From an uncultured Chlorobiaceae bacterium (GTDB lineage Bacteria > Bacteroidota > Chlorobiia > Chlorobiales > Chlorobiaceae), in NCBI GenBank assembly GCA_903839405.1, contig CAIMCD010000042.1:2518-66517 (forward strand): a stretch of DNA of 64,000 bases. The letters run 5' to 3'. The translations under genes were made by a program, and so were the position numbers. The notes below the pieces were generated by a model. It ran no database searches. It was not told the DNA's origin and worked only from the letters and a program-made list of their open reading frames with translations. This document shows, one piece after another, positions 1-64,000 of the stretch. Position 1 is the stretch's first letter, and every line of letters starts with the position of its first letter.

Positions 1-1
1 T

Positions 2-1468
<1,467 letters not shown>

Positions 1469-1500
1469 GAGTTAAGAGGGGAAAGAGAAATAACACCATG

Positions 1501-1529
1501 AAAAAAGGCGCATCAACTGCGCCTTTTTC
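1501..1529. terminator. Bidirectional intrinsic terminator between convergent thiC and tpiA
   Basis: AAAAAAGGCGCA-TCAAC-TGCGCCTTTTT hairpin with A and T tails. Confidence 0.8.
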
Positions 1530-1560
1530 AATCTATACCTATTTTAAAGGCTTGAAATCC

Positions 1561-2316
1561 TTATCTGGATGCGGCCTTGACAATTGCTACAAAATCCTCG
1601 GCATTGAGACTGGCGCCGCCGATAAGGCCGCCATCTATGTTCGGCATGGCAAAAAGCTCTGCGGCATTGGATGGCTTGACGCTTCCGCCATACTGGATAC
1701 GAAGCGCTTCGGCTGCTTCCTTGCCATAAAGTTCCGTAATGAGCGTGCGGATCAGAAGGTGCACCTCTTCGGCCTGTGCAGAGGTTGCGGTTTTCCCGGT
1801 TCCGATAGCCCAAACCGGTTCGTAGGCAATAACGATGGGTGAAATAGAGCTGATACCGTCCAGCCCTTCGCGGACCTGTGAAGAGATAACCGATTCGGTT
1901 ACGCCGGCTTCGCGCTCTGCAAGGGTTTCACCGACGCAGAGGATAACCTGCAACCCTTCCGACAAAGCCTTTTTAATCCGGAGGTTCACCGTAGCATTGG
2001 TTTCGCCGAAGTACTGCCGGCGCTCGGAGTGGCCGATAATAACGGAGGTACAACCCACCGCGTTGATCATTCGGGCCGAAACCTCACCGGTATAGGCACC
2101 GTCATTTTCATAATGGCAGTTCTGGGCAACAAGCTGAACCTCGCTTCCTTCAAGAATCCTTCCGGTTGCCTCAAGGGCAAGATAGGTCGGTGCAATGCCA
2201 ACCTCACAACCTGAAAAACCTTCACCAAGTGCGGCAAGAACGTCAAGGGCGAGTGTTTCAGACTCAGCAACACTGTTGTTCATTTTCCAGTTGCCGACTA
2301 CAATTTTTCTGCGCAT
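1561..2316 (-). CDS. tpiA: Triosephosphate isomerase
   Basis: [28 protein letters not shown] and GGASL motifs. Confidence 0.98.
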
Positions 2317-2323
2317 AATTTTT

Positions 2324-2548
2324 TTAATAATCTGTTTTTACCTCACAATAGATACGATCAATCTGCTCAACCGGAAAGCGGTGTTTTCCTGAACGGGCAT
2401 CCTTGAGTTCGACCTCGCTAGGGCCAACCGTAATAATTGTGCCATGCCACACCCGGTCCTCTTTGGTGACCAGATTGATTTCACGGTTCAGCAACTCCTG
2501 GTTGCCCCCGATACGCTCGCTGCGATAGATAATCTGACGTTTGCCCAT
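2324..2548 (-). CDS. Small hypothetical protein (74 aa), possibly Sm/LSm-like beta fold
   Basis: Fills the greA-tpiA gap on the operon strand with short spacers; protein-like composition. The fold is a guess. Confidence 0.7.
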
Positions 2549-2572
2549 TATAATAACTGGTTTAATGTGCCG

Positions 2573-3052
2573 TTATTTAACAAAAATCTCCAATATCTCA
2601 TAATAAAGTTCACCCTTGGGCACGTTGATGTGCACTTTCTCACCAACACTTTTGCCGATCAGCGACCTTCCAACTGGAGAGCGCACCGAGATCTTTCCGA
2701 GATCGGAATCCGACTCTTCTGAAGAGACAAGGGTATATTCAATAATCTCCTCCTCAATCTCCAGATTACGCAGCTTTACCGAGGTAAAAATGTAAACCTT
2801 GTCGGTCTTGACATGTTTCGGGTCAAGAATCGTTGCGGCAGCCAGCTTGTTTTCAAGATCGGCAATACGCGCTTCAGTATGTGACTGCTCCTCGCGTGCC
2901 GCATCATATTCTGCATTTTCGCTTAAATCACCGTGTGAGCGAGCCTCGGCAATTTTTTCCAGAACTTCCTTTCTGGTTTCATGAACCAGCACATACAACT
3001 CCTCTTTCAGCCGGTTGTACCCATCTTTTGTAAGGTAAATTCTGTCAGTCAT
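2573..3052 (-). CDS. greA: Transcription elongation factor GreA
   Basis: [12 protein letters not shown] and ISxxSPVGRSL motifs; start placed at MTDRIYLT (ATG 3052), not the upstream ORF-track start. Confidence 0.96.
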
Positions 3053-3142
3053 CTCTTGGGCTGTTTTTTTGTTATAAAAAGAAAATACCCCCCATAAACG
3101 CGAATAGCGCGAGCAAACAGGACAGGATTGCAAAACAAAAAA

Positions 3143-3176
3143 AAGTAAAGTCAGCTTCGCGCCGCTGACTTTACTT
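3143..3176 (-). terminator. Intrinsic terminator downstream of degP
   Basis: 13-bp perfect inverted repeat AAGTAAAGTCAGC/GCTGACTTTACTT followed by a T tract on the minus strand. Confidence 0.75.
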
Positions 3177-3217
3177 CCAAGCAATGTACAATTCTTAATC
3201 CTTCAGGCAAAAAAAGT

Positions 3218-4732
3218 TTACACATTAAATGCAAAATAGATCCTGCTGCCGCCGCGATCAACAAGCAGAAAGAGCATATCCCCGCTTTTAACCTTTTTCA
3301 GCAGCGCCGTGAACTCCGCAAACGAACTAACCGCGCTCTTGTTCAGCGACAAAATAACATCCCCGTTGCGCAAACCCGCCTGGTAGGCATTGCTTGAGGG
3401 ATCAATTGCCGTAATCACCACCTTGCCTGCAAAGGATTTCAGGTTGAAGCGGCGGGCCTTATCCGCCGTCAGCTCTTCGGCCCTGAATCCAAGTGCGGTG
3501 TTGACGCGCTCTTCTGAAGGACTCCGGGAAGCAACACGCTCTTTTACCGGCAGCGCTTCAAGGTGCACCGTCACCAGCCTCTCGCTCCCCTCCCGCTGCA
3601 GCCGCAGCTTCACTATCGATCCAGGCGACTGGGCCGCAATAAGATTACGCAATTCAACGCTGCGGGTAACCTTTCGGCCATTGAACTCAAGGATAACGTC
3701 GCCAGTTTTCAAGCCGCTTTTGGCCGCAGGACTTCCCTCTACCACAGTGCCAACCAGCACCCCTTCAGCCGCGCGCAGATGCATGGCTGCAGCAAGATTC
3801 TCATCAATATCCTGGATGGTAATGCCCATGTAACCCCGCGCTACCTTGCCGGTGGTAATGAGTGAAGTCAGCACCTTGCGGGCCATGTTTGAGGGTACGG
3901 CAAAACCGATCCCCTCAAACCCTCCGGTGCGGCTGGCTATGGCGGTATTGATGCCGACAAGCTCGCCATTGATATTGACCAGCGCTCCTCCGGAATTACC
4001 GGGATTGATGGCTGCATCGGTTTGAATAAAATCCTCGTAATCGGCAAGGCCGACATTTGCGCGTCCCTTGGCGCTCACAATGCCCTGGGTAACGGTTCGG
4101 GCCAAATTTTCACCAAGCGGACTGCCGATGGCAATAACCCACTCACCAACGCGGAGCTTGTCGCTGTCGCCGATAATAATCGGCTTGAGATTCTGGGCGT
4201 TGACCTTGATGACGGCAAGATCGGTCTTGGGATCCTTGCCGATCACCTTTGCATCAATGCGGCGATTATCGGAGGTGCGGATATAGACCGTCTCGGCACC
4301 ATCCACCACATGATTATTGGTCAGAATATAACCGTCAGCCGTCACAATGACGCCAGATCCAAGACCATGCTGAACCTCTTTGCGACCATTCGGCACCCGT
4401 TCTTCAGGTGAACCAAAAAAATCATCAAAGGGAGTCCCGAAAAAGTGAAACGGCGAAAAGACCCGCTGTTTCAGGGTGGTTTCCGTAAAAATCGTTACAA
4501 CTGAAGGTGTTGCCGATTCGGCAATCTGCACAAAGGCCTCATTGAACCCCTTGAGCGACTGGATCGGGTAGTTCTCAATATTGTTCGTCGCCGAGGCGAA
4601 GTTCGGCCTCGTCGAAAGGGTCGGACCGCCGGGAGAAAAATGGAACTCAACATTGGAAAAAACAAGAGCCCCTACAGCAACACCGGCAAAAACAAGCAGG
4701 AGATAGCGCATTAACCTTTGTTTCTTGCTCAT
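3218..4732 (-). CDS. degP: HtrA/DegP periplasmic serine protease with two PDZ domains
   Basis: N-terminal anchor; TNNHVV, DLAVIK and GNSGGAL catalytic triad motifs; two PDZ-like segments. Confidence 0.93.
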   Translation of the reverse strand: MSKKQRLMRYLLLVFAGVAVGALVFSNVEFHFSPGGPTLSTRPNFASATNNIENYPIQSLKGFNEAFVQIAESATPSVVTIFTETTLKQRVFSPFHFFGTPFDDFFGSPEERVPNGRKEVQHGLGSGVIVTADGYILTNNHVVDGAETVYIRTSDNRRIDAKVIGKDPKTDLAVIKVNAQNLKPIIIGDSDKLRVGEWVIAIGSPLGENLARTVTQGIVSAKGRANVGLADYEDFIQTDAAINPGNSGGALVNINGELVGINTAIASRTGGFEGIGFAVPSNMARKVLTSLITTGKVARGYMGITIQDIDENLAAAMHLRAAEGVLVGTVVEGSPAAKSGLKTGDVILEFNGRKVTRSVELRNLIAAQSPGSIVKLRLQREGSERLVTVHLEALPVKERVASRSPSEERVNTALGFRAEELTADKARRFNLKSFAGKVVITAIDPSSNAYQAGLRNGDVILSLNKSAVSSFAEFTALLKKVKSGDMLFLLVDRGGSRIYFAFNV

Positions 4733-4763
4733 CGCTTATATCACAGATTTATTGATTGATTGG

Positions 4764-6254
4764 TTAGGATAAAGCCTCAATATTTTCAACCGCAATCAGG
4801 CCAGCCCTCATCTTGTTCATGGTCTCTTCATATTCAGACTCGGGTATTGAATCGGCGACAATGCCTCCGGCGGCCTGAAAATAGATGGTCTCAGCTTCAA
4901 CCACCATGGTGCGTATGGCAATAGCGGTTGTAAGATTGCCCTTGAAATCAAGAAAGCCGACCGCGCCGCCGTAAAGTCCGCGCTTCTCTTTTTCAAGCTC
5001 ATAAATAATTTCCATTGCTCGAACCTTTGGGGCTCCGGTCAGAGTACCTGCCGGAAAACAGGACCAGAAGGCATCCATGGTTCCAAGATCGTCACGCAAT
5101 TCACCACGAACGTTACTGACAATATGCATCACGTGGGAATATTTTTCAACTACCATCATCTCATTTGTCTCAACCGTACCGATTTTAGCGATTCTTCCAA
5201 TATCGTTCCGGCTCAAATCAATCAGCATCAGGTGCTCGGCCCGCTCCTTTTCGTCTGCAAGCAACTCAAGGGCAATGCGCTCATCCTCCTCAAAGGTGCT
5301 GCCGCGATGGCGTGTGCCGGCAATGGGACGGGTATCGACAATGCGGCGCCCGCTCGTGTCACGCTCAACCTTGACAAGCAGCTCGGGTGAAGAGCCCACA
5401 ATCTGGAACTCCTGCATGTCAAAGTAGTAGAGATAGGGCGAAGGGTTGACGGTTCTCAGCATCCGGTAGACATCAAAAGGACGGGTATTGAGATGGCGGT
5501 GCAGCCGCTGGGATATCTGTACCTGAAAAATATCTCCCGCAACAATGTACTCCTTGGCTTTGAGCACTTTCTGCAAATACTCCTCTCTCAGGGTATTGGA
5601 GACAACCGGCTCCGGCTGTTCCGGGCGGAAGGCGATCTCGTCACGCCCGAGGGGACGGAACATCGCCTCGGCAATAAGCTCGATCTTCCTCAATGCATCG
5701 GCCTTGTCGCTCTCCTGGAGGTAGTTGGAGACAATGAAGACCTTGCGCATGATATTGTCAAAGACCACAAGGGTATCGCAGAACATGAGCACAACGTCGG
5801 GCAGTGAGGCCGGATCCTGGAGTTCAGGTTTCGGAATCCGTTCAACCAGATGCATGGCGTCGTAGCCGAAATAACCGAAAACCCCTGACGTGATCATCTG
5901 GGGCGAACCATTCTTTTTTCTTGGAATCTCAAGGGTATCAAATGCCGCAAGGGTGCGGTCAATCTTTTGACGCAGGTCGCTCTCCCCTGCCGCAATAGTC
6001 TCAAGATCACGGAATTTTTCATCCAGAATCCGCAAAGAAGACTCTCCATCCACCGAACCGGTAAGAATCGCAACCGGATCAATGGCTATATAGGAAAAGC
6101 GGGCAAGAAACTCCTCGCCCTCTACCGATTCAAGCAGGCATGAAAAGGGACGCTGCAGTTTAAGGTAAACGGAAACCGGCGTCTCGGTATCAGCATGAAC
6201 CTCCTTGAAGAGCGGTTTAAGGATGTAGGGTGCATGCTGCTGATGTTCTGACAT
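4764..6254 (-). CDS. trpE: Anthranilate synthase component I
   Basis: SPELLV, RPIAGT, KERAEHLMLIDLSRND, FPAGTLTGAPK and AGGGIVADS motifs. Confidence 0.93.
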   Translation of the reverse strand: MSEHQQHAPYILKPLFKEVHADTETPVSVYLKLQRPFSCLLESVEGEEFLARFSYIAIDPVAILTGSVDGESSLRILDEKFRDLETIAAGESDLRQKIDRTLAAFDTLEIPRKKNGSPQMITSGVFGYFGYDAMHLVERIPKPELQDPASLPDVVLMFCDTLVVFDNIMRKVFIVSNYLQESDKADALRKIELIAEAMFRPLGRDEIAFRPEQPEPVVSNTLREEYLQKVLKAKEYIVAGDIFQVQISQRLHRHLNTRPFDVYRMLRTVNPSPYLYYFDMQEFQIVGSSPELLVKVERDTSGRRIVDTRPIAGTRHRGSTFEEDERIALELLADEKERAEHLMLIDLSRNDIGRIAKIGTVETNEMMVVEKYSHVMHIVSNVRGELRDDLGTMDAFWSCFPAGTLTGAPKVRAMEIIYELEKEKRGLYGGAVGFLDFKGNLTTAIAIRTMVVEAETIYFQAAGGIVADSIPESEYEETMNKMRAGLIAVENIEALS

Positions 6255-6372
6255 AAAAACAAATAGCTGAAGAGGTTATTGTTAACTCGCAATAAACGGG
6301 ATATTTTTTGTATATAAAAGGTCAACAACCGGGTTACCACTGTCCGGAAAGAGCCGCAAAACCGTCGTACCC

Positions 6373-6801
6373 ATGGCAACGCAACCGAGCGAAAAAAAAC
6401 TGATCATCCAATGGCTCAAAGCGCTCATCCTCTCACCCGGCATACTCTTTTGTACAGGCTATCTCCTGCTCTACCTCCTTACGGCGCACTGGCTCGGTGT
6501 GCACTTTAAGGATGAACTGCTCCGATCCTTCACCGAAACAACCGGCAACCGGCGCCAACTCCAGATAGCCTCGCTGAAAACCGATTTTTTCCTTGACACC
6601 CTGACCCTCACCCAGATCGAACTCTCTGGGGCACCATCCCCTTCCGGTGCCAGGCAAACCAGCGGGCAACCGATAACCATCAGCACGATGACAATAACCT
6701 TGCCCGATCTTGATACCTTTCTCTTCTCGCCAGCCACTCGTCAATCCTCAAGCCGAGCGGTATGTGAAGAGATCCTCAAAGCCGAACAACGCCTTCAGTG
6801 A
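6373..6801 (+). CDS. Hypothetical membrane-anchored protein
   Basis: 142-aa ORF with one N-terminal hydrophobic segment; fills the trpE-lepB gap. Confidence 0.65.
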   Translation: MATQPSEKKLIIQWLKALILSPGILFCTGYLLLYLLTAHWLGVHFKDELLRSFTETTGNRRQLQIASLKTDFFLDTLTLTQIELSGAPSPSGARQTSGQPITISTMTITLPDLDTFLFSPATRQSSSRAVCEEILKAEQRLQ

Positions 6802-6823
6802 GCGGTTCGGTGAACATAACATT

Positions 6824-7696
6824 TCAATGAACAATCAATCCTGAGCGCTGCCAGCGGATTGAGCTGAGCTTGCCTAGCGGATCACCGAGCCAGGTCAGAT
6901 CAGGATTCCAAGACCAGTAAACAATCAGGGCCTGACCGACAAGATCCTTTTCGGATAAAAATCCCCAGAAGCGGCTGTCAAGACTGTTATCGCGGTTGTC
7001 ACCCATCGCAAAGTAATAATTATCTTTAACCGTGTACTCCGAAGCCGGGGCCCCGTCAATATAAACAAGCCCCCCCATTAAACTCACCTCATGGCCTTCG
7101 TCCGTAATCAGCGAGGTGTAGAGCGGATAGGTTCGAGCCGAGAGATGGAGCACATCGCCTTTACGGGGAATGCGGATCGGGCCATAGTTATCCTTGTTGT
7201 AATCTGAATTCTGCGGAAAAATCATATCATCGCCCAGCCCCGGAGGCATTCGGACACCGATAAACTGAGCCTGTGGCGGCAGGGGTGAGGCTTTTTTATT
7301 GACCAGAAGCTGCTGATCATGAATCTCAAGGGTATCGCCGCTGATAGCAACACAGCGCTTGATATAGTTCAGTGAACGATCTTTGGGAAACTTGAAGACA
7401 ATAATATCCCCCCGGTCAACCTTGGCAATGCCCGGCAGGCGGACATCGGTAAAGGGAATTTTCGGCCCGTAGACATATTTGTTGACAAAAAGGAAATCGC
7501 CGGCAAGCAGCGTACGCTCCATCGAGCCGGTTGGAATATGGTAGGACTCAACAACAAAAATCCGGAGAAACGTGGCAAATATCGCCGCTATGACAAGCGC
7601 TTCAAACCACTCCCTGGACTGTTTTTTGCCTTGTGTACCCTGCTGATTGCTCAATTGAGTATGACGTTTGAGTTTAAAAAAATCTGTTACGACCAA
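6824..7696 (-). CDS. lepB: Signal peptidase I
   Basis: GSMERTL (Ser), NYIKR (Lys) and GDNRDNSLDSRFWG motifs; follows lepA. Exact start uncertain. Confidence 0.95.
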   Translation of the reverse strand: MVVTDFFKLKRHTQLSNQQGTQGKKQSREWFEALVIAAIFATFLRIFVVESYHIPTGSMERTLLAGDFLFVNKYVYGPKIPFTDVRLPGIAKVDRGDIIVFKFPKDRSLNYIKRCVAISGDTLEIHDQQLLVNKKASPLPPQAQFIGVRMPPGLGDDMIFPQNSDYNKDNYGPIRIPRKGDVLHLSARTYPLYTSLITDEGHEVSLMGGLVYIDGAPASEYTVKDNYYFAMGDNRDNSLDSRFWGFLSEKDLVGQALIVYWSWNPDLTWLGDPLGKLSSIRWQRSGLIVH

Positions 7697-7785
7697 AGCC
7701 TCACCACACTACCGGACGTTTTTTTTGGGCACTTCCTGCTGTAACCAACATCCAGGAGCAGAAAAGTGCCCGAAGAGGAGCTGCT

Positions 7786-9603
7786 CTATTCATCAATGTT
7801 AAGCAGAGCCAGGAAGGCCTCCTGCGGAACCTCGACGCGGCCGACCTGCTTCATCCTCTTTTTACCCTCTTTCTGCTTTTCAAGCAGCTTGCGCTTGCGG
7901 CTGATATCACCGCCATAGCACTTGGCCAGCACGTTTTTGCGCATGGCTGAAATGGTTTCGCGCGAAATCACCTTGCTGCCGATAGCCGCCTGAATGGCAA
8001 CCTCATACATCTGCTTGGGAATAATCCCCTTCAGCTTCAAGCAGAGCTTCTTGCCCCAGTCATAGGCCTTCGAGCGGTGAACCACAATCGAGAGCGCATC
8101 AACCGCCTCGCCGTTCAGCAGCACATCAAGCTTGACCAGATCGGATTCACGGTAGCCGATATAGTCGTAATCCATTGAGGCATAGCCTTTTGAAATGGAT
8201 TTGAGCTTGTCATGAAAGTCAAACACAATTTCCGCCAGCGGGAACTCGAAGTGCATGATCACCCTCGTCACATCCAGATAATCGGTATTCTTGTAATCGC
8301 CACGCCGCTCCATGCCAAGCTTCATGATGTTGCCGATATAGTCGGCCAGCGTAATGATCTGCACGCTCACATAGGGCTCCTCAACCAGGTTGATGCGGGT
8401 TGTATCGGGCATCTTGGAGGGGTTATCGACAATAACCACTTCCGAGTTGGTCATCACCACCCGGTACTCCACGTTCGGCACCGTGGTAATGATGTTGACG
8501 TTGTACTCCCGCTCCAGACGCTCCTGAATGATCTCCATGTGGAGCAGGCCAAGAAAGCCGCAACGGAAGCCGAAACCAAGCGCCACGGAAGTTTCGGGCG
8601 TATAGACCAGCGAGGCATCGTTCAGAGCAAGCTTTTCAAGCGACTCGCGCAGATCCTCAAACTCGTTGGAGTTGATCGGGTAGAGACCGCTGAAGACCAT
8701 CGGCTTCACATCCTTGTAGCCCGCAAGACGCTCACTGGCCGGATGGTCAGCCAGCGTGACCGTATCACCAACCTTGGCATCCTTGACATCCTTGATGGAG
8801 CAGATCAGGTAGCCCACATCGCCCGACTCAAGCTGGTTTTTCGGCTGCCGCTTCATGCTCATGGTGCCGATCTCATCAACGTAAAAGACTTTACTGTTGG
8901 CAAAAAAGCGCACCTTGTCACCCTTTTTAAGAGCACCGTCAACAATCCGCAGGTAGATCACCGCGCCCCGGTAGGCATCAAAGACCGAGTCAAAAATCAG
9001 CGCCCGCAAGGGAAGATGGTTGTTGTCGGCAGGTGCTGGAATACGGGCAATAATGGCCTCCATCAGCTCCGTCACCCCGAGGCCGGCCTTGGCCGAAACC
9101 TGCAAAATGCTCTCACGTTCAACACCGATAAGATCCATGATCTGACGGGCAACCCCCTCAACGTCCGATGAGGGAAGGTCAATTTTATTGATAACCGGAA
9201 TAATATCAAGCCCGGCCTCAATGGCCAGGTAGAGGTTGGCAATGGTCTGGGCCTCAACGCCCTGCGTGGCATCCACCACCAGCAGAGCCCCTTCGCAGGC
9301 CGCAAGCGAACGCGAAACCTCATAACTGAAATCCACATGACCGGGAGTATCGATCAGGTTGAGGGTATATTGCAAGCCATCCGCCGCCTTGTACTTCATC
9401 TGGATGGCATGGCTTTTGATGGTAATACCACGCTCACGCTCAAGGTCCATATCATCAAGAACCTGGGCTGAGGACATCTGGGAACGGTCAAGGGTATGGG
9501 TTATCTCCAAAAGGCGGTCGGCCAGTGTGGATTTGCCATGATCAATATGTGCGATAATGCAGAAGTTCCTGAGAAGCTTGACTTCTGTACTGGGCAGAGC
9601 CAT
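7786..9603 (-). CDS. lepA: Elongation factor 4 (LepA)
   Basis: [24 protein letters not shown] and the C-terminal [25 protein letters not shown] motif. Confidence 0.98.
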
Positions 9604-9921
9604 AAAAAGAGCGTTTTATTACTGGTAAAAAAATTCAAGGTGAGAATATAAGCAAATAGAGTCAGCCTGCATATAAATTTACACGTCAGGGATACAAGGA
9701 TCACAGGAAAACCACAAGAAATATCAGGTAACGAGCAAAACCCCGCCCAATCAAAATAGAGAAGTTGCCACTTAAATAAAAATGGTGCGTTGGTTGGCGT
9801 GGTTATTCAGTGCGATTGTGAAGGGGGGTGCGTTGAGCTGAGGAGGTTATGGACGGTTCGGCTTAGGGAGCTGGCTGTTGAGACATGGAGGCATTATGCC
9901 AGATCAAGAAAAGTGAGTGTT

Positions 9922-10212
9922 TTAGCGATCAATCCAATAATCAGGTTTTCGGTGCTGATGTGCAACCGCAATGATAACAATATGCTGCTCCTCAACCGAA
10001 TAGAGCAAATTATATGGAAATTTATGCAGCATACATTTTCTGATATCCCCACGTTCCACTGGCCATGCAGCAGGATACTGAACTATTCTTGAGACCGCCT
10101 TTTTCGCCTCTTCCTTGAAGCTCTGACCAAGAGCGGTAAATTCCATCTCGTAAAAATGCGCTGCATCATCCACTTCCTGCTTCGCATATTTAAAAAAAAC
10201 AACCATTAACAT
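9922..10212 (-). CDS. Type II toxin, ParE/RelE superfamily
   Basis: 96 aa, directly abutting the antitoxin stop codon; A..EV..A..FY...G..F and FPY.L.Y....HI.IIAVAH..R.P.YW pattern typical of ParE-like toxins. Confidence 0.85.
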   Translation of the reverse strand: MLMVVFFKYAKQEVDDAAHFYEMEFTALGQSFKEEAKKAVSRIVQYPAAWPVERGDIRKCMLHKFPYNLLYSVEEQHIVIIAVAHQHRKPDYWIDR

Positions 10213-10416
10213 TTAATCCAAAAACACATCTTCCATAGGAACGCCTTCAATGCGCCCTTCTCTGTAGGCTTTAAGCCTTTTCTCCGCCTCTTCGGCCCAG
10301 ATTGCATCAATCTTTGGATCGGGCTCGTCAAGGCTTCGCAATAAAGCGTCAATAATCATCAACCGATCTACCGGCTTGAGGTTCATCGCCAGCTCAAGAA
10401 TCTCCTTATTACTCAT
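10213..10416 (-). CDS. Addiction-module antitoxin (TIGR02574-like)
   Basis: 67 aa; L.P.DR..I...L..SL and W..EA..R...Y..G pattern; lies upstream of the toxin. Confidence 0.85.
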   Translation of the reverse strand: MSNKEILELAMNLKPVDRLMIIDALLRSLDEPDPKIDAIWAEEAEKRLKAYREGRIEGVPMEDVFLD

Positions 10417-10627
10417 AACTCATCTCCTTACTCGTAAAGCAACTAAGTCTTCTGTTTTCTGCTCAAAAAAAAGAGCAACGACAAATATACTGCAAAATTA
10501 TTTACGAGAGTAAGTACTTTTTTTAATGAACTCAACTGAAGCTTTTCGACTGAAAGAGGTTGATACGCGGAGAAGAGCGGGTTGAACCCGCCCGGAAATG
10601 TAATATGAAAAAGCTTTCAGGAACAGG

Positions 10628-11581
10628 CTACACAAATTTGAGCGATTCGTTTTCGTGGCGGAAACCTCTGAGGAACTCGGTGGCTTCCATGGGTTTACGG
10701 CCTTCGAGCTGGAGGGAGAGCAGTTCAATCCAGCCATCGGAACCGCTGGCATAGAGTCGGCCACGATCAACAAGAATGGTACCCGCAGGGGCTGAGTGGT
10801 GTTCCGGTGGATGCACAACCGGAGCGGAGCGGAAAATTTTCATGGTTTTACCCTCAAAGGTTGTCCATGCCGCAGGCTTCAGCGCAAGGCCCCGGATAAA
10901 GTTATGCAGTGCGGCAACCGGTTGCGCCCAGTTGAGGCGGGTATTGTCACGATCAAGCTTGGGAGCCTTTGACGCAAGCGATTCATCCTGACCCAACACC
11001 TCCACACTCCCGGCCGCAATCCGGTGCAGGGTATCAACCACAACTCGGGCACCGATCTCTGAAAGGCGGCCTGCAAGCTCGGTGGCATTTTCATCGGGCC
11101 CGACCTCGGTTGTTTCACGAAGAATGATGCTGCCGGTATCAACCCGCTTCTGGAGGAAAAAGGTGGTTACACCGCTCGTTGTATCGCCGTTGACCAGAGC
11201 CCAGTTGATAGGCGCCGCGCCACGGTAGGCAGGAAGGAGCGAAGCGTGCAGATTGAAGGCTCCAAGCCGGGCCGCTTCATAGACCGCAGGAGGGAGGATG
11301 CGGAAGGCGGCCACCACTATAACATCGGCTCTCTCGGCGGCAACAACAGCAGCAAACTCCGGGCTTTTGACGTCATCCGTTTCGTAGACCGGCAAGCCAA
11401 GCAGAAGCGCCGCCTGCTTTACCGGGGAGGGTTCGGGATCGCTGTTTTTTTTCCGGCGGGGCTTGTCGGCTCCGGTTACAACCAGAACCACTTCAAACGC
11501 ACTCCCTTCGGCAGCAATGGCCTGCAATGAAGGAACAGCAAACTCCGGCGTGCCCATAAAAATAATCCGCATGGTACTCAT
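10628..11581 (-). CDS. fmt: Methionyl-tRNA formyltransferase
   Basis: FMGTPEFA and [16 protein letters not shown] motifs; follows def. Confidence 0.97.
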
Positions 11582-11619
11582 CTAAAGCATTTTATATCAG
11601 AAATATACACTTCAATTCA

Positions 11620-12183
11620 TCACCCCTGGATTGCGGCAATTTGCTCCCGCGCCACAACCGGGTAGTCGGCCTTGACATTGCCCGAAGAGAGTGCGGCCAG
11701 CTCCTGCTGGACTTTTCGGCGGTCACGCTTCTCCATCCGGTCAACAAACAGCGTGCCGTCAAGATGATCAATCTCATGCTGCAGCACCCTCGCAAGCATG
11801 CCGGAAAACTCGCCGGTCTGCTCCACGAAATTCGCATCACGGTATTTCAGGGTGATCGAGGCCGGACGCAGAACATCGCCCTGAACGCCGGGAATGCTCA
11901 AGCACCCCTCCTCCATCTCGTTACTCCCCTTCACGGCCAGAATATGAGGATTGATCACCACCATCGGCAACTCGCTGGCATATTTGGCAATACAGGAGAT
12001 GTCGAGCACCAGGAGCCTTATGGAATGGCCGATCTGGGGCGCAGCAAGGCCAATGCCCGAAGCGTTGTGCATCGAATCAAACATCGATTTTATCAACTCC
12101 TTAATACCGCTGTCAACTCCCTTCAACGGGGTTGCTTTCTGTCGAAGAATATCGTCACTATAGATATTGATCGGTAATATCAT
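11620..12183 (-). CDS. def: Peptide deformylase
   Basis: GIGLAAPQ, EGCLS and QHEIDHLDG motifs. Confidence 0.98.
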   Translation of the reverse strand: MILPINIYSDDILRQKATPLKGVDSGIKELIKSMFDSMHNASGIGLAAPQIGHSIRLLVLDISCIAKYASELPMVVINPHILAVKGSNEMEEGCLSIPGVQGDVLRPASITLKYRDANFVEQTGEFSGMLARVLQHEIDHLDGTLFVDRMEKRDRRKVQQELAALSSGNVKADYPVVAREQIAAIQG

Positions 12184-12499
12184 ACCACTTCTGCTTTATT
12201 TTTATTGAGTTACCTAGCCAAGCACAACACCCCGTCGCCATAATAAGTTGCCCAAGCGGGAAGAGTGGCGAAGCCGGCCATAAGGAGAAAATAATAATAA
12301 TCCATTCCATATTACCAAGAGAGATGGGCGAACAAAAGCCTTCTTGATAGCCTGATGATGAGAATCATGATGCCTTGGAGAGCTGGCATGAAGGGACGGC
12401 TTTTTTTCATCTCCCAAAATTTGTACATTTATGGAACAAAAGAGCAGCAATCACGATTCTTGGGCGCGTTCTTCCAATCTTTATTGCCACCCTCTGTTT

Positions 12500-13000
12500 A
12501 TGCCCGATACCCAGCAGCAACTGCCGAAAAAGTCCAGCGACCGAACCGCGCAGGCCGAGAGCCTCTTCAAGTCCTACATGAAGGAGCAGCAGTTCCGTTG
12601 CACCACGGAGCGCATCGCCGTCTTGCGCGAGGTCTACCGCTCCAATACCCACCTTGATGCCGATGAAATCTTTATCCAGCTCAAAAAAAAGAAGATCGGC
12701 ATTTCACGCGCCACGGTCTATCACACGCTCGACCTGCTCTTTAAATTCCATCTGGTCACCAAAATTGATCTTGGCCACAAGCATACCCATTATGAAAAAT
12801 CGCACGGCGTAGCCAACCACCTCCATGTGATTTGTGAGCAGTGCGGCAAGGTTGTTGAAATCCGCAACAACGAACTAGCCAACATGCTCGAAACGCTCTG
12901 CAAGGAGAACGGTTTTGAGCTGGGCAGCTTCAGCCTGCAGCTCTTTGGCAGCTGCATTGGCGAAGAGGGAGAAAAAAAGTGCACCGAAAAACCCGCCTGA
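12500..13000 (+). CDS. fur: Fur-family transcriptional regulator
   Basis: R.T.ER..VL, ATVYHTLDLL and HLHVICEQCG motifs; start placed at MPDTQQ (12500). The metal sensed cannot be assigned. Confidence 0.85.
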   Translation: MPDTQQQLPKKSSDRTAQAESLFKSYMKEQQFRCTTERIAVLREVYRSNTHLDADEIFIQLKKKKIGISRATVYHTLDLLFKFHLVTKIDLGHKHTHYEKSHGVANHLHVICEQCGKVVEIRNNELANMLETLCKENGFELGSFSLQLFGSCIGEEGEKKCTEKPA

Positions 13001-13033
13001 CAACCCCGACGAACTGAAGAGGGCCTGAAGCCG

Positions 13034-15208
13034 TTACGCCTTGTTTGAAGGCTTGGGCTTTTTGGGTTTGTAAACTTTTTCAAGAATTTTGCCGATACCC
13101 TCCAGCTTGATCATGCTTTTCTTCTCCGGTTGAAGCGGAGTATCCTCGCAGGTATCGTCAGGTATGCCGCTCTGAACCGGAAAAACAAGAATAAAGCTGT
13201 TGTTCTGGAAGTAGCGATTCAGGTATGAGGGAATCCTTGACATTTTATGGTGATAGGAGATGTGGTTCTTGCGACTCATCACAATAATGAGGTTGTCGTC
13301 ATTTTTTATCACCCTTGAGAGCGCCAGAAAATCATCCCAATCCTTGAACACCTTGTACTCAATATTGGCGATGGTGGTAAAATAACTCTCCTGCAGATGG
13401 GTGAGGGTCTGAACCGCAGCATAGAGCACAAGGCGGGAACCGGTGTTACGCACAATATTGAGCAACTTCGGCATCCAGAGGGTAAAGCCAATCTCGTTTT
13501 CCGCACCGGCCGGAATCACCACAATGGTTCGCCGTATGGTCACCAGCGGCTGGGCAGCCTTGTAGATAAAGGTTGTCACATTGCATCGGCCAAGAATGCT
13601 CTCCGATGTATTGCTGAGAAGACTCTCCGTGAGGTCGCTCTTGTGATGGAGACCCAAAATCAGGTCGGTGATTTTCTGCTCACGGATAACACCGGCAATG
13701 CCGTTCACCAGGCTGGTGTCATAACGAAGCAGGCCGGTCAGTTTGACATCGGTTGAGGATGCCGCGACTTCAGCTCTTTCAAGCAGTTTGCGCGAACTCT
13801 TCTCGGCCGATTCATCGCTCATGCTGTTATCGGCAACATGCATGGCGTAAATGCCGTTGCGGCTTGCGCGGGATTTCAGGGTAACACTCAAGCTCACCAG
13901 CTCGTCAACCGTCTGAATGTTGTTCATCGAAATCAGGATACGCTCTTCCGTGGCAGGAACTCCGGTTACGGGAAGCTCATCCAGAGCTTCACCGAGTGCA
14001 ATATTCTGCGCCCCCTTCTGCCCCACAACCGTGGCCAAAGTACAGGTAACCAGAATAAAGAGAATGGTGCCATTCAGCACACTCTCATCCAGCAGCCGGA
14101 CAGGTAGACCTTCAAGTGTTTTGCCCACAATGGTGTTATAACCAATCAGCACCGTGGCAAGGGCTACGGCGGCGTGGGCACTGATCAGGCCAAAAATGAG
14201 CCGACGCTGGTCAATGCAGAAGCCGAATATTTTCTGCGTTATCCAGGCCGAGAGATATTTGGCCGCTGTAGCGGCAAAGGTAATAACCAGCGCAACTTTC
14301 AGGGTCTCATAATCCTTGAAAAAAGCCTGAATATCGATCAGCATACCAACACCGATCAGAAAAAAGGGGATGAAAATGGCATTGCCCACAAAGCGGATCC
14401 GGTTCATGAGCGGTGAGGTGTGCGGAATCAACTGGTTGAGGGCCAGACCACCGAGAAAGGCTCCGATAATGGCCTCAACGCCGGCAGCTTCGGCAAGAAA
14501 TCCGCTGAAAAAGACCAGCGCCAACACAAAGAGGTACTGCAGAACGCTGTCATCAAAGCGCTTGAAAAACCAGCGGGCAATCAGCGGAAAGAGCAGCAGC
14601 ACAACCAAACTGAAAAGCGTGATACCAATCACAAGCCTCAGCCAGAACGCACTCGTCAGCTCTCCGGTCGAGATTCCGGCCACAACCGCCAGCACAAGCA
14701 GGGCAAGAGTGTCGGTAATAATGGTGCCGCCAATGGCAATCGTGACCGCCTTGTTCTTTGCAATGCCAAGCTTGCTGACAACCGGGTAGATAATCAGGGT
14801 GTGGGAGGCAAAGATACTGCCGATAAGAATGGAGGAGAGCAACGAAAACTTCAGAATAAAAAGCGCGACAACAAGGCCTAACACAATGGAGATAAAAAAG
14901 GTATAGAGCCCGAAAAGAATACTGTTGCCGCTGTTTTTGCGAAAATCGGCCACATCGATCTCCAGCCCCGCAAGAAACATGATATAGAGCAGCCCCACGG
15001 TTCCGAACAAAATAATACTGCTGTCGCGAAGCATCAGATTCAAGCCGTGTGGCCCGATCACCGCTCCGGCCAGAATAAGGCTGATAAGGCTCGGGATTTT
15101 AAAACGACTGAGCAAAAGCGGGGCGAAAAGAATAATAAACAGTATCAGTGAAAACTGTAATACCGGATTTTTCAGAGGTAATGATTCAAAAAGGCTTATC
15201 AAAAGCAT
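13034..15208 (-). CDS. CPA2-family cation:proton antiporter with C-terminal USP-like domains
   Basis: About 12 hydrophobic helices; GLLYIMFLAGLE, TIITD and EAIIGAFLGG motifs; soluble C-terminal half. Start placed at MLLISL (15208). Confidence 0.88.
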   Translation of the reverse strand: MLLISLFESLPLKNPVLQFSLILFIILFAPLLLSRFKIPSLISLILAGAVIGPHGLNLMLRDSSIILFGTVGLLYIMFLAGLEIDVADFRKNSGNSILFGLYTFFISIVLGLVVALFILKFSLLSSILIGSIFASHTLIIYPVVSKLGIAKNKAVTIAIGGTIITDTLALLVLAVVAGISTGELTSAFWLRLVIGITLFSLVVLLLFPLIARWFFKRFDDSVLQYLFVLALVFFSGFLAEAAGVEAIIGAFLGGLALNQLIPHTSPLMNRIRFVGNAIFIPFFLIGVGMLIDIQAFFKDYETLKVALVITFAATAAKYLSAWITQKIFGFCIDQRRLIFGLISAHAAVALATVLIGYNTIVGKTLEGLPVRLLDESVLNGTILFILVTCTLATVVGQKGAQNIALGEALDELPVTGVPATEERILISMNNIQTVDELVSLSVTLKSRASRNGIYAMHVADNSMSDESAEKSSRKLLERAEVAASSTDVKLTGLLRYDTSLVNGIAGVIREQKITDLILGLHHKSDLTESLLSNTSESILGRCNVTTFIYKAAQPLVTIRRTIVVIPAGAENEIGFTLWMPKLLNIVRNTGSRLVLYAAVQTLTHLQESYFTTIANIEYKVFKDWDDFLALSRVIKNDDNLIIVMSRKNHISYHHKMSRIPSYLNRYFQNNSFILVFPVQSGIPDDTCEDTPLQPEKKSMIKLEGIGKILEKVYKPKKPKPSNKA

Positions 15209-15526
15209 GGTTGCTACAATCCAAAAGTTAATCACGAATCCCTGCAGCCTCACTTTGTCAGCCGAATCGGAACATATCAGTTGTCATGCGGAAGCTGAAA
15301 ACTCTTCAGGAAAGGCCCTGAAGCCACACTGAGCGCTTGAAAAAAAGATCGCTCAAAAGAAAACCTGTTAAGCATAAAAAGCCGTATCACTCTTTTTTTC
15401 TTTTGATTGAAGCCAAAATCCCATAAGAAATATGCATATCTTTTGCCTTGAACACAAACTGCCTGATGGGGAGAAACCACTCCGGGGAGGTACAGAATAC
15501 CCGAAATAACAAAAGCATAACCTATA

Positions 15527-15853
15527 ATGCACTGGCTCTATCTGATCGCTGCAATCCTCCTGGAGATCTCGGGCACTACCTGCATGAAAATCTCCGACGG
15601 ATTCAGCAAACTGCTTCCAACGCTTTTTATTTTTCTTTTTTACGGTCTGAGCTTTACCTTTCTCTCGCTGGCGCTCAGGGTACTACCCATCGCCATGACC
15701 TATGCCATCTGGTCGGCCGTCGGCACAGCGGCGATCACCTTCATCGGGGTCATCTGGTTCGGTGAAGGGATCAACACCATCAAGCTCATCTCCCTGCTGC
15801 TGATTATTATTGGCGTTGCAGGGTTGCATTTCAGTCAGGAACAGGTTCACTAA
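15527..15853 (+). CDS. SMR (small multidrug resistance) transporter, Qac-like subtype
   Basis: 108 aa, four TM helices; membrane Glu in LLEISGTTCMK; YAIWSAVG motif. Confidence 0.9.
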   Translation: MHWLYLIAAILLEISGTTCMKISDGFSKLLPTLFIFLFYGLSFTFLSLALRVLPIAMTYAIWSAVGTAAITFIGVIWFGEGINTIKLISLLLIIIGVAGLHFSQEQVH

Positions 15854-15858
15854 GCGTC

Positions 15859-16944
15859 ATGAAGCATCTACATCCGATCTATAAAAAAATTGTCGTAAAA
15901 GTCGGCACCAACGTCATTACCGGTAAAAACGGAGAGCTAGATCTTGAAATTCTCTCCCAACTCACCACCCAGATAGCCACGTTGCAGCTTAACGGGATTC
16001 AGGTTATTCTGGTCTCATCGGGTGCGGTCGGGGCTGGCCGTTCGGTGGTCAAACCCTGCGGTACCCTCTCGCCTGTGGCCGCACGCCAGGTACTGGCCTC
16101 AACCGGGCAGATCAAGCTGATCAGCACCTACAGCGACCTCTTTCTGCAGCACAATCTGATTACCGCCCAGATCCTGGTCACCAAGGGAGATTTTCGTGAC
16201 CGGCAGCACTATCTCAACATGCAGACCTGCTTCAGCTCCCTGCTGCAGCAGAATATCATCCCCGTCGTCAATGAAAACGATGCCGTGTCGGTGACTGAGC
16301 TGATGTTTACCGACAACGATGAGCTCTCGGGCCTTATTGCATCAATGATGGATGTTGACGGCTATGTCATCCTCTCGCATGTTGATGGTCTGTTTGATTT
16401 TACCGCCGGAAAGGGGGCCATCATCAGGGAGATCGACCCCTCCACAAAGCACTTCCACCAATATATCAATCCGGGCAAATCCGATTTCGGCCGCGGCGGC
16501 ATGCTGACCAAGTGCCACATCGCGCAAAAGCTCTCGCAGCTTGGCATTACCGTCCATATCGCCAACGGACGCACCCCCGATATTCTGCTCTCGATTCTTG
16601 CGGGAGAGAGCATCGGCACGAAATTCCTGCCGCAAAAACCAACCCACGGCCCCAAGCGGTGGATTGCCAACAGCGAAGGGCTTGAAAAAGGGGCGGTCAC
16701 CATCAACAAGGGCGCTGAAGAGGCACTGGTGGCTGGCGAACGGGCCAACAGCCTCCTTCCGGTCGGCATTGAATCGATCGAAGGACGCTTCCTCAAGGGA
16801 GACATTATCAAGGTCTGCTCAACGGATGGCGCCGTGATCGGCTACGGCATGGCTCAATACAGCTCGGAAAAAACCCTTTCGGTCATGGGCCAGCAAGACC
16901 AGAAGCCCCTTATCCACTACGACTATCTCTACATAACTCCCTGA
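15859..16944 (+). CDS. proB: Glutamate 5-kinase with PUA domain
   Basis: [25 protein letters not shown] and GGMLTK motifs. Confidence 0.97.
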
Positions 16945-16951
16945 TACCGCC

Positions 16952-18220
16952 ATGAGAACCACCATGCAGGACGACATCACCCTTCAACTCAAAGCTGTAC
17001 AGCAGGCCAGCCGGGAGATCATCACCCTCACGGACGAAGCCATCAACTCCCTGCTGCTCGACCTTGCCCGGAAAATACCCGATCACGAGGAGGCTATTCT
17101 TGAGGCCAACCAGAAGGATCTCGACCGGATGGATCCAGCCGATCCCATGTTCGACCGACTGCTCCTCAACCCGGCACGACTTCAAGCCATCGCCGGCGAC
17201 ATCCGCAATGTGGCTTCACTCCCCTCTCCGCTTGAGCGGCTGCTCGAAGAGCGCACCCTTGCGAACGGTCTCGGCCTGAAAAAGGTGACCGTACCGATCG
17301 GCGTTATCGGCATTATCTACGAAGCACGGCCCAATGTTACCTTTGACGTCTTTGCGCTCTGCCTGAAATCCGGCAATGCCACGGTGCTGAAGGGTGGAAG
17401 TGACGCCATGCATTCAAATATCGCGATTGCCGAACTGATCCACACGGTGCTCAAGGAGCGCGGCATCAACCCCGACACCCTCTACCTGCTCCCTGCGGAA
17501 CGGGAAGCGGCGGCCGTGATGCTCAATGCGGTCGGATATATCGACATGATCATTCCCCGTGGCAGCCAGAAACTGATCGACTTTGTGCGCAACAACGCCA
17601 AGGTTCCGGTTATTGAAACCGGTGCAGGCATTGTGCACACCTATTTCGACAAAAGCGGTGAACTGGAGCTTGGCAAGCCTATCATTTTCAACGCCAAAAC
17701 CCGCCGTCCAAGCGTCTGCAACGCCCTCGACACCCTGGTGATCCATCACGACCGCCTCAGCGACCTTGCGGCTCTGGTTGAGCCCCTGCAGGAGAAGCAG
17801 GTGGTGCTCTTTGCCGATGCAGCAGCCTTTGAGGCACTCAAGGGCTCCTACCCGGAATCGCTGCTCAACCGGGCAGAGCCGGAACATTTCGGCACCGAGT
17901 TCCTTTCGCTGAAGATGTCGGTTAAAACCGTTGCATCTCTTGATGAAGCGCTCGAGCATATTGCCCGCTACAGCTCCCGCCACAGTGAAGCTATCATTGC
18001 CTCCGATCCTGAAGCAACCGCCACATTCCTGAAACGGGTTGATGCCGCCGTGGTCTATGCCAACACCTCGACCGCGTTCACCGATGGGGCACAGTTCGGC
18101 CTTGGTGCCGAGATCGGCATCAGCACCCAGAAACTCCATGCACGAGGCCCGATGGCGCTCAACGAGCTGACCACCTACAAGTGGATTATTGAAGGTAACG
18201 GCCAGACCAGACCTGCATAA
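16952..18220 (+). CDS. proA: Gamma-glutamyl phosphate reductase
   Basis: [25 protein letters not shown] and [25 protein letters not shown] motifs. Confidence 0.98.
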
Positions 18221-18221
18221 A

Positions 18222-18914
18222 ATGCTTGAAGCAAACAATATCAGTAAATCCTACACCCTTCCGGGGCGAGAGCCCCTGCCGATTTTGCGGGGAATCAACC
18301 TTTCGATTGGTGAGGGCGAGATGGTGACCATTATCGGCGCATCGGGCAGCGGCAAAACCACGCTGCTCAACCTGCTCGGCACCCTCGACACCCCCGACAG
18401 CGGTGAACTCCTTTTTGACGGCGAGGTGCTCTTCCGGAATAAAAAGCAGATCCTCTCCCAGAAAGAGATGGCAAAATTCCGGAATCGGAAAATAGGCTTT
18501 GTCTTTCAGTTCCACCACCTCCTCTCGGACTTCACCGCCCTTGAAAATGTAGCCATGCCGGAATTTATTGCCACCGGCAAACTCCCGCCCGCAAAAAAAC
18601 GGGCCGCCGAGCTGCTTGCCGGCCTCGGCCTCAAGGAGCGGCTCGACCACCTTCCTTCTGAACTCTCCGGCGGCGAACAACAGCGGGTCGCCATTGCCCG
18701 CGCCCTCTTGAACAACCCCAAGCTTGTGCTCGCCGATGAACCAAGCGGCAACCTCGACAGCCAGAACAGCCGGATGCTCTACGAGCTGATGGCCCGCCTC
18801 TCGAAAGAGCGCCGCACCTCATTTATCATCGTCACCCACAACGAAGAGTACGCCACCCTCTCCGACCGCTGCCTCCGCATGGCGGACGGGCAGTTACATG
18901 CCTGCGGGGGGTGA
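18222..18914 (+). CDS. lolD: ABC transporter ATP-binding protein, LolD-like
   Basis: [41 protein letters not shown] and VTHN motifs; start placed at MLEANN right after the proA stop. Confidence 0.85.
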
Positions 18915-18953
18915 AGAGCATGGAGACTCTACAACCATCAGAAAAAAATACAA

Positions 18954-18996
18954 CAGTAACTCCTCTGCCTGCACTGAGCAAAAAGAGGGGTTACTG
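18954..18996 (+). terminator. Hairpin, probable terminator after lolD
   Basis: CAGTAACTCCTCT/AGAGGGGTTACTG 13-bp stem (one G-U pair) followed by a T-rich tract. Confidence 0.6.
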
Positions 18997-19081
18997 CATT
19001 TTATTACATACATTACATTAATTAGCGCAGCTTCTTCCATACCCTGTACCCCATAACCCGCTTTATCATCAAAGGAGAGTT

Positions 19082-20209
19082 ATGCAAAAAAAATTTCTTC
19101 TCTGCCTCTTGTGCCTGTGGCTGTTTTCCGGCTCAGTACAAGCCGTAACTCCTGAAGAAATTAAAAGCTGGCAGATTGCTGCTGACAAGGGAGATGCTAC
19201 TGCTCAATTCAATCTCGGGGTTAGCTACAATACAGGTCAAGGGGTTATACAAAACTATACCGAAGCAGTCAAATGGTATCGGCTGGCTGCTGAAAAAGGT
19301 TTGGCAGAGGCTCAGTTCAATCTCGGGGTCATGTACGAGAAGGGAGAAGGGGTTACTCAAAATTTTGCCGAAGCGCTCAGATGGTATCGCCCCGCCGCTG
19401 ATCAGGGTTATGCAAAGGCTCAGTTTAATCTCGGGTTCATGTACACGAAGGGACGAGGGGTTGCTCAAAACTTTGCCGAAGCGGTCAGATGGTATCGTCT
19501 CGCCGCTGACAAGGGTTTGGCAGAGGCTCAGAGCAATCTCGGGTTCATGTACATGGAAGGTATAGGGGTAAGACAAAACTATACTGAAGCGCTTAAGTGG
19601 TTTCGGCTGGCTGCTGATCAGGGTTATGCTTTTGGTCAGAATTATCTTGGAAGGATATACGAAAATGGTCAAGGGATAACACAAAACTTTGCCGAAGCAG
19701 TTAAATGGTATCGGCTTGCTGCCGATCAGGATTATGCTCCGGCTCAGTACAATCTCGGATTAATTTACCATTATGCTCAAGGGGTAACACAAAACTTTAC
19801 CGAAGCAGTTAAATGGTATCGACTTGCTGCCGATCAGGGTTATACTCTGGCTCAGTGCAATCTCGGGTTCATGTACGAGAAGGGAGAAGGGGTTACTCAA
19901 AATTTTGCCGAAGCGGTCAGATGGTATCGACTTGCTGCCGATCAGGGCTATACTCTGGCTCAGTGCAATCTCGGAGTCATGTACGCTCAAGGTCAAGGAG
20001 TAACACAAAATTATGCTGAAGCTGTCAGATGGTTTCGGCTGGCTGCTGATCAGGGGGATGCTCAGTCTCAGAACAATCTCGGGATCATGTATGAAAATGG
20101 CTTCAGCGTCACCAAAAGTAACCGTGAAGCTGTAAAGTGGTACCGCAAGGCGGCCGATCAGGGCTATGCCAAGGCGCAGAGTGCCTTGAAAAGATTAGGG
20201 AGTGGCTGA
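19082..20209 (+). CDS. Secreted Sel1-like repeat protein (signal peptide plus 9 x 36-aa repeats)
   Basis: Signal peptide MQKKFLLCLLCLWLFSGSVQA; repeats of AQxNLGxMYxxGxGVxQNxxEAVxWYRLAADQG; RBS AAGGAGAG. Confidence 0.95.
   Translation: MQKKFLLCLLCLWLFSGSVQAVTPEEIKSWQIAADKGDATAQFNLGVSYNTGQGVIQNYTEAVKWYRLAAEKGLAEAQFNLGVMYEKGEGVTQNFAEALRWYRPAADQGYAKAQFNLGFMYTKGRGVAQNFAEAVRWYRLAADKGLAEAQSNLGFMYMEGIGVRQNYTEALKWFRLAADQGYAFGQNYLGRIYENGQGITQNFAEAVKWYRLAADQDYAPAQYNLGLIYHYAQGVTQNFTEAVKWYRLAADQGYTLAQCNLGFMYEKGEGVTQNFAEAVRWYRLAADQGYTLAQCNLGVMYAQGQGVTQNYAEAVRWFRLAADQGDAQSQNNLGIMYENGFSVTKSNREAVKWYRKAADQGYAKAQSALKRLGSG
19196..20167 (+). repeat. Nine tandem 108-bp in-frame Sel1 repeat units
   Basis: Counted from the translation (38 + 9x36 + 13 = 375 aa); long near-identical DNA stretches are shared by units 2 and 7 and across the 6/7 and 7/8 junctions. 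Confidence 0.92.
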
Positions 20210-20286
20210 ACAAAACGCGAATCTCGGATCAGTGCCGAGTTAGAGGGGATAGAGTACCACACTGAGCTTCACGCTTGCTTTTACCG

Positions 20287-20317
20287 AAAAAGATAACTAT
20301 CATTGGTGGTTATCTTT
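20287..20317. promoter_or_regulatory. Inverted repeat over the predicted vapBC promoter; candidate VapBC operator
   Basis: AAAAGATAAC-N11-GTTATCTTTT perfect 10-bp arms enclosing TATCAT (-10-like), with TTGCTT 16 nt upstream. It could instead be the Sel1 gene terminator. Confidence 0.55.
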
Positions 20318-20342
20318 TTCGCGTTTTAACAAGGGAGAGTTT

Positions 20343-20576
20343 ATGGATACGGCTCGCATTTTTCCATCCGGGCGGAGCCAAGCCGTTCGATTGCCTAAGG
20401 AGTACCGGTTTCAGGGAAGCGATGTGCTTATCAAACATTTCGGTAATGGTGTTCTGCTTTTGCCGATTGATAACTCGTGGGCCATGCTTGAAGCGGCTCT
20501 GGAGGAGTTTGAACCGGGATTTCAATTGAAAAGAGAGCAGCCTCCGGAACAGATGCGCGAGGAGATCGGGTCGTGA
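20343..20576 (+). CDS. vapB: VapB antitoxin (AbrB/SpoVT-type DNA-binding domain)
   Basis: ARIFPSGRSQAVRLPKEYRF motif; 4-nt GTGA overlap with the toxin. Confidence 0.92.
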   Translation: MDTARIFPSGRSQAVRLPKEYRFQGSDVLIKHFGNGVLLLPIDNSWAMLEAALEEFEPGFQLKREQPPEQMREEIGS

Positions 20577-20974
20577 GCTACATCCTCGATACCAATATCT
20601 GCATCTACATCATCAATGCACGCCCTCCGCATGTGCTGGAGCGGTTCCGCCAGGAGTGCATCGGCAATATCGGCCTTTCAAGTATTACCGCTGCTGAGCT
20701 GGTATTTGGTGTTGTGAAAAGCGGTTCCGAAAAAAACCGGCGGGCGCTTGAAATGTTTTTTGCCCCCCTTGAACTCTTCCCTTTTGATGCCTCGGCTATC
20801 TGGCATTATGGCGAAATACGAGCCGATCTTGAAAAAAGAGGTGAACCGATCGGATCACTTGACACCATGATTGCAGCGCACACCAGGTCACTGAATGCCG
20901 TGCTGGTAACCAATAACACCAAAGAGTTCAATCGGGTAAACGGTTTGAAGGTGGAGAATTGGGCTGCCTTATAG
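20573..20974 (+). CDS. vapC: VapC PIN-domain toxin
   Basis: YILDTNICI, SSITAAEL, IGSLDTMIAAH and LVTNNTKEF PIN motifs. Confidence 0.93.
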   Translation: MSYILDTNICIYIINARPPHVLERFRQECIGNIGLSSITAAELVFGVVKSGSEKNRRALEMFFAPLELFPFDASAIWHYGEIRADLEKRGEPIGSLDTMIAAHTRSLNAVLVTNNTKEFNRVNGLKVENWAAL

Positions 20975-21058
20975 GGCTTCCCGACCTCTGCTATCAGAAT
21001 ATCACCCTCCGGGGCCTTATTGTCACAAGTCAAAAAAAGTCTATAACCTGCTGTAACC

Positions 21059-21973
21059 ATGAGTGTAGAAAAGATACAAAGTGCCGTCAGACCGGTTTCC
21101 AATAATGGGCACCATCCCTCCGAGGAGAGCCGCTATATTGATGTGAATGGTTTCAAGGTGCATTACCGGATGGCCGGCAGCGGAAAACCGCTGGTGGTGC
21201 TGCTGCATGGCAGTTTTTTAAGCCTCCGCTCCTGGCGCCTCGTGTTCGGCAAGCTGGCAAAAGAGGCAACCGTTGTAGCATTCGACCGCCCGGCGTTTGG
21301 TTTGACCTCTCGCCCCCGCCCGTCAAAAAAATCGGGGGTCAGTTACTCGCCTGAAGCCCAGAGCGACCTCGTCATAGCGCTGATCCATAAACTTGGCTTC
21401 AGCAAAGCCGTGCTGATTGGCAACTCCACCGGCGGTACCCTGGCCCTTCTGGCGGCGCTTCGCCACCCGAAACATGTTGAGGGGGTGGTGCTTCTGGACC
21501 CCATGATTTACAGCGGCTATGCCACGAGCGAAGTGCCCAGCTTCATGAAGCCCACCATGAAAGCCCTGAGCCCCATATTCTCTCGTGTGATGAAACTCCT
21601 GATCACCAGACTGTATGACCGCAATATTCGCGGTTTCTGGCACAAAAAGGAGCGGCTTCAGAGTGAGGTTCTGGCTGCGTTTCGCCGCGACCTGATGCAT
21701 GGCGATTGGTCGAGAGCCTTTTGGGAGCTTTTTCTTGAAACCCATCACCTCCAACTGGAGCACCGGCTGAAAACCATGCTGCTGCCCTCACTCGTCATTA
21801 CCGGTGAACACGATCTTACGGTCAAAACCGGGGAGACCATCCGCCTTGCCCGTGAACTTCCCAACGCCGAACTGGTGGTTGTTGCGGATTGCGGCCACCT
21901 GCCGCACGAAGAAAAGCCCGAAGCCGTTCTCACCGCCGTAAGGAAATTTTTGAAACTGGTTGCGGAGAGATAG
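21059..21973 (+). CDS. Alpha/beta-fold hydrolase
   Basis: LLHG, DRPAFGLT, GNSTGG (GxSxG nucleophile), TGEHD and GHLPHEE motifs. Confidence 0.9.
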   Translation: MSVEKIQSAVRPVSNNGHHPSEESRYIDVNGFKVHYRMAGSGKPLVVLLHGSFLSLRSWRLVFGKLAKEATVVAFDRPAFGLTSRPRPSKKSGVSYSPEAQSDLVIALIHKLGFSKAVLIGNSTGGTLALLAALRHPKHVEGVVLLDPMIYSGYATSEVPSFMKPTMKALSPIFSRVMKLLITRLYDRNIRGFWHKKERLQSEVLAAFRRDLMHGDWSRAFWELFLETHHLQLEHRLKTMLLPSLVITGEHDLTVKTGETIRLARELPNAELVVVADCGHLPHEEKPEAVLTAVRKFLKLVAER

Positions 21974-22193
21974 CAAGAGCGCGCAAGAGGCACGTTCTTA
22001 TCACTGCATTCTCATAATCAATCAAAAGAAAACAGAGAACATGCAACCCTTTGGCGGAACCGTGCAAAAAGAAGGTTAAAGTATTTTATTACGTACATTA
22101 CATTGATTATTTTCACTACCTGTTCCAGAAAGTGAACGAGAAAAAGTTCTCCATACCACACCCCATAACGGACTTCATCGCCAAAGGAGAGTT

Positions 22194-22353
22194 ATGCTGA
22201 AAAAATCCCATCTCTGCCTCTTGAGCTTGCTGCTGTTTTAGTAAAAGTCGTAACTTCTCAAGAAATGAGAACTTTGCGTCTTGCCGCTGATCAGGGAAAT
22301 GCGCTGGCTCAGAAAAATCTAGGAATCATGTATGAAAATGAGGAACGCGTAAC
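22194..22353 (+). pseudogene. Frameshifted, truncated paralogue of the Sel1-repeat gene at 19082
   Basis: MLKKSHLCLLSLLLF* aligns with MQKKFLLCLLCLWLF; a 7-bp deletion (CCGGCTC relative to 19128-19134) creates the TAG. The shifted frame continues VKVVTSQEMRTLRLAADQGNALAQKNLGIMYENEERVT, then homology stops. Confidence 0.85.
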
Positions 22354-22423
22354 TATAAAAGTTAGGGGCGTCTACACGCCTCTGCAAAAAAAGATGACTA
22401 CATAATTCACAAAGGAGAAGACT

Positions 22424-22879
22424 ATGGATAATGACAAGAAATCAGAAATCCTGCTTGCAGCATATCAGAAGCATGCTACTGAACTACTCGCTATTGAGGA
22501 AGCACAACAAAAACTCATAACACTTCTCTTGGCTATTCTGGGTGCCGGTGGCTCATTTCTTGCAGGCATGAAGACACCTCTGTCGGACGGCACGAAGGTA
22601 GGTATCACCGTAATCGTCGTTGCGATCATTCTTATTGGTCTTATCTACACGGCCGTTCGCAGCCGTGCTCGTGCCTCCACTCGCGCCCTTCTCGTCCGTT
22701 GTGAAATTGCACTCGGTTTTTACCAGTGTGGAGCATTCATCCCCAACGACACACTGTATGGCAAGACACTAAAGGAGTTTCCTGGTCGCGGTGGCTGGCT
22801 TAGCTGGAACTATGCACTTGTTCCTGCGACAGGAGTGGGGTTCCTCATTGTTCTCTGGACACTTCCCACTCATCCATAG
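22424..22879 (+). CDS. Hypothetical membrane protein (about 3 TM segments)
   Basis: 151-aa ORF with a strong RBS (AAGGAG) and three hydrophobic stretches. Confidence 0.75.
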   Translation: MDNDKKSEILLAAYQKHATELLAIEEAQQKLITLLLAILGAGGSFLAGMKTPLSDGTKVGITVIVVAIILIGLIYTAVRSRARASTRALLVRCEIALGFYQCGAFIPNDTLYGKTLKEFPGRGGWLSWNYALVPATGVGFLIVLWTLPTHP

Positions 22880-23146
22880 AAACGACACGCCTGAGAGGAG
22901 TCTCAACCCGGACACCCTCTCTCCGGAGCGGTGACACAAAACGATAATTTTATCCTGCTCCGGTTTTTCGGGAGGGGTTATGGTTCAAATTTCGAACTCT
23001 CTTCACGAAAACTGCATACCAAATATCCGGTATTTTTAATATCCTCTCTTTGCAACTCCCTCTAAATAGTGTTCTTTAGTAACGATCCCGCACAAGTCGG
23101 GCAGCGGGTGACTTGGTAAACTCAATCCAACAGAGAGAACGAGATA

Positions 23147-24367
23147 GTGATGAATAGTGCCGCTCGCTCAGAGAACGCTTTCCGGAAGCTTTTAACCTTT
23201 CGCATCCTGATTGTGCTTGCCTACCAGATCATGGGCATCGTGGTGGGATGGCACATTTACGAATTGACGCATGATACCCTTGCACTTGGCCTGATCGGGC
23301 TCGCCGAGGTGATTCCCTATTTTTGCTGCGCACTCTTTGCCGGCTATGCGGTCGACCACTATTCACGGCGCATGTTCGGCGTTGTTGCCAGTTTGCTCCT
23401 CTTTCTCAATGCGCTGACGCTGGCGGCGGTGTCGGCCGGGTGGATCAGCGGCAACCCGACCTTCTGGATCTACGGCTCCATCGCCATTAACGGCTTGGCT
23501 CGTGCCTTTATCGGCCCCTCGTACAGCGCCATGTTCGCCCTTATTTTGCCGCGTGACCAATATGCCCGCGCCTCGGGCATCGGCAGCTCGGTCTTTCAGC
23601 TCGGGCTGATCGCCGGGCCTGCCCTGGGAGGAATCATGGTTGGATGGGCCGGCAAAACAACGGCTTACGGCGTGGCTGCCCTCCTGTGCATTGCAGCAGC
23701 AGCAGCACTCTTTTCGCTCCGGGTCAAGGAACCGCCATCTGCCGCAAGCACGCCCATCTTCACCAGCATTGCGGGCGGAATACAATTTGTGTTCAGCAAC
23801 CAGGTTGTGCTTGGGGCGCAGTCGCTCGACATGTTTGCCGTGCTCTTCGGAGGTGCGGTGGCGATGCTGCCCGCCTTTATTCATGACGTCTATCACTACG
23901 GGCCGGAAGGACTTGGCCTGCTTCGGGCCGCTCCCGCCATCGGGGCTATCATAACCGGGCTCTTTTTGACCCGTCACCCCATCAACCGCCACGCCGGGCG
24001 CTGGCTGCTCGGTGCCGTTGCCGGTTTCGGCCTCTGCATCATCTCCTTTGCGCTCTCCTCAAACATCTGGATTGCGGGCATCATGCTGATGCTCTCCGGC
24101 ATTTGCGACGGGGTATCGGTAGTGATGCGCACCACCATCATGCAGCTTGCCACACCGGATGAGATGCGCGGACGGGTTTCGGCCATCAACGGCATCTTTA
24201 TCGGCTCATCCAACGAACTGGGCGCATTTGAATCGGGCATTGCCTCACGCCTCTTCGGGCTGATCCCCTCGGTTATTTTCGGAGGCGTGATGACGCTCGG
24301 AGTGGTGGCCACCACGGCAAAACTGGCTCCGAAACTGCGGCGGCTGGAGCTGCACCAGCTCTACTGA
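23147..24367 (+). CDS. MFS transporter (DHA3/EntS-like)
   Basis: About 12 TM helices; GYAVDHYSRR motif A variant; QLATPDEMRGRVSA motif. Confidence 0.9.
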   Translation: MMNSAARSENAFRKLLTFRILIVLAYQIMGIVVGWHIYELTHDTLALGLIGLAEVIPYFCCALFAGYAVDHYSRRMFGVVASLLLFLNALTLAAVSAGWISGNPTFWIYGSIAINGLARAFIGPSYSAMFALILPRDQYARASGIGSSVFQLGLIAGPALGGIMVGWAGKTTAYGVAALLCIAAAAALFSLRVKEPPSAASTPIFTSIAGGIQFVFSNQVVLGAQSLDMFAVLFGGAVAMLPAFIHDVYHYGPEGLGLLRAAPAIGAIITGLFLTRHPINRHAGRWLLGAVAGFGLCIISFALSSNIWIAGIMLMLSGICDGVSVVMRTTIMQLATPDEMRGRVSAINGIFIGSSNELGAFESGIASRLFGLIPSVIFGGVMTLGVVATTAKLAPKLRRLELHQLY

Positions 24368-24414
24368 TTAAGGGTGGGCTGAAAGAAAAAGAGCCGCACC
24401 CTTCGTTTCAGTGT

Positions 24415-24975
24415 TTAGAGGGAACGGTTGAGGCTTATGCCATAACCCGAGCTGGTGACCGCTGGCCGTATGTTCCACGCTTTATAGGGAGTTGTAAAGA
24501 GGTAACTGCTTCCGATGCCGATAACGGCTCCGGCAAGCACGTCGCGCGTATGGTGCTGATTGGACTCAACCCGGCTGTAGCCGACAAATGAAGCTATCAC
24601 GTATGCCGGTATACCGTAGTTCCACCCGTAGCGCTCACGGATAAACTCGGCCGAGGCAAATGAGACGGAGGTGTGGCCCGAGGGGAAGGAGTGGTCGCCG
24701 CCATTGGGCCGCTTGGCAGGAATGGTGTACTTCAGACCGTAGGTTACGGCAAGCGTCAAGGCTCCAGACTCCGCCAACTGCTCTAACCCCTCATGATCGT
24801 GGCGAGAGAGCGCGAGCCCGGCCGCACCGGCGGGTAGCACAAGCTGAAGAATTTCGCCCGCTGTTTCAATGCCGTCACTTGCCCTCGCTGTATCGGCAAA
24901 AACAAGGGAGAAGAGCACCAGCAGGCAAGAGAGCCATCCCTTCGCCACATTTAAAAAACCACGCTTCATACGCAA
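24415..24975 (-). CDS. PAP2-family phosphatase
   Basis: KRP, SFPSGH and SRVESNQHHTRDVLAG motifs; N-terminal signal or TM segment. Confidence 0.88.
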   Translation of the reverse strand: MRMKRGFLNVAKGWLSCLLVLFSLVFADTARASDGIETAGEILQLVLPAGAAGLALSRHDHEGLEQLAESGALTLAVTYGLKYTIPAKRPNGGDHSFPSGHTSVSFASAEFIRERYGWNYGIPAYVIASFVGYSRVESNQHHTRDVLAGAVIGIGSSYLFTTPYKAWNIRPAVTSSGYGISLNRSL

Positions 24976-25010
24976 AAATAGTTACGGTTAAATAAAAATT
25001 CACGGCCAAC

Positions 25011-26123
25011 TCAGGCAAGCAGCACCGCACAGATAGCATCAATCTCCTCATCCTTCAGGTAGGGATGCATCGGGAGAGAGAAAATCCTGTTGCTCAGATC
25101 CTCCGAAACCGGGAAATCACCCGCCTTATAACCAAGGAATGCATAGGCTTTCTGGAGATGGAGCGGAATTTTGTAGTAGATCATGGTCGGAACTTTGGCC
25201 TGCTGCAAAAGCCCGATGAGCTGATCGCGCTCTTCCGCTGAAGCCGCAAGCACCGAGTATTGGGCCCAGACCGAGCGGTACCCTTCCGGAGTCCGGGGCA
25301 CCACCACCCTTTTGTGCAGCTTTTCGGTATAGCGATCGGCAACGCGTTGGCGCCGTTCAAGCTCATCGTCAAAAATCGTGAGCTTTTCAAGCAGCACAGC
25401 CGCCTGGAAGGAGTCGAGCCGACCGTTGATGCCAATCCGTTCGTTGTTGTACTTGTCGCTACCGCTGCCGTGAACCCTTACGGAACGCAAGAGCCCGTCA
25501 AGCTCATCGTCATCCGTGAAAATCGCCCCGCCGTCACCATAGCATCCCAGCGGTTTGGCCGGAAAAAACGAGGTCGCCCCAACCAGGCCGAAGCTCCCCG
25601 CCTTACGGCCCTGGAAGCTTCCTCCAAAACTCTGGGCTGCATCCTCAAGAACCCAGAGCTTGTAAGCCGCCGCAATGGCCGAAATGCGATCATACTCCGC
25701 TGGCAGACCAAAGAGATCAACCGGAATAATGGCTTTGGGTTTCAGACCCCGCTGAACCGCCTCATCAACCGCATGGCCGATCAGATCCGGATCCATATTG
25801 AAGGTATCCGGCAATACATCAACAAAAACCGGAGTCGCTCCAGTGAGGCTGATCACCTCGGCTGAGGCAAAAAAGGTAAAGGGTGTGGTGAGTACCGCAT
25901 CCCCAGGGCCGATCCCTTTGGCAAGGAGAGGCATCAAAAGCGCGTCGGTGCCAGAGGAGCAGGAGACACAGTGGCGCGAGCCAACATAGCCGGCAAGGCG
26001 TGACTCAAGCTCACTCACTTCGGGCCCCATGATAAACTGGCCACGGTCCACAATATCTTCAAGGCGGCGAAGCAGGGAGGTCCGTATCCGCTCTTTCTGC
26101 GAAAGCAGGTCGATAAATTGCAT
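25011..26123 (-). CDS. DegT/DnrJ/EryC1/StrS-family PLP-dependent aminotransferase
   Basis: SSGTDAL, EDAAQSFG, SFFPAKPLGCYGDGG and INGRLDSFQAAVL motifs. Confidence 0.93.
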   Translation of the reverse strand: MQFIDLLSQKERIRTSLLRRLEDIVDRGQFIMGPEVSELESRLAGYVGSRHCVSCSSGTDALLMPLLAKGIGPGDAVLTTPFTFFASAEVISLTGATPVFVDVLPDTFNMDPDLIGHAVDEAVQRGLKPKAIIPVDLFGLPAEYDRISAIAAAYKLWVLEDAAQSFGGSFQGRKAGSFGLVGATSFFPAKPLGCYGDGGAIFTDDDELDGLLRSVRVHGSGSDKYNNERIGINGRLDSFQAAVLLEKLTIFDDELERRQRVADRYTEKLHKRVVVPRTPEGYRSVWAQYSVLAASAEERDQLIGLLQQAKVPTMIYYKIPLHLQKAYAFLGYKAGDFPVSEDLSNRIFSLPMHPYLKDEEIDAICAVLLA

Positions 26124-26421
26124 AACTGGTAGTGATTGAAATCGTTTAAAAGTGTGAGGGCAAAATACAGATTCATTTTATTCTTTTTCAGCCGCCATCA
26201 CGATTCTTTCCTCTCCAGATGCGTCGTTTGGACATTTTCCACCCTCTCCGACGAAAAAAATTCCTTATGAACGGCTCGACTGGACAAGGTAGCGCTCTCT
26301 GCTGCCACCACGGAGCGGCTCGGCTGTTGCGCTCCAGACGATTTTTGTGTATATAAATAGCAAGGAAAAACAGAACCGGCACCGGCCTCTACACCAATCC
26401 GAAAAAGACAATCTGCCAACG

Positions 26422-27849
26422 ATGAGCTCCATCTACTTTCTTGGTATCGGCGGTACCGCAATGGCATCCGTTGCCGTGGCCCTGACCCATGCCGGCCATG
26501 CCATTACCGGATCTGATACACAGCTCTACCCTCCCATGAGCACCTTTCTTGACGAGCATAATATCCGTTACTTCACCGGCTTTTCAGAAGAGAACCTGCA
26601 GAGCGCCTCGCCCGATATGGTTGTTGTCGGCAATGCCATCAGCCGGGGAAATGTGGAACTCGAATATGCGCTTGACCACCACCTTGAGCTGGTGACCATG
26701 CCGGACTTGGTACGGAACCAGTTGATCGGCCAGAACACCTCCATCGTCGTCACCGGCACGCATGGCAAAACCACCACCACCTCGCTCATTGCCTGGCTGC
26801 TCGAACATGGCGGCCTTAAACCGGGATTTCTGGTTGGCGGCATCCCGGAAAATTTCTCCATCGGATGCCGGGCATCGGGTCGAATTGAGGGTGGGTTTTT
26901 TGTGACAGAAGGGGATGAGTACGATACCGCCTTTTTTGACAAGCGCAGCAAGTTCCTGCTCTACCGCCCCGATATTGCCATCATCAATAACATTGAGTTT
27001 GACCACGCCGACATTTTCAGCTCCCTTGAAGAAGTCAAGCGCAGCTTCCGCCTCTTGGTCAACCTTGTGCCCCGAAACGGCACCATCCTCGTCAACGGTG
27101 ACGATCCGGTCGCTCTGGAAATTGCTTCAAAGGCATTTTGCCGGGTTGAGCGGTTCGGGCTGAACAGCGAGTCGGAGTGGAGCGCCCGGAACATCTCAAC
27201 CGAAAGCGAAGCCTCCTCTTTTGAACTCTACTACAAAGGGGCTCTCTCGGGAACGATCCATATTCCGCTCTTTGGCAACTACAATATCATGAACACCCTC
27301 GGGGCCATAGCCGCCGCGCACCATACCGGCCTCTCGCTTGAAGCCATCCGGCGTGCCACGCCCCTCTTCCGGCGGCCAAAACGGCGGATGGAAATTATCG
27401 GCACCTCCCGGCGAAACATCACCCTTGTGGAGGATTTTGCCCACCACCCGACGGCGGTCAAAGTCACGCTTGAGGCACTCCAGCAGCTCTACCGTGGCCG
27501 GCGGATTGTAACCTGTTTTGAGCCACGCTCCAACACCACCACCCGCAACATCTTCCAGCAGGAGCTTTCGGAGTGCTTCGGCCCGGCCTCTGTTGTGGTT
27601 ATGGGCAAGGTTCACCGCCCTGAACGCTATGCTCCCGAAGCCTCACTCAACACCGCCCTTTTAAAAGAGGCACTGCAACAACAGGGAAAAACCGTCTTTC
27701 TTGCCGGCCTTACCCCCGGCAACTATCCGGAGGATATTATTGCCTTCCTGCAGGAAGAGCTCAGGGATGGAGATGTTCTGGCCGTGCTGAGCAACGGCAG
27801 CTTTGCCAACCTGAAAAACCTCCTGACCGAAAGTTTTATAAAAAAGTAG
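26422..27849 (+). CDS. mpl: Murein peptide ligase Mpl
   Basis: IYFLGIGGTAM, VTGTHGKTTTT, EGDEYDTAFFDKRSKF, DFAHHPTA and FEPRSNT motifs; start placed at MSSIYF (26422). Confidence 0.9.
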   Translation: MSSIYFLGIGGTAMASVAVALTHAGHAITGSDTQLYPPMSTFLDEHNIRYFTGFSEENLQSASPDMVVVGNAISRGNVELEYALDHHLELVTMPDLVRNQLIGQNTSIVVTGTHGKTTTTSLIAWLLEHGGLKPGFLVGGIPENFSIGCRASGRIEGGFFVTEGDEYDTAFFDKRSKFLLYRPDIAIINNIEFDHADIFSSLEEVKRSFRLLVNLVPRNGTILVNGDDPVALEIASKAFCRVERFGLNSESEWSARNISTESEASSFELYYKGALSGTIHIPLFGNYNIMNTLGAIAAAHHTGLSLEAIRRATPLFRRPKRRMEIIGTSRRNITLVEDFAHHPTAVKVTLEALQQLYRGRRIVTCFEPRSNTTTRNIFQQELSECFGPASVVVMGKVHRPERYAPEASLNTALLKEALQQQGKTVFLAGLTPGNYPEDIIAFLQEELRDGDVLAVLSNGSFANLKNLLTESFIKK

Positions 27850-27944
27850 TACATATTTCCAATTTCAAATTATATCTTGGTAGATATTTTTCGCCCTGAA
27901 ACAGGCGCTCTTTACTGTTTTTTATACAGTTAACTCCAACGTAA

Positions 27945-28970
<1,026 letters not shown>

Positions 28971-28997
28971 AAAACTCTTTTCAGAGTGGTATTGACC

Positions 28998-29027
28998 AAA
29001 AAAGGCGCTCTCGGGCGCCTTTTTTTT
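28998..29027 (+). terminator. Intrinsic terminator of gap
   Basis: AAAAAAGGCGC-TCTCGG-GCGCCTTTTTTTT hairpin with T tract. Confidence 0.85.
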
Positions 29028-29119
29028 GTGCGATCATGCGTAATCGCACACCTCTTTTCGGGTTTTTTGACTTATTTTAGAAGCAGAACTCCCCAATAAC
29101 TCGCCAACCACCCTTTTTT

Positions 29120-29581
29120 ATGACACCTACAGCACAGAAACCCATCAGGGCCATTATCCTGTTCGACAGCCGGACTTCAGGCGGATCAACCGAAAAGCTT
29201 ATTGATGCCATCGGCCGGGAACTTGCCGCCACGGGCGCTTATGTTGAAAAAGCAAAGTGCAAGAGCACAGGAGATTACAGCTTTGTTGAAGAGTTTGACC
29301 TGGTCATCATGGGTGCCCCGATCTACTATCTGCTGGTCTCATCACAACTGCTTGGCGCCTTGATACAGAGCAACCTGAAAAAGTATCTGGCAGGAAAAAA
29401 AGTTGCGCTCTTTCTCACCTGCGGCAGCCCTGAACTGATGGCCAACCTCGTCTACATGCCGCAACTGAAAATGCATCTTGGTGGAAACGAGATTCTGGCC
29501 GAAAAGATTTTCGCCCCGGATGAGGTTGCAAATCCAGCCATCATCGCACAATTTGTCGATCAGATCAGCAAGGGGTGCTGA
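29120..29581 (+). CDS. Flavodoxin-like protein
   Basis: FDSRTSGGSTEKL phosphate-binding-like loop; DLVIMGAPIY and VALFLTCG flavodoxin-fold strands. Confidence 0.75.
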   Translation: MTPTAQKPIRAIILFDSRTSGGSTEKLIDAIGRELAATGAYVEKAKCKSTGDYSFVEEFDLVIMGAPIYYLLVSSQLLGALIQSNLKKYLAGKKVALFLTCGSPELMANLVYMPQLKMHLGGNEILAEKIFAPDEVANPAIIAQFVDQISKGC

Positions 29582-29628
29582 AAACAGGGGTGAGTTACAG
29601 AGATCCATCTTCCGACGATCGTAAACAG

Positions 29629-29659
29629 AAAAAGGCCGGTTTTTCAGCCGGCCTTTTCC
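29629..29659. terminator. Bidirectional terminator between the flavodoxin-like gene and dnaJ
   Basis: AAAAGGCCGG...CCGGCCTTTT inverted repeat. Confidence 0.75.
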
Positions 29660-29688
29660 ATCAGTTGCAATCCTTCACTCACACCAGC

Positions 29689-30882
29689 TTAACTGAAGAT
29701 GTCACGGGCTTTTTCGAAAAAGCTCTTGGCATTACGATCATTGTGCGCTGTGGGTGAAATCCCTGCTGACTTCTTGAGATCCTTCAACAGCTCCTTGTCC
29801 TGGTGTGAAAGCTCTTTTGGAACATAAACATTGACTTTGACATACTGGTCTCCCCTGCCCGATCCTCTCAGGTGGCCGATACCGTGACCCGCAATACGGA
29901 GCATGGTTTCCGGCTGTGTCGCAGGCGGAATGGTCAGCTTGATTGCCCCGTCAAGCGTGGGGACTTCCACCTTTGTGCCGAGCACAAGGTCGGGGAAACT
30001 GACCGCAAGGGTGTAAATAACATCGTTGCCATTGCGGGAGAAGAGCTCATGCGGGATCTCCTCAATCACCACAATCAGGTCGCCGGGCGCACCACCTCTC
30101 GGCCCGCTGTTGCCCTGGCCGCGCAGGGTAAGGTAGTTGCCGCTCTCAACTCCGGCCGGCACGGTCACCTTGACCGTCACCTCGCCAAGCTTGATCCCTT
30201 CACCGTAACAGGCTGGGCAACGATCCTTGATGATGCGCCCTTCACCGCCACACTTCGGGCAGGCAACAATATTGACAAACTGGCCAAACATGGTTTTCGA
30301 TGCCTGGCGCACCTCTCCTGCGCCGTGGCAGGTCGGGCAGCTCTCGGAGGCACCTGACTTTGAACCGCTGCCGTTACACTCTTTGCAGGTGACCTGTTTT
30401 TTTATCTTCAGGGTTTTTTCAACCCCTTTTGCTACCTCTTCAAGGGTAAGCTTAAGCTTTATTTTCAAGTCAGTTCCAGGAATACCAACCGATGCCTGAC
30501 CTCTTCGGCCACCACCACCAAAGACCTCTTCAAAGCCGAAGGGAGCCCCGCCACCACGCTGCCGGCCGCCACTGAACATATCGTTGAAGGCGCTGAAAAT
30601 ATCACCCAAATCACTCGCACCTCCGCCATACTGCCCACCACCACCGGATGCGGCTGAAGAGCCGACACCGGCATGGCCGAACTGATCGTAACGACGCCGC
30701 TTGTCATCGTTGCTCAGCACCTCGTAGGCTTCATTGACCTCCTTGAAATGCTCTTCGGCATCCTTGTTGTCAGGATTTTTATCCGGGTGAAACTGCAGGG
30801 CCAGCTTCCGGTAAGCCTTTTTTATCTCATCCTTGGTCGCGGTACGGCTAACGCCAAGAACCTCGTAATATTCTCTCTTCAT
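29689..30882 (-). CDS. dnaJ: Chaperone DnaJ
   Basis: J domain with HPD, G/F-rich region and four CxxCxGxG zinc motifs. Confidence 0.98.
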
Positions 30883-30940
30883 AATAAAACCAGCAAATTT
30901 GCTTCTCGGTCAATGTATTGTAAAAAAATTACCCCTGATC

Positions 30941-31570
30941 TTACCGGGCAACGATAACCTTCGCATGGCGGATCACCTTCTCACCGAGCAGGTATCCGGT
31001 CTGGTACTCTTCGATAATGGTCTCGGATTCGGCTTCAGGATGATCAATCTGCGAGATCGCTTCATGAAAATTCACATCAAGCTTCATGCCTTTTGAATCT
31101 ATTGCTTTAACCCCTTTATCACCAAGCCACTTTTCAAGATTTTTCTTCACCAGCTCCATCGCCTCAATATAGGGGCGGGCTTCAGCCGAGGGCTCGGCAC
31201 TCTGGGAGGCAAACTGGAGCACCCGCTTGACATCATCCATAACCGGAAGCAGCTCGCGAATAACATTTTCAAGCGCTCTGGAAGCCGCCATCAGGGATTC
31301 GCGCTCTTTCTGTTTACGGAAATTCTCAAACTCGGCCGCTTTGCGCAGCAGCTCGTCCCGGTACCGGCCCGCCTGCTCTTTCTGCTGACTCACTTCCGCT
31401 TCAAGTTCAGCAACCCTTTGCGCCAAGGGATCAGATCCCGCTGCAGAGGCCTCCTGCGGCACCTCCCACTCCTGGGCAGGATCGACGGTAATATCCACAT
31501 TTTTCGAACCCTCATCACTCCCTGCTCCCTCTTCCGAACTCTTTTGATCCTTTATCTCTTTGTTGATCAT
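30941..31570 (-). CDS. grpE: Nucleotide exchange factor GrpE
   Basis: [21 protein letters not shown] and [15 protein letters not shown] motifs. Confidence 0.95.
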
Positions 31571-31590
31571 TATCTTTTTACCTGTATGGT

Positions 31591-32664
31591 TTAGTTAACA
31601 TCCGATAACGTTGAAGAAAGGCAATCCGCCATATAGTTAAGCACGCGGACTGCATGTTCATAATCCATTCTTTTCGGGCCAAGTATCCCGATTTTACCGA
31701 CCATGTTGCCAACATAGTAAGGGGTTGAAACAATGGTCAAATCTTCCGGCTGCCGTTCACTGTTCTCCTTGCCGATGCTGATGGTGATATCCTGACCTGA
31801 TGGCCCCACAAGCTCAAGGGAGGGGCCGCTGTATTCAACCAGCTTGGCCACACTGAACTTGTCCTCAATCATGGTAATCAGCTCCCGTACCTTTTCTGGC
31901 TGCTTGAACTCCGGCTGATCGACAATATATTCAGTGCCGGAAATGTAGAGCCGCTCCAGAATGGGCGACTCATCAAAAAGAGTTCCGGCAGAGCGCACAA
32001 TCAGATTGGTCAGGGCAAGGTCGCAAACACATCCGCTCAGCCGCCGGTTAATGGATCGACGAATTTCCGCAAGGGTCAGGCCCGAAAGGCGCTGATTGAG
32101 CACATCGACCACCTCATCAACCCGCTGACGTGAAAGCTCCATATCGAGTTCCATCACAATAGTCTTCACAAAGAGCGACTGGATGGAGAGAATAACCATC
32201 ATCCTGGTCGAACTGAGCAGCACCATGTCGAGCTTTTCAAAAATCGCGTTGGAGAGCGCGGGTGACAACACAACGCTCAACTGCTTTGAAACACTCCCGA
32301 GAACCTTGGCCGCGGAAAACAGCACATCGGAAGATGTTGCCTTGCGATCACTGCCACTTTGAGAGATATCCTCCGAAATTCTCTTTTTCTCCTTTTCATC
32401 AAGACTCTGCACGGTCATGATGAGATCAACATAATAACGGTACCCCTTGTCGGTCGGAATTCTTCCGGCCGAAGTATGTGGCTGGCTGATATAGCCTTCA
32501 CCCTCAAGGTCGGCCATCACCTTGCGGATCGTGGCGTCGGAGAGGCCAAGGTTATAGTGCTGGGCAATATATTTCGAACCTATCGGCGCCGCAGTAACGA
32601 CATAGGACTGTATAACAATACCGAGCACCTGCCGCTCACGCAAGCTGAGTTCACGAGCATCCAT
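31591..32664 (-). CDS. hrcA: Heat-inducible transcription repressor HrcA
   Basis: [33 protein letters not shown] and [10 protein letters not shown] motifs; start placed at MDAREL. Confidence 0.96.
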
Positions 32665-32843
32665 CAACGTAGAGCATAACAATTACCATTACATATAAAT
32701 ACAAATCAGAAAAAAATGAAGGTAAAAAACCAATCGTTTTTTTACGCACCTTGCATCTTTATGATACGAAAGCTTCAATATACCGCCACAACTTTGTTTT
32801 ACGAAAAAAACCAAAAAAGAGCAGGCCCCCGGTTCCAGATCTT

Positions 32844-33734
32844 TTACGAATGCTGGCCCGAAATCACCCGGTCATGCTGGCTGTAATCCTTCAAAACGGT
32901 GATTGATGAGAAGCCCTCGGCGGCCATGAGTGCTGAAACCTCCTGAGCGGCATCCGAATGGAGTTCAAGAGAGAGCTTGCCGCCCGGCAGCAGAAGCTTG
33001 GGGCCGAGGGCCGCAAGCGCCTGGTAGCACTCCATCCCCGAAGGGGTGGTCAGCGCAACTTCCGGCTCAAACTGCCGCACCTCACGCTGCAACCCTTCCC
33101 ACTCACTCCTCGGAATATAGGGCGGATTGGAAATAACCAGGTCATAAGCCGCGCCCTGCAGTGCGCCCACAAACGCCTCACTCTGCATATCAGCCAGGAT
33201 AAAGCTCACCCGCGACTCCACGCCAAGTTTTTCGGCATTCAGGCGCGCAACCTCAAGGGCCCGGGGAGAACAATCAACCGCCGTAACCTGCAGGTTTAAG
33301 CAAAGCTTGGCCATGGTGAGGGCAATGCAGCCGCTGCCGGTACCAATATCCAGCACCTTCACCTCTCCGTCGCCGCCCCGGTTTGAAAAGCCGAGCAATT
33401 CAAGCGCATGTTCCACCAGAAGTTCGGTTTCAGGACGGGGAATAAGCACCCGCTCATCCACCTGAAACCGGAGCCCGTAAAAATACTGCTCGCCAAGAAT
33501 ATACTGCACCGGCCGCCCTTCGAGCCGCTCACGGCAAAGCACCCTGAAGCGCTCAAGTTCATCCTGATAGACCGGCCGGTTGTAGTGCAAATATAAATCA
33601 AGCCGGCTCTTACCAAGCACATGGGCAAGCAGAAGCTCGGCGCTGATGCGCGGCTCATCAACATTTTTCGACGTAAAAAAATCGGTGGTTGTTTTTAAGA
33701 GCTCGACAACCTGCCACTCTTTAAGTTGCTCCAT
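32844..33734 (-). CDS. prmC: Release factor glutamine methyltransferase PrmC (HemK)
   Basis: RVLIPRPETE, LDIGTGSGCIA and SNPPYI motifs; start placed at MEQLKEW. Confidence 0.95.
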   Translation of the reverse strand: MEQLKEWQVVELLKTTTDFFTSKNVDEPRISAELLLAHVLGKSRLDLYLHYNRPVYQDELERFRVLCRERLEGRPVQYILGEQYFYGLRFQVDERVLIPRPETELLVEHALELLGFSNRGGDGEVKVLDIGTGSGCIALTMAKLCLNLQVTAVDCSPRALEVARLNAEKLGVESRVSFILADMQSEAFVGALQGAAYDLVISNPPYIPRSEWEGLQREVRQFEPEVALTTPSGMECYQALAALGPKLLLPGGKLSLELHSDAAQEVSALMAAEGFSSITVLKDYSQHDRVISGQHS

Positions 33735-33933
33735 CCCTCTTTGGTTAAACCCCACGTTTGTGTGCTCATCCCCTGACGGATGCAGCAAAAGCTGAAAAAC
33801 AAAGAGAAGGGGATCTTCTCCATAAAAAAGATCATCTCCCGTTCCCTTACAAATTGTACATTAGTTTTCGCCCTCAGGTAACCAGAGCCAGCAAAAACTG
33901 AATAGAGTGTACAATATGCAATATCATGCCACG

Positions 33934-34674
33934 ATGAAAAAAATTCTTCCTGCACTTCTCATCCTTTTTTCCCTTGTGACCGCCGGAAACCTCTCTGCCG
34001 CTTCAAGATTTACCGGCATGATGAAGATGAAGCTCACCATCCCGAACGGTACAGCCCAGGTTACCTACCTTATCGGAAAGAGTGCACAGCGCATGGATAT
34101 GGTGATGCAGATGGAAAAAATACCTGAACCGCTGCACACCACGGTCATCACCACCGTATCACAACCCGACCTGGCCACCATCATCAATCATCAGGAGAAA
34201 ACCTACACCCTGGTCAATCTCAAAACCGCAGCCGAGCAATCCATGCTGCTGGATTTTGACAGTAACTACAAGCTGGAGCGGCTTGGAACACAACCTCTCA
34301 AAGGGTACTCATCCGAGCATATCCTCCTCAGCAGTACCACCGAAAAACTTGAACTCTGGATATCGGGCGATCTGGGCAATTTTTCAACCTTCAGAATCCT
34401 GCAGTCACAAAATCCCCGACTCTCCAATACCGCGCTCTCAAAAACACTCAGCACTGCCGGCATTGAAGGGTTCCCGGTCAAAATCATCCAACACAATGCT
34501 AACGGCAACTCCACCATGGAGCTGATGGAAATCAAGCCAAAAACCCTCTCACCCTCAGAGTTCAAAATACCTGCTGGATACCTGAAAGTTGCAAACAATC
34601 AGCAACCCGTCAGCAACAGCCAGAAAGCACACCTGAAAAGCCTTATGGAAAAAATGAAAAAGTTCGAAAAGTAG
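33934..34674 (+). CDS. Exported protein, DUF4412-like
   Basis: Signal peptide MKKILPALLILFSLVTAGNLSAA; E.WIS..LG and F.IPAGY motifs reminiscent of DUF4412. Confidence 0.7.
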   Translation: MKKILPALLILFSLVTAGNLSAASRFTGMMKMKLTIPNGTAQVTYLIGKSAQRMDMVMQMEKIPEPLHTTVITTVSQPDLATIINHQEKTYTLVNLKTAAEQSMLLDFDSNYKLERLGTQPLKGYSSEHILLSSTTEKLELWISGDLGNFSTFRILQSQNPRLSNTALSKTLSTAGIEGFPVKIIQHNANGNSTMELMEIKPKTLSPSEFKIPAGYLKVANNQQPVSNSQKAHLKSLMEKMKKFEK

Positions 34675-34730
34675 GTTGTATATTTTTTCACCAAATTCTT
34701 CTTTAATAACAATCAATTTAACCAAATAAC

Positions 34731-36176
34731 GTGGCAGACAAGATAACGACCCGAAGCGAGGACTATTCCCAATGGTATATTGACCTTGTACGTTCAGCAA
34801 AACTGGCCGATTACGCCGACGTCAGGGGGTGCATGGTCATCCGCCCGAACGGCTATGCAATATGGGAAAAAATGCAGGCGGCCCTTGATGGGATGTTCAA
34901 GGAGACCGGCCATGTCAACGCCTACTTCCCGCTCTTTATTCCCGAAAGCTTTATTGCAAAAGAGGCCGAACATATTGAAGGCTTTGCTCCGGAGTGCGCT
35001 GTTGTCACCCACGGCGGTGGCGCTGAACTGTCGGAAAAGCTCTATGTACGACCCACTTCGGAAACCATCATCTGGTCCTCCTATAAAAAGTGGATCCAGT
35101 CCTACCGCGACCTGCCAATCCTCATCAACCAGTGGGCAAACGTGGTGCGCTGGGAGATGCGAACCCGCCTCTTTTTAAGAACCACCGAGTTTCTCTGGCA
35201 GGAGGGCCATACCGCCCATGCCACGCCCGAAGAGTCGCAGGAGGAGGTGCTTCGCATGATCAACGTTTACAAGACCTTTGCCGAAGAGTATATGGCCATG
35301 CCGGTCATTATGGGCAAAAAAACCGATAGCGAAAAGTTTGCCGGAGCCGTGGAGACCTACTGCATTGAAGCCATGATGCAGGACACCAAGGCGCTTCAGT
35401 CGGGCACCTCGCATAACCTCGGCCAGAATTTCGCCAAGGCATTCGACTGCCAGTTCCAGACCAAAGAGGGGCAACTCGACTATGTATGGGCAACAAGCTG
35501 GGGCGTATCGACCAGGCTGATCGGAGCCCTCATCATGGCCCATTCGGACGATCGCGGCCTGGTGCTGCCACCGAAACTGGCTTCACGTCAAGTGGTCATT
35601 ATCCCGATTCTCAGGGGCGACAAGGCGGCCGTCATTGCACGGGCCGAAGCCTTGGCCGACTCTCTGAAAAAAAGCGGCATCCCCGCCTTTGTCGACAGCA
35701 GCGAACAGAACTCTCCGGGATGGAAGTTTGCCGAATATGAACTGCAGGGTATTCCTGTCCGCATTGAACTCGGACCACGCGATATCCAGAATGGCATCTG
35801 CATTGCCGCCCGCCGCGACACGCTTGAAAAAACCGAATTTGCACTCGACGACTCGCTGCCGCAGAAAATCCGTGAGCTGCTTGATACCATCCAGGGTGAT
35901 ATGTTCCAGAAAGCGCTGCAGTTCCGTAACGACAACACCTTTGAAGTCACCAGTTATGAGGAGTTCAAGGTTGCTATTGAGAAGGGATTTGTGATTGCTC
36001 ACTGGGACGGCACGGCGGAAACCGAGGCGAAAATCAAGGAGGAGACCAAGTCCACAATCAGGGTGCTTCCCGAAGAGGCTGACTATATTGAGCGTTACCA
36101 GATCGACCAGCCGGGAACCTGCATCTACTCCGGCAAACCGGCCGCACGAAAAGCGGTTTTTGCCAAAGCCTATTGA
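34731..36176 (+). CDS. proS: Proline-tRNA ligase (archaeal/eukaryotic type)
   Basis: [39 protein letters not shown] and the C-terminal KAY motif. Confidence 0.97.
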
Positions 36177-36246
36177 TTCACTCCCCCGCTCTACATCCAT
36201 TACCCCCGATCTCGATGATGAGAACGGGGGTAGCGGTAAAAAAAGA

Positions 36247-36837
36247 TCAGGCCTCTTTAAAGAACTCCTTCAGCCCTTCATCGGTCGGTTTCATGGTCTT
36301 GTCGCCCTTGTTCCAGTTGGCCGGGCAGACTTCACCGTACTGCTCGGTAAACTGCAAGGCATCCACAAGCCGAAGCACCTCATCAACATTGCGGCCAAGC
36401 GGCAGGTCGTTGACAACCTGGTGACGCACAATGCCCTCCTTGTCAATCAGGAAAAGCCCTCTGAGTGCAATCCCGGCGCCCTCAAGCAGCACATCATAAT
36501 CGGCAGAAATGGTCTTGTTGATATCCGAAAGCAGCGTATAGGTAACACCCTCAATTCCACCACGGTTTCTCGGGGTGCTGAGCCATGCGAAATGGGAGAA
36601 CTTGGAATCGACCGAGCAACCCAGCAGCTCAACATTGCGTTTACGGAACTCCTCAAGCTTGTCCTGAAAAGCGTGCAGCTCGGTTGGGCAAACAAAGGTA
36701 AAGTCAAGCGGATAGAAAAAAAGCACCACATACTTGCCCTTGAAATCGGAAAGTTTGCAAGAGTCAACAAACTGCGAGCCGTTAACAACAGCATCAACAT
36801 TAAAATCCGGAGCCTTACGGCCGACAAGCACACCCAT
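36247..36837 (-). CDS. ahpC: 2-Cys peroxiredoxin (AhpC/TSA)
   Basis: FYPLDFTFVCPTE and EVCPANW motifs. Confidence 0.93.
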   Translation of the reverse strand: MGVLVGRKAPDFNVDAVVNGSQFVDSCKLSDFKGKYVVLFFYPLDFTFVCPTELHAFQDKLEEFRKRNVELLGCSVDSKFSHFAWLSTPRNRGGIEGVTYTLLSDINKTISADYDVLLEGAGIALRGLFLIDKEGIVRHQVVNDLPLGRNVDEVLRLVDALQFTEQYGEVCPANWNKGDKTMKPTDEGLKEFFKEA

Positions 36838-36898
36838 TATTGTTCTCCTTTTTTAATAACACTTTAAGAAAAAGCCACAAATAAGACCTATTGAATCC

Positions 36899-36927
36899 AG
36901 TATAACATATTTCCCGGTTTTTGCCAA
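36899..36927 (-). promoter_or_regulatory. Predicted sigma70 promoter of the peroxiredoxin gene
   Basis: Minus strand reads TTGGCA (36927-36922), 17 nt, TATACT (36904-36899), with an extended -10 TG. Confidence 0.55.
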
Positions 36928-37051
36928 AGGAAAGAAGCACAAAGAGCTACAAAGCACACACTCTCTTTGACGGAGTATAACATGGAGAGTGGCTGAATAA
37001 ATCCGACTCTCTTGAAATCAAATTATCGCACAAGCCAAGAGTTTCAGACTC

Positions 37052-37636
37052 CTACACCAGCACCTGTTTTGCTTTGGCGTAGAACTTCTTTCGTTCATCC
37101 ATGCCGTTGTATCCGCCGTTGATGGTGATACTGATAAACTCAACCGGCGAGACATTAATAATATTTCCCCGATACTTTTTCTTCAAAACGTCACTGTCCG
37201 CATGGTTGGCAATGTCGTTGAGACCTCGCGACAGCCAGTACTCGCAGGCGCTCCACACCGCGTATTCAGGCTCGGCAAGCAGCTCCGGCTTATTGATAAA
37301 GAGATCGCTGTTTCCTTTTTTCACACCAAGCTGTTGGTAGTTGCTCCGCCCTGTAGTCTGAAAGATTCCGCGACCCTTGTATTTGACTCCGTCGCCCGGA
37401 TGCGTGTTTCCAAGGTCGGCCCGACCTTCGTATGCCTTGCCTGAAGCGTACTCCTGAAAGGTCTTGAAGTGATCGGTCTCATGGCAGGCCTGGGCCAGAA
37501 AGTGCGAATACTCCTGGGGCGTGTCAATTTCATAGGAGGGGCAGGTTTTGTTGAGCCACACCACGAGATTCGCCATCAAAGGTGTGGAGAGGCCGGCAAT
37601 GGCGGTAAGATGCTCGAGCTTGATGGTGTAGGGCAT
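37052..37636 (-). CDS. Glycoside hydrolase family 19 (endolysin/chitinase-like)
   Basis: FLAQACHET (catalytic Glu), YEGRADLGNT..GDG.KYKGRGIFQTTGRSNY, ING.YNG..ER motifs; no signal peptide. Confidence 0.9.
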   Translation of the reverse strand: MPYTIKLEHLTAIAGLSTPLMANLVVWLNKTCPSYEIDTPQEYSHFLAQACHETDHFKTFQEYASGKAYEGRADLGNTHPGDGVKYKGRGIFQTTGRSNYQQLGVKKGNSDLFINKPELLAEPEYAVWSACEYWLSRGLNDIANHADSDVLKKKYRGNIINVSPVEFISITINGGYNGMDERKKFYAKAKQVLV

Positions 37637-37703
37637 AAGACTCTCCTGTAGGATAAAGGTTTAATCGCCTGAAACGTGGAACCCTCCGGAATGGTGGTTC
37701 CCG

Positions 37704-38075
37704 CTAATCGAGCAGCCACTCAATGGCACGCTGACGATCATGGAAAATTTTGACATTAAAGCCACGATTAAAACAGGTGGTTTCCCAGAATTCTACATGA
37801 TCGGAGCTAACTGAACTGCCAGCCACGAGCACCGCCTCCTTTAAGGTGTGGGAAGTCGCTTCGGCGAGGATAAAATCCGCAAGAAAAAAGAGATCCGTAA
37901 AAGAGTGGCCTCCATCAAGCAACGAGCAATCGGCCAGAAACAACACCCTCTCGTGCTCACGGGCCAACGTGATGGTTTCACTGACAGCCTGATATAATTC
38001 ACTCTGGGAAAGAAGACCCGAATAGCGTGTCTCAATAACCGGATGATCAGAGTGAAGGGTAATCGACCAGGGCAT
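37704..38075 (-). CDS. Hypothetical protein, possibly SpoIIAA/STAS-SEC14-like
   Basis: 123 aa alpha/beta pattern (L.D....G; F..R..A..WL C-terminus). Confidence 0.6.
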   Translation of the reverse strand: MPWSITLHSDHPVIETRYSGLLSQSELYQAVSETITLAREHERVLFLADCSLLDGGHSFTDLFFLADFILAEATSHTLKEAVLVAGSSVSSDHVEFWETTCFNRGFNVKIFHDRQRAIEWLLD

Positions 38076-38170
38076 AATGCTCTCCGCAGATAGGAGGTTG
38101 GAGAATCAGGCTGCGTTAATATGTCAATAAAGTTAGCTCAAAAGCACAAAAGTTCATCATAAAAATTCGC

Positions 38171-38719
38171 TCACCGCCGCGTGGCAGGCCCTGTGGATTC
38201 CGCTCTCTTCAGCAGCTTCCGGCCTCTTGATTTCATGGCTGGTGTAGCATCAAGGAGCTGCTCCCTGATTGCGTCAAGAACCAACTCCCGGAGCGGCTCG
38301 TACTGCACGCCAAGATCCAGAAGTGCCTGCATGGCAAAGGTTTTAACAATGCTGCTCGGAGCGTGCATATAACTCATCAGAATCTCAACGACGGCCATCT
38401 GCTCCCGCTCGCTTAGTGGGATGCGCACCAGCATCGGGGCAACATGCCAGCGAACCTCCGGCTGCTCGATCCCCGCAAGGGTGCCTAGTAGCAGCTCCCG
38501 GTATGGCAGCAGGTACTCCGGATGGATGAGGGTAACCTTCTCCAGAACATCGGCAGAGCGCATACGGATCAGCGGATTATCCAGAAGCAAGCCTGAAAAC
38601 AGCACATCAATCAAGGCCGGATCTTTGAGCACACAGGCCACCACCTCATTGGCTCGCCCGATTGAACGCCGGTCGCCTCCATCAAGCAGTTTCAGTATCT
38701 GGTGCATACCCGGACTCAT
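38171..38719 (-). CDS. Hypothetical helical (HEAT/ARM-like) protein
   Basis: GGDRRSIG..., IRMRSAD.LEK and VRWH motifs; ATG at 38719 overlaps the upstream TGA (ATGA), so the start is placed there. Confidence 0.7.
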   Translation of the reverse strand: MSPGMHQILKLLDGGDRRSIGRANEVVACVLKDPALIDVLFSGLLLDNPLIRMRSADVLEKVTLIHPEYLLPYRELLLGTLAGIEQPEVRWHVAPMLVRIPLSEREQMAVVEILMSYMHAPSSIVKTFAMQALLDLGVQYEPLRELVLDAIREQLLDATPAMKSRGRKLLKRAESTGPATRR

Positions 38720-39336
38720 TCTGCTAAAAGCTTCATGGGTTGACGGATAACGGTTTTCCATTTCGCGGGATCGGCTTTGCGGATATCACTCAGATAAATT
38801 TCGTGATGCTTTCCGGTTCTTGTTCCTACGGTATCAATAAACCGGTGTACCCGCTCAATTGTCGGTGCCTCTTCGGAGAAGGGGCCAATATGCAGAATCT
38901 GTGCACACACTCCTTCCGTGAACGCCTCGAATCGTACTTTTGACAGTGCAGGAGAGTTTTTCTTCTTCTTCACCTCCATCAGCGCATCGGCAATCATCTC
39001 TCCGGTAACAAAATCCGGTTGCATGATCATCGCCGTCCACTTCCACGAGGATTTGTCATCGCCCGGAAAAACACGCATATCATCCGCCCACCAGAGCCCT
39101 TCGAGCGGCATGACGCCGTAATCAATTGCCATGCTCCCCTTTTTAACCATGAACTTCACGGTATACGAGAGCGCAAAAAGCGCCTGAATGGCTTCAGCGT
39201 AGGATTGCGAGGTATTGGGATCGCCTTCACCATCCACCATCAAAAAATTCATGGTGGGCACATCAACCTGCACCACCTCTTTGGCCGAAGGCTGATAGAG
39301 ATGCTTCAGCTCCTTTTTAAAATCAATTTTTTCCAT
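38716..39336 (-). CDS. GyrI-like small-molecule-binding protein
   Basis: FLMVDG.GDPN, PLEGLWW, WKWTAMI.QPD, H.GPFS.E and HHEIYLSD motifs. Confidence 0.85.
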   Translation of the reverse strand: MEKIDFKKELKHLYQPSAKEVVQVDVPTMNFLMVDGEGDPNTSQSYAEAIQALFALSYTVKFMVKKGSMAIDYGVMPLEGLWWADDMRVFPGDDKSSWKWTAMIMQPDFVTGEMIADALMEVKKKKNSPALSKVRFEAFTEGVCAQILHIGPFSEEAPTIERVHRFIDTVGTRTGKHHEIYLSDIRKADPAKWKTVIRQPMKLLAE

Positions 39337-39600
39337 TTGGACCAGCTCATGAAAAGTGCTGACAAAAATCAGGGTAAAGAGGCCGCATCAACGTTTGAAC
39401 CTGATCAGTTTCTCCGTTGAGAACAAAATAAAAAATAACCAGTTTCCATAAAAGGCCCTACCGGCATCCGCTGGCGGCAGAACTCTTGTTGAGATTCGCC
39501 GCTCTGGCGTGAATGCTTTTCGTGTTTAGCGCTTCGCCGTTTTCACGCTTTATGTGTATCTTGAGGGCATACAGCCTGTTACCACTACACATGCTCGCTT

Positions 39601-40902
39601 ATGCAAACCTACTTCAACTTCAAGGAGCACGGCACCAGCTTCCGGCAGGAAACGATTGCCGGTATTACGACCTTCTTCACCCTCTCCTATATCATTGTGG
39701 TCAATCCGGCCATCCTTGCCGCTGCGGGGATTCCCATAGGGGCTTCGATGACGGCCACCATCCTCACGTCAATCTTCGGCACCCTCTTGATGGGGGTTTA
39801 CGCCAAGCGCCCCTTTGCCGTGGCGCCCTACATGGGCGAGAATGCCTTTATTGCCTACACGGTGGTGAAAACCCTCGGTTACTCATGGCAAACCGCTATG
39901 GCAGCAATCTTTATCAGCGGCGTGCTCTTTACCCTCATCACCCTTGGCGGGCTCCGCCAGTGGCTGGCCAAAGCAATTCCGGGCACTCTCAAACACAGCT
40001 TTTCAGCGGGGATCGGCCTCTTTCTCGCGTTCCTCGGCCTCAACGATATGGGGCTCATCTCGCTCGGCGTGCCCGGCGCTCCGGTACAACTGGCCAACAT
40101 TGCCAAGCTCCCGGTGCTGTTGAGCCTTGGCGGGCTGCTCATTACGGCCGTGCTTCTGATCCAGCGGGTCACCGGAGCAATTCTTGCCGGAATGGCCGTC
40201 ACCACGGCCGCATTTCTCCTCACCGGCCTTGTACCCATTCCACACAGCGCAATGAGTTTGCCGCCCTCGATTGAGCCGATCTTTATGAAAATTGATATGC
40301 AGGGAGCGCTCACCTGGGGATTTGCCGGGGTGATTACCAGTGTGCTGGTGATGGATTTTGTTGATACCATGGGCACCCTGTTCGGCCTCTCCTCAAGAGC
40401 CAACCTGCTGGACGATGAAGATAATCTGCCGGAAATAGAGAAGCCGATGCTGGTTGACGCCCTCTCAACCATTGCCGCTGCGCTCTTCGGCACCACCACG
40501 GCAGGGGTCTATATCGAGTCGGCCGCCGGTATTGAGCAGGGCGGAAAAACCGGATTCACCGCGCTTGTGGTTGCCGGGCTCTTCGCCCTTGCCCTCTTCT
40601 TTTCACCCGTGCTGACCATTGTGCCGCCCTACGCCTACGGCCCGGCACTGGTGGTGGTGGGGATGTTCATGCTGCAATCGGTAACCAAATTCAACTTCAC
40701 CGACTACAGCGAACTGCTCCCGGCATTTCTGACCATTGCGCTGATGATTTTCACCTTCAATATCGGTGTCGGCATCACGGCCGGCTTTATTGCCTATGTT
40801 GTGCTGAAACTCTTTACCGGCAGGGCGAGAGAGGTGCGTTCCGGCATGTGGATACTTGCCCTGCTTTCGTTTACCTTTTATCTTTTCTACCCTTACCATT
40901 AA
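39601..40902 (+). CDS. NCS2/AzgA-family nucleobase permease
   Basis: E..AG.TTF.T..YII.VNP, APYMGENAF, DTMGTL and ESAAGIEQGGKTG motifs. Confidence 0.92.
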   Translation: MQTYFNFKEHGTSFRQETIAGITTFFTLSYIIVVNPAILAAAGIPIGASMTATILTSIFGTLLMGVYAKRPFAVAPYMGENAFIAYTVVKTLGYSWQTAMAAIFISGVLFTLITLGGLRQWLAKAIPGTLKHSFSAGIGLFLAFLGLNDMGLISLGVPGAPVQLANIAKLPVLLSLGGLLITAVLLIQRVTGAILAGMAVTTAAFLLTGLVPIPHSAMSLPPSIEPIFMKIDMQGALTWGFAGVITSVLVMDFVDTMGTLFGLSSRANLLDDEDNLPEIEKPMLVDALSTIAAALFGTTTAGVYIESAAGIEQGGKTGFTALVVAGLFALALFFSPVLTIVPPYAYGPALVVVGMFMLQSVTKFNFTDYSELLPAFLTIALMIFTFNIGVGITAGFIAYVVLKLFTGRAREVRSGMWILALLSFTFYLFYPYH

Positions 40903-40908
40903 ACCACC

Positions 40909-41766
40909 ATGCTCAACCCGAAACTCCGCATAGCCCAGATCGACTGCACACTTGCCAACTTTGAGGAGAACCTGCACCACCACTGCAAGCTGGCGGAAGA
41001 GGCTATCCGCGACGGAGCCGATGCCATTGCCTTCCCCGAGCTCTCCCTGACGGGCTACAACGTGCAGGACGCCGCGCAGGATATTGCCATGCATATTTCG
41101 GACAAACGGCTTGACCCCCTGCGGGAGCTGAGCCGGAAAATCACCATTATCTCGGGAGGCATTGAGCTGAGCGACGATTACGGCGTCTACAACTCAGCCT
41201 TCATGTTTGAGGAGGGGACGGCCCAGAGCATCCACCGCAAAATCTACCTGCCAACTTACGGCATGTTCGAGGAGCTGCGCTACTTCTCCGCCGGCCAGCA
41301 GATCAAGGCGGTCAACTCAAAAAAGCTTGGCCGGATCGGCGTGGCCATCTGTGAGGATTTCTGGCATGTTTCGGTGCCCTACCTGCTGGCCAACCAGGGC
41401 GCAAAGCTGCTCTTTGTGCTCATGTCGAGCCCGCTGCGCGTTTCGCCGGGCCCCGGCACTCCGGCCATTGTGACCCAGTGGCAGACCATTGCCTCCACCT
41501 ACGCCTTCCTTTTCAGCAGTTACGTGGCCTGCGTCAACCGCGTTGGCAACGAAGACAGCTTCACCTACTGGGGCAGCTCCTCCCTCACCGGCCCGGACGG
41601 GACCGTGGTGCAGGCCGCTCCCCTTTTTGAACCGCATGTGATGGACGCCCGGCTCGACTTTATGGAGATCAAACGCACCCGCCTCCACTCCTCCCACTTC
41701 CTCGACGAAGATCTCCGCCTCATCAGCGCCGAACTGAACGAGATCATTGCATCTAAACGACGATGA
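40909..41766 (+). CDS. Carbon-nitrogen hydrolase (nitrilase superfamily)
   Basis: E-K-C catalytic triad in FPELSLTGY, HRKIYLP and AICED. Confidence 0.88.
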   Translation: MLNPKLRIAQIDCTLANFEENLHHHCKLAEEAIRDGADAIAFPELSLTGYNVQDAAQDIAMHISDKRLDPLRELSRKITIISGGIELSDDYGVYNSAFMFEEGTAQSIHRKIYLPTYGMFEELRYFSAGQQIKAVNSKKLGRIGVAICEDFWHVSVPYLLANQGAKLLFVLMSSPLRVSPGPGTPAIVTQWQTIASTYAFLFSSYVACVNRVGNEDSFTYWGSSSLTGPDGTVVQAAPLFEPHVMDARLDFMEIKRTRLHSSHFLDEDLRLISAELNEIIASKRR

Positions 41767-41769
41767 AGA

Positions 41770-41817
41770 GGAACTCACGATATGAGAAATGCAGCAACTA
41801 TTAAGAAAGAGAAATGA
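41770..41817 (+). pseudogene. Probable 3' stump of a deleted higB toxin gene
   Basis: Translates GTHDMRNAATIKKEK*, resembling the HigB C-terminus (GTH..YD.I.A.TI); its TGA overlaps the higA ATG (ATGA). Very short, so tentative. Confidence 0.45.
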
Positions 41818-42167
41818 ACATCAAGCCAATAAAAACAGAAGCCGACTACCAGCAGGCACTCCAGCGTCTTGAGGAGACACGTGAAGCAAAGCCTAATACC
41901 GTAGAAGGCGACGAGCTGGAAATCCTTGGAATTTTAATCGAGCATTACGAAGAGGAGTACTTCCCTATTGAGATGCCTGACGCAGTGGAAGCAATAAAGT
42001 TCCGCATGGATCAGATGGGACTTGATCAACAGGATTTGAGTGGAATAATCGGATCGAAAAGCCGGACAAGTGAAATTTTAAACCGCAACCGTCCTTTATC
42101 AATCCGCCAGATTCGTGTACTACAAAAAGAGCTCAACATTCCTGCCCATGTTTTGCTAAAGGAGTAA
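41814..42167 (+). CDS. higA: HigA-type antitoxin (HTH)
   Basis: IKPIKTEADY..AL, ILIEHYEE, DAVEAIKFRMDQMGL and SEILNR.RPLSI.QI motifs. Confidence 0.85.
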   Translation: MNIKPIKTEADYQQALQRLEETREAKPNTVEGDELEILGILIEHYEEEYFPIEMPDAVEAIKFRMDQMGLDQQDLSGIIGSKSRTSEILNRNRPLSIRQIRVLQKELNIPAHVLLKE

Positions 42168-42413
42168 TAAACGTTATAAGCCGAACCCTCAGAGGCTGAT
42201 GATCGCTGAACAAAACAGAATCATTGAAGGGAAAGCGAAGATGAAAATGAACAACATCAGGTTTCCAGAAAGTCGAAAACTATATTCTATGTACTTTAAA
42301 TTATCACAAAAAGATGCTTGTTCAACTCTAAAAGCAGCACAGCATCACCTATATTGAATCTAAGTGTAAGACCGTTCTAATAATCCCCATAATTCCTGCG
42401 AAATAATACGAAC

Positions 42414-42719
42414 ATGAAAAAAACTATTTTTTTTCTCGGATTTTTTTTAACAGCCTCGTCTGCATTTGCAGCTCACTATGTTAATGGGTATACAAAATCA
42501 AACGGGACTTATGTTTCTGGTCATATGGCAGCTACCCCTAATGCAAATCGTTGGGACAATCCAAGCTCCCAAAGTCAAGGCGGAGGACATCATGATGAAT
42601 TCAGTACTCCTTCTGCTACAAATAAAAGCAACGCAACTTGGGGGTCTCATGACAATGATGGTGATGGTGTATCGAACAGCACTGATCGATATCCCGAATC
42701 AAAACAAAAAGGATGGTAA
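42414..42719 (+). CDS. Small secreted hypothetical protein
   Basis: Signal peptide ending SAFA; V.GY.K.NGTYV.GH motif; DNDGDGV..STDRYP Ca-binding-like motif; visibly AT-rich codons. Confidence 0.75.
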   Translation: MKKTIFFLGFFLTASSAFAAHYVNGYTKSNGTYVSGHMAATPNANRWDNPSSQSQGGGHHDEFSTPSATNKSNATWGSHDNDGDGVSNSTDRYPESKQKGW

Positions 42720-42790
42720 CTAATCTACTGCTTTAACCTCCCTACTCCCTTTTCAACTTTCCAATAGCTATAACATTGTGTTCTAATCAT

Positions 42791-42824
42791 AAGGGATCGT
42801 AAACCGAAATTTACGATCCCTTTT
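42791..42824. terminator. Terminator hairpin between the small secreted-protein gene and ispE
   Basis: AAGGGATCGTAAA/TTTACGATCCCTT 13-bp perfect stem. Confidence 0.75.
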
Positions 42825-42868
42825 CACATTCTGATTCTCAAAATCATCCCCTACACCCCAATCACCCC

Positions 42869-43741
42869 CTACTGCTCCATAGAAAAACCCGGAGGTGTCA
42901 AGCTTTTGCGGTAGCCTTCCGGCAAGAGCTGTATGGCAGCCAACGCATCATCCTCACGCTCAAAAAGGCCGAAGACGGCTGAGCCGCTGCCGGAGAGTGA
43001 GGCGTAAACGCTGCCGGATTCAACGAGGGCGGTTTTAACGCTCTGCACAGCGGGAAAGTGGTCGAAGACGGCGGGCTCAAAATCGTTTTCAAATGCCGGG
43101 AAAACTCCCTTGTTGCCCAACAGGCAAAGTTCTCCGGCAAGTTTTTTCAGATCCGGCACCTCGCGCTCAAAGCGCTTGTAAAAGTTGCGGTAGGCCCAAC
43201 CCGTGGAGATGTGCTCTTCAGGGAAAACGGTTACTATATAATAAGGGAGGGTAAAACCAAGATCCTCAAGCTCGTCCCCGATCCCCCGCGCATAGGCGAG
43301 CCCTTTCATCGAAAGAAAGTAGGGCACATCAGCCCCAAGCTTTACGGCGAGAGTGTGCAGTTCCTTTGCCGGAACGTCAAGCTGCCAAAGCTCATTGAGC
43401 ACCCGCAGCACGGTTGCCGCGTCACTGCTTCCCCCTCCAAGCCCCGCGCCGAAAGGCACCTCCTTGTGGAGCTTCATGGCAATCCCCTTTTGGATACCGG
43501 CAAACTGCTGCAGCGACTTTGCCGCCCGGATGCAGAGATTGTCGTCGTCAACCGGCAGGGCGAGGTTGGTGCAGCTCATGGAAATTTCCCCGGCATCAGA
43601 GAACTCAATCGAGTCGTACCAGTTGATGGGGGCAAAGATGGTCTCCAGCGTATGATAGCCGTCATGGCGCTTGCCGGTGATGAGCAGACCAAGATTGATT
43701 TTTGCAAACGATTTGACCAGAATGGGATGCATGGAATGCAA
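42869..43741 (-). CDS. ispE: 4-diphosphocytidyl-2C-methyl-D-erythritol kinase
   Basis: AKINLGL, PFGAGLGGGSSDAA, LGADVP and LSGSGSAVFG motifs. Confidence 0.97.
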   Translation of the reverse strand: MHSMHPILVKSFAKINLGLLITGKRHDGYHTLETIFAPINWYDSIEFSDAGEISMSCTNLALPVDDDNLCIRAAKSLQQFAGIQKGIAMKLHKEVPFGAGLGGGSSDAATVLRVLNELWQLDVPAKELHTLAVKLGADVPYFLSMKGLAYARGIGDELEDLGFTLPYYIVTVFPEEHISTGWAYRNFYKRFEREVPDLKKLAGELCLLGNKGVFPAFENDFEPAVFDHFPAVQSVKTALVESGSVYASLSGSGSAVFGLFEREDDALAAIQLLPEGYRKSLTPPGFSMEQ

Positions 43742-43825
43742 TTGATTTTATATGAAAAAATTTGGCATATTCACTGAATCGAAACATCGAACAAGAGCGG
43801 CTGAACAGGCATAACCCACAGAGCA

Positions 43826-44542
43826 ATGCTTTCTGAAAACAAAACCACCCGCCGGCATAACAAGCTCGTCGTGCTGATCATGATGCTTACGGCTACACTC
43901 TTCGCCACGCACCAGTTGCAGGCCGAGGAGCAGCACTCCTTTGCCCGGCAAATACGGCAATACGCTGATGAAGATAAGGTTTATTTGTTAGAAAATATCC
44001 GCCAAAAAGTCACCATCCCTTCGGAAAAAATTGTGGTTGATGCGCTCCTCTCGGAAGACGGGCCGAAGGCTGTTGCCCTCTATCGCAAGCAGTTAGCCGA
44101 GTACCCCGATCCGGTGCTCGACCCGCTCAGCACCTCGCGCATCGCGGCCTACAACAGCGTGCTAAGCAGCCCGGAGCCCACCATAAAGCTCACCCGCCCC
44201 GGAGCCATACCGCGCCCACCAAAAACCGAGGAGAGCAAAAAGCCGCCGGTGGTTGCCGCCGCAAAGGATCCAACCCCTGCACCAGTCGTGGAAAAATCGA
44301 CCCCGGTGAAAAAGAGAGCGGGCGGCTTCACCCTGCAGTTCGGATCGTTTTCCGCCAGGGAGAATGCTGAAATCCTTCTCAAAAAGCTCTCTCCCACGGC
44401 ACCGGCAGAGATCATTTTGGATAACGGCATGTACAAGGTTCGCCTTAAAGAGAGCTACGGCTCGAAACAGGAGGCCGCAGCGGCCACACGGAGCGTGCCG
44501 GTTGAGGGTATTGTGGTGCCTCTCAAAGCAGGGCAACATTGA
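43826..44542 (+). CDS. SPOR-domain protein
   Basis: N-terminal hydrophobic segment, Pro/Lys-rich linker, C-terminal FTLQFGSF..RENA...YKVR SPOR pattern. Confidence 0.8.
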   Translation: MLSENKTTRRHNKLVVLIMMLTATLFATHQLQAEEQHSFARQIRQYADEDKVYLLENIRQKVTIPSEKIVVDALLSEDGPKAVALYRKQLAEYPDPVLDPLSTSRIAAYNSVLSSPEPTIKLTRPGAIPRPPKTEESKKPPVVAAAKDPTPAPVVEKSTPVKKRAGGFTLQFGSFSARENAEILLKKLSPTAPAEIILDNGMYKVRLKESYGSKQEAAAATRSVPVEGIVVPLKAGQH

Positions 44543-45702
44543 ATCGAAAGCCGAAGAGTGTGATGAACCGAGAGCCCACCATCATAGGTCAATCGCCCCT
44601 GATCGCCCAGCTCAAGCAGCTTGCCCAGCAGGTTGCTGAAACGGATATTACCGTGCTCATCATCGGCGAAACCGGTTCCGGCAAGGAGGTGCTCGCCCGC
44701 TACATCCATGCCCATAGCCGCCGGGCCGACAAGAGCTTTATTCCGGTCAACTGTGGCGCCATTCCGGCCGGCATTCTTGAGTCCGAGCTTTTCGGTCACG
44801 AAAAAGGGGCCTTTACCGGAGCGGTGCAGAGCCGCAAAGGGTACTTTGAAAGCGCCGACCGGGGCACCATTTTTCTGGATGAGATCGGTGAAATGCCCCT
44901 TGAAACCCAGGTCAAGTTTCTCCGGGTGATTGAAACCGGGGAGTTTCAGCGGGTTGGCTCATCAGAGCCGATCTACTCCGATGCGCGCATCATTGCCGCC
45001 ACCAACAAAAACATGTACCAGGCGGTGGCTGAAAAAAACTTCCGCGAAGATCTCTTTTACCGGTTGCGCAGCGTTGAGTTGCAAATTCCGCCGCTCCGCG
45101 AAAGAGGACGCGACATTCTGCTGCTCGCCGAAACCTTTGTGCATGAGTTTGAAAACAAGCACAAAATTATTTTTGAGGGGTTCACCCCCGATGCCGCGGA
45201 GATGCTGATGCGCTACCCCTGGCCGGGCAATGTCCGCGAACTCCGCAATCTTATTGAATCGCTGCTGGTGCTTGAAAAAGGAAAAAACATCACGGCGGAA
45301 ATCCTTGAAAAACATCTGGTGCAGCGCAACCGTTACAAAAGTCTGGTTCACGACCCCTCCCGCTCGGAGAGCAATGAACTCAACATCATCTACAGCAGCA
45401 TTCTCCAGCTCCGCCAGGAGGTAGGCGAAATCCGCCAGCTCTTGCAGCTTCTCGTGCAAACCCGCCCGCACCCGCCGCTGCTCCTCGGGGAGCCATCTTT
45501 TTCAGCTCCACCACCCGTCGCGGCGGCTAACGGCAAAGAGCATGAACCGGAGCCCGAAGCCGTGCACTCACTTGAAGAGATAGAAAAAAAGTCCATTGCC
45601 AATGCCCTTAGCTCCTGCAATGGCAACAAACGCCAGACGGCTCTTGCACTCGGCATAACCGAGCGCACCCTCTACCGAAAAATCAAAAGCTACGGATTGT
45701 AA
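44539..45702 (+). CDS. Sigma54-interacting AAA+ activator with Fis-type HTH and no receiver domain
   Basis: GETGSGKE, ELFGHEKGAFTGA, LDEIGEM, WPGNVREL and GITERTLYRKIK motifs. Confidence 0.92.
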   Translation: MNRKPKSVMNREPTIIGQSPLIAQLKQLAQQVAETDITVLIIGETGSGKEVLARYIHAHSRRADKSFIPVNCGAIPAGILESELFGHEKGAFTGAVQSRKGYFESADRGTIFLDEIGEMPLETQVKFLRVIETGEFQRVGSSEPIYSDARIIAATNKNMYQAVAEKNFREDLFYRLRSVELQIPPLRERGRDILLLAETFVHEFENKHKIIFEGFTPDAAEMLMRYPWPGNVRELRNLIESLLVLEKGKNITAEILEKHLVQRNRYKSLVHDPSRSESNELNIIYSSILQLRQEVGEIRQLLQLLVQTRPHPPLLLGEPSFSAPPPVAAANGKEHEPEPEAVHSLEEIEKKSIANALSSCNGNKRQTALALGITERTLYRKIKSYGL

Positions 45703-45704
45703 AG

Positions 45705-45764
45705 CTTTATGGAAGTTATGGAACTAATATGACCTATAGGTACCATAACTCCTATGAGTCCCAT
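45705..45764. repeat. Degenerate 9-bp repeat array in inverted arrangement
   Basis: CTTTATGGA-AGTTATGGA-ACTAATATG-ACCTATAGG on the left and CCTATAGGT-ACCATAACT-CCTATGAGT-CCCAT on the right, centred on palindrome ACCTATAGGT. Confidence 0.55.
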
Positions 45765-47329
45765 CACCCTTTCCTTCGTTTTAAAAAAGCTACAACAAAG
45801 AGCAACAGAGTTATTGCCGAAGCGGCTTTTGGCAATAGGTCGGGATTGCAGGTATAAAAAGTAAGGCTGCTTTCAAGCGGCACATCGGCCGTCAGGCTCT
45901 CCTCCTGCCACCAGGGAATTTCAGAGATGATGCGGCCAAACTTGTCGATAAAAACCGTGAGCCCGGTATTGGCACAGCGCGCCATCGCCCGGCGGTTCTC
46001 GATACAGCGCAACCGGCCAATAGCCAGATGCTGGTACGGGCCATAAGAGGTGTAATACCAGCCATCGTTGGTTACCAGTGTCAGTAGCCGGGCACCCTTT
46101 CGTACAAACTCGGCCACATGCGCGGGAAAAATGGATTCATAACAGATAAAATTGGCAATCACGACTTCCCTCCCCGACAGAGAGAGCTTCATAACCGCAG
46201 CGTCACCTCCCCTCTCCCATCCACTGATACCCGAAAGCGAAAAGGTTGCATAACCAAGCCATGGAAAATAATCGATATAGGGTACCCGCTCCGCAAACGG
46301 CACAAGGTGCATTTTGCGATAAATCTGAGGCGCCCCGTTGCCCGACTCAAGCAGCATTGAAGCATTATATATGCTGGATGAACGGTTCCCCTTATGCAAA
46401 ACATCAATAAACCCGCTCAGCAAGGCAGCATCCCACTGCCGCAACGATGTCCGCAACGTTTTCAATTCATCGGCAAATGGTGGCTCAAGAATTGCAAAAA
46501 GAATGGCGGTTTCAGGCCACATGACCAGTTCAGGCCGGTTTTCACGAACAGCCCTGCCGGTTATATGGTAATATCTCTCCATGAGTTGCGCACTGCCGCC
46601 CGGTTCCGATGGGCCGTGCGGGTCAACATTCGGCTGAACAAGCGTCACCCGCAGTTTATTTCTTGATGATACCGCATCCACATCACGGCGTAATAATATT
46701 ACCGAAGCGTAGATAAGCGGTGCCATAATCATGAGCATCATGATAACGATATAACGGTGCACCTCTTTTTTATTTCCATCCAAAACCATCAAGACACAGA
46801 TATTAAACCACAGAAGCCAGAAACTGATCCCCCAGACGCCTGTCACATCGGCGTATTGAATCATGAGATTCAAATTAGCCTGCGAATTGCCGAAAGTCAG
46901 CCATCCAAGCGAGAGATCCTGCGCCGAGTAGGCCCACTCCCATGCAACCCACAAAAAAGGAAGCGAGAACAAGGCAAAGCGGTACCCCGCCATTTTTTTT
47001 ACCGCAAAAAAAGCAAGGAGAGGCACGGTTAAAAAAAATGCTTCTGCAAAAAGAGTGAGAATACCGCCCGGCAGGGTGGCAAGACTCACCCACCAGAGGC
47101 TTATCACACAATAGAGCAGCATGGAGAGATAGACTCTCCTGAACAGCTCCCCGGCTTTTTCAACCGTTTTAAGCGAAAGAAGCAGCGGTACCAGAGCTAC
47201 CCATGCAAGCAGTTCAAGACGGATAAAGGGATAAGAGGGGAAGGATACACCAAGAAGCACGCCACTCAACACAGATGCAGCATAACGGGAATGAATCAGT
47301 TGATCTTTTATCCTGGATAATGCGGTCAT
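45764..47329 (-). CDS. lnt: Apolipoprotein N-acyltransferase
   Basis: N-terminal TM bundle; VMWPETA, K.HLVPFAE, ICYESIF, TNDGWY and RCANTG motifs. Confidence 0.95.
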   Translation of the reverse strand: MTALSRIKDQLIHSRYAASVLSGVLLGVSFPSYPFIRLELLAWVALVPLLLSLKTVEKAGELFRRVYLSMLLYCVISLWWVSLATLPGGILTLFAEAFFLTVPLLAFFAVKKMAGYRFALFSLPFLWVAWEWAYSAQDLSLGWLTFGNSQANLNLMIQYADVTGVWGISFWLLWFNICVLMVLDGNKKEVHRYIVIMMLMIMAPLIYASVILLRRDVDAVSSRNKLRVTLVQPNVDPHGPSEPGGSAQLMERYYHITGRAVRENRPELVMWPETAILFAILEPPFADELKTLRTSLRQWDAALLSGFIDVLHKGNRSSSIYNASMLLESGNGAPQIYRKMHLVPFAERVPYIDYFPWLGYATFSLSGISGWERGGDAAVMKLSLSGREVVIANFICYESIFPAHVAEFVRKGARLLTLVTNDGWYYTSYGPYQHLAIGRLRCIENRRAMARCANTGLTVFIDKFGRIISEIPWWQEESLTADVPLESSLTFYTCNPDLLPKAASAITLLLFVVAFLKRRKG

Positions 47330-47570
47330 AAAACAATTAAAAAGCTGTCGACTTTATGAAAAAAAGAACAAAAAAACACGAAGAAACCCTAAAACGCTGA
47401 AAGTATACGACAATTCAGATAAACAGATAATCACCAAGGAAAACATTTTACTTTATTTATTGATTTTTATTCTTTAAATTTATAACAAGCTGTTATTTAA
47501 CAGGAATGGACGCTAAAGTATTTCCTGAAAATATCCAATTTCAACGCCATTAGAAAAAGGAGAAATCATT

Positions 47571-48671
47571 ATGGCTCTTTTCGGCACTAAAGACACCACC
47601 ACCGCACACTCAGATTATGAGATCGTACTCGAGGGCGGTTCAAGTTCCTGGGGCAAAGTAAAATGTCGGGCGAAAGTTAACGTGCCCCCGGCACTCCCCT
47701 TGCTGCCGGCGGATTGCAACGTCAAAATCAATGTAAAACCTCTCGATCCGGCCAAAGGGTTCGTAAGATTTTCAGCGGTTATTGAGTCAATCGTCGACAG
47801 CACAAAAAACAAGTTGGTTATTGAGGCGGACATCGCCAATGAAACCAAGGAAAGAAGAATCTGTGTAGGTGAAGGCACAGTTTCCGTCGGTGATTTCTCT
47901 CACACGTTCTCCTTTGAAGGCTCCGTTGTCAACCTCTTCTACTACCGTTCCGACGCAGTCCGCAGAAATGTCCCGAATCCGATCTACATGCAGGGACGCC
48001 AGTTCCACGACATCATCATGAAAGTGCCTCTCAACAATCCCGATGTTATCGACACTTGGGAAGGAACCCTGAAGGCTCTTCAGACCACTGGCGCATTCAA
48101 TGACTGGATTCGTGAGTTCTGGTTTATCGGACCGGCATTTACCGCATTGAATGAAGGTGGACAGCGCATTTCAAAAATTGAGGTCAACAGCATCGGCACC
48201 CAGAGCAGCGATAAAGGGCCGGTTGGTGTTACCAGATGGCGTTTCTCTCATGGCGGTTCAGGTATTGTTGATTCCATTGCACGCTGGGCAGAGCTCTTCC
48301 CGGCAGACAAACTCAACCGTCCTGCATCAGTTGAAGCTGGATTCCGCTCTGACTCACAGGGTATCGAAGTTAAGGTTGACGGCGACTTCCCTGGCGTTTC
48401 AGTCGATGCCGGCGGTGGATTGCGCCGGATTCTGAACCACCCACTTATCCCGCTGGTTCACCACGGTATGGTCGGTAAGTTCAATGACTTTACGGTCGAC
48501 ACACAGCTCAAGATTGTGCTTCCAAAAGGCTACAAAGTCCGTTATGCCGCACCTCAGTTCCGTTCGCAGAACCTTGAGGAGTATCGCTGGAGCGGTGGTG
48601 CTTATGCCCGTTGGGTTGAGCATGTCTGCAAGGGTGGTACCGGACAGTTCGAAGTGCTTTACGCTCAGTAA
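47571..48671 (+). CDS. fmoA: Bacteriochlorophyll a-binding Fenna-Matthews-Olson (FMO) protein
   Basis: 366 aa beginning MALFGTKDTTTAHSDYEI and ending HVCKGGTGQFEVLYAQ; recognised as the Chlorobiaceae FMO sequence. Confidence 0.98.
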   Translation: MALFGTKDTTTAHSDYEIVLEGGSSSWGKVKCRAKVNVPPALPLLPADCNVKINVKPLDPAKGFVRFSAVIESIVDSTKNKLVIEADIANETKERRICVGEGTVSVGDFSHTFSFEGSVVNLFYYRSDAVRRNVPNPIYMQGRQFHDIIMKVPLNNPDVIDTWEGTLKALQTTGAFNDWIREFWFIGPAFTALNEGGQRISKIEVNSIGTQSSDKGPVGVTRWRFSHGGSGIVDSIARWAELFPADKLNRPASVEAGFRSDSQGIEVKVDGDFPGVSVDAGGGLRRILNHPLIPLVHHGMVGKFNDFTVDTQLKIVLPKGYKVRYAAPQFRSQNLEEYRWSGGAYARWVEHVCKGGTGQFEVLYAQ

Positions 48672-48688
48672 GCACTACAAGTATTGAC

Positions 48689-48723
48689 AAAAAAAGACCG
48701 GCTAAAACCGGTCTTTTTTTTTT
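48689..48723. terminator. Bidirectional terminator of fmoA and the MerR-family gene
   Basis: AAAAAAAGACCGG-CTAAAA-CCGGTCTTTTTTT. Confidence 0.88.
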
Positions 48724-49123
48724 ATCCCAGCAACTGCAGAAGATCCTCGATCTCCCCTTTGATCTCCTTGAGAAGCACGGTTCGCCGTTCACCCACAACG
48801 GTATGGCGTTTTTTCTCCTGGCCGATCTGCTTCTGCAACTTCAAAATTTCTGTAGTTTTGTGATCGCCTTCGGTGTCCTTCAGCACTCCCTTGACAATTT
48901 CACTCGCCTTGCCAAGCCGGTACCCTTTTTCATAGACCAGCTCCTTGATATTGAGCACCATGGCTATATCACGGTTGGTATAGCGCCGGTTCCCCCTTGT
49001 ATCGCGGGCCGGAGCAAGTTCGGTAAAAAAACCTTCCCAATACCTGAGCAGGTAGGACGGCACACCGGCAATCCGGGTTACCTCGCCGATAGAGTAGTAG
49101 CTTTTCGTTGAATCAAATGCCAT
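48722..49123 (-). CDS. MerR-family HTH regulator
   Basis: YYSIGEV, LRYWE.FF and GNRRYT..DI motifs; start placed at MAFDST. Confidence 0.88.
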   Translation of the reverse strand: MAFDSTKSYYSIGEVTRIAGVPSYLLRYWEGFFTELAPARDTRGNRRYTNRDIAMVLNIKELVYEKGYRLGKASEIVKGVLKDTEGDHKTTEILKLQKQIGQEKKRHTVVGERRTVLLKEIKGEIEDLLQLLG

Positions 49124-49204
49124 AAGAGGAAGCGGGTAAGGATGAATTTTGTTTTTACTATTCTTATTATACATTACTACCGTCACTTCAAAAACATATG
49201 ACGG

Positions 49205-50956
49205 ATGAAAAATTTACTCAGCCTCAAGCCCTATCTGCTCAAGTACAAAAAAAATCTCTGGGCAGGTTTTCTTTTTGTCATCCTCACCAATTTCTTCGCC
49301 GTCATCGGGCCGAAATATATCGGCATGGCCATCGACACCATGAACCGGAAGTTTGAACTCTCAACCGTGCTCCAGGACACCGGCCTCTACTTTCTCTTTG
49401 CGCTCCTGAGCGGTTACTTTCTCTATCTGGTTCGCCAGAATCTCATTGTGGCTTCACGCCACATTGAGTTCGATTTGAAAAACGACTATTACCGGCATCT
49501 GCAAAAACTCCCCCGCCGTTTTTATAATACCACCTCAACCGGTGAGCTGATTTCACGCGGCACCAACGACCTCAATGCCATACGGGAGTTTCTCGGCCCG
49601 GGCATCATGTACTCGCTCAACACCTTCTTCCGACTCTTTTTTTCGCTGATTGCCATGATTGCGCTCTCGCCGAAACTGACCCTCTTCGCCCTGCTTCCTG
49701 CTCCCCTTTTGAGTTACTCGGTCTATAAGATCGGAAGCTCGATGCAGAAGCGCTCAAAAAGCATCCAGGAGAGCTATGGTGCCATCACCAATCTGGTACA
49801 GGAGAACCTCTCCGGCATCCGGGTGGTGAAAAGCTATACGCGTGAAGCCTTTGAAATACAGCGGTTCGAAACCCTCAACCGCGAGTACTATCGCAAGAAC
49901 CTCTCTCTGGGAAAGCTCCAGGCGCTCTTTTTTGCCTTTTTGACCTCACTCACCGCCTTCTCGCTGCTCCCGGTTGTCTGGGTCGGCGGCATCTCTGTCA
50001 TTGAGAAAAGCATGAGTGTGGGAGGAATCGCCCAGTTTATTGTCTATGTCTCCATGCTGAGCTGGCCGATCATCTCCATCGGCTGGGTCACCAGTATTGT
50101 TCAGAGAGCCGCATCGGCCCAGCTTCGCCTCAATGAGATTTTCAACATCCAGCCGGACATTGTGGACGAAAAAGAGGAGGCTTGCTCAACCGAAGCGTTC
50201 CACGGAGCGCTCTCCTTCCGCCAGGTGAGCTTTCACTACCCCGGCCAGAAAGATCACCCTATTTTGAACAACATCTCGCTTGATATTGAGGCCGGATCGA
50301 AGGTCGCCATTGTCGGAGCCACGGGGTCAGGCAAAACAACCCTCATCAACCTTATCCCCCGGCTCTACGACCCGGTGGAAGGATCGCTGCTCCTTGACGG
50401 GCGTGATACTAGAACCTTGCCATTGAAAAGCCTGCGGGAGATGATCGGCTTTGTGCCGCAGGTCAACTTCCTCTTTTCCGACACCATTGCAGAGAACATC
50501 AACTGGGGCAGCAAGGAGAGTGAGGCGGAGGCGGTGATTGAAGCAAGCAAAATAGCCATGCTTTATGATGATGTGGTGGAGTTTCCCGATGGATTCGATA
50601 CCATGCTTGGAGAGAAAGGGATCAACCTTTCCGGAGGCCAGAAACAGCGCACCTGCATTGCAAGGGCGATTGCCTGGAAACCAAAACTGCTGGTGCTCGA
50701 CGACGCCCTTTCGGCCGTCGATACCGATACCGAAGCCCGTATCTTTGAGGCTCTTCTGGAAAAACTCCCGGAGACCACCATCATCCTTATCAGCCACAGG
50801 ATATCGACGGTAAAAAACTGCGACCGCATCATTGTGCTTAAGGGTGGTGCGATTGCCGAAAGCGGCACCCATGATGAGCTGCTGCAGCAAAACCACCTCT
50901 ACGCCGAACTCTACAACCAGCAGTTGCTCGAAGAGGAGATTCTCTCGCTGTCGTAG
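49205..50956 (+). CDS. ABC exporter, fused permease and ATPase (MsbA/MdlA-like)
   Basis: TM domain followed by GATGSGKT, LSGGQKQR, LDDALSAVD and ISHR. Confidence 0.93.
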   Translation: MKNLLSLKPYLLKYKKNLWAGFLFVILTNFFAVIGPKYIGMAIDTMNRKFELSTVLQDTGLYFLFALLSGYFLYLVRQNLIVASRHIEFDLKNDYYRHLQKLPRRFYNTTSTGELISRGTNDLNAIREFLGPGIMYSLNTFFRLFFSLIAMIALSPKLTLFALLPAPLLSYSVYKIGSSMQKRSKSIQESYGAITNLVQENLSGIRVVKSYTREAFEIQRFETLNREYYRKNLSLGKLQALFFAFLTSLTAFSLLPVVWVGGISVIEKSMSVGGIAQFIVYVSMLSWPIISIGWVTSIVQRAASAQLRLNEIFNIQPDIVDEKEEACSTEAFHGALSFRQVSFHYPGQKDHPILNNISLDIEAGSKVAIVGATGSGKTTLINLIPRLYDPVEGSLLLDGRDTRTLPLKSLREMIGFVPQVNFLFSDTIAENINWGSKESEAEAVIEASKIAMLYDDVVEFPDGFDTMLGEKGINLSGGQKQRTCIARAIAWKPKLLVLDDALSAVDTDTEARIFEALLEKLPETTIILISHRISTVKNCDRIIVLKGGAIAESGTHDELLQQNHLYAELYNQQLLEEEILSLS

Positions 50957-51016
50957 GGCGGTTCGGCAATAACATCAAAACCCGGCAACCACGCAGGGGC
51001 ACGGCATGCCGTGCCC

Positions 51017-52192
51017 TTACAATTCCCGGTTGACCACCTTCACCTTCTTTGCATTGGCAATGGCCTTTTCTTTCACCAGATTGACCTCGCTACCCAACTC
51101 CCCGGAGGCCAGTGTCACCCCCATCCGCCGGTAAGGACGGGTTGTGGGCTTTCCGAATATGCGAATATCAGTGCCCGCCTCCTGCAAGGCCTCTTCCAAG
51201 CCGGTATAGTTGGGATTCCTGCCCTCCTTCTCGGCTAAAATAACCGCGCTGGCACCAACCCGCAGCAAGGTGATTTCCGGAATCGGCAGACCAAGGATGG
51301 CCCTAACATGCAGCTCAAACTCCGAGAGGTTCTGCGTGCCGGCAAGCGTTACCATGCCCGTATCGTGCGGACGGGGAGAGAGTTCGGAAAAGTAGAGTCC
51401 GTCATCGGCGAGGAAAAACTCCACACCCCAGATGCCGGCGCCGGTAAGAGCACGCGTAACCTTATCAGCAATACCCTCGGCCTCCCGCAAGGCGGCTTCG
51501 TCAATCAGGCAAGGCTGCCAGCTCTCCTGGTAATCCCCCCGCTCCTGACGGTGGCCGATGGGAGGGCAGAACAAGGTAGTACCGCTCTTTTGTGTTACGG
51601 TCAGCAAGGTAATTTCGGTATGGAAGTGCACAAAGGACTCCACAATGACTTCAGCAATATCGCCACGCTTGCCGCTTTGGGAATAGCTCCATGCCCGCTC
51701 AATATCTGAAGAAGCTTTAATGGTCGACTGTCCCTTGCCCGAGGAGCTCATCAGCGGTTTCACCACACAGGGAATACCCACCTCCATGACCGCCGCCTCC
51801 AACTCTTCCCGGGAAGCCGCATAAGCATATTTCGCCGTGCGAAGGCCAAGCTCTTTCGATGCCAGATCGCGAATGGCCTTGCGGTTCATGGTAAAATTGG
51901 CCGCGCGGGCCGAAGGCACAACCTGTATCCCTCGCTTCTCATAGTCATAAAAGCGCTCGGTGCGAATCGCCTCAATTTCAGGCACAATCAGATCAGGTTG
52001 ATGGCGGGCCACAATGGCGTCCAAAGCCGTGCCATCAAGCATGTCGATCACCTCCCGTTCATCGGCGACCTGCTGAGCCGGCGCATCGTTGTAGCTGTCA
52101 ACCGCTATTACATGGTGCCCCAAACGTTTGGCGGCAATAACAAACTCTTTACCCAGTTCTCCGCTGCCGAGCAGCATGATTTTTTTCGGCAT
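51017..52192 (-). CDS. purT: Formate-dependent phosphoribosylglycinamide formyltransferase
   Basis: [32 protein letters not shown] and [11 protein letters not shown] motifs. Confidence 0.97.
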
Positions 52193-52295
52193 AATGATAT
52201 ATGAAGATTACTTCAAGCAGATTGTCGTAAATAGTAGGGCGTGGCAACACTACGTTCCTGATAAGCAGAGAGATAACGAACTCAGGCTGAGCAGT

Positions 52296-53630
52296 TTAGC
52301 GGGATGTCGCTGATACCGATCCGCTTTCGCGCACAATCAGCCAGATACCAATACCGGCCATCACCACATCAGCCGCCCACATGGAGATCAAAGGGTCCAG
52401 AAGGCCACGTGCAGCAACTTTTTCGCCGGTAATCATGAGCATCCAGTAAAGCACAAAAAAGAGCAGCGACATGGAGGCCCCGATACCAAACCCTCCGCGC
52501 CTTGAACGAAGGCCCAGCGGAGCCCCGACCAGCACAAAAACAAAGCAGGCGAACGAGAGGGCATATTTTTTATGATATGCGGCCATGTAACTGTTGTACA
52601 TAGTGCGGTTTGATTCGATATTTTTCAGCTCCCGGTCAAGCTGGCCAAGCTGTCGATCCAGATAACCGGCAACAAGGGAGGCTCTCTTTTGTTCCTGGGA
52701 GAGTGATGAGGAGGAAAGGCTCTTCCGCTCCTCGGTGCCGCTCTCTCGGATACGGCTCGCCATCAACTCAAGCGGCTGGCGGATATGCTGTTCAGAGAGA
52801 GCGATCCTTTGCTGGAACTCACGGCCAATAGTCAGCAGCTCACGGGCTGAAAGCTCACTGTCACCGGAACGCATCCGGTTGGCGGAACTGCGCTCAAAAC
52901 CAAATCCGGATGATTCAAAAACAAAACGGTGCTTCTTGAAACTCATGATCCGGTACTTGAGGTGCTCCGGCTGCTGGATCTGGTGAATTTCACCATTAAC
53001 AAGCGTCATAACCAGATACTGGTAATCCGGTGAAAAATCAATGGTCCCCTTTTCAGCCGTCACCATGGAGCTGTATTCGCGGCTGTTCTGGTCATAGATA
53101 ACCACACCGCTGATCACCTTCGACTTCGCATCGGAGTTGCGCACCAGAATGGAGTAACCATCAACAAGACTGGAAAAAGCATTTTCCGTCAACCCAAAAG
53201 CTGGCTTGGCACGGGCGATGTCAACCATGAGCGATTTGCCGTAATAGTTCGCGGCAGGAAGCACAACATTATTAAATCGCTCAACAAGCAGTGAGAGGAG
53301 CAGGCTGACCACGATCACCGGCATCATCAATCGGTAGAGGGAGATACCCGATGCCCGGATGACGGTCATCTCCGAGCTGGAGGTCAGTGCGCCGAATGCC
53401 ATCACCACGGCAATAAGCACGGCCATCGGCGCAGCAAGCCCCACCATCCATGCGGACTGCAGCACAATGAGTTCCAGAATCGAGGCAAAATCAATACCCC
53501 GGCCAATAAAGCGCTCGGCAAATGTGGCAAAAAACTGGAGTATGAGAACAAAAAGAATGGTAAAAAAAGAAAAAAAGAATGGCCCGAGATGCGATTTCAG
53601 GACATATCGATCAAGTTTTTTCATAAACAA
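52296..53630 (-). CDS. LptF/LptG-family LPS export permease
   Basis: Three N-terminal and three C-terminal TM helices; E..VIRASGISL and HKKYALSFACF...GAPLG motifs. Confidence 0.88.
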   Translation of the reverse strand: MFMKKLDRYVLKSHLGPFFFSFFTILFVLILQFFATFAERFIGRGIDFASILELIVLQSAWMVGLAAPMAVLIAVVMAFGALTSSSEMTVIRASGISLYRLMMPVIVVSLLLSLLVERFNNVVLPAANYYGKSLMVDIARAKPAFGLTENAFSSLVDGYSILVRNSDAKSKVISGVVIYDQNSREYSSMVTAEKGTIDFSPDYQYLVMTLVNGEIHQIQQPEHLKYRIMSFKKHRFVFESSGFGFERSSANRMRSGDSELSARELLTIGREFQQRIALSEQHIRQPLELMASRIRESGTEERKSLSSSSLSQEQKRASLVAGYLDRQLGQLDRELKNIESNRTMYNSYMAAYHKKYALSFACFVFVLVGAPLGLRSRRGGFGIGASMSLLFFVLYWMLMITGEKVAARGLLDPLISMWAADVVMAGIGIWLIVRESGSVSATSR

Positions 53631-53885
53631 TTTTCTCTTTCAGAGACTCTCCGGGGTAGATGCACTCCCTTGGATTGAGTTGACAAAAAGCCCGCGTAAT
53701 AATAGATCAACACGAATATAACCTAAAATACCAATAATAATGGCGCGAGGTGATTCTCCCTTCTTTCCGTGATGTTCGTCAATTATTTGTATACTCATGA
53801 CATGCCTAACATCAAGCGTACACCGGCACTCAATCGTTCATGAACGCTGACATAAATAAAATCCGCAACAAAATTCTCAATCCTG

Positions 53886-54302
53886 ATGCATCATAATCAT
53901 GAAGAACAGATCGAAGCCGTAACGAAAATGGCCCTGCAGTTCCTCGCGGAAGCGATCGGCCAATGCCCGGCCGGACTGGAGCGCAGCACGAACCGGGATA
54001 TTGTTTTTGCTGTACTTGGTTTTCAGTACGGTGCCGTCCAAAGCGCCAGTTACGTTGCCGGTCTCGGCGAGGAGGCCTCTACGGGTATCGCAAAAAATGT
54101 CCTCGGCAGAATCAACGGAATGGATAAAGAGAGTACAATGAAATTCCTTGCCCTGATGCCGACGCTTGCCGAAAAAGAGTACCCCCCAATCCATATCGGT
54201 GGCAAAGCCATTATCGGTTTTTACCATGCGGCCACGGAGGAGGAGAAGCTGGCAGCGGCCGGTTCGCTACGGGAGATCCTCCGTCAGATCGATGAAGCGT
54301 AA
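53886..54302 (+). CDS. Hypothetical all-alpha protein
   Basis: 138-aa ORF with protein-like amphipathic helices; no family recognised with confidence. Confidence 0.7.
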   Translation: MHHNHEEQIEAVTKMALQFLAEAIGQCPAGLERSTNRDIVFAVLGFQYGAVQSASYVAGLGEEASTGIAKNVLGRINGMDKESTMKFLALMPTLAEKEYPPIHIGGKAIIGFYHAATEEEKLAAAGSLREILRQIDEA

Positions 54303-54432
54303 ATCCTTCGCTCTCTCCGTCAGCCGCATGAACAACGTCAACCCGGCAACCGGCACGCACCATCTCAAGGATTTCTTCCGTAAACTCGCAGCCAAAAACG
54401 CTTAATGCTTCACTCAACCGGTTCTTATCAGC

Positions 54433-55227
54433 ATGGCAGAAACCATTTTTTCCATACCTGACCTCCGTCTATGCTCATACGGCACCACCATTGCAGCGGG
54501 TGTGCTCCTCTGGATCCTGGAGGGGTTCAACCCCTTTTTCTCAACAGAGAAGCGCCGCGGTGCACACGCAAAACTCAACCTTTCTTTGGCCGCTCTCAAC
54601 CTGCTTGTCCTGCTCCCTTCGGGCATCCTCATGGCATTCATGCTGGAGTGGTCGAAAAACGCCTGGCCGGGAATCAGGATGCTGGCCCTTCCCCCCGCTC
54701 TCGAAGCGATCCTGCTGATCCTCTGTATCGACCTCTGGATGTACCTCTGGCATCGGCTCAACCATGAAACACCGTTTCTCTGGCGATTCCACTCCGTGCA
54801 TCACAGCGACTCCACGCTTGACGTCACCACCAGTTGGCGGTTCCACTCCATGGAGATCCTGATCTCGGAACTGCTGCGTATCCCCCTCTTCATGCTGATG
54901 GGTGCAGGTATCGAACACCTGCTGCTCTACTCGCTCCTCATGACGCCGGTCATTGAGTTCCACCACAGCAACATCGCCATTGCGCCCGCTTTGGATCGAC
55001 TGGCCCGGCTCATCATCCCCTCCCCCATGATGCACCGCCTGCACCACTCAAGAGAGAGGAGCGAGCGCAACTCCAACTACGGCAGCATGCTCTCCCTGTG
55101 GGATCGTCTCTTCGGCAGCTTTATGATGAAAGAAAATCTCGACGACCTCCGTATCGGTCTCGACCGTGAAAGCGACCCCGACAAGCAGCAACTCTTCGCC
55201 CTGCTCCAGAGGCCGTTCCAGCCGTAG
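54433..55227 (+). CDS. Fatty acid hydroxylase/sterol desaturase-family membrane enzyme
   Basis: His boxes HRLNH, HSVHH, FHHSN and HRLHH; NYGSMLSLWDRLFGS motif. Confidence 0.9.
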   Translation: MAETIFSIPDLRLCSYGTTIAAGVLLWILEGFNPFFSTEKRRGAHAKLNLSLAALNLLVLLPSGILMAFMLEWSKNAWPGIRMLALPPALEAILLILCIDLWMYLWHRLNHETPFLWRFHSVHHSDSTLDVTTSWRFHSMEILISELLRIPLFMLMGAGIEHLLLYSLLMTPVIEFHHSNIAIAPALDRLARLIIPSPMMHRLHHSRERSERNSNYGSMLSLWDRLFGSFMMKENLDDLRIGLDRESDPDKQQLFALLQRPFQP

Positions 55228-55232
55228 CAAGG

Positions 55233-55697
55233 CTACCGGCGCCGTTCGAGCATCGCGGCCCATATGGGATCGTAGCCGTCGATATCGTCCGTCAAACCTC
55301 TTGCATCAACGACCGGCCTGCCCTCGTTATACCAGCGAAAGATGCCGCCGCGCAGGTTACGAAAACTTTTGGCCCCTGCATTCCCGCACACACGCTCCAC
55401 CCGCTCAAGCAGTTCCGAGCTGCGCTGGCCGACCGAACAGTAAAAAACAAGGTGACGCCCCGCCACAAGGGCGGCGTAACGAGCCGCGAACTCTTCCGGG
55501 CCGCTCTCAGGATCAAGGCGTACTGCCGTGGCGATATGGCTCTTTTCATACTCCCCGGCGTTGCGAATGTCGAAGAGCAAGGGCGGTTCCGCTCCGGCAA
55601 GCATCGCCGCCAGTTCGTCCGTCGCCAGGTTTTCCACCCGGTGCGTCCGCTCGATCACGGTGATTGCAGCATCGAGCAGCCAATCAGCAGCGAACAT
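55233..55697 (-). CDS. Rhodanese-like domain protein
   Basis: LFDIR...EY..SHI, FYCSVGQRS active-site loop and NLRGGIF.W motifs. Confidence 0.85.
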   Translation of the reverse strand: MFAADWLLDAAITVIERTHRVENLATDELAAMLAGAEPPLLFDIRNAGEYEKSHIATAVRLDPESGPEEFAARYAALVAGRHLVFYCSVGQRSSELLERVERVCGNAGAKSFRNLRGGIFRWYNEGRPVVDARGLTDDIDGYDPIWAAMLERRR

Positions 55698-55702
55698 TGC
55701 CG

Positions 55703-56362
55703 CTATTTTTTTTCATCTCCATCGGCCAGCGAGGTAAGATAGCGGTGGGTATAGAGCTTCTCGACTTTTGAGAGTTCACGGAGCTGGTCAAAGGAGATCA
55801 TCGGGAGCCGGTATTGCTGACGAATCCGCTCAATCATTGCTATCCACAAATGCGCGGTCATCTCGGCATCAGCCAAAGCGCGGTGAAAGGTGCCACTCTC
55901 TGGGATGGCGAGATGTGACACCAGCGTCTGCAGCTTATGGTTCGGCGCATCCTGATTAATCCTTCTTGAGAGGAGCAGCGAGCAGCAACAGGCGCCTTCA
56001 TACGCCCGGTTCGCCCGCTTCAGCTCCGAATCCAGAAAGCGCTTGTCGAATGAGGCATTGTGCGCAACAATATTTCGACCTGCTATAAACCCTGAAAACT
56101 CGGCCATCACCTCTTCACACCGAGGCTGGCTTTTGAGCATCTCATTGGTGATACCGGTATAACCCTCGATAAACCGGCTGATCTTGAAACCGGGATTCAT
56201 CAGCTTTTGAAAACGCTCAACAATCACCCCCTGCTCCAGAAGCACCGCACCGATCTCGATAGCCCGGTCGCCATACTCGGGAGAGAGGCCCGTCGTCTCA
56301 AAATCCAGCACCACCACACTATCCGCCAACTTTGCCTGCATTATAGATTTACCACTTATCAT
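55703..56362 (-). CDS. Stand-alone DEDDh 3'-5' exonuclease (DnaQ-like)
   Basis: ExoI LDFETTG, ExoII AHNASFD and ExoIII HRALADA. Confidence 0.92.
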
Positions 56363-56539
56363 GACACCAGCAATAAATTAACCATCAATTTCCGTCCTCT
56401 CCTCCGCCTTTAAAATTCACAACCTTGCCCTGTTTTATTATAGAGGTATTACACCTATTTTAAAGAAGAAAGGGTATCAGCAAGAAAGATATGAATCGGC
56501 AAGTTTGTTTAAAACCCCCCAACGTCACCTTGAGATGCA

Positions 56540-59224
56540 ATGAGTAACAACATCAAAACCGATGAAGCTAATCGCCGAATACAAAAGGCTCTGAGAAAAA
56601 AATCAACAACGCTGGATTTATCAGGACTTGAATTACAATCCTTGCCGGACTCAATTGGGCAGTTAGCTCAGTTGGAGACGCTTGACCTTTCCAGTAACCA
56701 ACTCCAGCAGTTGCCGGACTCAATCGGGCAGTTAACTCAGTTGCGGAGGCTTTACCTTTTCAATAACCAGCTCCAGCAGTTGCCGGACTCAATCGGGCAG
56801 TTAACTCAGTTGCGGAGGCTTTACCTTTCCAATAACCAACTCCAGCAACTGCCGGAATCCATTGGGCAATTAACTCAACTGCAGGAGCTTTACCTTTCCA
56901 TCAACCAGCTCCAGCAATTGCCGGAATCCATTGGGCAGTTAGCTCAGTTGCAGAGGCTTTACCTTGCCGATAACCAACTCCAGCAGTTGCCGGACTCTAT
57001 TGGGCAGTTAGCGAAGTTGCAATCGCTTGACCTTGCCGATAACCAACTCCAGCAGTTGCCGGACTCTATTGGCCATTTAGCTCAGTTGGAGACGCTTGAC
57101 CTTTCCGATAACCAACTCCAGCAATTGCCAGACTCTTTGGTGAAACTGAAAAAGCTTGAACGACTCTATTTGCATGGGAATCAATCGCTTGATATCCCTC
57201 TCGAAATATTAGGCCCAACCTGGCAAGAAGTCAATGCCAATAAAGCTCAACCAGCAAATCCGGCCACTATCCTCGACTACTATTTCCGTATCCATGCTGC
57301 TCAGCGACCACTCAATGAAGCGAAGCTGATTCTGGTTGGCCGGGGTGGGGTTGGTAAAAGCTCTTTGGTAGATAAGCTATTATTCGATCAATTTGATGAA
57401 CACAAAAAAAAGACTGAAGGAATTGCTATTTCCGAGTGGCCGCTTCTGTTGCATGAATCGGAAACAATTCGTGTGAACCTCTGGGATTTCGGCGGTCAGG
57501 AGATCATGCATGCCACGCACCAGTTTTTTCTGACACAGCGCAGCCTCTACCTGCTGGTGCTCGAAGGGCGTCAAGGTGGCGAAGACGGCGATGCAGAGTA
57601 CTGGCTGAAACTGGTGGAGAGTTTTGGAACCGAGGATGATGGCAATATTGCTCCGGTGCTCATTGTTCTGAACAAATCTTCACTCAACCCGTTTGATTTG
57701 AACCGGTTGGCACTCACAAGGAAATATCCGTTCATCAAGGGCTTTCTTGTGACCGATTGCAATACCGGTCTTGGTATAAAGGAGTTACGCACATCAATCG
57801 AGCAGGAGATTGACCGCCTGCCCTATCTGCGCGCACCATTTCCGGCAAGCTGGTTTTCCATCAAGGACAAACTGGCATCCATGCAGGAGAGTTTTATCTC
57901 ATTTACAGAGTACAGGGCGCTCTGCAAGGAGGCTGGCGAAAAGGAGAATCAGGGTCAGGATTTTCTTGCATCGCACATGCACAACCTCGGAATTGCGCTG
58001 AATTACAAGGATGATCCCCGGTTGCGCGACCACCATGTGCTCAATCCGCGGTGGGTGACGAGCGGTGTTTATGCTCTGCTCAATGACCCGATGCTCCTGA
58101 AGCAAAATGGCGAGTTACGGCTTGACAATGTTGGCCGCATTCTTGATGCGGAGCGCTACCCCAGGCACATGCACCGATTTCTGATGGACTTGATGCGGAA
58201 ATTTGAACTCTGCTTCACCTTTACCGACGACGACACCCACTACCTGATTGCGGAGCTGCTGGGCAAGCAGGAACCAAAAGAGGCCGCAGAGTTTGAGCTT
58301 GCGAAATGCCTCAATTTTGAATACCGTTACACCGTGTTGCCGGAAGGCCTGCTGCCCCGTTTCATTGTTCGCACCCACTCGCTCAGTGAAGGCAATCCCC
58401 GGTGGCGGTCAGGCGTTATCCTTTCGTTTGAAGGGAACCGCGCCCTGGTACGGGCGGACGCAGAGGAAAAACGGGTCTTCATTGCGGTTGATGGCCCAAC
58501 AGCAAGCCGTCGGCGACTGCTGGCGGTTATCCGCTCCGATTTCGAGCGCATTCATGCATCCATCAGCAAACTCAAGCCGGAAGAGGTAGTGCCCATACCG
58601 GGTAAGCCTGATGTTTCAGTGCCTTATTCGGAGCTGCTTACCTTCGAAAAACAAAACATTACCAATTACCCAAAAGCGCATAAAGGAGATGTTCTTACCA
58701 TCCATGTCAATGAGCTGCTGAACGGAGTTGATCTGGCGGGCACAAGAAAAGAGTATCACTACAAAGCGGAAAAGCCGGGAGTAAAAATATTTTATTCATA
58801 CTCGCACAAGGATGAACCGTATCGGAACACACTGGAGACGCACCTTAAAATTCTGGAACGGACAGGAGTAATCGATCAATGGCATGACCGCAATATTGAG
58901 GCCGGTGATGACTGGAAAACGGCAATTGACGAGAACCTCGAACGCGCAGAGATCATCCTGCTCCTTGTCAGCGCTGATTTTATATTTTCAGACTACTGCT
59001 GGGAAAAAGAGATGAGCCGAGCACTCGAACGCCACAAGGCTGGCGAAGCAACCGTCATCCCGATAATCATCCGTGATGCAAACTGGAAATCGGCTCCTTT
59101 TGCCGCATTTCAGGCACTACCCAAGGATGCCAAAGCCGTAACCCTCTGGCCCAATGAAGACAGCGCATGGAAAAGTGTAAGCGAAGGAATTGAACGAGTA
59201 GTCAATACACGCACAAAGAAATGA
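56540..59224 (+). CDS. Roco-family protein with LRR-Roc-COR-TIR architecture
   Basis: 8 LRRs (aa 32-215); P-loop GRGGVGKS (K273); TEG; DFGGQ (D316); HATHQFFLT; COR motifs FPASWF, LNPRWVT and LPEGLLPRFIVR; C-terminal TIR (about aa 748-894: IFYSYSHKD, W.DR.I.AG.DW, VSADF..SDYC..KEM). Confidence 0.93.
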   Translation: MSNNIKTDEANRRIQKALRKKSTTLDLSGLELQSLPDSIGQLAQLETLDLSSNQLQQLPDSIGQLTQLRRLYLFNNQLQQLPDSIGQLTQLRRLYLSNNQLQQLPESIGQLTQLQELYLSINQLQQLPESIGQLAQLQRLYLADNQLQQLPDSIGQLAKLQSLDLADNQLQQLPDSIGHLAQLETLDLSDNQLQQLPDSLVKLKKLERLYLHGNQSLDIPLEILGPTWQEVNANKAQPANPATILDYYFRIHAAQRPLNEAKLILVGRGGVGKSSLVDKLLFDQFDEHKKKTEGIAISEWPLLLHESETIRVNLWDFGGQEIMHATHQFFLTQRSLYLLVLEGRQGGEDGDAEYWLKLVESFGTEDDGNIAPVLIVLNKSSLNPFDLNRLALTRKYPFIKGFLVTDCNTGLGIKELRTSIEQEIDRLPYLRAPFPASWFSIKDKLASMQESFISFTEYRALCKEAGEKENQGQDFLASHMHNLGIALNYKDDPRLRDHHVLNPRWVTSGVYALLNDPMLLKQNGELRLDNVGRILDAERYPRHMHRFLMDLMRKFELCFTFTDDDTHYLIAELLGKQEPKEAAEFELAKCLNFEYRYTVLPEGLLPRFIVRTHSLSEGNPRWRSGVILSFEGNRALVRADAEEKRVFIAVDGPTASRRRLLAVIRSDFERIHASISKLKPEEVVPIPGKPDVSVPYSELLTFEKQNITNYPKAHKGDVLTIHVNELLNGVDLAGTRKEYHYKAEKPGVKIFYSYSHKDEPYRNTLETHLKILERTGVIDQWHDRNIEAGDDWKTAIDENLERAEIILLLVSADFIFSDYCWEKEMSRALERHKAGEATVIPIIIRDANWKSAPFAAFQALPKDAKAVTLWPNEDSAWKSVSEGIERVVNTRTKK
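56633..57184 (+). repeat. Eight tandem 69-bp LRR-coding units
   Basis: Consensus LQQLPDSIGQLxQLxxLxLxxNQ; units 2 (56702-56770) and 3 (56771-56839) are identical at 67 of 69 nt by manual comparison. Confidence 0.93.
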
Positions 59225-59274
59225 GCTGGGGCTCGGCGTTCTTGAGGGGGGAAGAAGGGTGAGGCAGAAAAAAA

Positions 59275-59308
59275 TAAAGACTTACAAGCCGAAACCTGTA
59301 AGTCTTTA
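59275..59308 (-). terminator. Hairpin downstream of tRNA-Lys
   Basis: TAAAGACTTACA/TGTAAGTCTTTA 12-bp perfect stem followed by a T tract on the minus strand. Confidence 0.75.
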
Positions 59309-59315
59309 TGTAATA

Positions 59316-59390
59316 TGGTGCACCCGGGAGGACTCGAACCTCCAACCCATTGATTAAGAGTCAATTGCTCTACCATTGAGCCACGGGTGC
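59316..59390 (-). tRNA. tRNA-Lys(CTT)
   Basis: Reverse complement GCACCCG...ATTGA-CTCTTAA-TCAAT...GGTTCGAGTCC-CGGGTGC-ACCA gives a cloverleaf with anticodon CTT and encoded CCA. Confidence 0.95.
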
Positions 59391-59403
59391 AGAAATATGC
59401 AGA

Positions 59404-59754
59404 TTACTTTACTGGCGCTGCCGGAGTTAACGGTGCTGAAGGCACTGTTTTAGCCGGAGAGGCCGGAAGCACAGGCAGAGACTGCTGAAGAACACTTTTT
59501 GGTGCAACTTTGCCAGCATCTCTTCCGGGAAGAGTAAACTGGGCCAGGAAACAAAGCACCATCACCACTGCTGCAAGCACACCTGTTGTCTTGCTTAAAA
59601 AGTCACCGGTTCTTCTGACCCCGAGGGTCTGAACCGTACCAAGGCTGGCCATACCGCCAGTCAAACCGCTACCACTTTTCGGGCTCTGCAACAGAACTAC
59701 CCCGATCAGCATAATTGAAGCGAGCAAACCGACAATTACAATGAAAACATGCAT
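59404..59754 (-). CDS. secG: Preprotein translocase subunit SecG
   Basis: [25 protein letters not shown] and two TM helices. Confidence 0.93.
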
Positions 59755-59841
59755 TTCCAGCCGCTTTAATTAAGTTGTAAATATCGTATCTTCCTCTTGA
59801 AGATGGCCTTAATTTAGCAACTTTTAAAAGATATCCAAATC

Positions 59842-60084
59842 GTGATGGCTGAAGTCGGAAAAATAGTTGCGATTGCGGGTCTCGGCCTCACGCTTTTCGG
59901 CCTCTTGCTGATGCTTATGGCAAAAAATGGAAGCTTGGGCTACTTTGGATGGTTCGGCTCACTCCCTTTCGATTTTAAAATAGAGAAAGAGAACTTCCGC
60001 TTATATTTCCCTCTCGGCTCATCAGTGCTGCTCTCGCTTCTCCTCAGCCTGATCGGCTACCTTGTCAACAAATTTATCCGCTAA
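59842..60084 (+). CDS. Small membrane protein, DUF2905-like
   Basis: [23 protein letters not shown] pattern. Confidence 0.8.
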
Positions 60085-60091
60085 CGAATCC

Positions 60092-60694
60092 ATGCAAGAA
60101 GAGTTAAAGAGAACGCCACGCAGCGCAACGGTAACCAGAACCACCAAAGAGACCGACATTACCGCAACCGTGACGCTTGACGGCACTGGTAGCAGCTCCA
60201 TCAACTCGGGAGTGGTTTTTCTGGATCACATGCTGATCAGTTTCAGCCGCCATTCGGGATTTGACCTCACACTCCACTGCGCGGGAGATCTTGATGTGGA
60301 TGATCATCACAGCGTTGAAGATATTGCGCTGGTGCTCGGCACTGCCATCCGGGAGGCTCTTGGCGATAAAAAGGGCATAGAGCGTTACGGATGGGCAATC
60401 ATCCCGATGGATGAGGCTCTGGCCCGGTGCGCGGTGGATTTGGGAGGACGAAGCTACTCGGTCTTCAATGCGGAGTTCTCAAGGCCGGTGATTCAGGGAT
60501 TTTCAACCGAGATGGTGGAGCACTTCTTTCTGTCGCTGGCCGGAACCCTGAAAGCCAACATTCACCTCGCAATTCTTGAGGGGCAGAATACCCATCACAA
60601 AATTGAGGCGCTCTTCAAAGCATTTGCCTATGCGATGAAAAAGGCGGTGGCGGTAACGGGCACCGAAATTCCATCAACCAAGGGAAAGCTCTGA
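60092..60694 (+). CDS. hisB: Imidazoleglycerol-phosphate dehydratase
   Basis: [28 protein letters not shown] and NTHHKIEA motifs; start placed at MQEELK. Confidence 0.96.
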
Positions 60695-60728
60695 AAGCTT
60701 TCCCCCGGCAGGGGGAAGGATACCCCAA

Positions 60729-62303
60729 TTATTTAGCGTAGGCTATTGAGCGCTTTTCGCGGACAATGGAGACTTTGATCTGACCGGGATACTGCGCTTC
60801 CGATTCGATTTTGTGAGCAATGTCGTGGGCCAGAATATCGGCCTGTGAATCACTGACGTTATCGCCTTCAACAATCACGCGGATCTCGCGCCCTGCCTGC
60901 AAGGCATAGGTTTTCAGCACACCGGGAAATCCCTTGGCAATCTCCTCAAGGCTCTCAAGACGCTTCACGTTGCCGTCAGCCGTCACCGCACCCCGCGCTC
61001 CCGGCCTCGAAAGGGAGATCACATTGGCCGCATCAACCAGATCAGCCACCGGACTCTCTTTATCAACATCACCATGATGAGCCGCAATGGCATTCAGCAC
61101 AATGGGCGATTCGTTGAACTTCTTCAGGTAGTTCACGGCTGTAAGCGCATGAGGGTCATCGCTTTCAGGCAAAACAAGGCCGATATCGTGTAACAGACCG
61201 GCACGTTTGGCCATACGGGCATCAAGCTTGAGCTCAGCCGCCATCAGGCCGGAAAGCATGGCAACCTCACGGCTGTGCTGCAGCAGGTTCTGGCCGTAGA
61301 CCGTATAAAACTTCATCTTGCCGATCAGTGCAACAATCTCGGATGGCATGTCAGGAATCTGCAGCGAGGAGAGCGCTTCCTCTCCGGCACTCATGATGAC
61401 ATCATCAATCTCTTTTTTCGCATCCTCGTAGGCTTTGTCAATCGCTACGGGATGAATGATACCATCAACCAGCAGCTTCTGCAGGGTCAGCTTGGCAAGT
61501 TCGCGACGCAGGGGATCAAAGCAGGAGAGAATAACCACCTCAGGAGTATCATCAACAATGATGTCAACGCCGGTTGCGTTTTCAAAGGCCTTGATGTTGC
61601 GTCCTTCACGACCGATAATCCGGCCCTTCAGCTCGTCACTCTGGATATGGACAACGGAGAGCGCATTTTCAGAGGCCTGTTCAAAGGAGATACGCTGAAT
61701 GGCGGTCAGGAGGGTTTTTTCAGCAAGTCGGCCCGCTTTCTGCTCGGCCTCCTCGTGAATGCGGTGAATGGTTTCGGTCGACTCTTCGCGTGCCTTGGCT
61801 ACCATGTTATCAATCAACATCTGCCGGGCCTCTTCAGCCTGAAGGTTACTGATGCTTTCAAGACGCTGGTTCTGCTCAAGAATAATCCGGTCAAGCTCGG
61901 CTGAACGAAGGGTAACCGAATCCATGGTCTGATCGATCTCCTTGCGCTGATCCTGCAGCTTGCGCTCCGTATCCTTGACATCCTGAGCCTGCTTTTTCAA
62001 CTGACCTTCCTTCTGCTGGATCTGCTTCTGCAGTTGATTGTACTTGTTGTTTTTAATAACAACTTCCTGGTCAAACTCCCGGCGTTTCTTTTTCCACTCC
62101 TGATTGACCTCGCTCACCTTGAGCTCCTTGTAGTCATTGGCCTCTTTCTGGGCTTCCTGCACAATCTGTACTGCACGCTCTTCGGCTTCAAGCACCTTGG
62201 TCGTCCCAATCCGTTCCAAAAAATACCGTCCGACAAAAAAACCTGCCACAAAAAACAGAACTGAAGCAACAATAATTAAAAACAGGTTTATAACAATGTC
62301 CAT
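60729..62303 (-). CDS. rny: Ribonuclease Y
   Basis: N-terminal TM helix, coiled coil, KH domain (KGRIIGREGRNI) and HD domain (LLHDIG). Confidence 0.96.
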   Translation of the reverse strand: MDIVINLFLIIVASVLFFVAGFFVGRYFLERIGTTKVLEAEERAVQIVQEAQKEANDYKELKVSEVNQEWKKKRREFDQEVVIKNNKYNQLQKQIQQKEGQLKKQAQDVKDTERKLQDQRKEIDQTMDSVTLRSAELDRIILEQNQRLESISNLQAEEARQMLIDNMVAKAREESTETIHRIHEEAEQKAGRLAEKTLLTAIQRISFEQASENALSVVHIQSDELKGRIIGREGRNIKAFENATGVDIIVDDTPEVVILSCFDPLRRELAKLTLQKLLVDGIIHPVAIDKAYEDAKKEIDDVIMSAGEEALSSLQIPDMPSEIVALIGKMKFYTVYGQNLLQHSREVAMLSGLMAAELKLDARMAKRAGLLHDIGLVLPESDDPHALTAVNYLKKFNESPIVLNAIAAHHGDVDKESPVADLVDAANVISLSRPGARGAVTADGNVKRLESLEEIAKGFPGVLKTYALQAGREIRVIVEGDNVSDSQADILAHDIAHKIESEAQYPGQIKVSIVREKRSIAYAK

Positions 62304-62363
62304 TAAACTTCCTCCTTTTTATGCTCTTGCCAATCCAACAAGAAGCACGTTTTAAACAAAAAA

Positions 62364-62596
62364 ATCCGCACCATAACTAAGATGTGTAAGATTCAAGAAC
62401 CCGTAAAACACGGTGGGAACAGCCTTCAGATTTTTTGCTTCCAATGGGCAGGAGTGTTGCCACTCTGCCTGAACTTCTCCCTGACGTGTGCCTGGGATGG
62501 GTTCAATAAGGCCTGCAATCAACAAGAAGAGTTTGGCTCCCTATTCTTTAGTGTTAGTTCTTTTACTTACAAACACCTCAATCACCTGGTGCGGAT
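62364..62596 (-). ncRNA. ssrS: 6S RNA
   Basis: Lies between zapA and rny, a known 6S RNA neighbourhood. Ends pair as ATCCGCACCA/TGGTGCGGAT and continue as a G-U-rich stem that only works on the minus strand; internal TGAACCC...CCCACC...GGGTTC elements. Ends approximate. Confidence 0.75.
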
Positions 62597-62620
62597 ATTT
62601 CTCTAGTTCAATGTAACGGA

Positions 62621-62884
62621 TTATTGCAAATGTTGCCCTATAAAATCATTAAGGGCTGCAAGTTTCTGCTTCAGCAACGCCATCTCCTCTTCAAGCTCTA
62701 TCTTCTTTTCAGCAAAGGAAATTGCCGAAAGCACCGCCAGCTTGACCGGTTCAAACGAAGGGGCCTTGGTAGCAAAAAGCCGCATGACGCCGTCAACATC
62801 CAAAGCCGCCTTTTCGGTCAGCTCCCGTCGCTCAACCCTTAAAGGATAACTGTCGCCATAAACATTTACATCGATTTTTTCCAT
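62621..62884 (-). CDS. zapA: Cell division protein ZapA
   Basis: V.VYGDSYPL, A..VD..M, LAVLSAI pattern and C-terminal coiled coil; pheT-x-zapA-rny synteny. Confidence 0.85.
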   Translation of the reverse strand: MEKIDVNVYGDSYPLRVERRELTEKAALDVDGVMRLFATKAPSFEPVKLAVLSAISFAEKKIELEEEMALLKQKLAALNDFIGQHLQ

Positions 62885-62892
62885 CTCATTAC

Positions 62893-63198
62893 TTACAAGG
62901 CCTGATCGTTTCTGAGTTCCATTTCTATTTTCTGCAAAATCAGAAGCAGCTTCTGCTTTACCTGCAACTTCTCTGAATAGGCAAACTCTTCACTGCTGCT
63001 GCCGCTTTCTGAAGAAGCAATAGAGCCCGGTAGTTTAAATGACCTCAGAATATTCTGCAGCGTTGAGAGTTCCGATCGCAATAACTCATTCTCTTTCCGG
63101 TAATCAATCAACCGGGCAACAAGGTGTTCAATATTACCTTCAAGAAGGTTGATGTCAACCTTGATGTTTTGCCCATCAGGATCATGCATAGAACTCAA
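62893..63198 (-). CDS. Coiled-coil protein (ZapB-like position)
   Basis: Heptad-rich LE..IE.L...L...RKENELLRSEL segment; sits between pheT and zapA. Confidence 0.7.
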   Translation of the reverse strand: MSSMHDPDGQNIKVDINLLEGNIEHLVARLIDYRKENELLRSELSTLQNILRSFKLPGSIASSESGSSSEEFAYSEKLQVKQKLLLILQKIEMELRNDQAL

Positions 63199-63205
63199 GA
63201 GAGTA

Positions 63206-64000
63206 TCAGACTTGTCGAATTACCGCACCAAGCTTACTTGCAGCATTGCTGCCAACTTTCGAGAGAATTTCACTGATTCGTTCATCCTGCAGCGTTCCCG
63301 AATGATCAGCAATTTCAAGAGAGAGTGCAACACTGCGCTCCCCTCCATCTGCGGACGTGCGTTCAAAAAGATCAAACACACACACCTCCCTGATCAAAGC
63401 GTCACTTGAACGCACAACATCGACAAGTGACTGTACAGAAACATTCTGCGGTACATTAAGCGATAAATCCCTCTGAACAACAGGAAATCTGGACGGCGGC
63501 TCATAGGTCACTGCAGGATTGAAACAACGGGCAAGAAGAGCCACATCCAGTTCTGCAATATAAACCTCCTGGCCGATATCAAATTTCTTTAAAAGAGCCG
63601 AATCAACTTGCTGAACCACTCCAAGAGGGCAAGTGCAGCTTTTTTCGTCAACACCGATCTGCACGTCAATACCGGCAGTGGTTCCATTATAAATATTCAC
63701 CACTGATTTATCAAGTAAATTCAGCTTTTCAAGCAGCATCTCCACCGCACCCATAACATCGTAAAAATCCGTCTTTTCCTGCGACTGGTTCCAGCTTCTG
63801 GGAAAGCGGCTGCCGGTCATTGCCAGCAGCAGATACTCCTTTTCACTGTAGGCCTCAAGCGGCGATGCAGACGCTGCATCCTCTGCCAATCGTTTGAAGG
63901 CGCTGGCAACCTCAAAAAACTTCAAATCCCGGTTACCGTGGCGGATATTATGGCCGATAACCTTCAAAAATCCGGGCACCAGAGCGGGACGAAGCACCTC
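63206..64000 (-). CDS. pheT: Phenylalanine-tRNA ligase beta subunit, C-terminal part (truncated by the window edge)
   Basis: LRPALVPG, LKFFEV, SRFPVVQRDLS and the FDX-ACB domain (FDLF...SVAL...L.DE.I). Confidence 0.95.
   Translation of the reverse strand, partial: EVLRPALVPGFLKVIGHNIRHGNRDLKFFEVASAFKRLAEDAASASPLEAYSEKEYLLLAMTGSRFPRSWNQSQEKTDFYDVMGAVEMLLEKLNLLDKSVVNIYNGTTAGIDVQIGVDEKSCTCPLGVVQQVDSALLKKFDIGQEVYIAELDVALLARCFNPAVTYEPPSRFPVVQRDLSLNVPQNVSVQSLVDVVRSSDALIREVCVFDLFERTSADGGERSVALSLEIADHSGTLQDERISEILSKVGSNAASKLGAVIRQV

What the first reader, a model, noticed from the sequence alone, without database searches (positions are those of the whole stretch)
56633..57184. LRR array with a near-invariant scaffold and mosaic variation at ligand-facing positions
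Seen: the eight units share the LQQLPDSIGQL.QL scaffold almost base for base (units 2 and 3 are 67/69 nt identical). The xxLxLxx strand varies: ETLDLSS, RRLYLFN, RRLYLSN, QELYLSI, QRLYLAD, QSLDLAD, ETLDLSD, ERLYLHG. Variants recur combinatorially at codon level; for example unit 7 is unit 1's GAG ACG CTT GAC CTT TCC plus the GAT of units 5/6. Established: these x positions form the concave binding face of LRR solenoids, and high internal repeat conservation with variable binding residues is the signature of diversifying receptors such as Podospora HET-E/HET-D WD40 repeats. Inference: recombination or gene conversion between units reshuffles recognition specificity.
Basis: partly seen in the sequence, partly recalled or inferred. 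Interest (0 to 1): 0.72.

Follow-up and report, generated by a model that had tools for sequence, protein, structure and literature searches.

The report
Variable LRR sensor of bacterial Roco-TIR
The repeats are the leucine-rich-repeat "sensor" end of a single-gene LRR–GTPase–TIR protein of a green sulfur bacterium, a type already predicted to be an anti-invader receptor; its repeats vary almost only on the ligand-binding face, and in relatives the array gains, loses and diversifies units quickly.

Summary
Window 56603-57223 encodes nine 23-residue LRRs. Six core units are 90% identical at scaffold residues and 27% at the five xxLxLxx positions. The scaffold is not "base for base": core units are 83% identical in DNA, with synonymous divergence near 0.45. 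The array is the N-terminus of an 894-aa LRR–Roc–COR-A–COR-B–TIR protein (56540-59224), a bacterial Roco whose TIR keeps its catalytic glutamate.

In this gene the concave-face codons change at about the synonymous rate (ratio 0.8-1.3), so positive selection is not shown here. A recombination signal exists (PHI p 0.007-0.015). Across 118 related arrays the same codons exceed the synonymous rate in young arrays (2.4-fold, CI 2.0-3.7; 1.4-fold in 21 arrays), while other x positions stay near 0.5.

The closest Chlorobiaceae orthologs carry arrays of different length. Alleles that look identical elsewhere by eye differ by exactly 1-4 units, though short-read assembly could cause this.

The architecture, with "rapidly evolving N-terminal LRRs" and TIR effectors, was described computationally by Kaur et al. 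2021. This is a new member of a known, untested kind. Anti-phage function is inferred.

The parts
56540..59224 (+). ORF of 894 aa: N-cap helix, 9 LRRs, Roc GTPase, COR-A, COR-B, TIR (bacterial Roco / AP-GTPase protein with a TIR effector)
   Evidence: ORF list. Pfam: COR-A 1.5e-39, COR-B 4.7e-32, Roc 3.2e-24, LRR_8 2.9e-32, TIR_2 1.3e-14. PADLOC ThsB1-like TIR 9.3e-57. PDB CtRoco 6HLU 7.8e-84.
56603..57223 (+). LRR array, nine 69-nt units in the LxxLxLxxN register (unit k starts at 56603+69k). Unit 0 is a diverged N-cap unit. Unit 7 has a cap-type tail. Unit 8 is the C-cap.
   Evidence: AF2 strands at aa 24-26, 47-49, 70-76, 93-98, 116-121, 139-143, 162-164, 185-189, 208-212.
56672..57085 (+). 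Six core units (1-6): 83% nt identity, scaffold 90% aa identity, x positions (codons 2,3,5,7,8 of each unit) 27% aa identity
   Evidence: Scaffold dN 0.044, dS 0.48. x codons dN 0.56.
56702..56839 (+). Most recent duplication: two 69-nt copies, 67/69 identical (58-nt exact run)
56663..56692 (+). 30-nt tract (TTAGCTCAG + ETLDLS head) repeated exactly at 57077-57106, six units away
57077..57106 (+). Second copy of the 30-nt exact tract
57323..57679 (+). Roc GTPase domain (aa 262-380): P-loop GRGGVGKS 57338-57361, switch II DFGGQE 57485-57502, non-canonical G4 NKSS within 57668-57682
57842..58726 (+). COR-A (aa 435-574) and COR-B (aa 589-729) dimerisation module
   Evidence: Alignment to CtRoco over aa 42-715.
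58787..59215 (+). TIR domain (aa 750-892). Conserved Glu824 at 59009-59011 aligns with the glutamate of AbTIR, PdTIR and Cat1.
59276..59307 (+). Inverted repeat (AAAGACTTACA...TGTAAGTCTTT) 52 nt after the stop codon, terminator-like
   Evidence: Sequence read. Not tested further.

Best explanation
The repeats are the ligand-sensing LRR solenoid of a stand-alone LRR–Roc–COR–TIR protein. This is a member of the prokaryotic Roco ('AP-GTPase') conflict systems.

Shown: the domain order, an intact P-loop and switch II, an intact TIR glutamate, and variation confined to the strand-face positions of an otherwise constrained scaffold.

Shown for the family: arrays turn over by gain and loss of whole 69-nt units. 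In recently duplicated arrays the strand-face codons change faster than synonymous sites, which indicates diversifying selection on the binding surface.

Inferred mechanism: the concave face binds a molecule of an invader, most likely a phage protein. Binding relieves the autoinhibitory packing of the LRR on Roc-COR that is seen in CtRoco. The GTPase/COR module changes its oligomeric state. That brings TIR domains together into an active NADase, and NAD+ loss or a TIR-made signal stops the infected cell.

The array in this window is a middle-aged example. It has one recent unit duplication and a detectable recombination signal, and its binding-face codons evolve at roughly the neutral rate.
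For: Architecture.

Catalytic residues: G267/G272/K273, D316-Q320 and E824 are at least 95% conserved in 153 relatives. E824 aligns with the Glu of the solved NADase TIRs AbTIR and PdTIR and of Cat1.

Variation at the x codons: (p = 0.0037). Structural placement.

Recombination in this gene: PHI p = 0.007-0.015; exact tracts.

Family selection test, cross-validated so that array choice and the synonymous yardstick use different codons: pN(x)/pS is 2.43 [1.96-3.70] for n=7, 1.44 [1.12-1.92] for n=21 and 1.29 [1.08-1.58] for n=38. Other x positions stay at about 0.5 throughout. In the 10 arrays with pS below 0.25, all 10 have pN(x) above pS. Hot positions are 3, 5, 7 and 8.

Turnover: orthologs 80-89% identical after the array have N-terminal parts of 103, 150, 243, 269, 306 and 310 aa. 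Internal units have no colinear orthologs, while the C-cap unit does. L002 and L003 hold 100%-identical units. Members of the same 90% clusters differ by +23, -92, +46 and -69 aa, all inside the array.

Conflict-type context: no conserved partner among 160 loci. The Chlorobiaceae orthologs sit at different loci, beside a TIR_2 protein plus a terminase remnant, a Type ISP restriction enzyme, and an 861-aa DNA methylase. Some relatives are fused to AAA_15/AAA_21 ATPases.

Literature: Kaur et al. 2021 describe exactly this class as predicted counter-invader systems.
Against: No experiment supports defence for any member that I could find.

In this gene, dN at the x codons is not above dS (0.8-1.3).

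In this window the gene lies among housekeeping genes (exonuclease, rhodanese, tRNA-Lys, secG, hisB) with no other defence gene adjacent and no att-like repeat.

Unit-number differences among near-identical alleles come from short-read metagenome assemblies, which can collapse or expand tandem repeats.

The Roc G4 motif lacks the canonical Asp (NKSS), so nucleotide use is uncertain.

The best-studied relative, CtRoco, has no TIR and no known biological role.
Confidence: 0.6

Rival explanations
1. This is an ordinary LRR pattern with no active diversification. The x positions of every LRR are unconstrained by definition. This array would be a moderately old tandem duplication whose scaffold is held by purifying selection and whose x codons drift neutrally. 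The codon 'mosaic' would be recurrent mutation within a small allowed alphabet (D/Y, S/A, D/N).
For: In this gene the x-codon dN/dS is 0.8-1.3 and scaffold omega is 0.09, with dS of 0.43-0.5 among units. Four-gamete violations occur between adjacent codons, closer than plausible conversion tracts. Within-gene best unit matches (0.84-0.90) barely exceed matches to L001 units (0.80-0.87).
Against: In the family, x codons exceed the synonymous rate in young arrays while other non-consensus x positions stay at 0.5. PHI is significant. There is a 67/69 duplicate and a 30-nt exact tract across six units. Unit number differs among close relatives.
Confidence: 0.25
2. This is a housekeeping signalling GTPase rather than an immune receptor. 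Like CtRoco, the protein would be a cellular switch whose LRR binds a host partner, with the TIR acting as a protein-interaction scaffold.
For: Strong homology to CtRoco, for which no immune role is known (review). Housekeeping surroundings in this window.
Against: The TIR keeps the catalytic Glu and matches a Thoeris ThsB profile at 9e-57. The gene is at a different locus in each close relative, often beside restriction or TIR genes. Fast evolution of the binding face is not expected for a fixed host partner.
Confidence: 0.12
3. This is an assembly artefact. The array, or the unit-number differences among relatives, would result from mis-assembly of tandem repeats in metagenome assemblies.
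For: All relatives with different unit numbers are metagenome assemblies. L002 and L003 have 100%-identical units, in L003 as part of a two-unit (138-nt) repeat. That length is near or beyond what short-read assemblers can count (my judgement).
Against: For the window array no two units share more than a 58-nt exact run. Unitigs from four other runs tile 56327-57814 with zero differences. The reading frame is intact through all arrays. Arrays differ in sequence as well as in number.
Confidence: 0.1

Closest known systems
Prokaryotic AP-GTPase (Roc)–COR conflict systems with N-terminal LRRs and C-terminal effectors (Kaur, Iyer, Burroughs, Aravind, eLife 2021, PMC8195603)
   Same: Same domain order. 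[quoted passage not shown]
   Different: Nothing architectural differs. That paper gives no per-codon analysis in the passages I read, and no experiment was found in the library. What is added here is the quantification: concave-face dN above dS in young arrays, and whole-unit indels among close alleles.
Chlorobaculum tepidum Roco (CtRoco; PDB 6HLU, 8R4B), the bacterial model for LRRK2
   Same: LRR–Roc–COR-A–COR-B, E 7.8e-84 over aa 42-715, same bacterial family. Its LRR is also internally repetitive.
   Different: CtRoco's aligned LRRs read NQIxDIxPLAxL, unlike this NQLQQLPDSIGQL scaffold. It has no TIR and no known cellular role. Its G4 is NKID, whereas here it is NKSS.
High-internal-conservation repeats of fungal NLRs (Podospora HET-E/HET-D WD40) and bacterial NLRs (WD/TPR)
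   Same: Near-identical tandem units, hypervariable binding positions under positive selection, and unit reshuffling and number polymorphism (literature). The family data here show the same three features.
   Different: The repeat type is LRR, not WD/TPR/ANK. The cited survey says prokaryotic NLRs typically lack LRRs. The switch is a Roc GTPase, not a STAND ATPase. This window's array is only 83% identical in DNA.
Brown-alga LRR-ROCO genes with exon shuffling (Zambounis 2012; Teng 2024, PMC11378527)
   Same: LRR-Roc-COR with 23-residue LRR units that are duplicated and shuffled and under diversifying selection. Proposed as immune receptors.
   Different: In the algae each LRR is a separate exon and shuffling or alternative splicing is the proposed route. 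Here there is one continuous ORF, and the route must be unequal recombination or slippage.
Plant TIR-NBS-LRR resistance proteins
   Same: LRR sensor with positive selection at xxLxLxx, an NTP switch, and a TIR NADase effector (my own knowledge of the family).
   Different: The domain order is reversed (TIR at the C-terminus), and Roc-COR replaces NB-ARC. This is analogy, not homology of the whole protein.
Thoeris (ThsB TIR + ThsA effector)
   Same: The TIR matches PADLOC ThsB1 at 9.3e-57.
   Different: No ThsA-type partner next to the gene, and no conserved neighbour in 160 loci. The TIR is fused to its own sensor and switch.

Membership tests
Roco proteins | Roc (Ras-like) GTPase domain directly followed by a COR domain | tested here: met
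   Pfam Roc 3.2e-24 (aa 262-380), COR-A 1.5e-39 (435-574), COR-B 4.7e-32 (589-729). CtRoco 6HLU E 7.8e-84.
Roco proteins | Canonical G motifs (P-loop GxxxxGK[ST], DxxGQ, NKxD) | tested here: inconclusive
   P-loop and DFGGQ are at least 95% conserved. N378 and K379 are conserved, but the Asp of NKxD is absent here (NKSS) and in the consensus of 153 relatives.
Prokaryotic AP-GTPase/COR conflict systems (Kaur et al. 2021) | N-terminal rapidly evolving LRRs + Roc-COR + C-terminal effector domain such as TIR | tested here: met
   Domain order. LRR turnover and fast x codons in the family. Description in the paper.
Prokaryotic AP-GTPase/COR conflict systems (Kaur et al. 2021) | Actual counter-invader activity | not testable with these tools
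   No experimental report found. Context evidence only.
Enzymatic TIR (NADase) domains | Conserved catalytic glutamate | tested here: met
   E824 is at least 95% conserved. It aligns with the Glu of AbTIR 'NYEL', PdTIR 'QKEL' and Cat1 'DEL'. That these are the catalytic residues is from my own knowledge.
Thoeris | ThsB TIR gene adjacent to a ThsA-type effector gene | tested here: not met
   No such neighbour in the window. No conserved neighbour family in 160 loci; the largest cluster covers 8 loci and is housekeeping.
High-internal-conservation (HIC) NLR repeats | Repeat units about 80-90% identical to each other | tested here: inconclusive
   Core units are 83% identical in nt but 76% in aa. 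One pair is 97% identical. Orthologs L001-L003 reach 90-100%.
High-internal-conservation (HIC) NLR repeats | Positive selection at ligand-facing positions | tested here: inconclusive
   This gene gives a ratio of 0.8-1.3. Young arrays in the family give 1.3-2.4 with confidence intervals above 1.
High-internal-conservation (HIC) NLR repeats | STAND (NACHT/NB-ARC) NTPase | tested here: not met
   The NTPase is a Roc GTPase.
High-internal-conservation (HIC) NLR repeats | Unit-number polymorphism among alleles | tested here: inconclusive
   Seen in the ortholog clusters, with differences of +23, -92, +46 and -69 aa, but these are short-read assemblies. Not readable for this gene.
Diversity-generating retroelements / cassette systems (DGR, VLR-like) | Template repeat or silent cassettes outside the gene, plus a reverse transcriptase for DGR | tested here: not met
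   The unit motif occurs only in the array within the 64 kb. The N-terminal sequences of the window's larger ORFs looked like housekeeping genes, but no domain scan for a reverse transcriptase was run. Differences are not adenine-specific.
Internalin A (the name given by JGI to many relatives) | Secreted, surface-anchored LRR protein with an inter-repeat Ig-like region | tested here: not met
   The N-terminus is a predicted helix, not a signal peptide. The LRRs are followed by Roc-COR-TIR. The label reflects LRR similarity only.

The most novel reading that the evidence does not exclude
Bacterial LRR–Roc–COR–TIR proteins are genuine LRR-based anti-phage receptors. On this reading, their recognition surface is renewed by whole-unit duplication, deletion and exchange plus positive selection at strand positions 3, 5, 7 and 8. 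That would make them a prokaryotic counterpart of plant TNLs and fungal HIC NLRs. It would also imply that the Roco lineage leading to LRRK2 and DAPK began as an immune sensor, and that specificity could be re-programmed by swapping x residues.
Probability: 0.5. Interest if true: 0.7.

Novelty: new member of a known kind. Interest (0 to 1): 0.5.

Why it matters
Roco proteins are studied intensively because of LRRK2, yet the 2019 review I read lists no physiological function for a bacterial member, and in it prokaryotic Rocos are only LRR-RocCOR. This family has at least 7,548 database matches and carries a catalytically intact TIR. It also shows the evolutionary signature of an immune receptor on its LRR face.

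If it is confirmed as defence, three things follow:
- Bacterial Rocos would have a function.
- LRR-based pathogen sensing would extend to bacteria, where NLR-like sensors are reported to use WD/TPR repeats.
- There would be a simple single-gene system to study how a Roc-COR switch couples ligand binding to effector activation.

For this particular window the value is modest. It is one middle-aged example of a class already predicted in the literature.

Tried and rejected
1. Strain-level comparison of this array. No exact copy of the protein is on record. The genome and metagenome scans gave no relative above 74% and 64% identity respectively. Four lake-metagenome runs hold the sequence at only 2-7x, and their contigs break inside the repeats. 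So unit number in sister strains could not be read.

2. DNA for the closest allele P0004 and for P0002's contig was not available. L003 supplied P0002's DNA instead.

3. Search for a partner gene. All-against-all clustering of 1,002 neighbouring ORFs from the fetched loci found none.

4. Island boundaries. No att-like direct repeat of tRNA-Lys was found. Gene GC is 49.8% against 51.7% for the window.

5. Silent cassettes or a DGR template: none in the window.

6. Literature on an experimentally tested Roco-TIR defence: none found.

7. A first selection test that picked 'young' arrays by the same synonymous sites used as the yardstick is biased upward. I replaced it with a split-codon, cross-validated version and rely on that.

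8. All-pairs dN/dS including the diverged cap unit 0 gives 0.81. Excluding caps gives 1.1-1.3. I report the range rather than choosing.
Full report
**What is there**

The finding lies in one ORF, window 56540-59224 (+), of 894 aa. Pfam places these domains:
- LRRs at the N-terminus
- a Roc GTPase at aa 262-380
- COR-A at 435-574
- COR-B at 589-729
- a TIR_2 domain at 750-854

PADLOC matches aa 749-892 to a Thoeris ThsB1 TIR profile at 9.3e-57. The best solved relative is the Chlorobaculum tepidum Roco protein (6HLU, 8R4B), with E 7.8e-84 over aa 42-715. The closest genomic relatives are Chlorobiaceae MAGs, and the rest of the window is ordinary chromosome. So this is a green-sulfur-bacterium Roco protein with a C-terminal TIR.

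**The observation**

Tandem Repeats Finder reports period 69, 7.2 copies and 86% matches at 56642-57135. In the LxxLxLxxN register the array is nine units starting at 56603+69k. Unit 0 is a diverged N-cap, units 1-6 are the core, unit 7 has a cap-type tail, and unit 8 is the C-cap.

In the core units the scaffold is 90% identical in amino acids and the five xxLxLxx positions are 27% identical. All 5 x positions vary, against 4 of 18 others (p = 0.0037).

An AlphaFold2 model of aa 1-260 has pLDDT 82, and above 90 across most of the array. It places the strands at unit positions 3-5 and the short helices at positions 16-20. The variable residues are therefore on the strand (concave) side.

The scaffold is not conserved 'almost base for base'. 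Core units are 83% identical in DNA. 13 of the 18 scaffold codons have synonymous variants among units 1-7 (my count from the codon table), and synonymous divergence among units 1-6 is 0.48 at scaffold codons, with omega 0.09. The amino-acid scaffold is held mainly by purifying selection. Only one unit pair is a recent copy.

**Selection in this gene**

By Nei-Gojobori counts, dN at the x codons is 0.54-0.60. Relative to dS of the whole unit the ratio depends on the units compared:

| Units compared | Ratio |
|---|---|
| units 0-7 | 0.81 |
| units 1-7 | 1.08 |
| units 1-6 | 1.30 |

A spanning-tree version gives 0.79, and a split-codon version gives about 1.0-1.15.

Positive selection is not demonstrated either. 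The x codons of this array change at about the neutral rate.

**Recombination in this gene**

44 of 91 informative site pairs are incompatible. The minimum number of recombination events is 2-4. The PHI permutation test gives p = 0.007-0.015 in either register.

Self-alignment at unit offsets shows a 58-nt exact run at offset 1. It also shows a 30-nt exact run, 56663-56692 = 57077-57106, joining the first and last variable heads six units apart.

This supports exchange or unequal crossing-over between units. The codon-by-codon 'combinatorial' pattern within 21 nt is a different matter. It can equally come from recurrent change within a small allowed alphabet.

**The family**

A protein search returned at least 7,548 matches at E of 1e-10 or better. 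The 120 best hits listed all carry LRR, Roc, COR and TIR Pfam domains, come from many phyla, and range from about 800 to 1,400 aa.

I fetched 161 loci with DNA. I located the gene in each, detected 23-codon units with an HMM, and obtained 118 arrays of at least 3 units.

Within arrays, pN at x codons is 0.40-0.57 whatever the age of the array. pS ranges from 0.08 to above 0.9. In the 10 arrays with pS below 0.25, all 10 have pN(x) above pS.

The per-position profile of young arrays singles out positions 3, 5, 7 and 8 (pN 0.42-0.49 against pS of about 0.25). Position 2 and the other non-consensus positions are much quieter.

Choosing arrays by low pS biases such ratios upward, so I repeated the test with three safeguards:
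- Unit pairs and array choice were based on one half of the scaffold codons.
- The synonymous yardstick was taken from the other half.
- Confidence intervals came from a bootstrap over arrays.

| Arrays selected | pN(x)/pS | 95% CI |
|---|---|---|
| 7 youngest | 2.43 | 1.96-3.70 |
| 21 | 1.44 | 1.12-1.92 |
| 38 | 1.29 | 1.08-1.58 |
| all 118 (saturation) | 0.89 | 0.82-0.97 |

The other x positions stay at about 0.5 throughout. This is family-level evidence for diversifying selection on the strand face.

**Turnover among close relatives**

Roc-COR-TIR of the window gene is 82-85% identical in amino acids to L001, L002 and L003, with dS 0.81-0.84 and dN about 0.09-0.10. Yet the N-terminal parts of the relatives compared measure 103, 150, 243 (this gene), 269, 306 and 310 aa.

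The C-cap unit finds its best match in the last unit of an ortholog. Internal units have no colinear partners and usually match best within their own gene. L002 and L003 contain 100%-identical units, arranged in L003 as a two-unit (46-aa) repeat.

In the 90%-identity clusters of these orthologs, members differ by +23, -92, +46 and -69 aa. Reading the sequences by eye, the differences are whole units inside the array, and I saw no other differences in the rest of the proteins.

Caveat: all of these are short-read metagenome assemblies, which can miscount tandem repeats. For the window array the risk is low. No exact run exceeds 58 nt, and unitigs from four other runs tile the array without a mismatch.

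**Context and likely function**

No neighbouring gene family is conserved across the fetched loci, so the protein is a single-gene system. The Chlorobiaceae orthologs lie at different loci:
- this window: between a DnaQ-type exonuclease and tRNA-Lys/secG
- L001: beside a TIR_2 protein, DUF4145 and terminase remnants
- L002: after an 861-aa DNA methylase and an HTH protein
- L003 and P0004: after a Type ISP restriction enzyme

Abundant related populations in the same lakes are laid on the flanks at 85% identity or more, but not on 55.5-59.2 kb. Some relatives carry a C-terminal AAA_15/AAA_21 ATPase.

The P-loop, switch II and TIR Glu824 are at least 95% conserved. Glu824 aligns with the glutamate of the solved NADase TIRs.

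From this, and from what is established for CtRoco and for TIR enzymes (my own knowledge), I infer the following sequence:
1. The LRR packs against Roc-COR and moves with the nucleotide state.
2. TIR enzymes become active on oligomerisation.
3. So ligand binding on the LRR face leads to a Roc/COR state change, then TIR assembly, then NAD+ consumption or signal production, then arrest of the infected cell.

None of these steps was tested.

**Comparison with what is known**

Kaur et al. (eLife 2021) describe prokaryotic 'AP-GTPase' plus COR proteins. [quoted passage not shown] This gene is a member of that class.

The evolutionary mode matches the high-internal-conservation repeats of fungal and bacterial NLRs and the LRR exon shuffling of brown-alga ROCO genes. 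The differences are an LRR rather than WD/TPR repeats, a Roc rather than a STAND switch, and a continuous ORF.

It is not Thoeris, because there is no ThsA partner. It is not a DGR or cassette system. It is not an internalin, despite that label on many relatives.

**Verdict**

The class is already described computationally, though I found no experimental test of it. I rate this a new member of a known kind, of moderate interest.

Noticed in passing
window 57668-57682 (aa 377-381): The Roc G4 motif reads NKSS. N378 and K379 are at least 95% conserved in 153 relatives, but the Asp of the canonical NKxD is absent across this clade (consensus NKIKEHPFD). CtRoco has NKID. Nucleotide specificity may differ.
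   Followed up: partly
window 56315-56647, run X2: One lake-metagenome run holds a second allele of the upstream region and N-terminus at similar depth (about 4.5x). It has 14 substitutions and a 6-nt deletion at 56558, and its contig ends inside the first LRR.
   Followed up: partly
window 55220-59270 versus its flanks: Related Chlorobiaceae populations at about 500x depth in the same lakes are laid on the flanks (55000-55220, 59176-59870) at 85% identity or more, but not on the segment holding rhodanese, exonuclease and the Roco-TIR gene. Their contigs diverge at 55207/55219 and 59268/59329. This may be a variable segment next to tRNA-Lys, but no att repeat was found.
   Followed up: partly
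L003 8001-10760 (= P0002); P0123, P0125: This ortholog has a two-unit (138-nt, 46-aa) super-repeat with 100%-identical copies. Cluster members differ by exactly four units and by single residues in the repeats.
   Followed up: yes
P0053, P0057, P0058, P0104, P0108 (relatives): Some LRR-Roc-COR-TIR relatives carry an extra C-terminal AAA_15/AAA_21/AAA_23-type ATPase. P0053 combines this with only about two LRR units.
   Followed up: no
Relatives from JGI: Dozens of family members are labelled 'internalin A', and a few 'serine/threonine protein kinase' or 'pats1'. These names reflect LRR or Roco similarity only. No kinase or internalin features are present in this protein.
   Followed up: partly
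window 59276-59307: A perfect 11-bp inverted repeat (AAAGACTTACA / TGTAAGTCTTT) lies between the stop codon and tRNA-Lys (59316-59390, minus strand). It looks like a terminator shared by the convergent genes.
   Followed up: no
window 20573-20974 (+): This ORF of 133 aa begins VSYILDTNICIYIINARPP..., which looks like a PIN/VapC-type toxin by eye. No domain search was run.
   Followed up: no
window 56672-57154, unit codons 4, 6, 9, 11, 12: In units 1-7 the codons for L4, L6, N9, L11 and Q12 are invariant even at synonymous sites (CTT, CTT, AAC, CTC, CAG). The helix-side half of the unit carries most of the synonymous differences: about 4.2 against 1.35 per pair (my sum of the per-position values). 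So the half holding the hypervariable codons looks younger at silent sites. The numbers are too small to test in one gene.
   Followed up: partly
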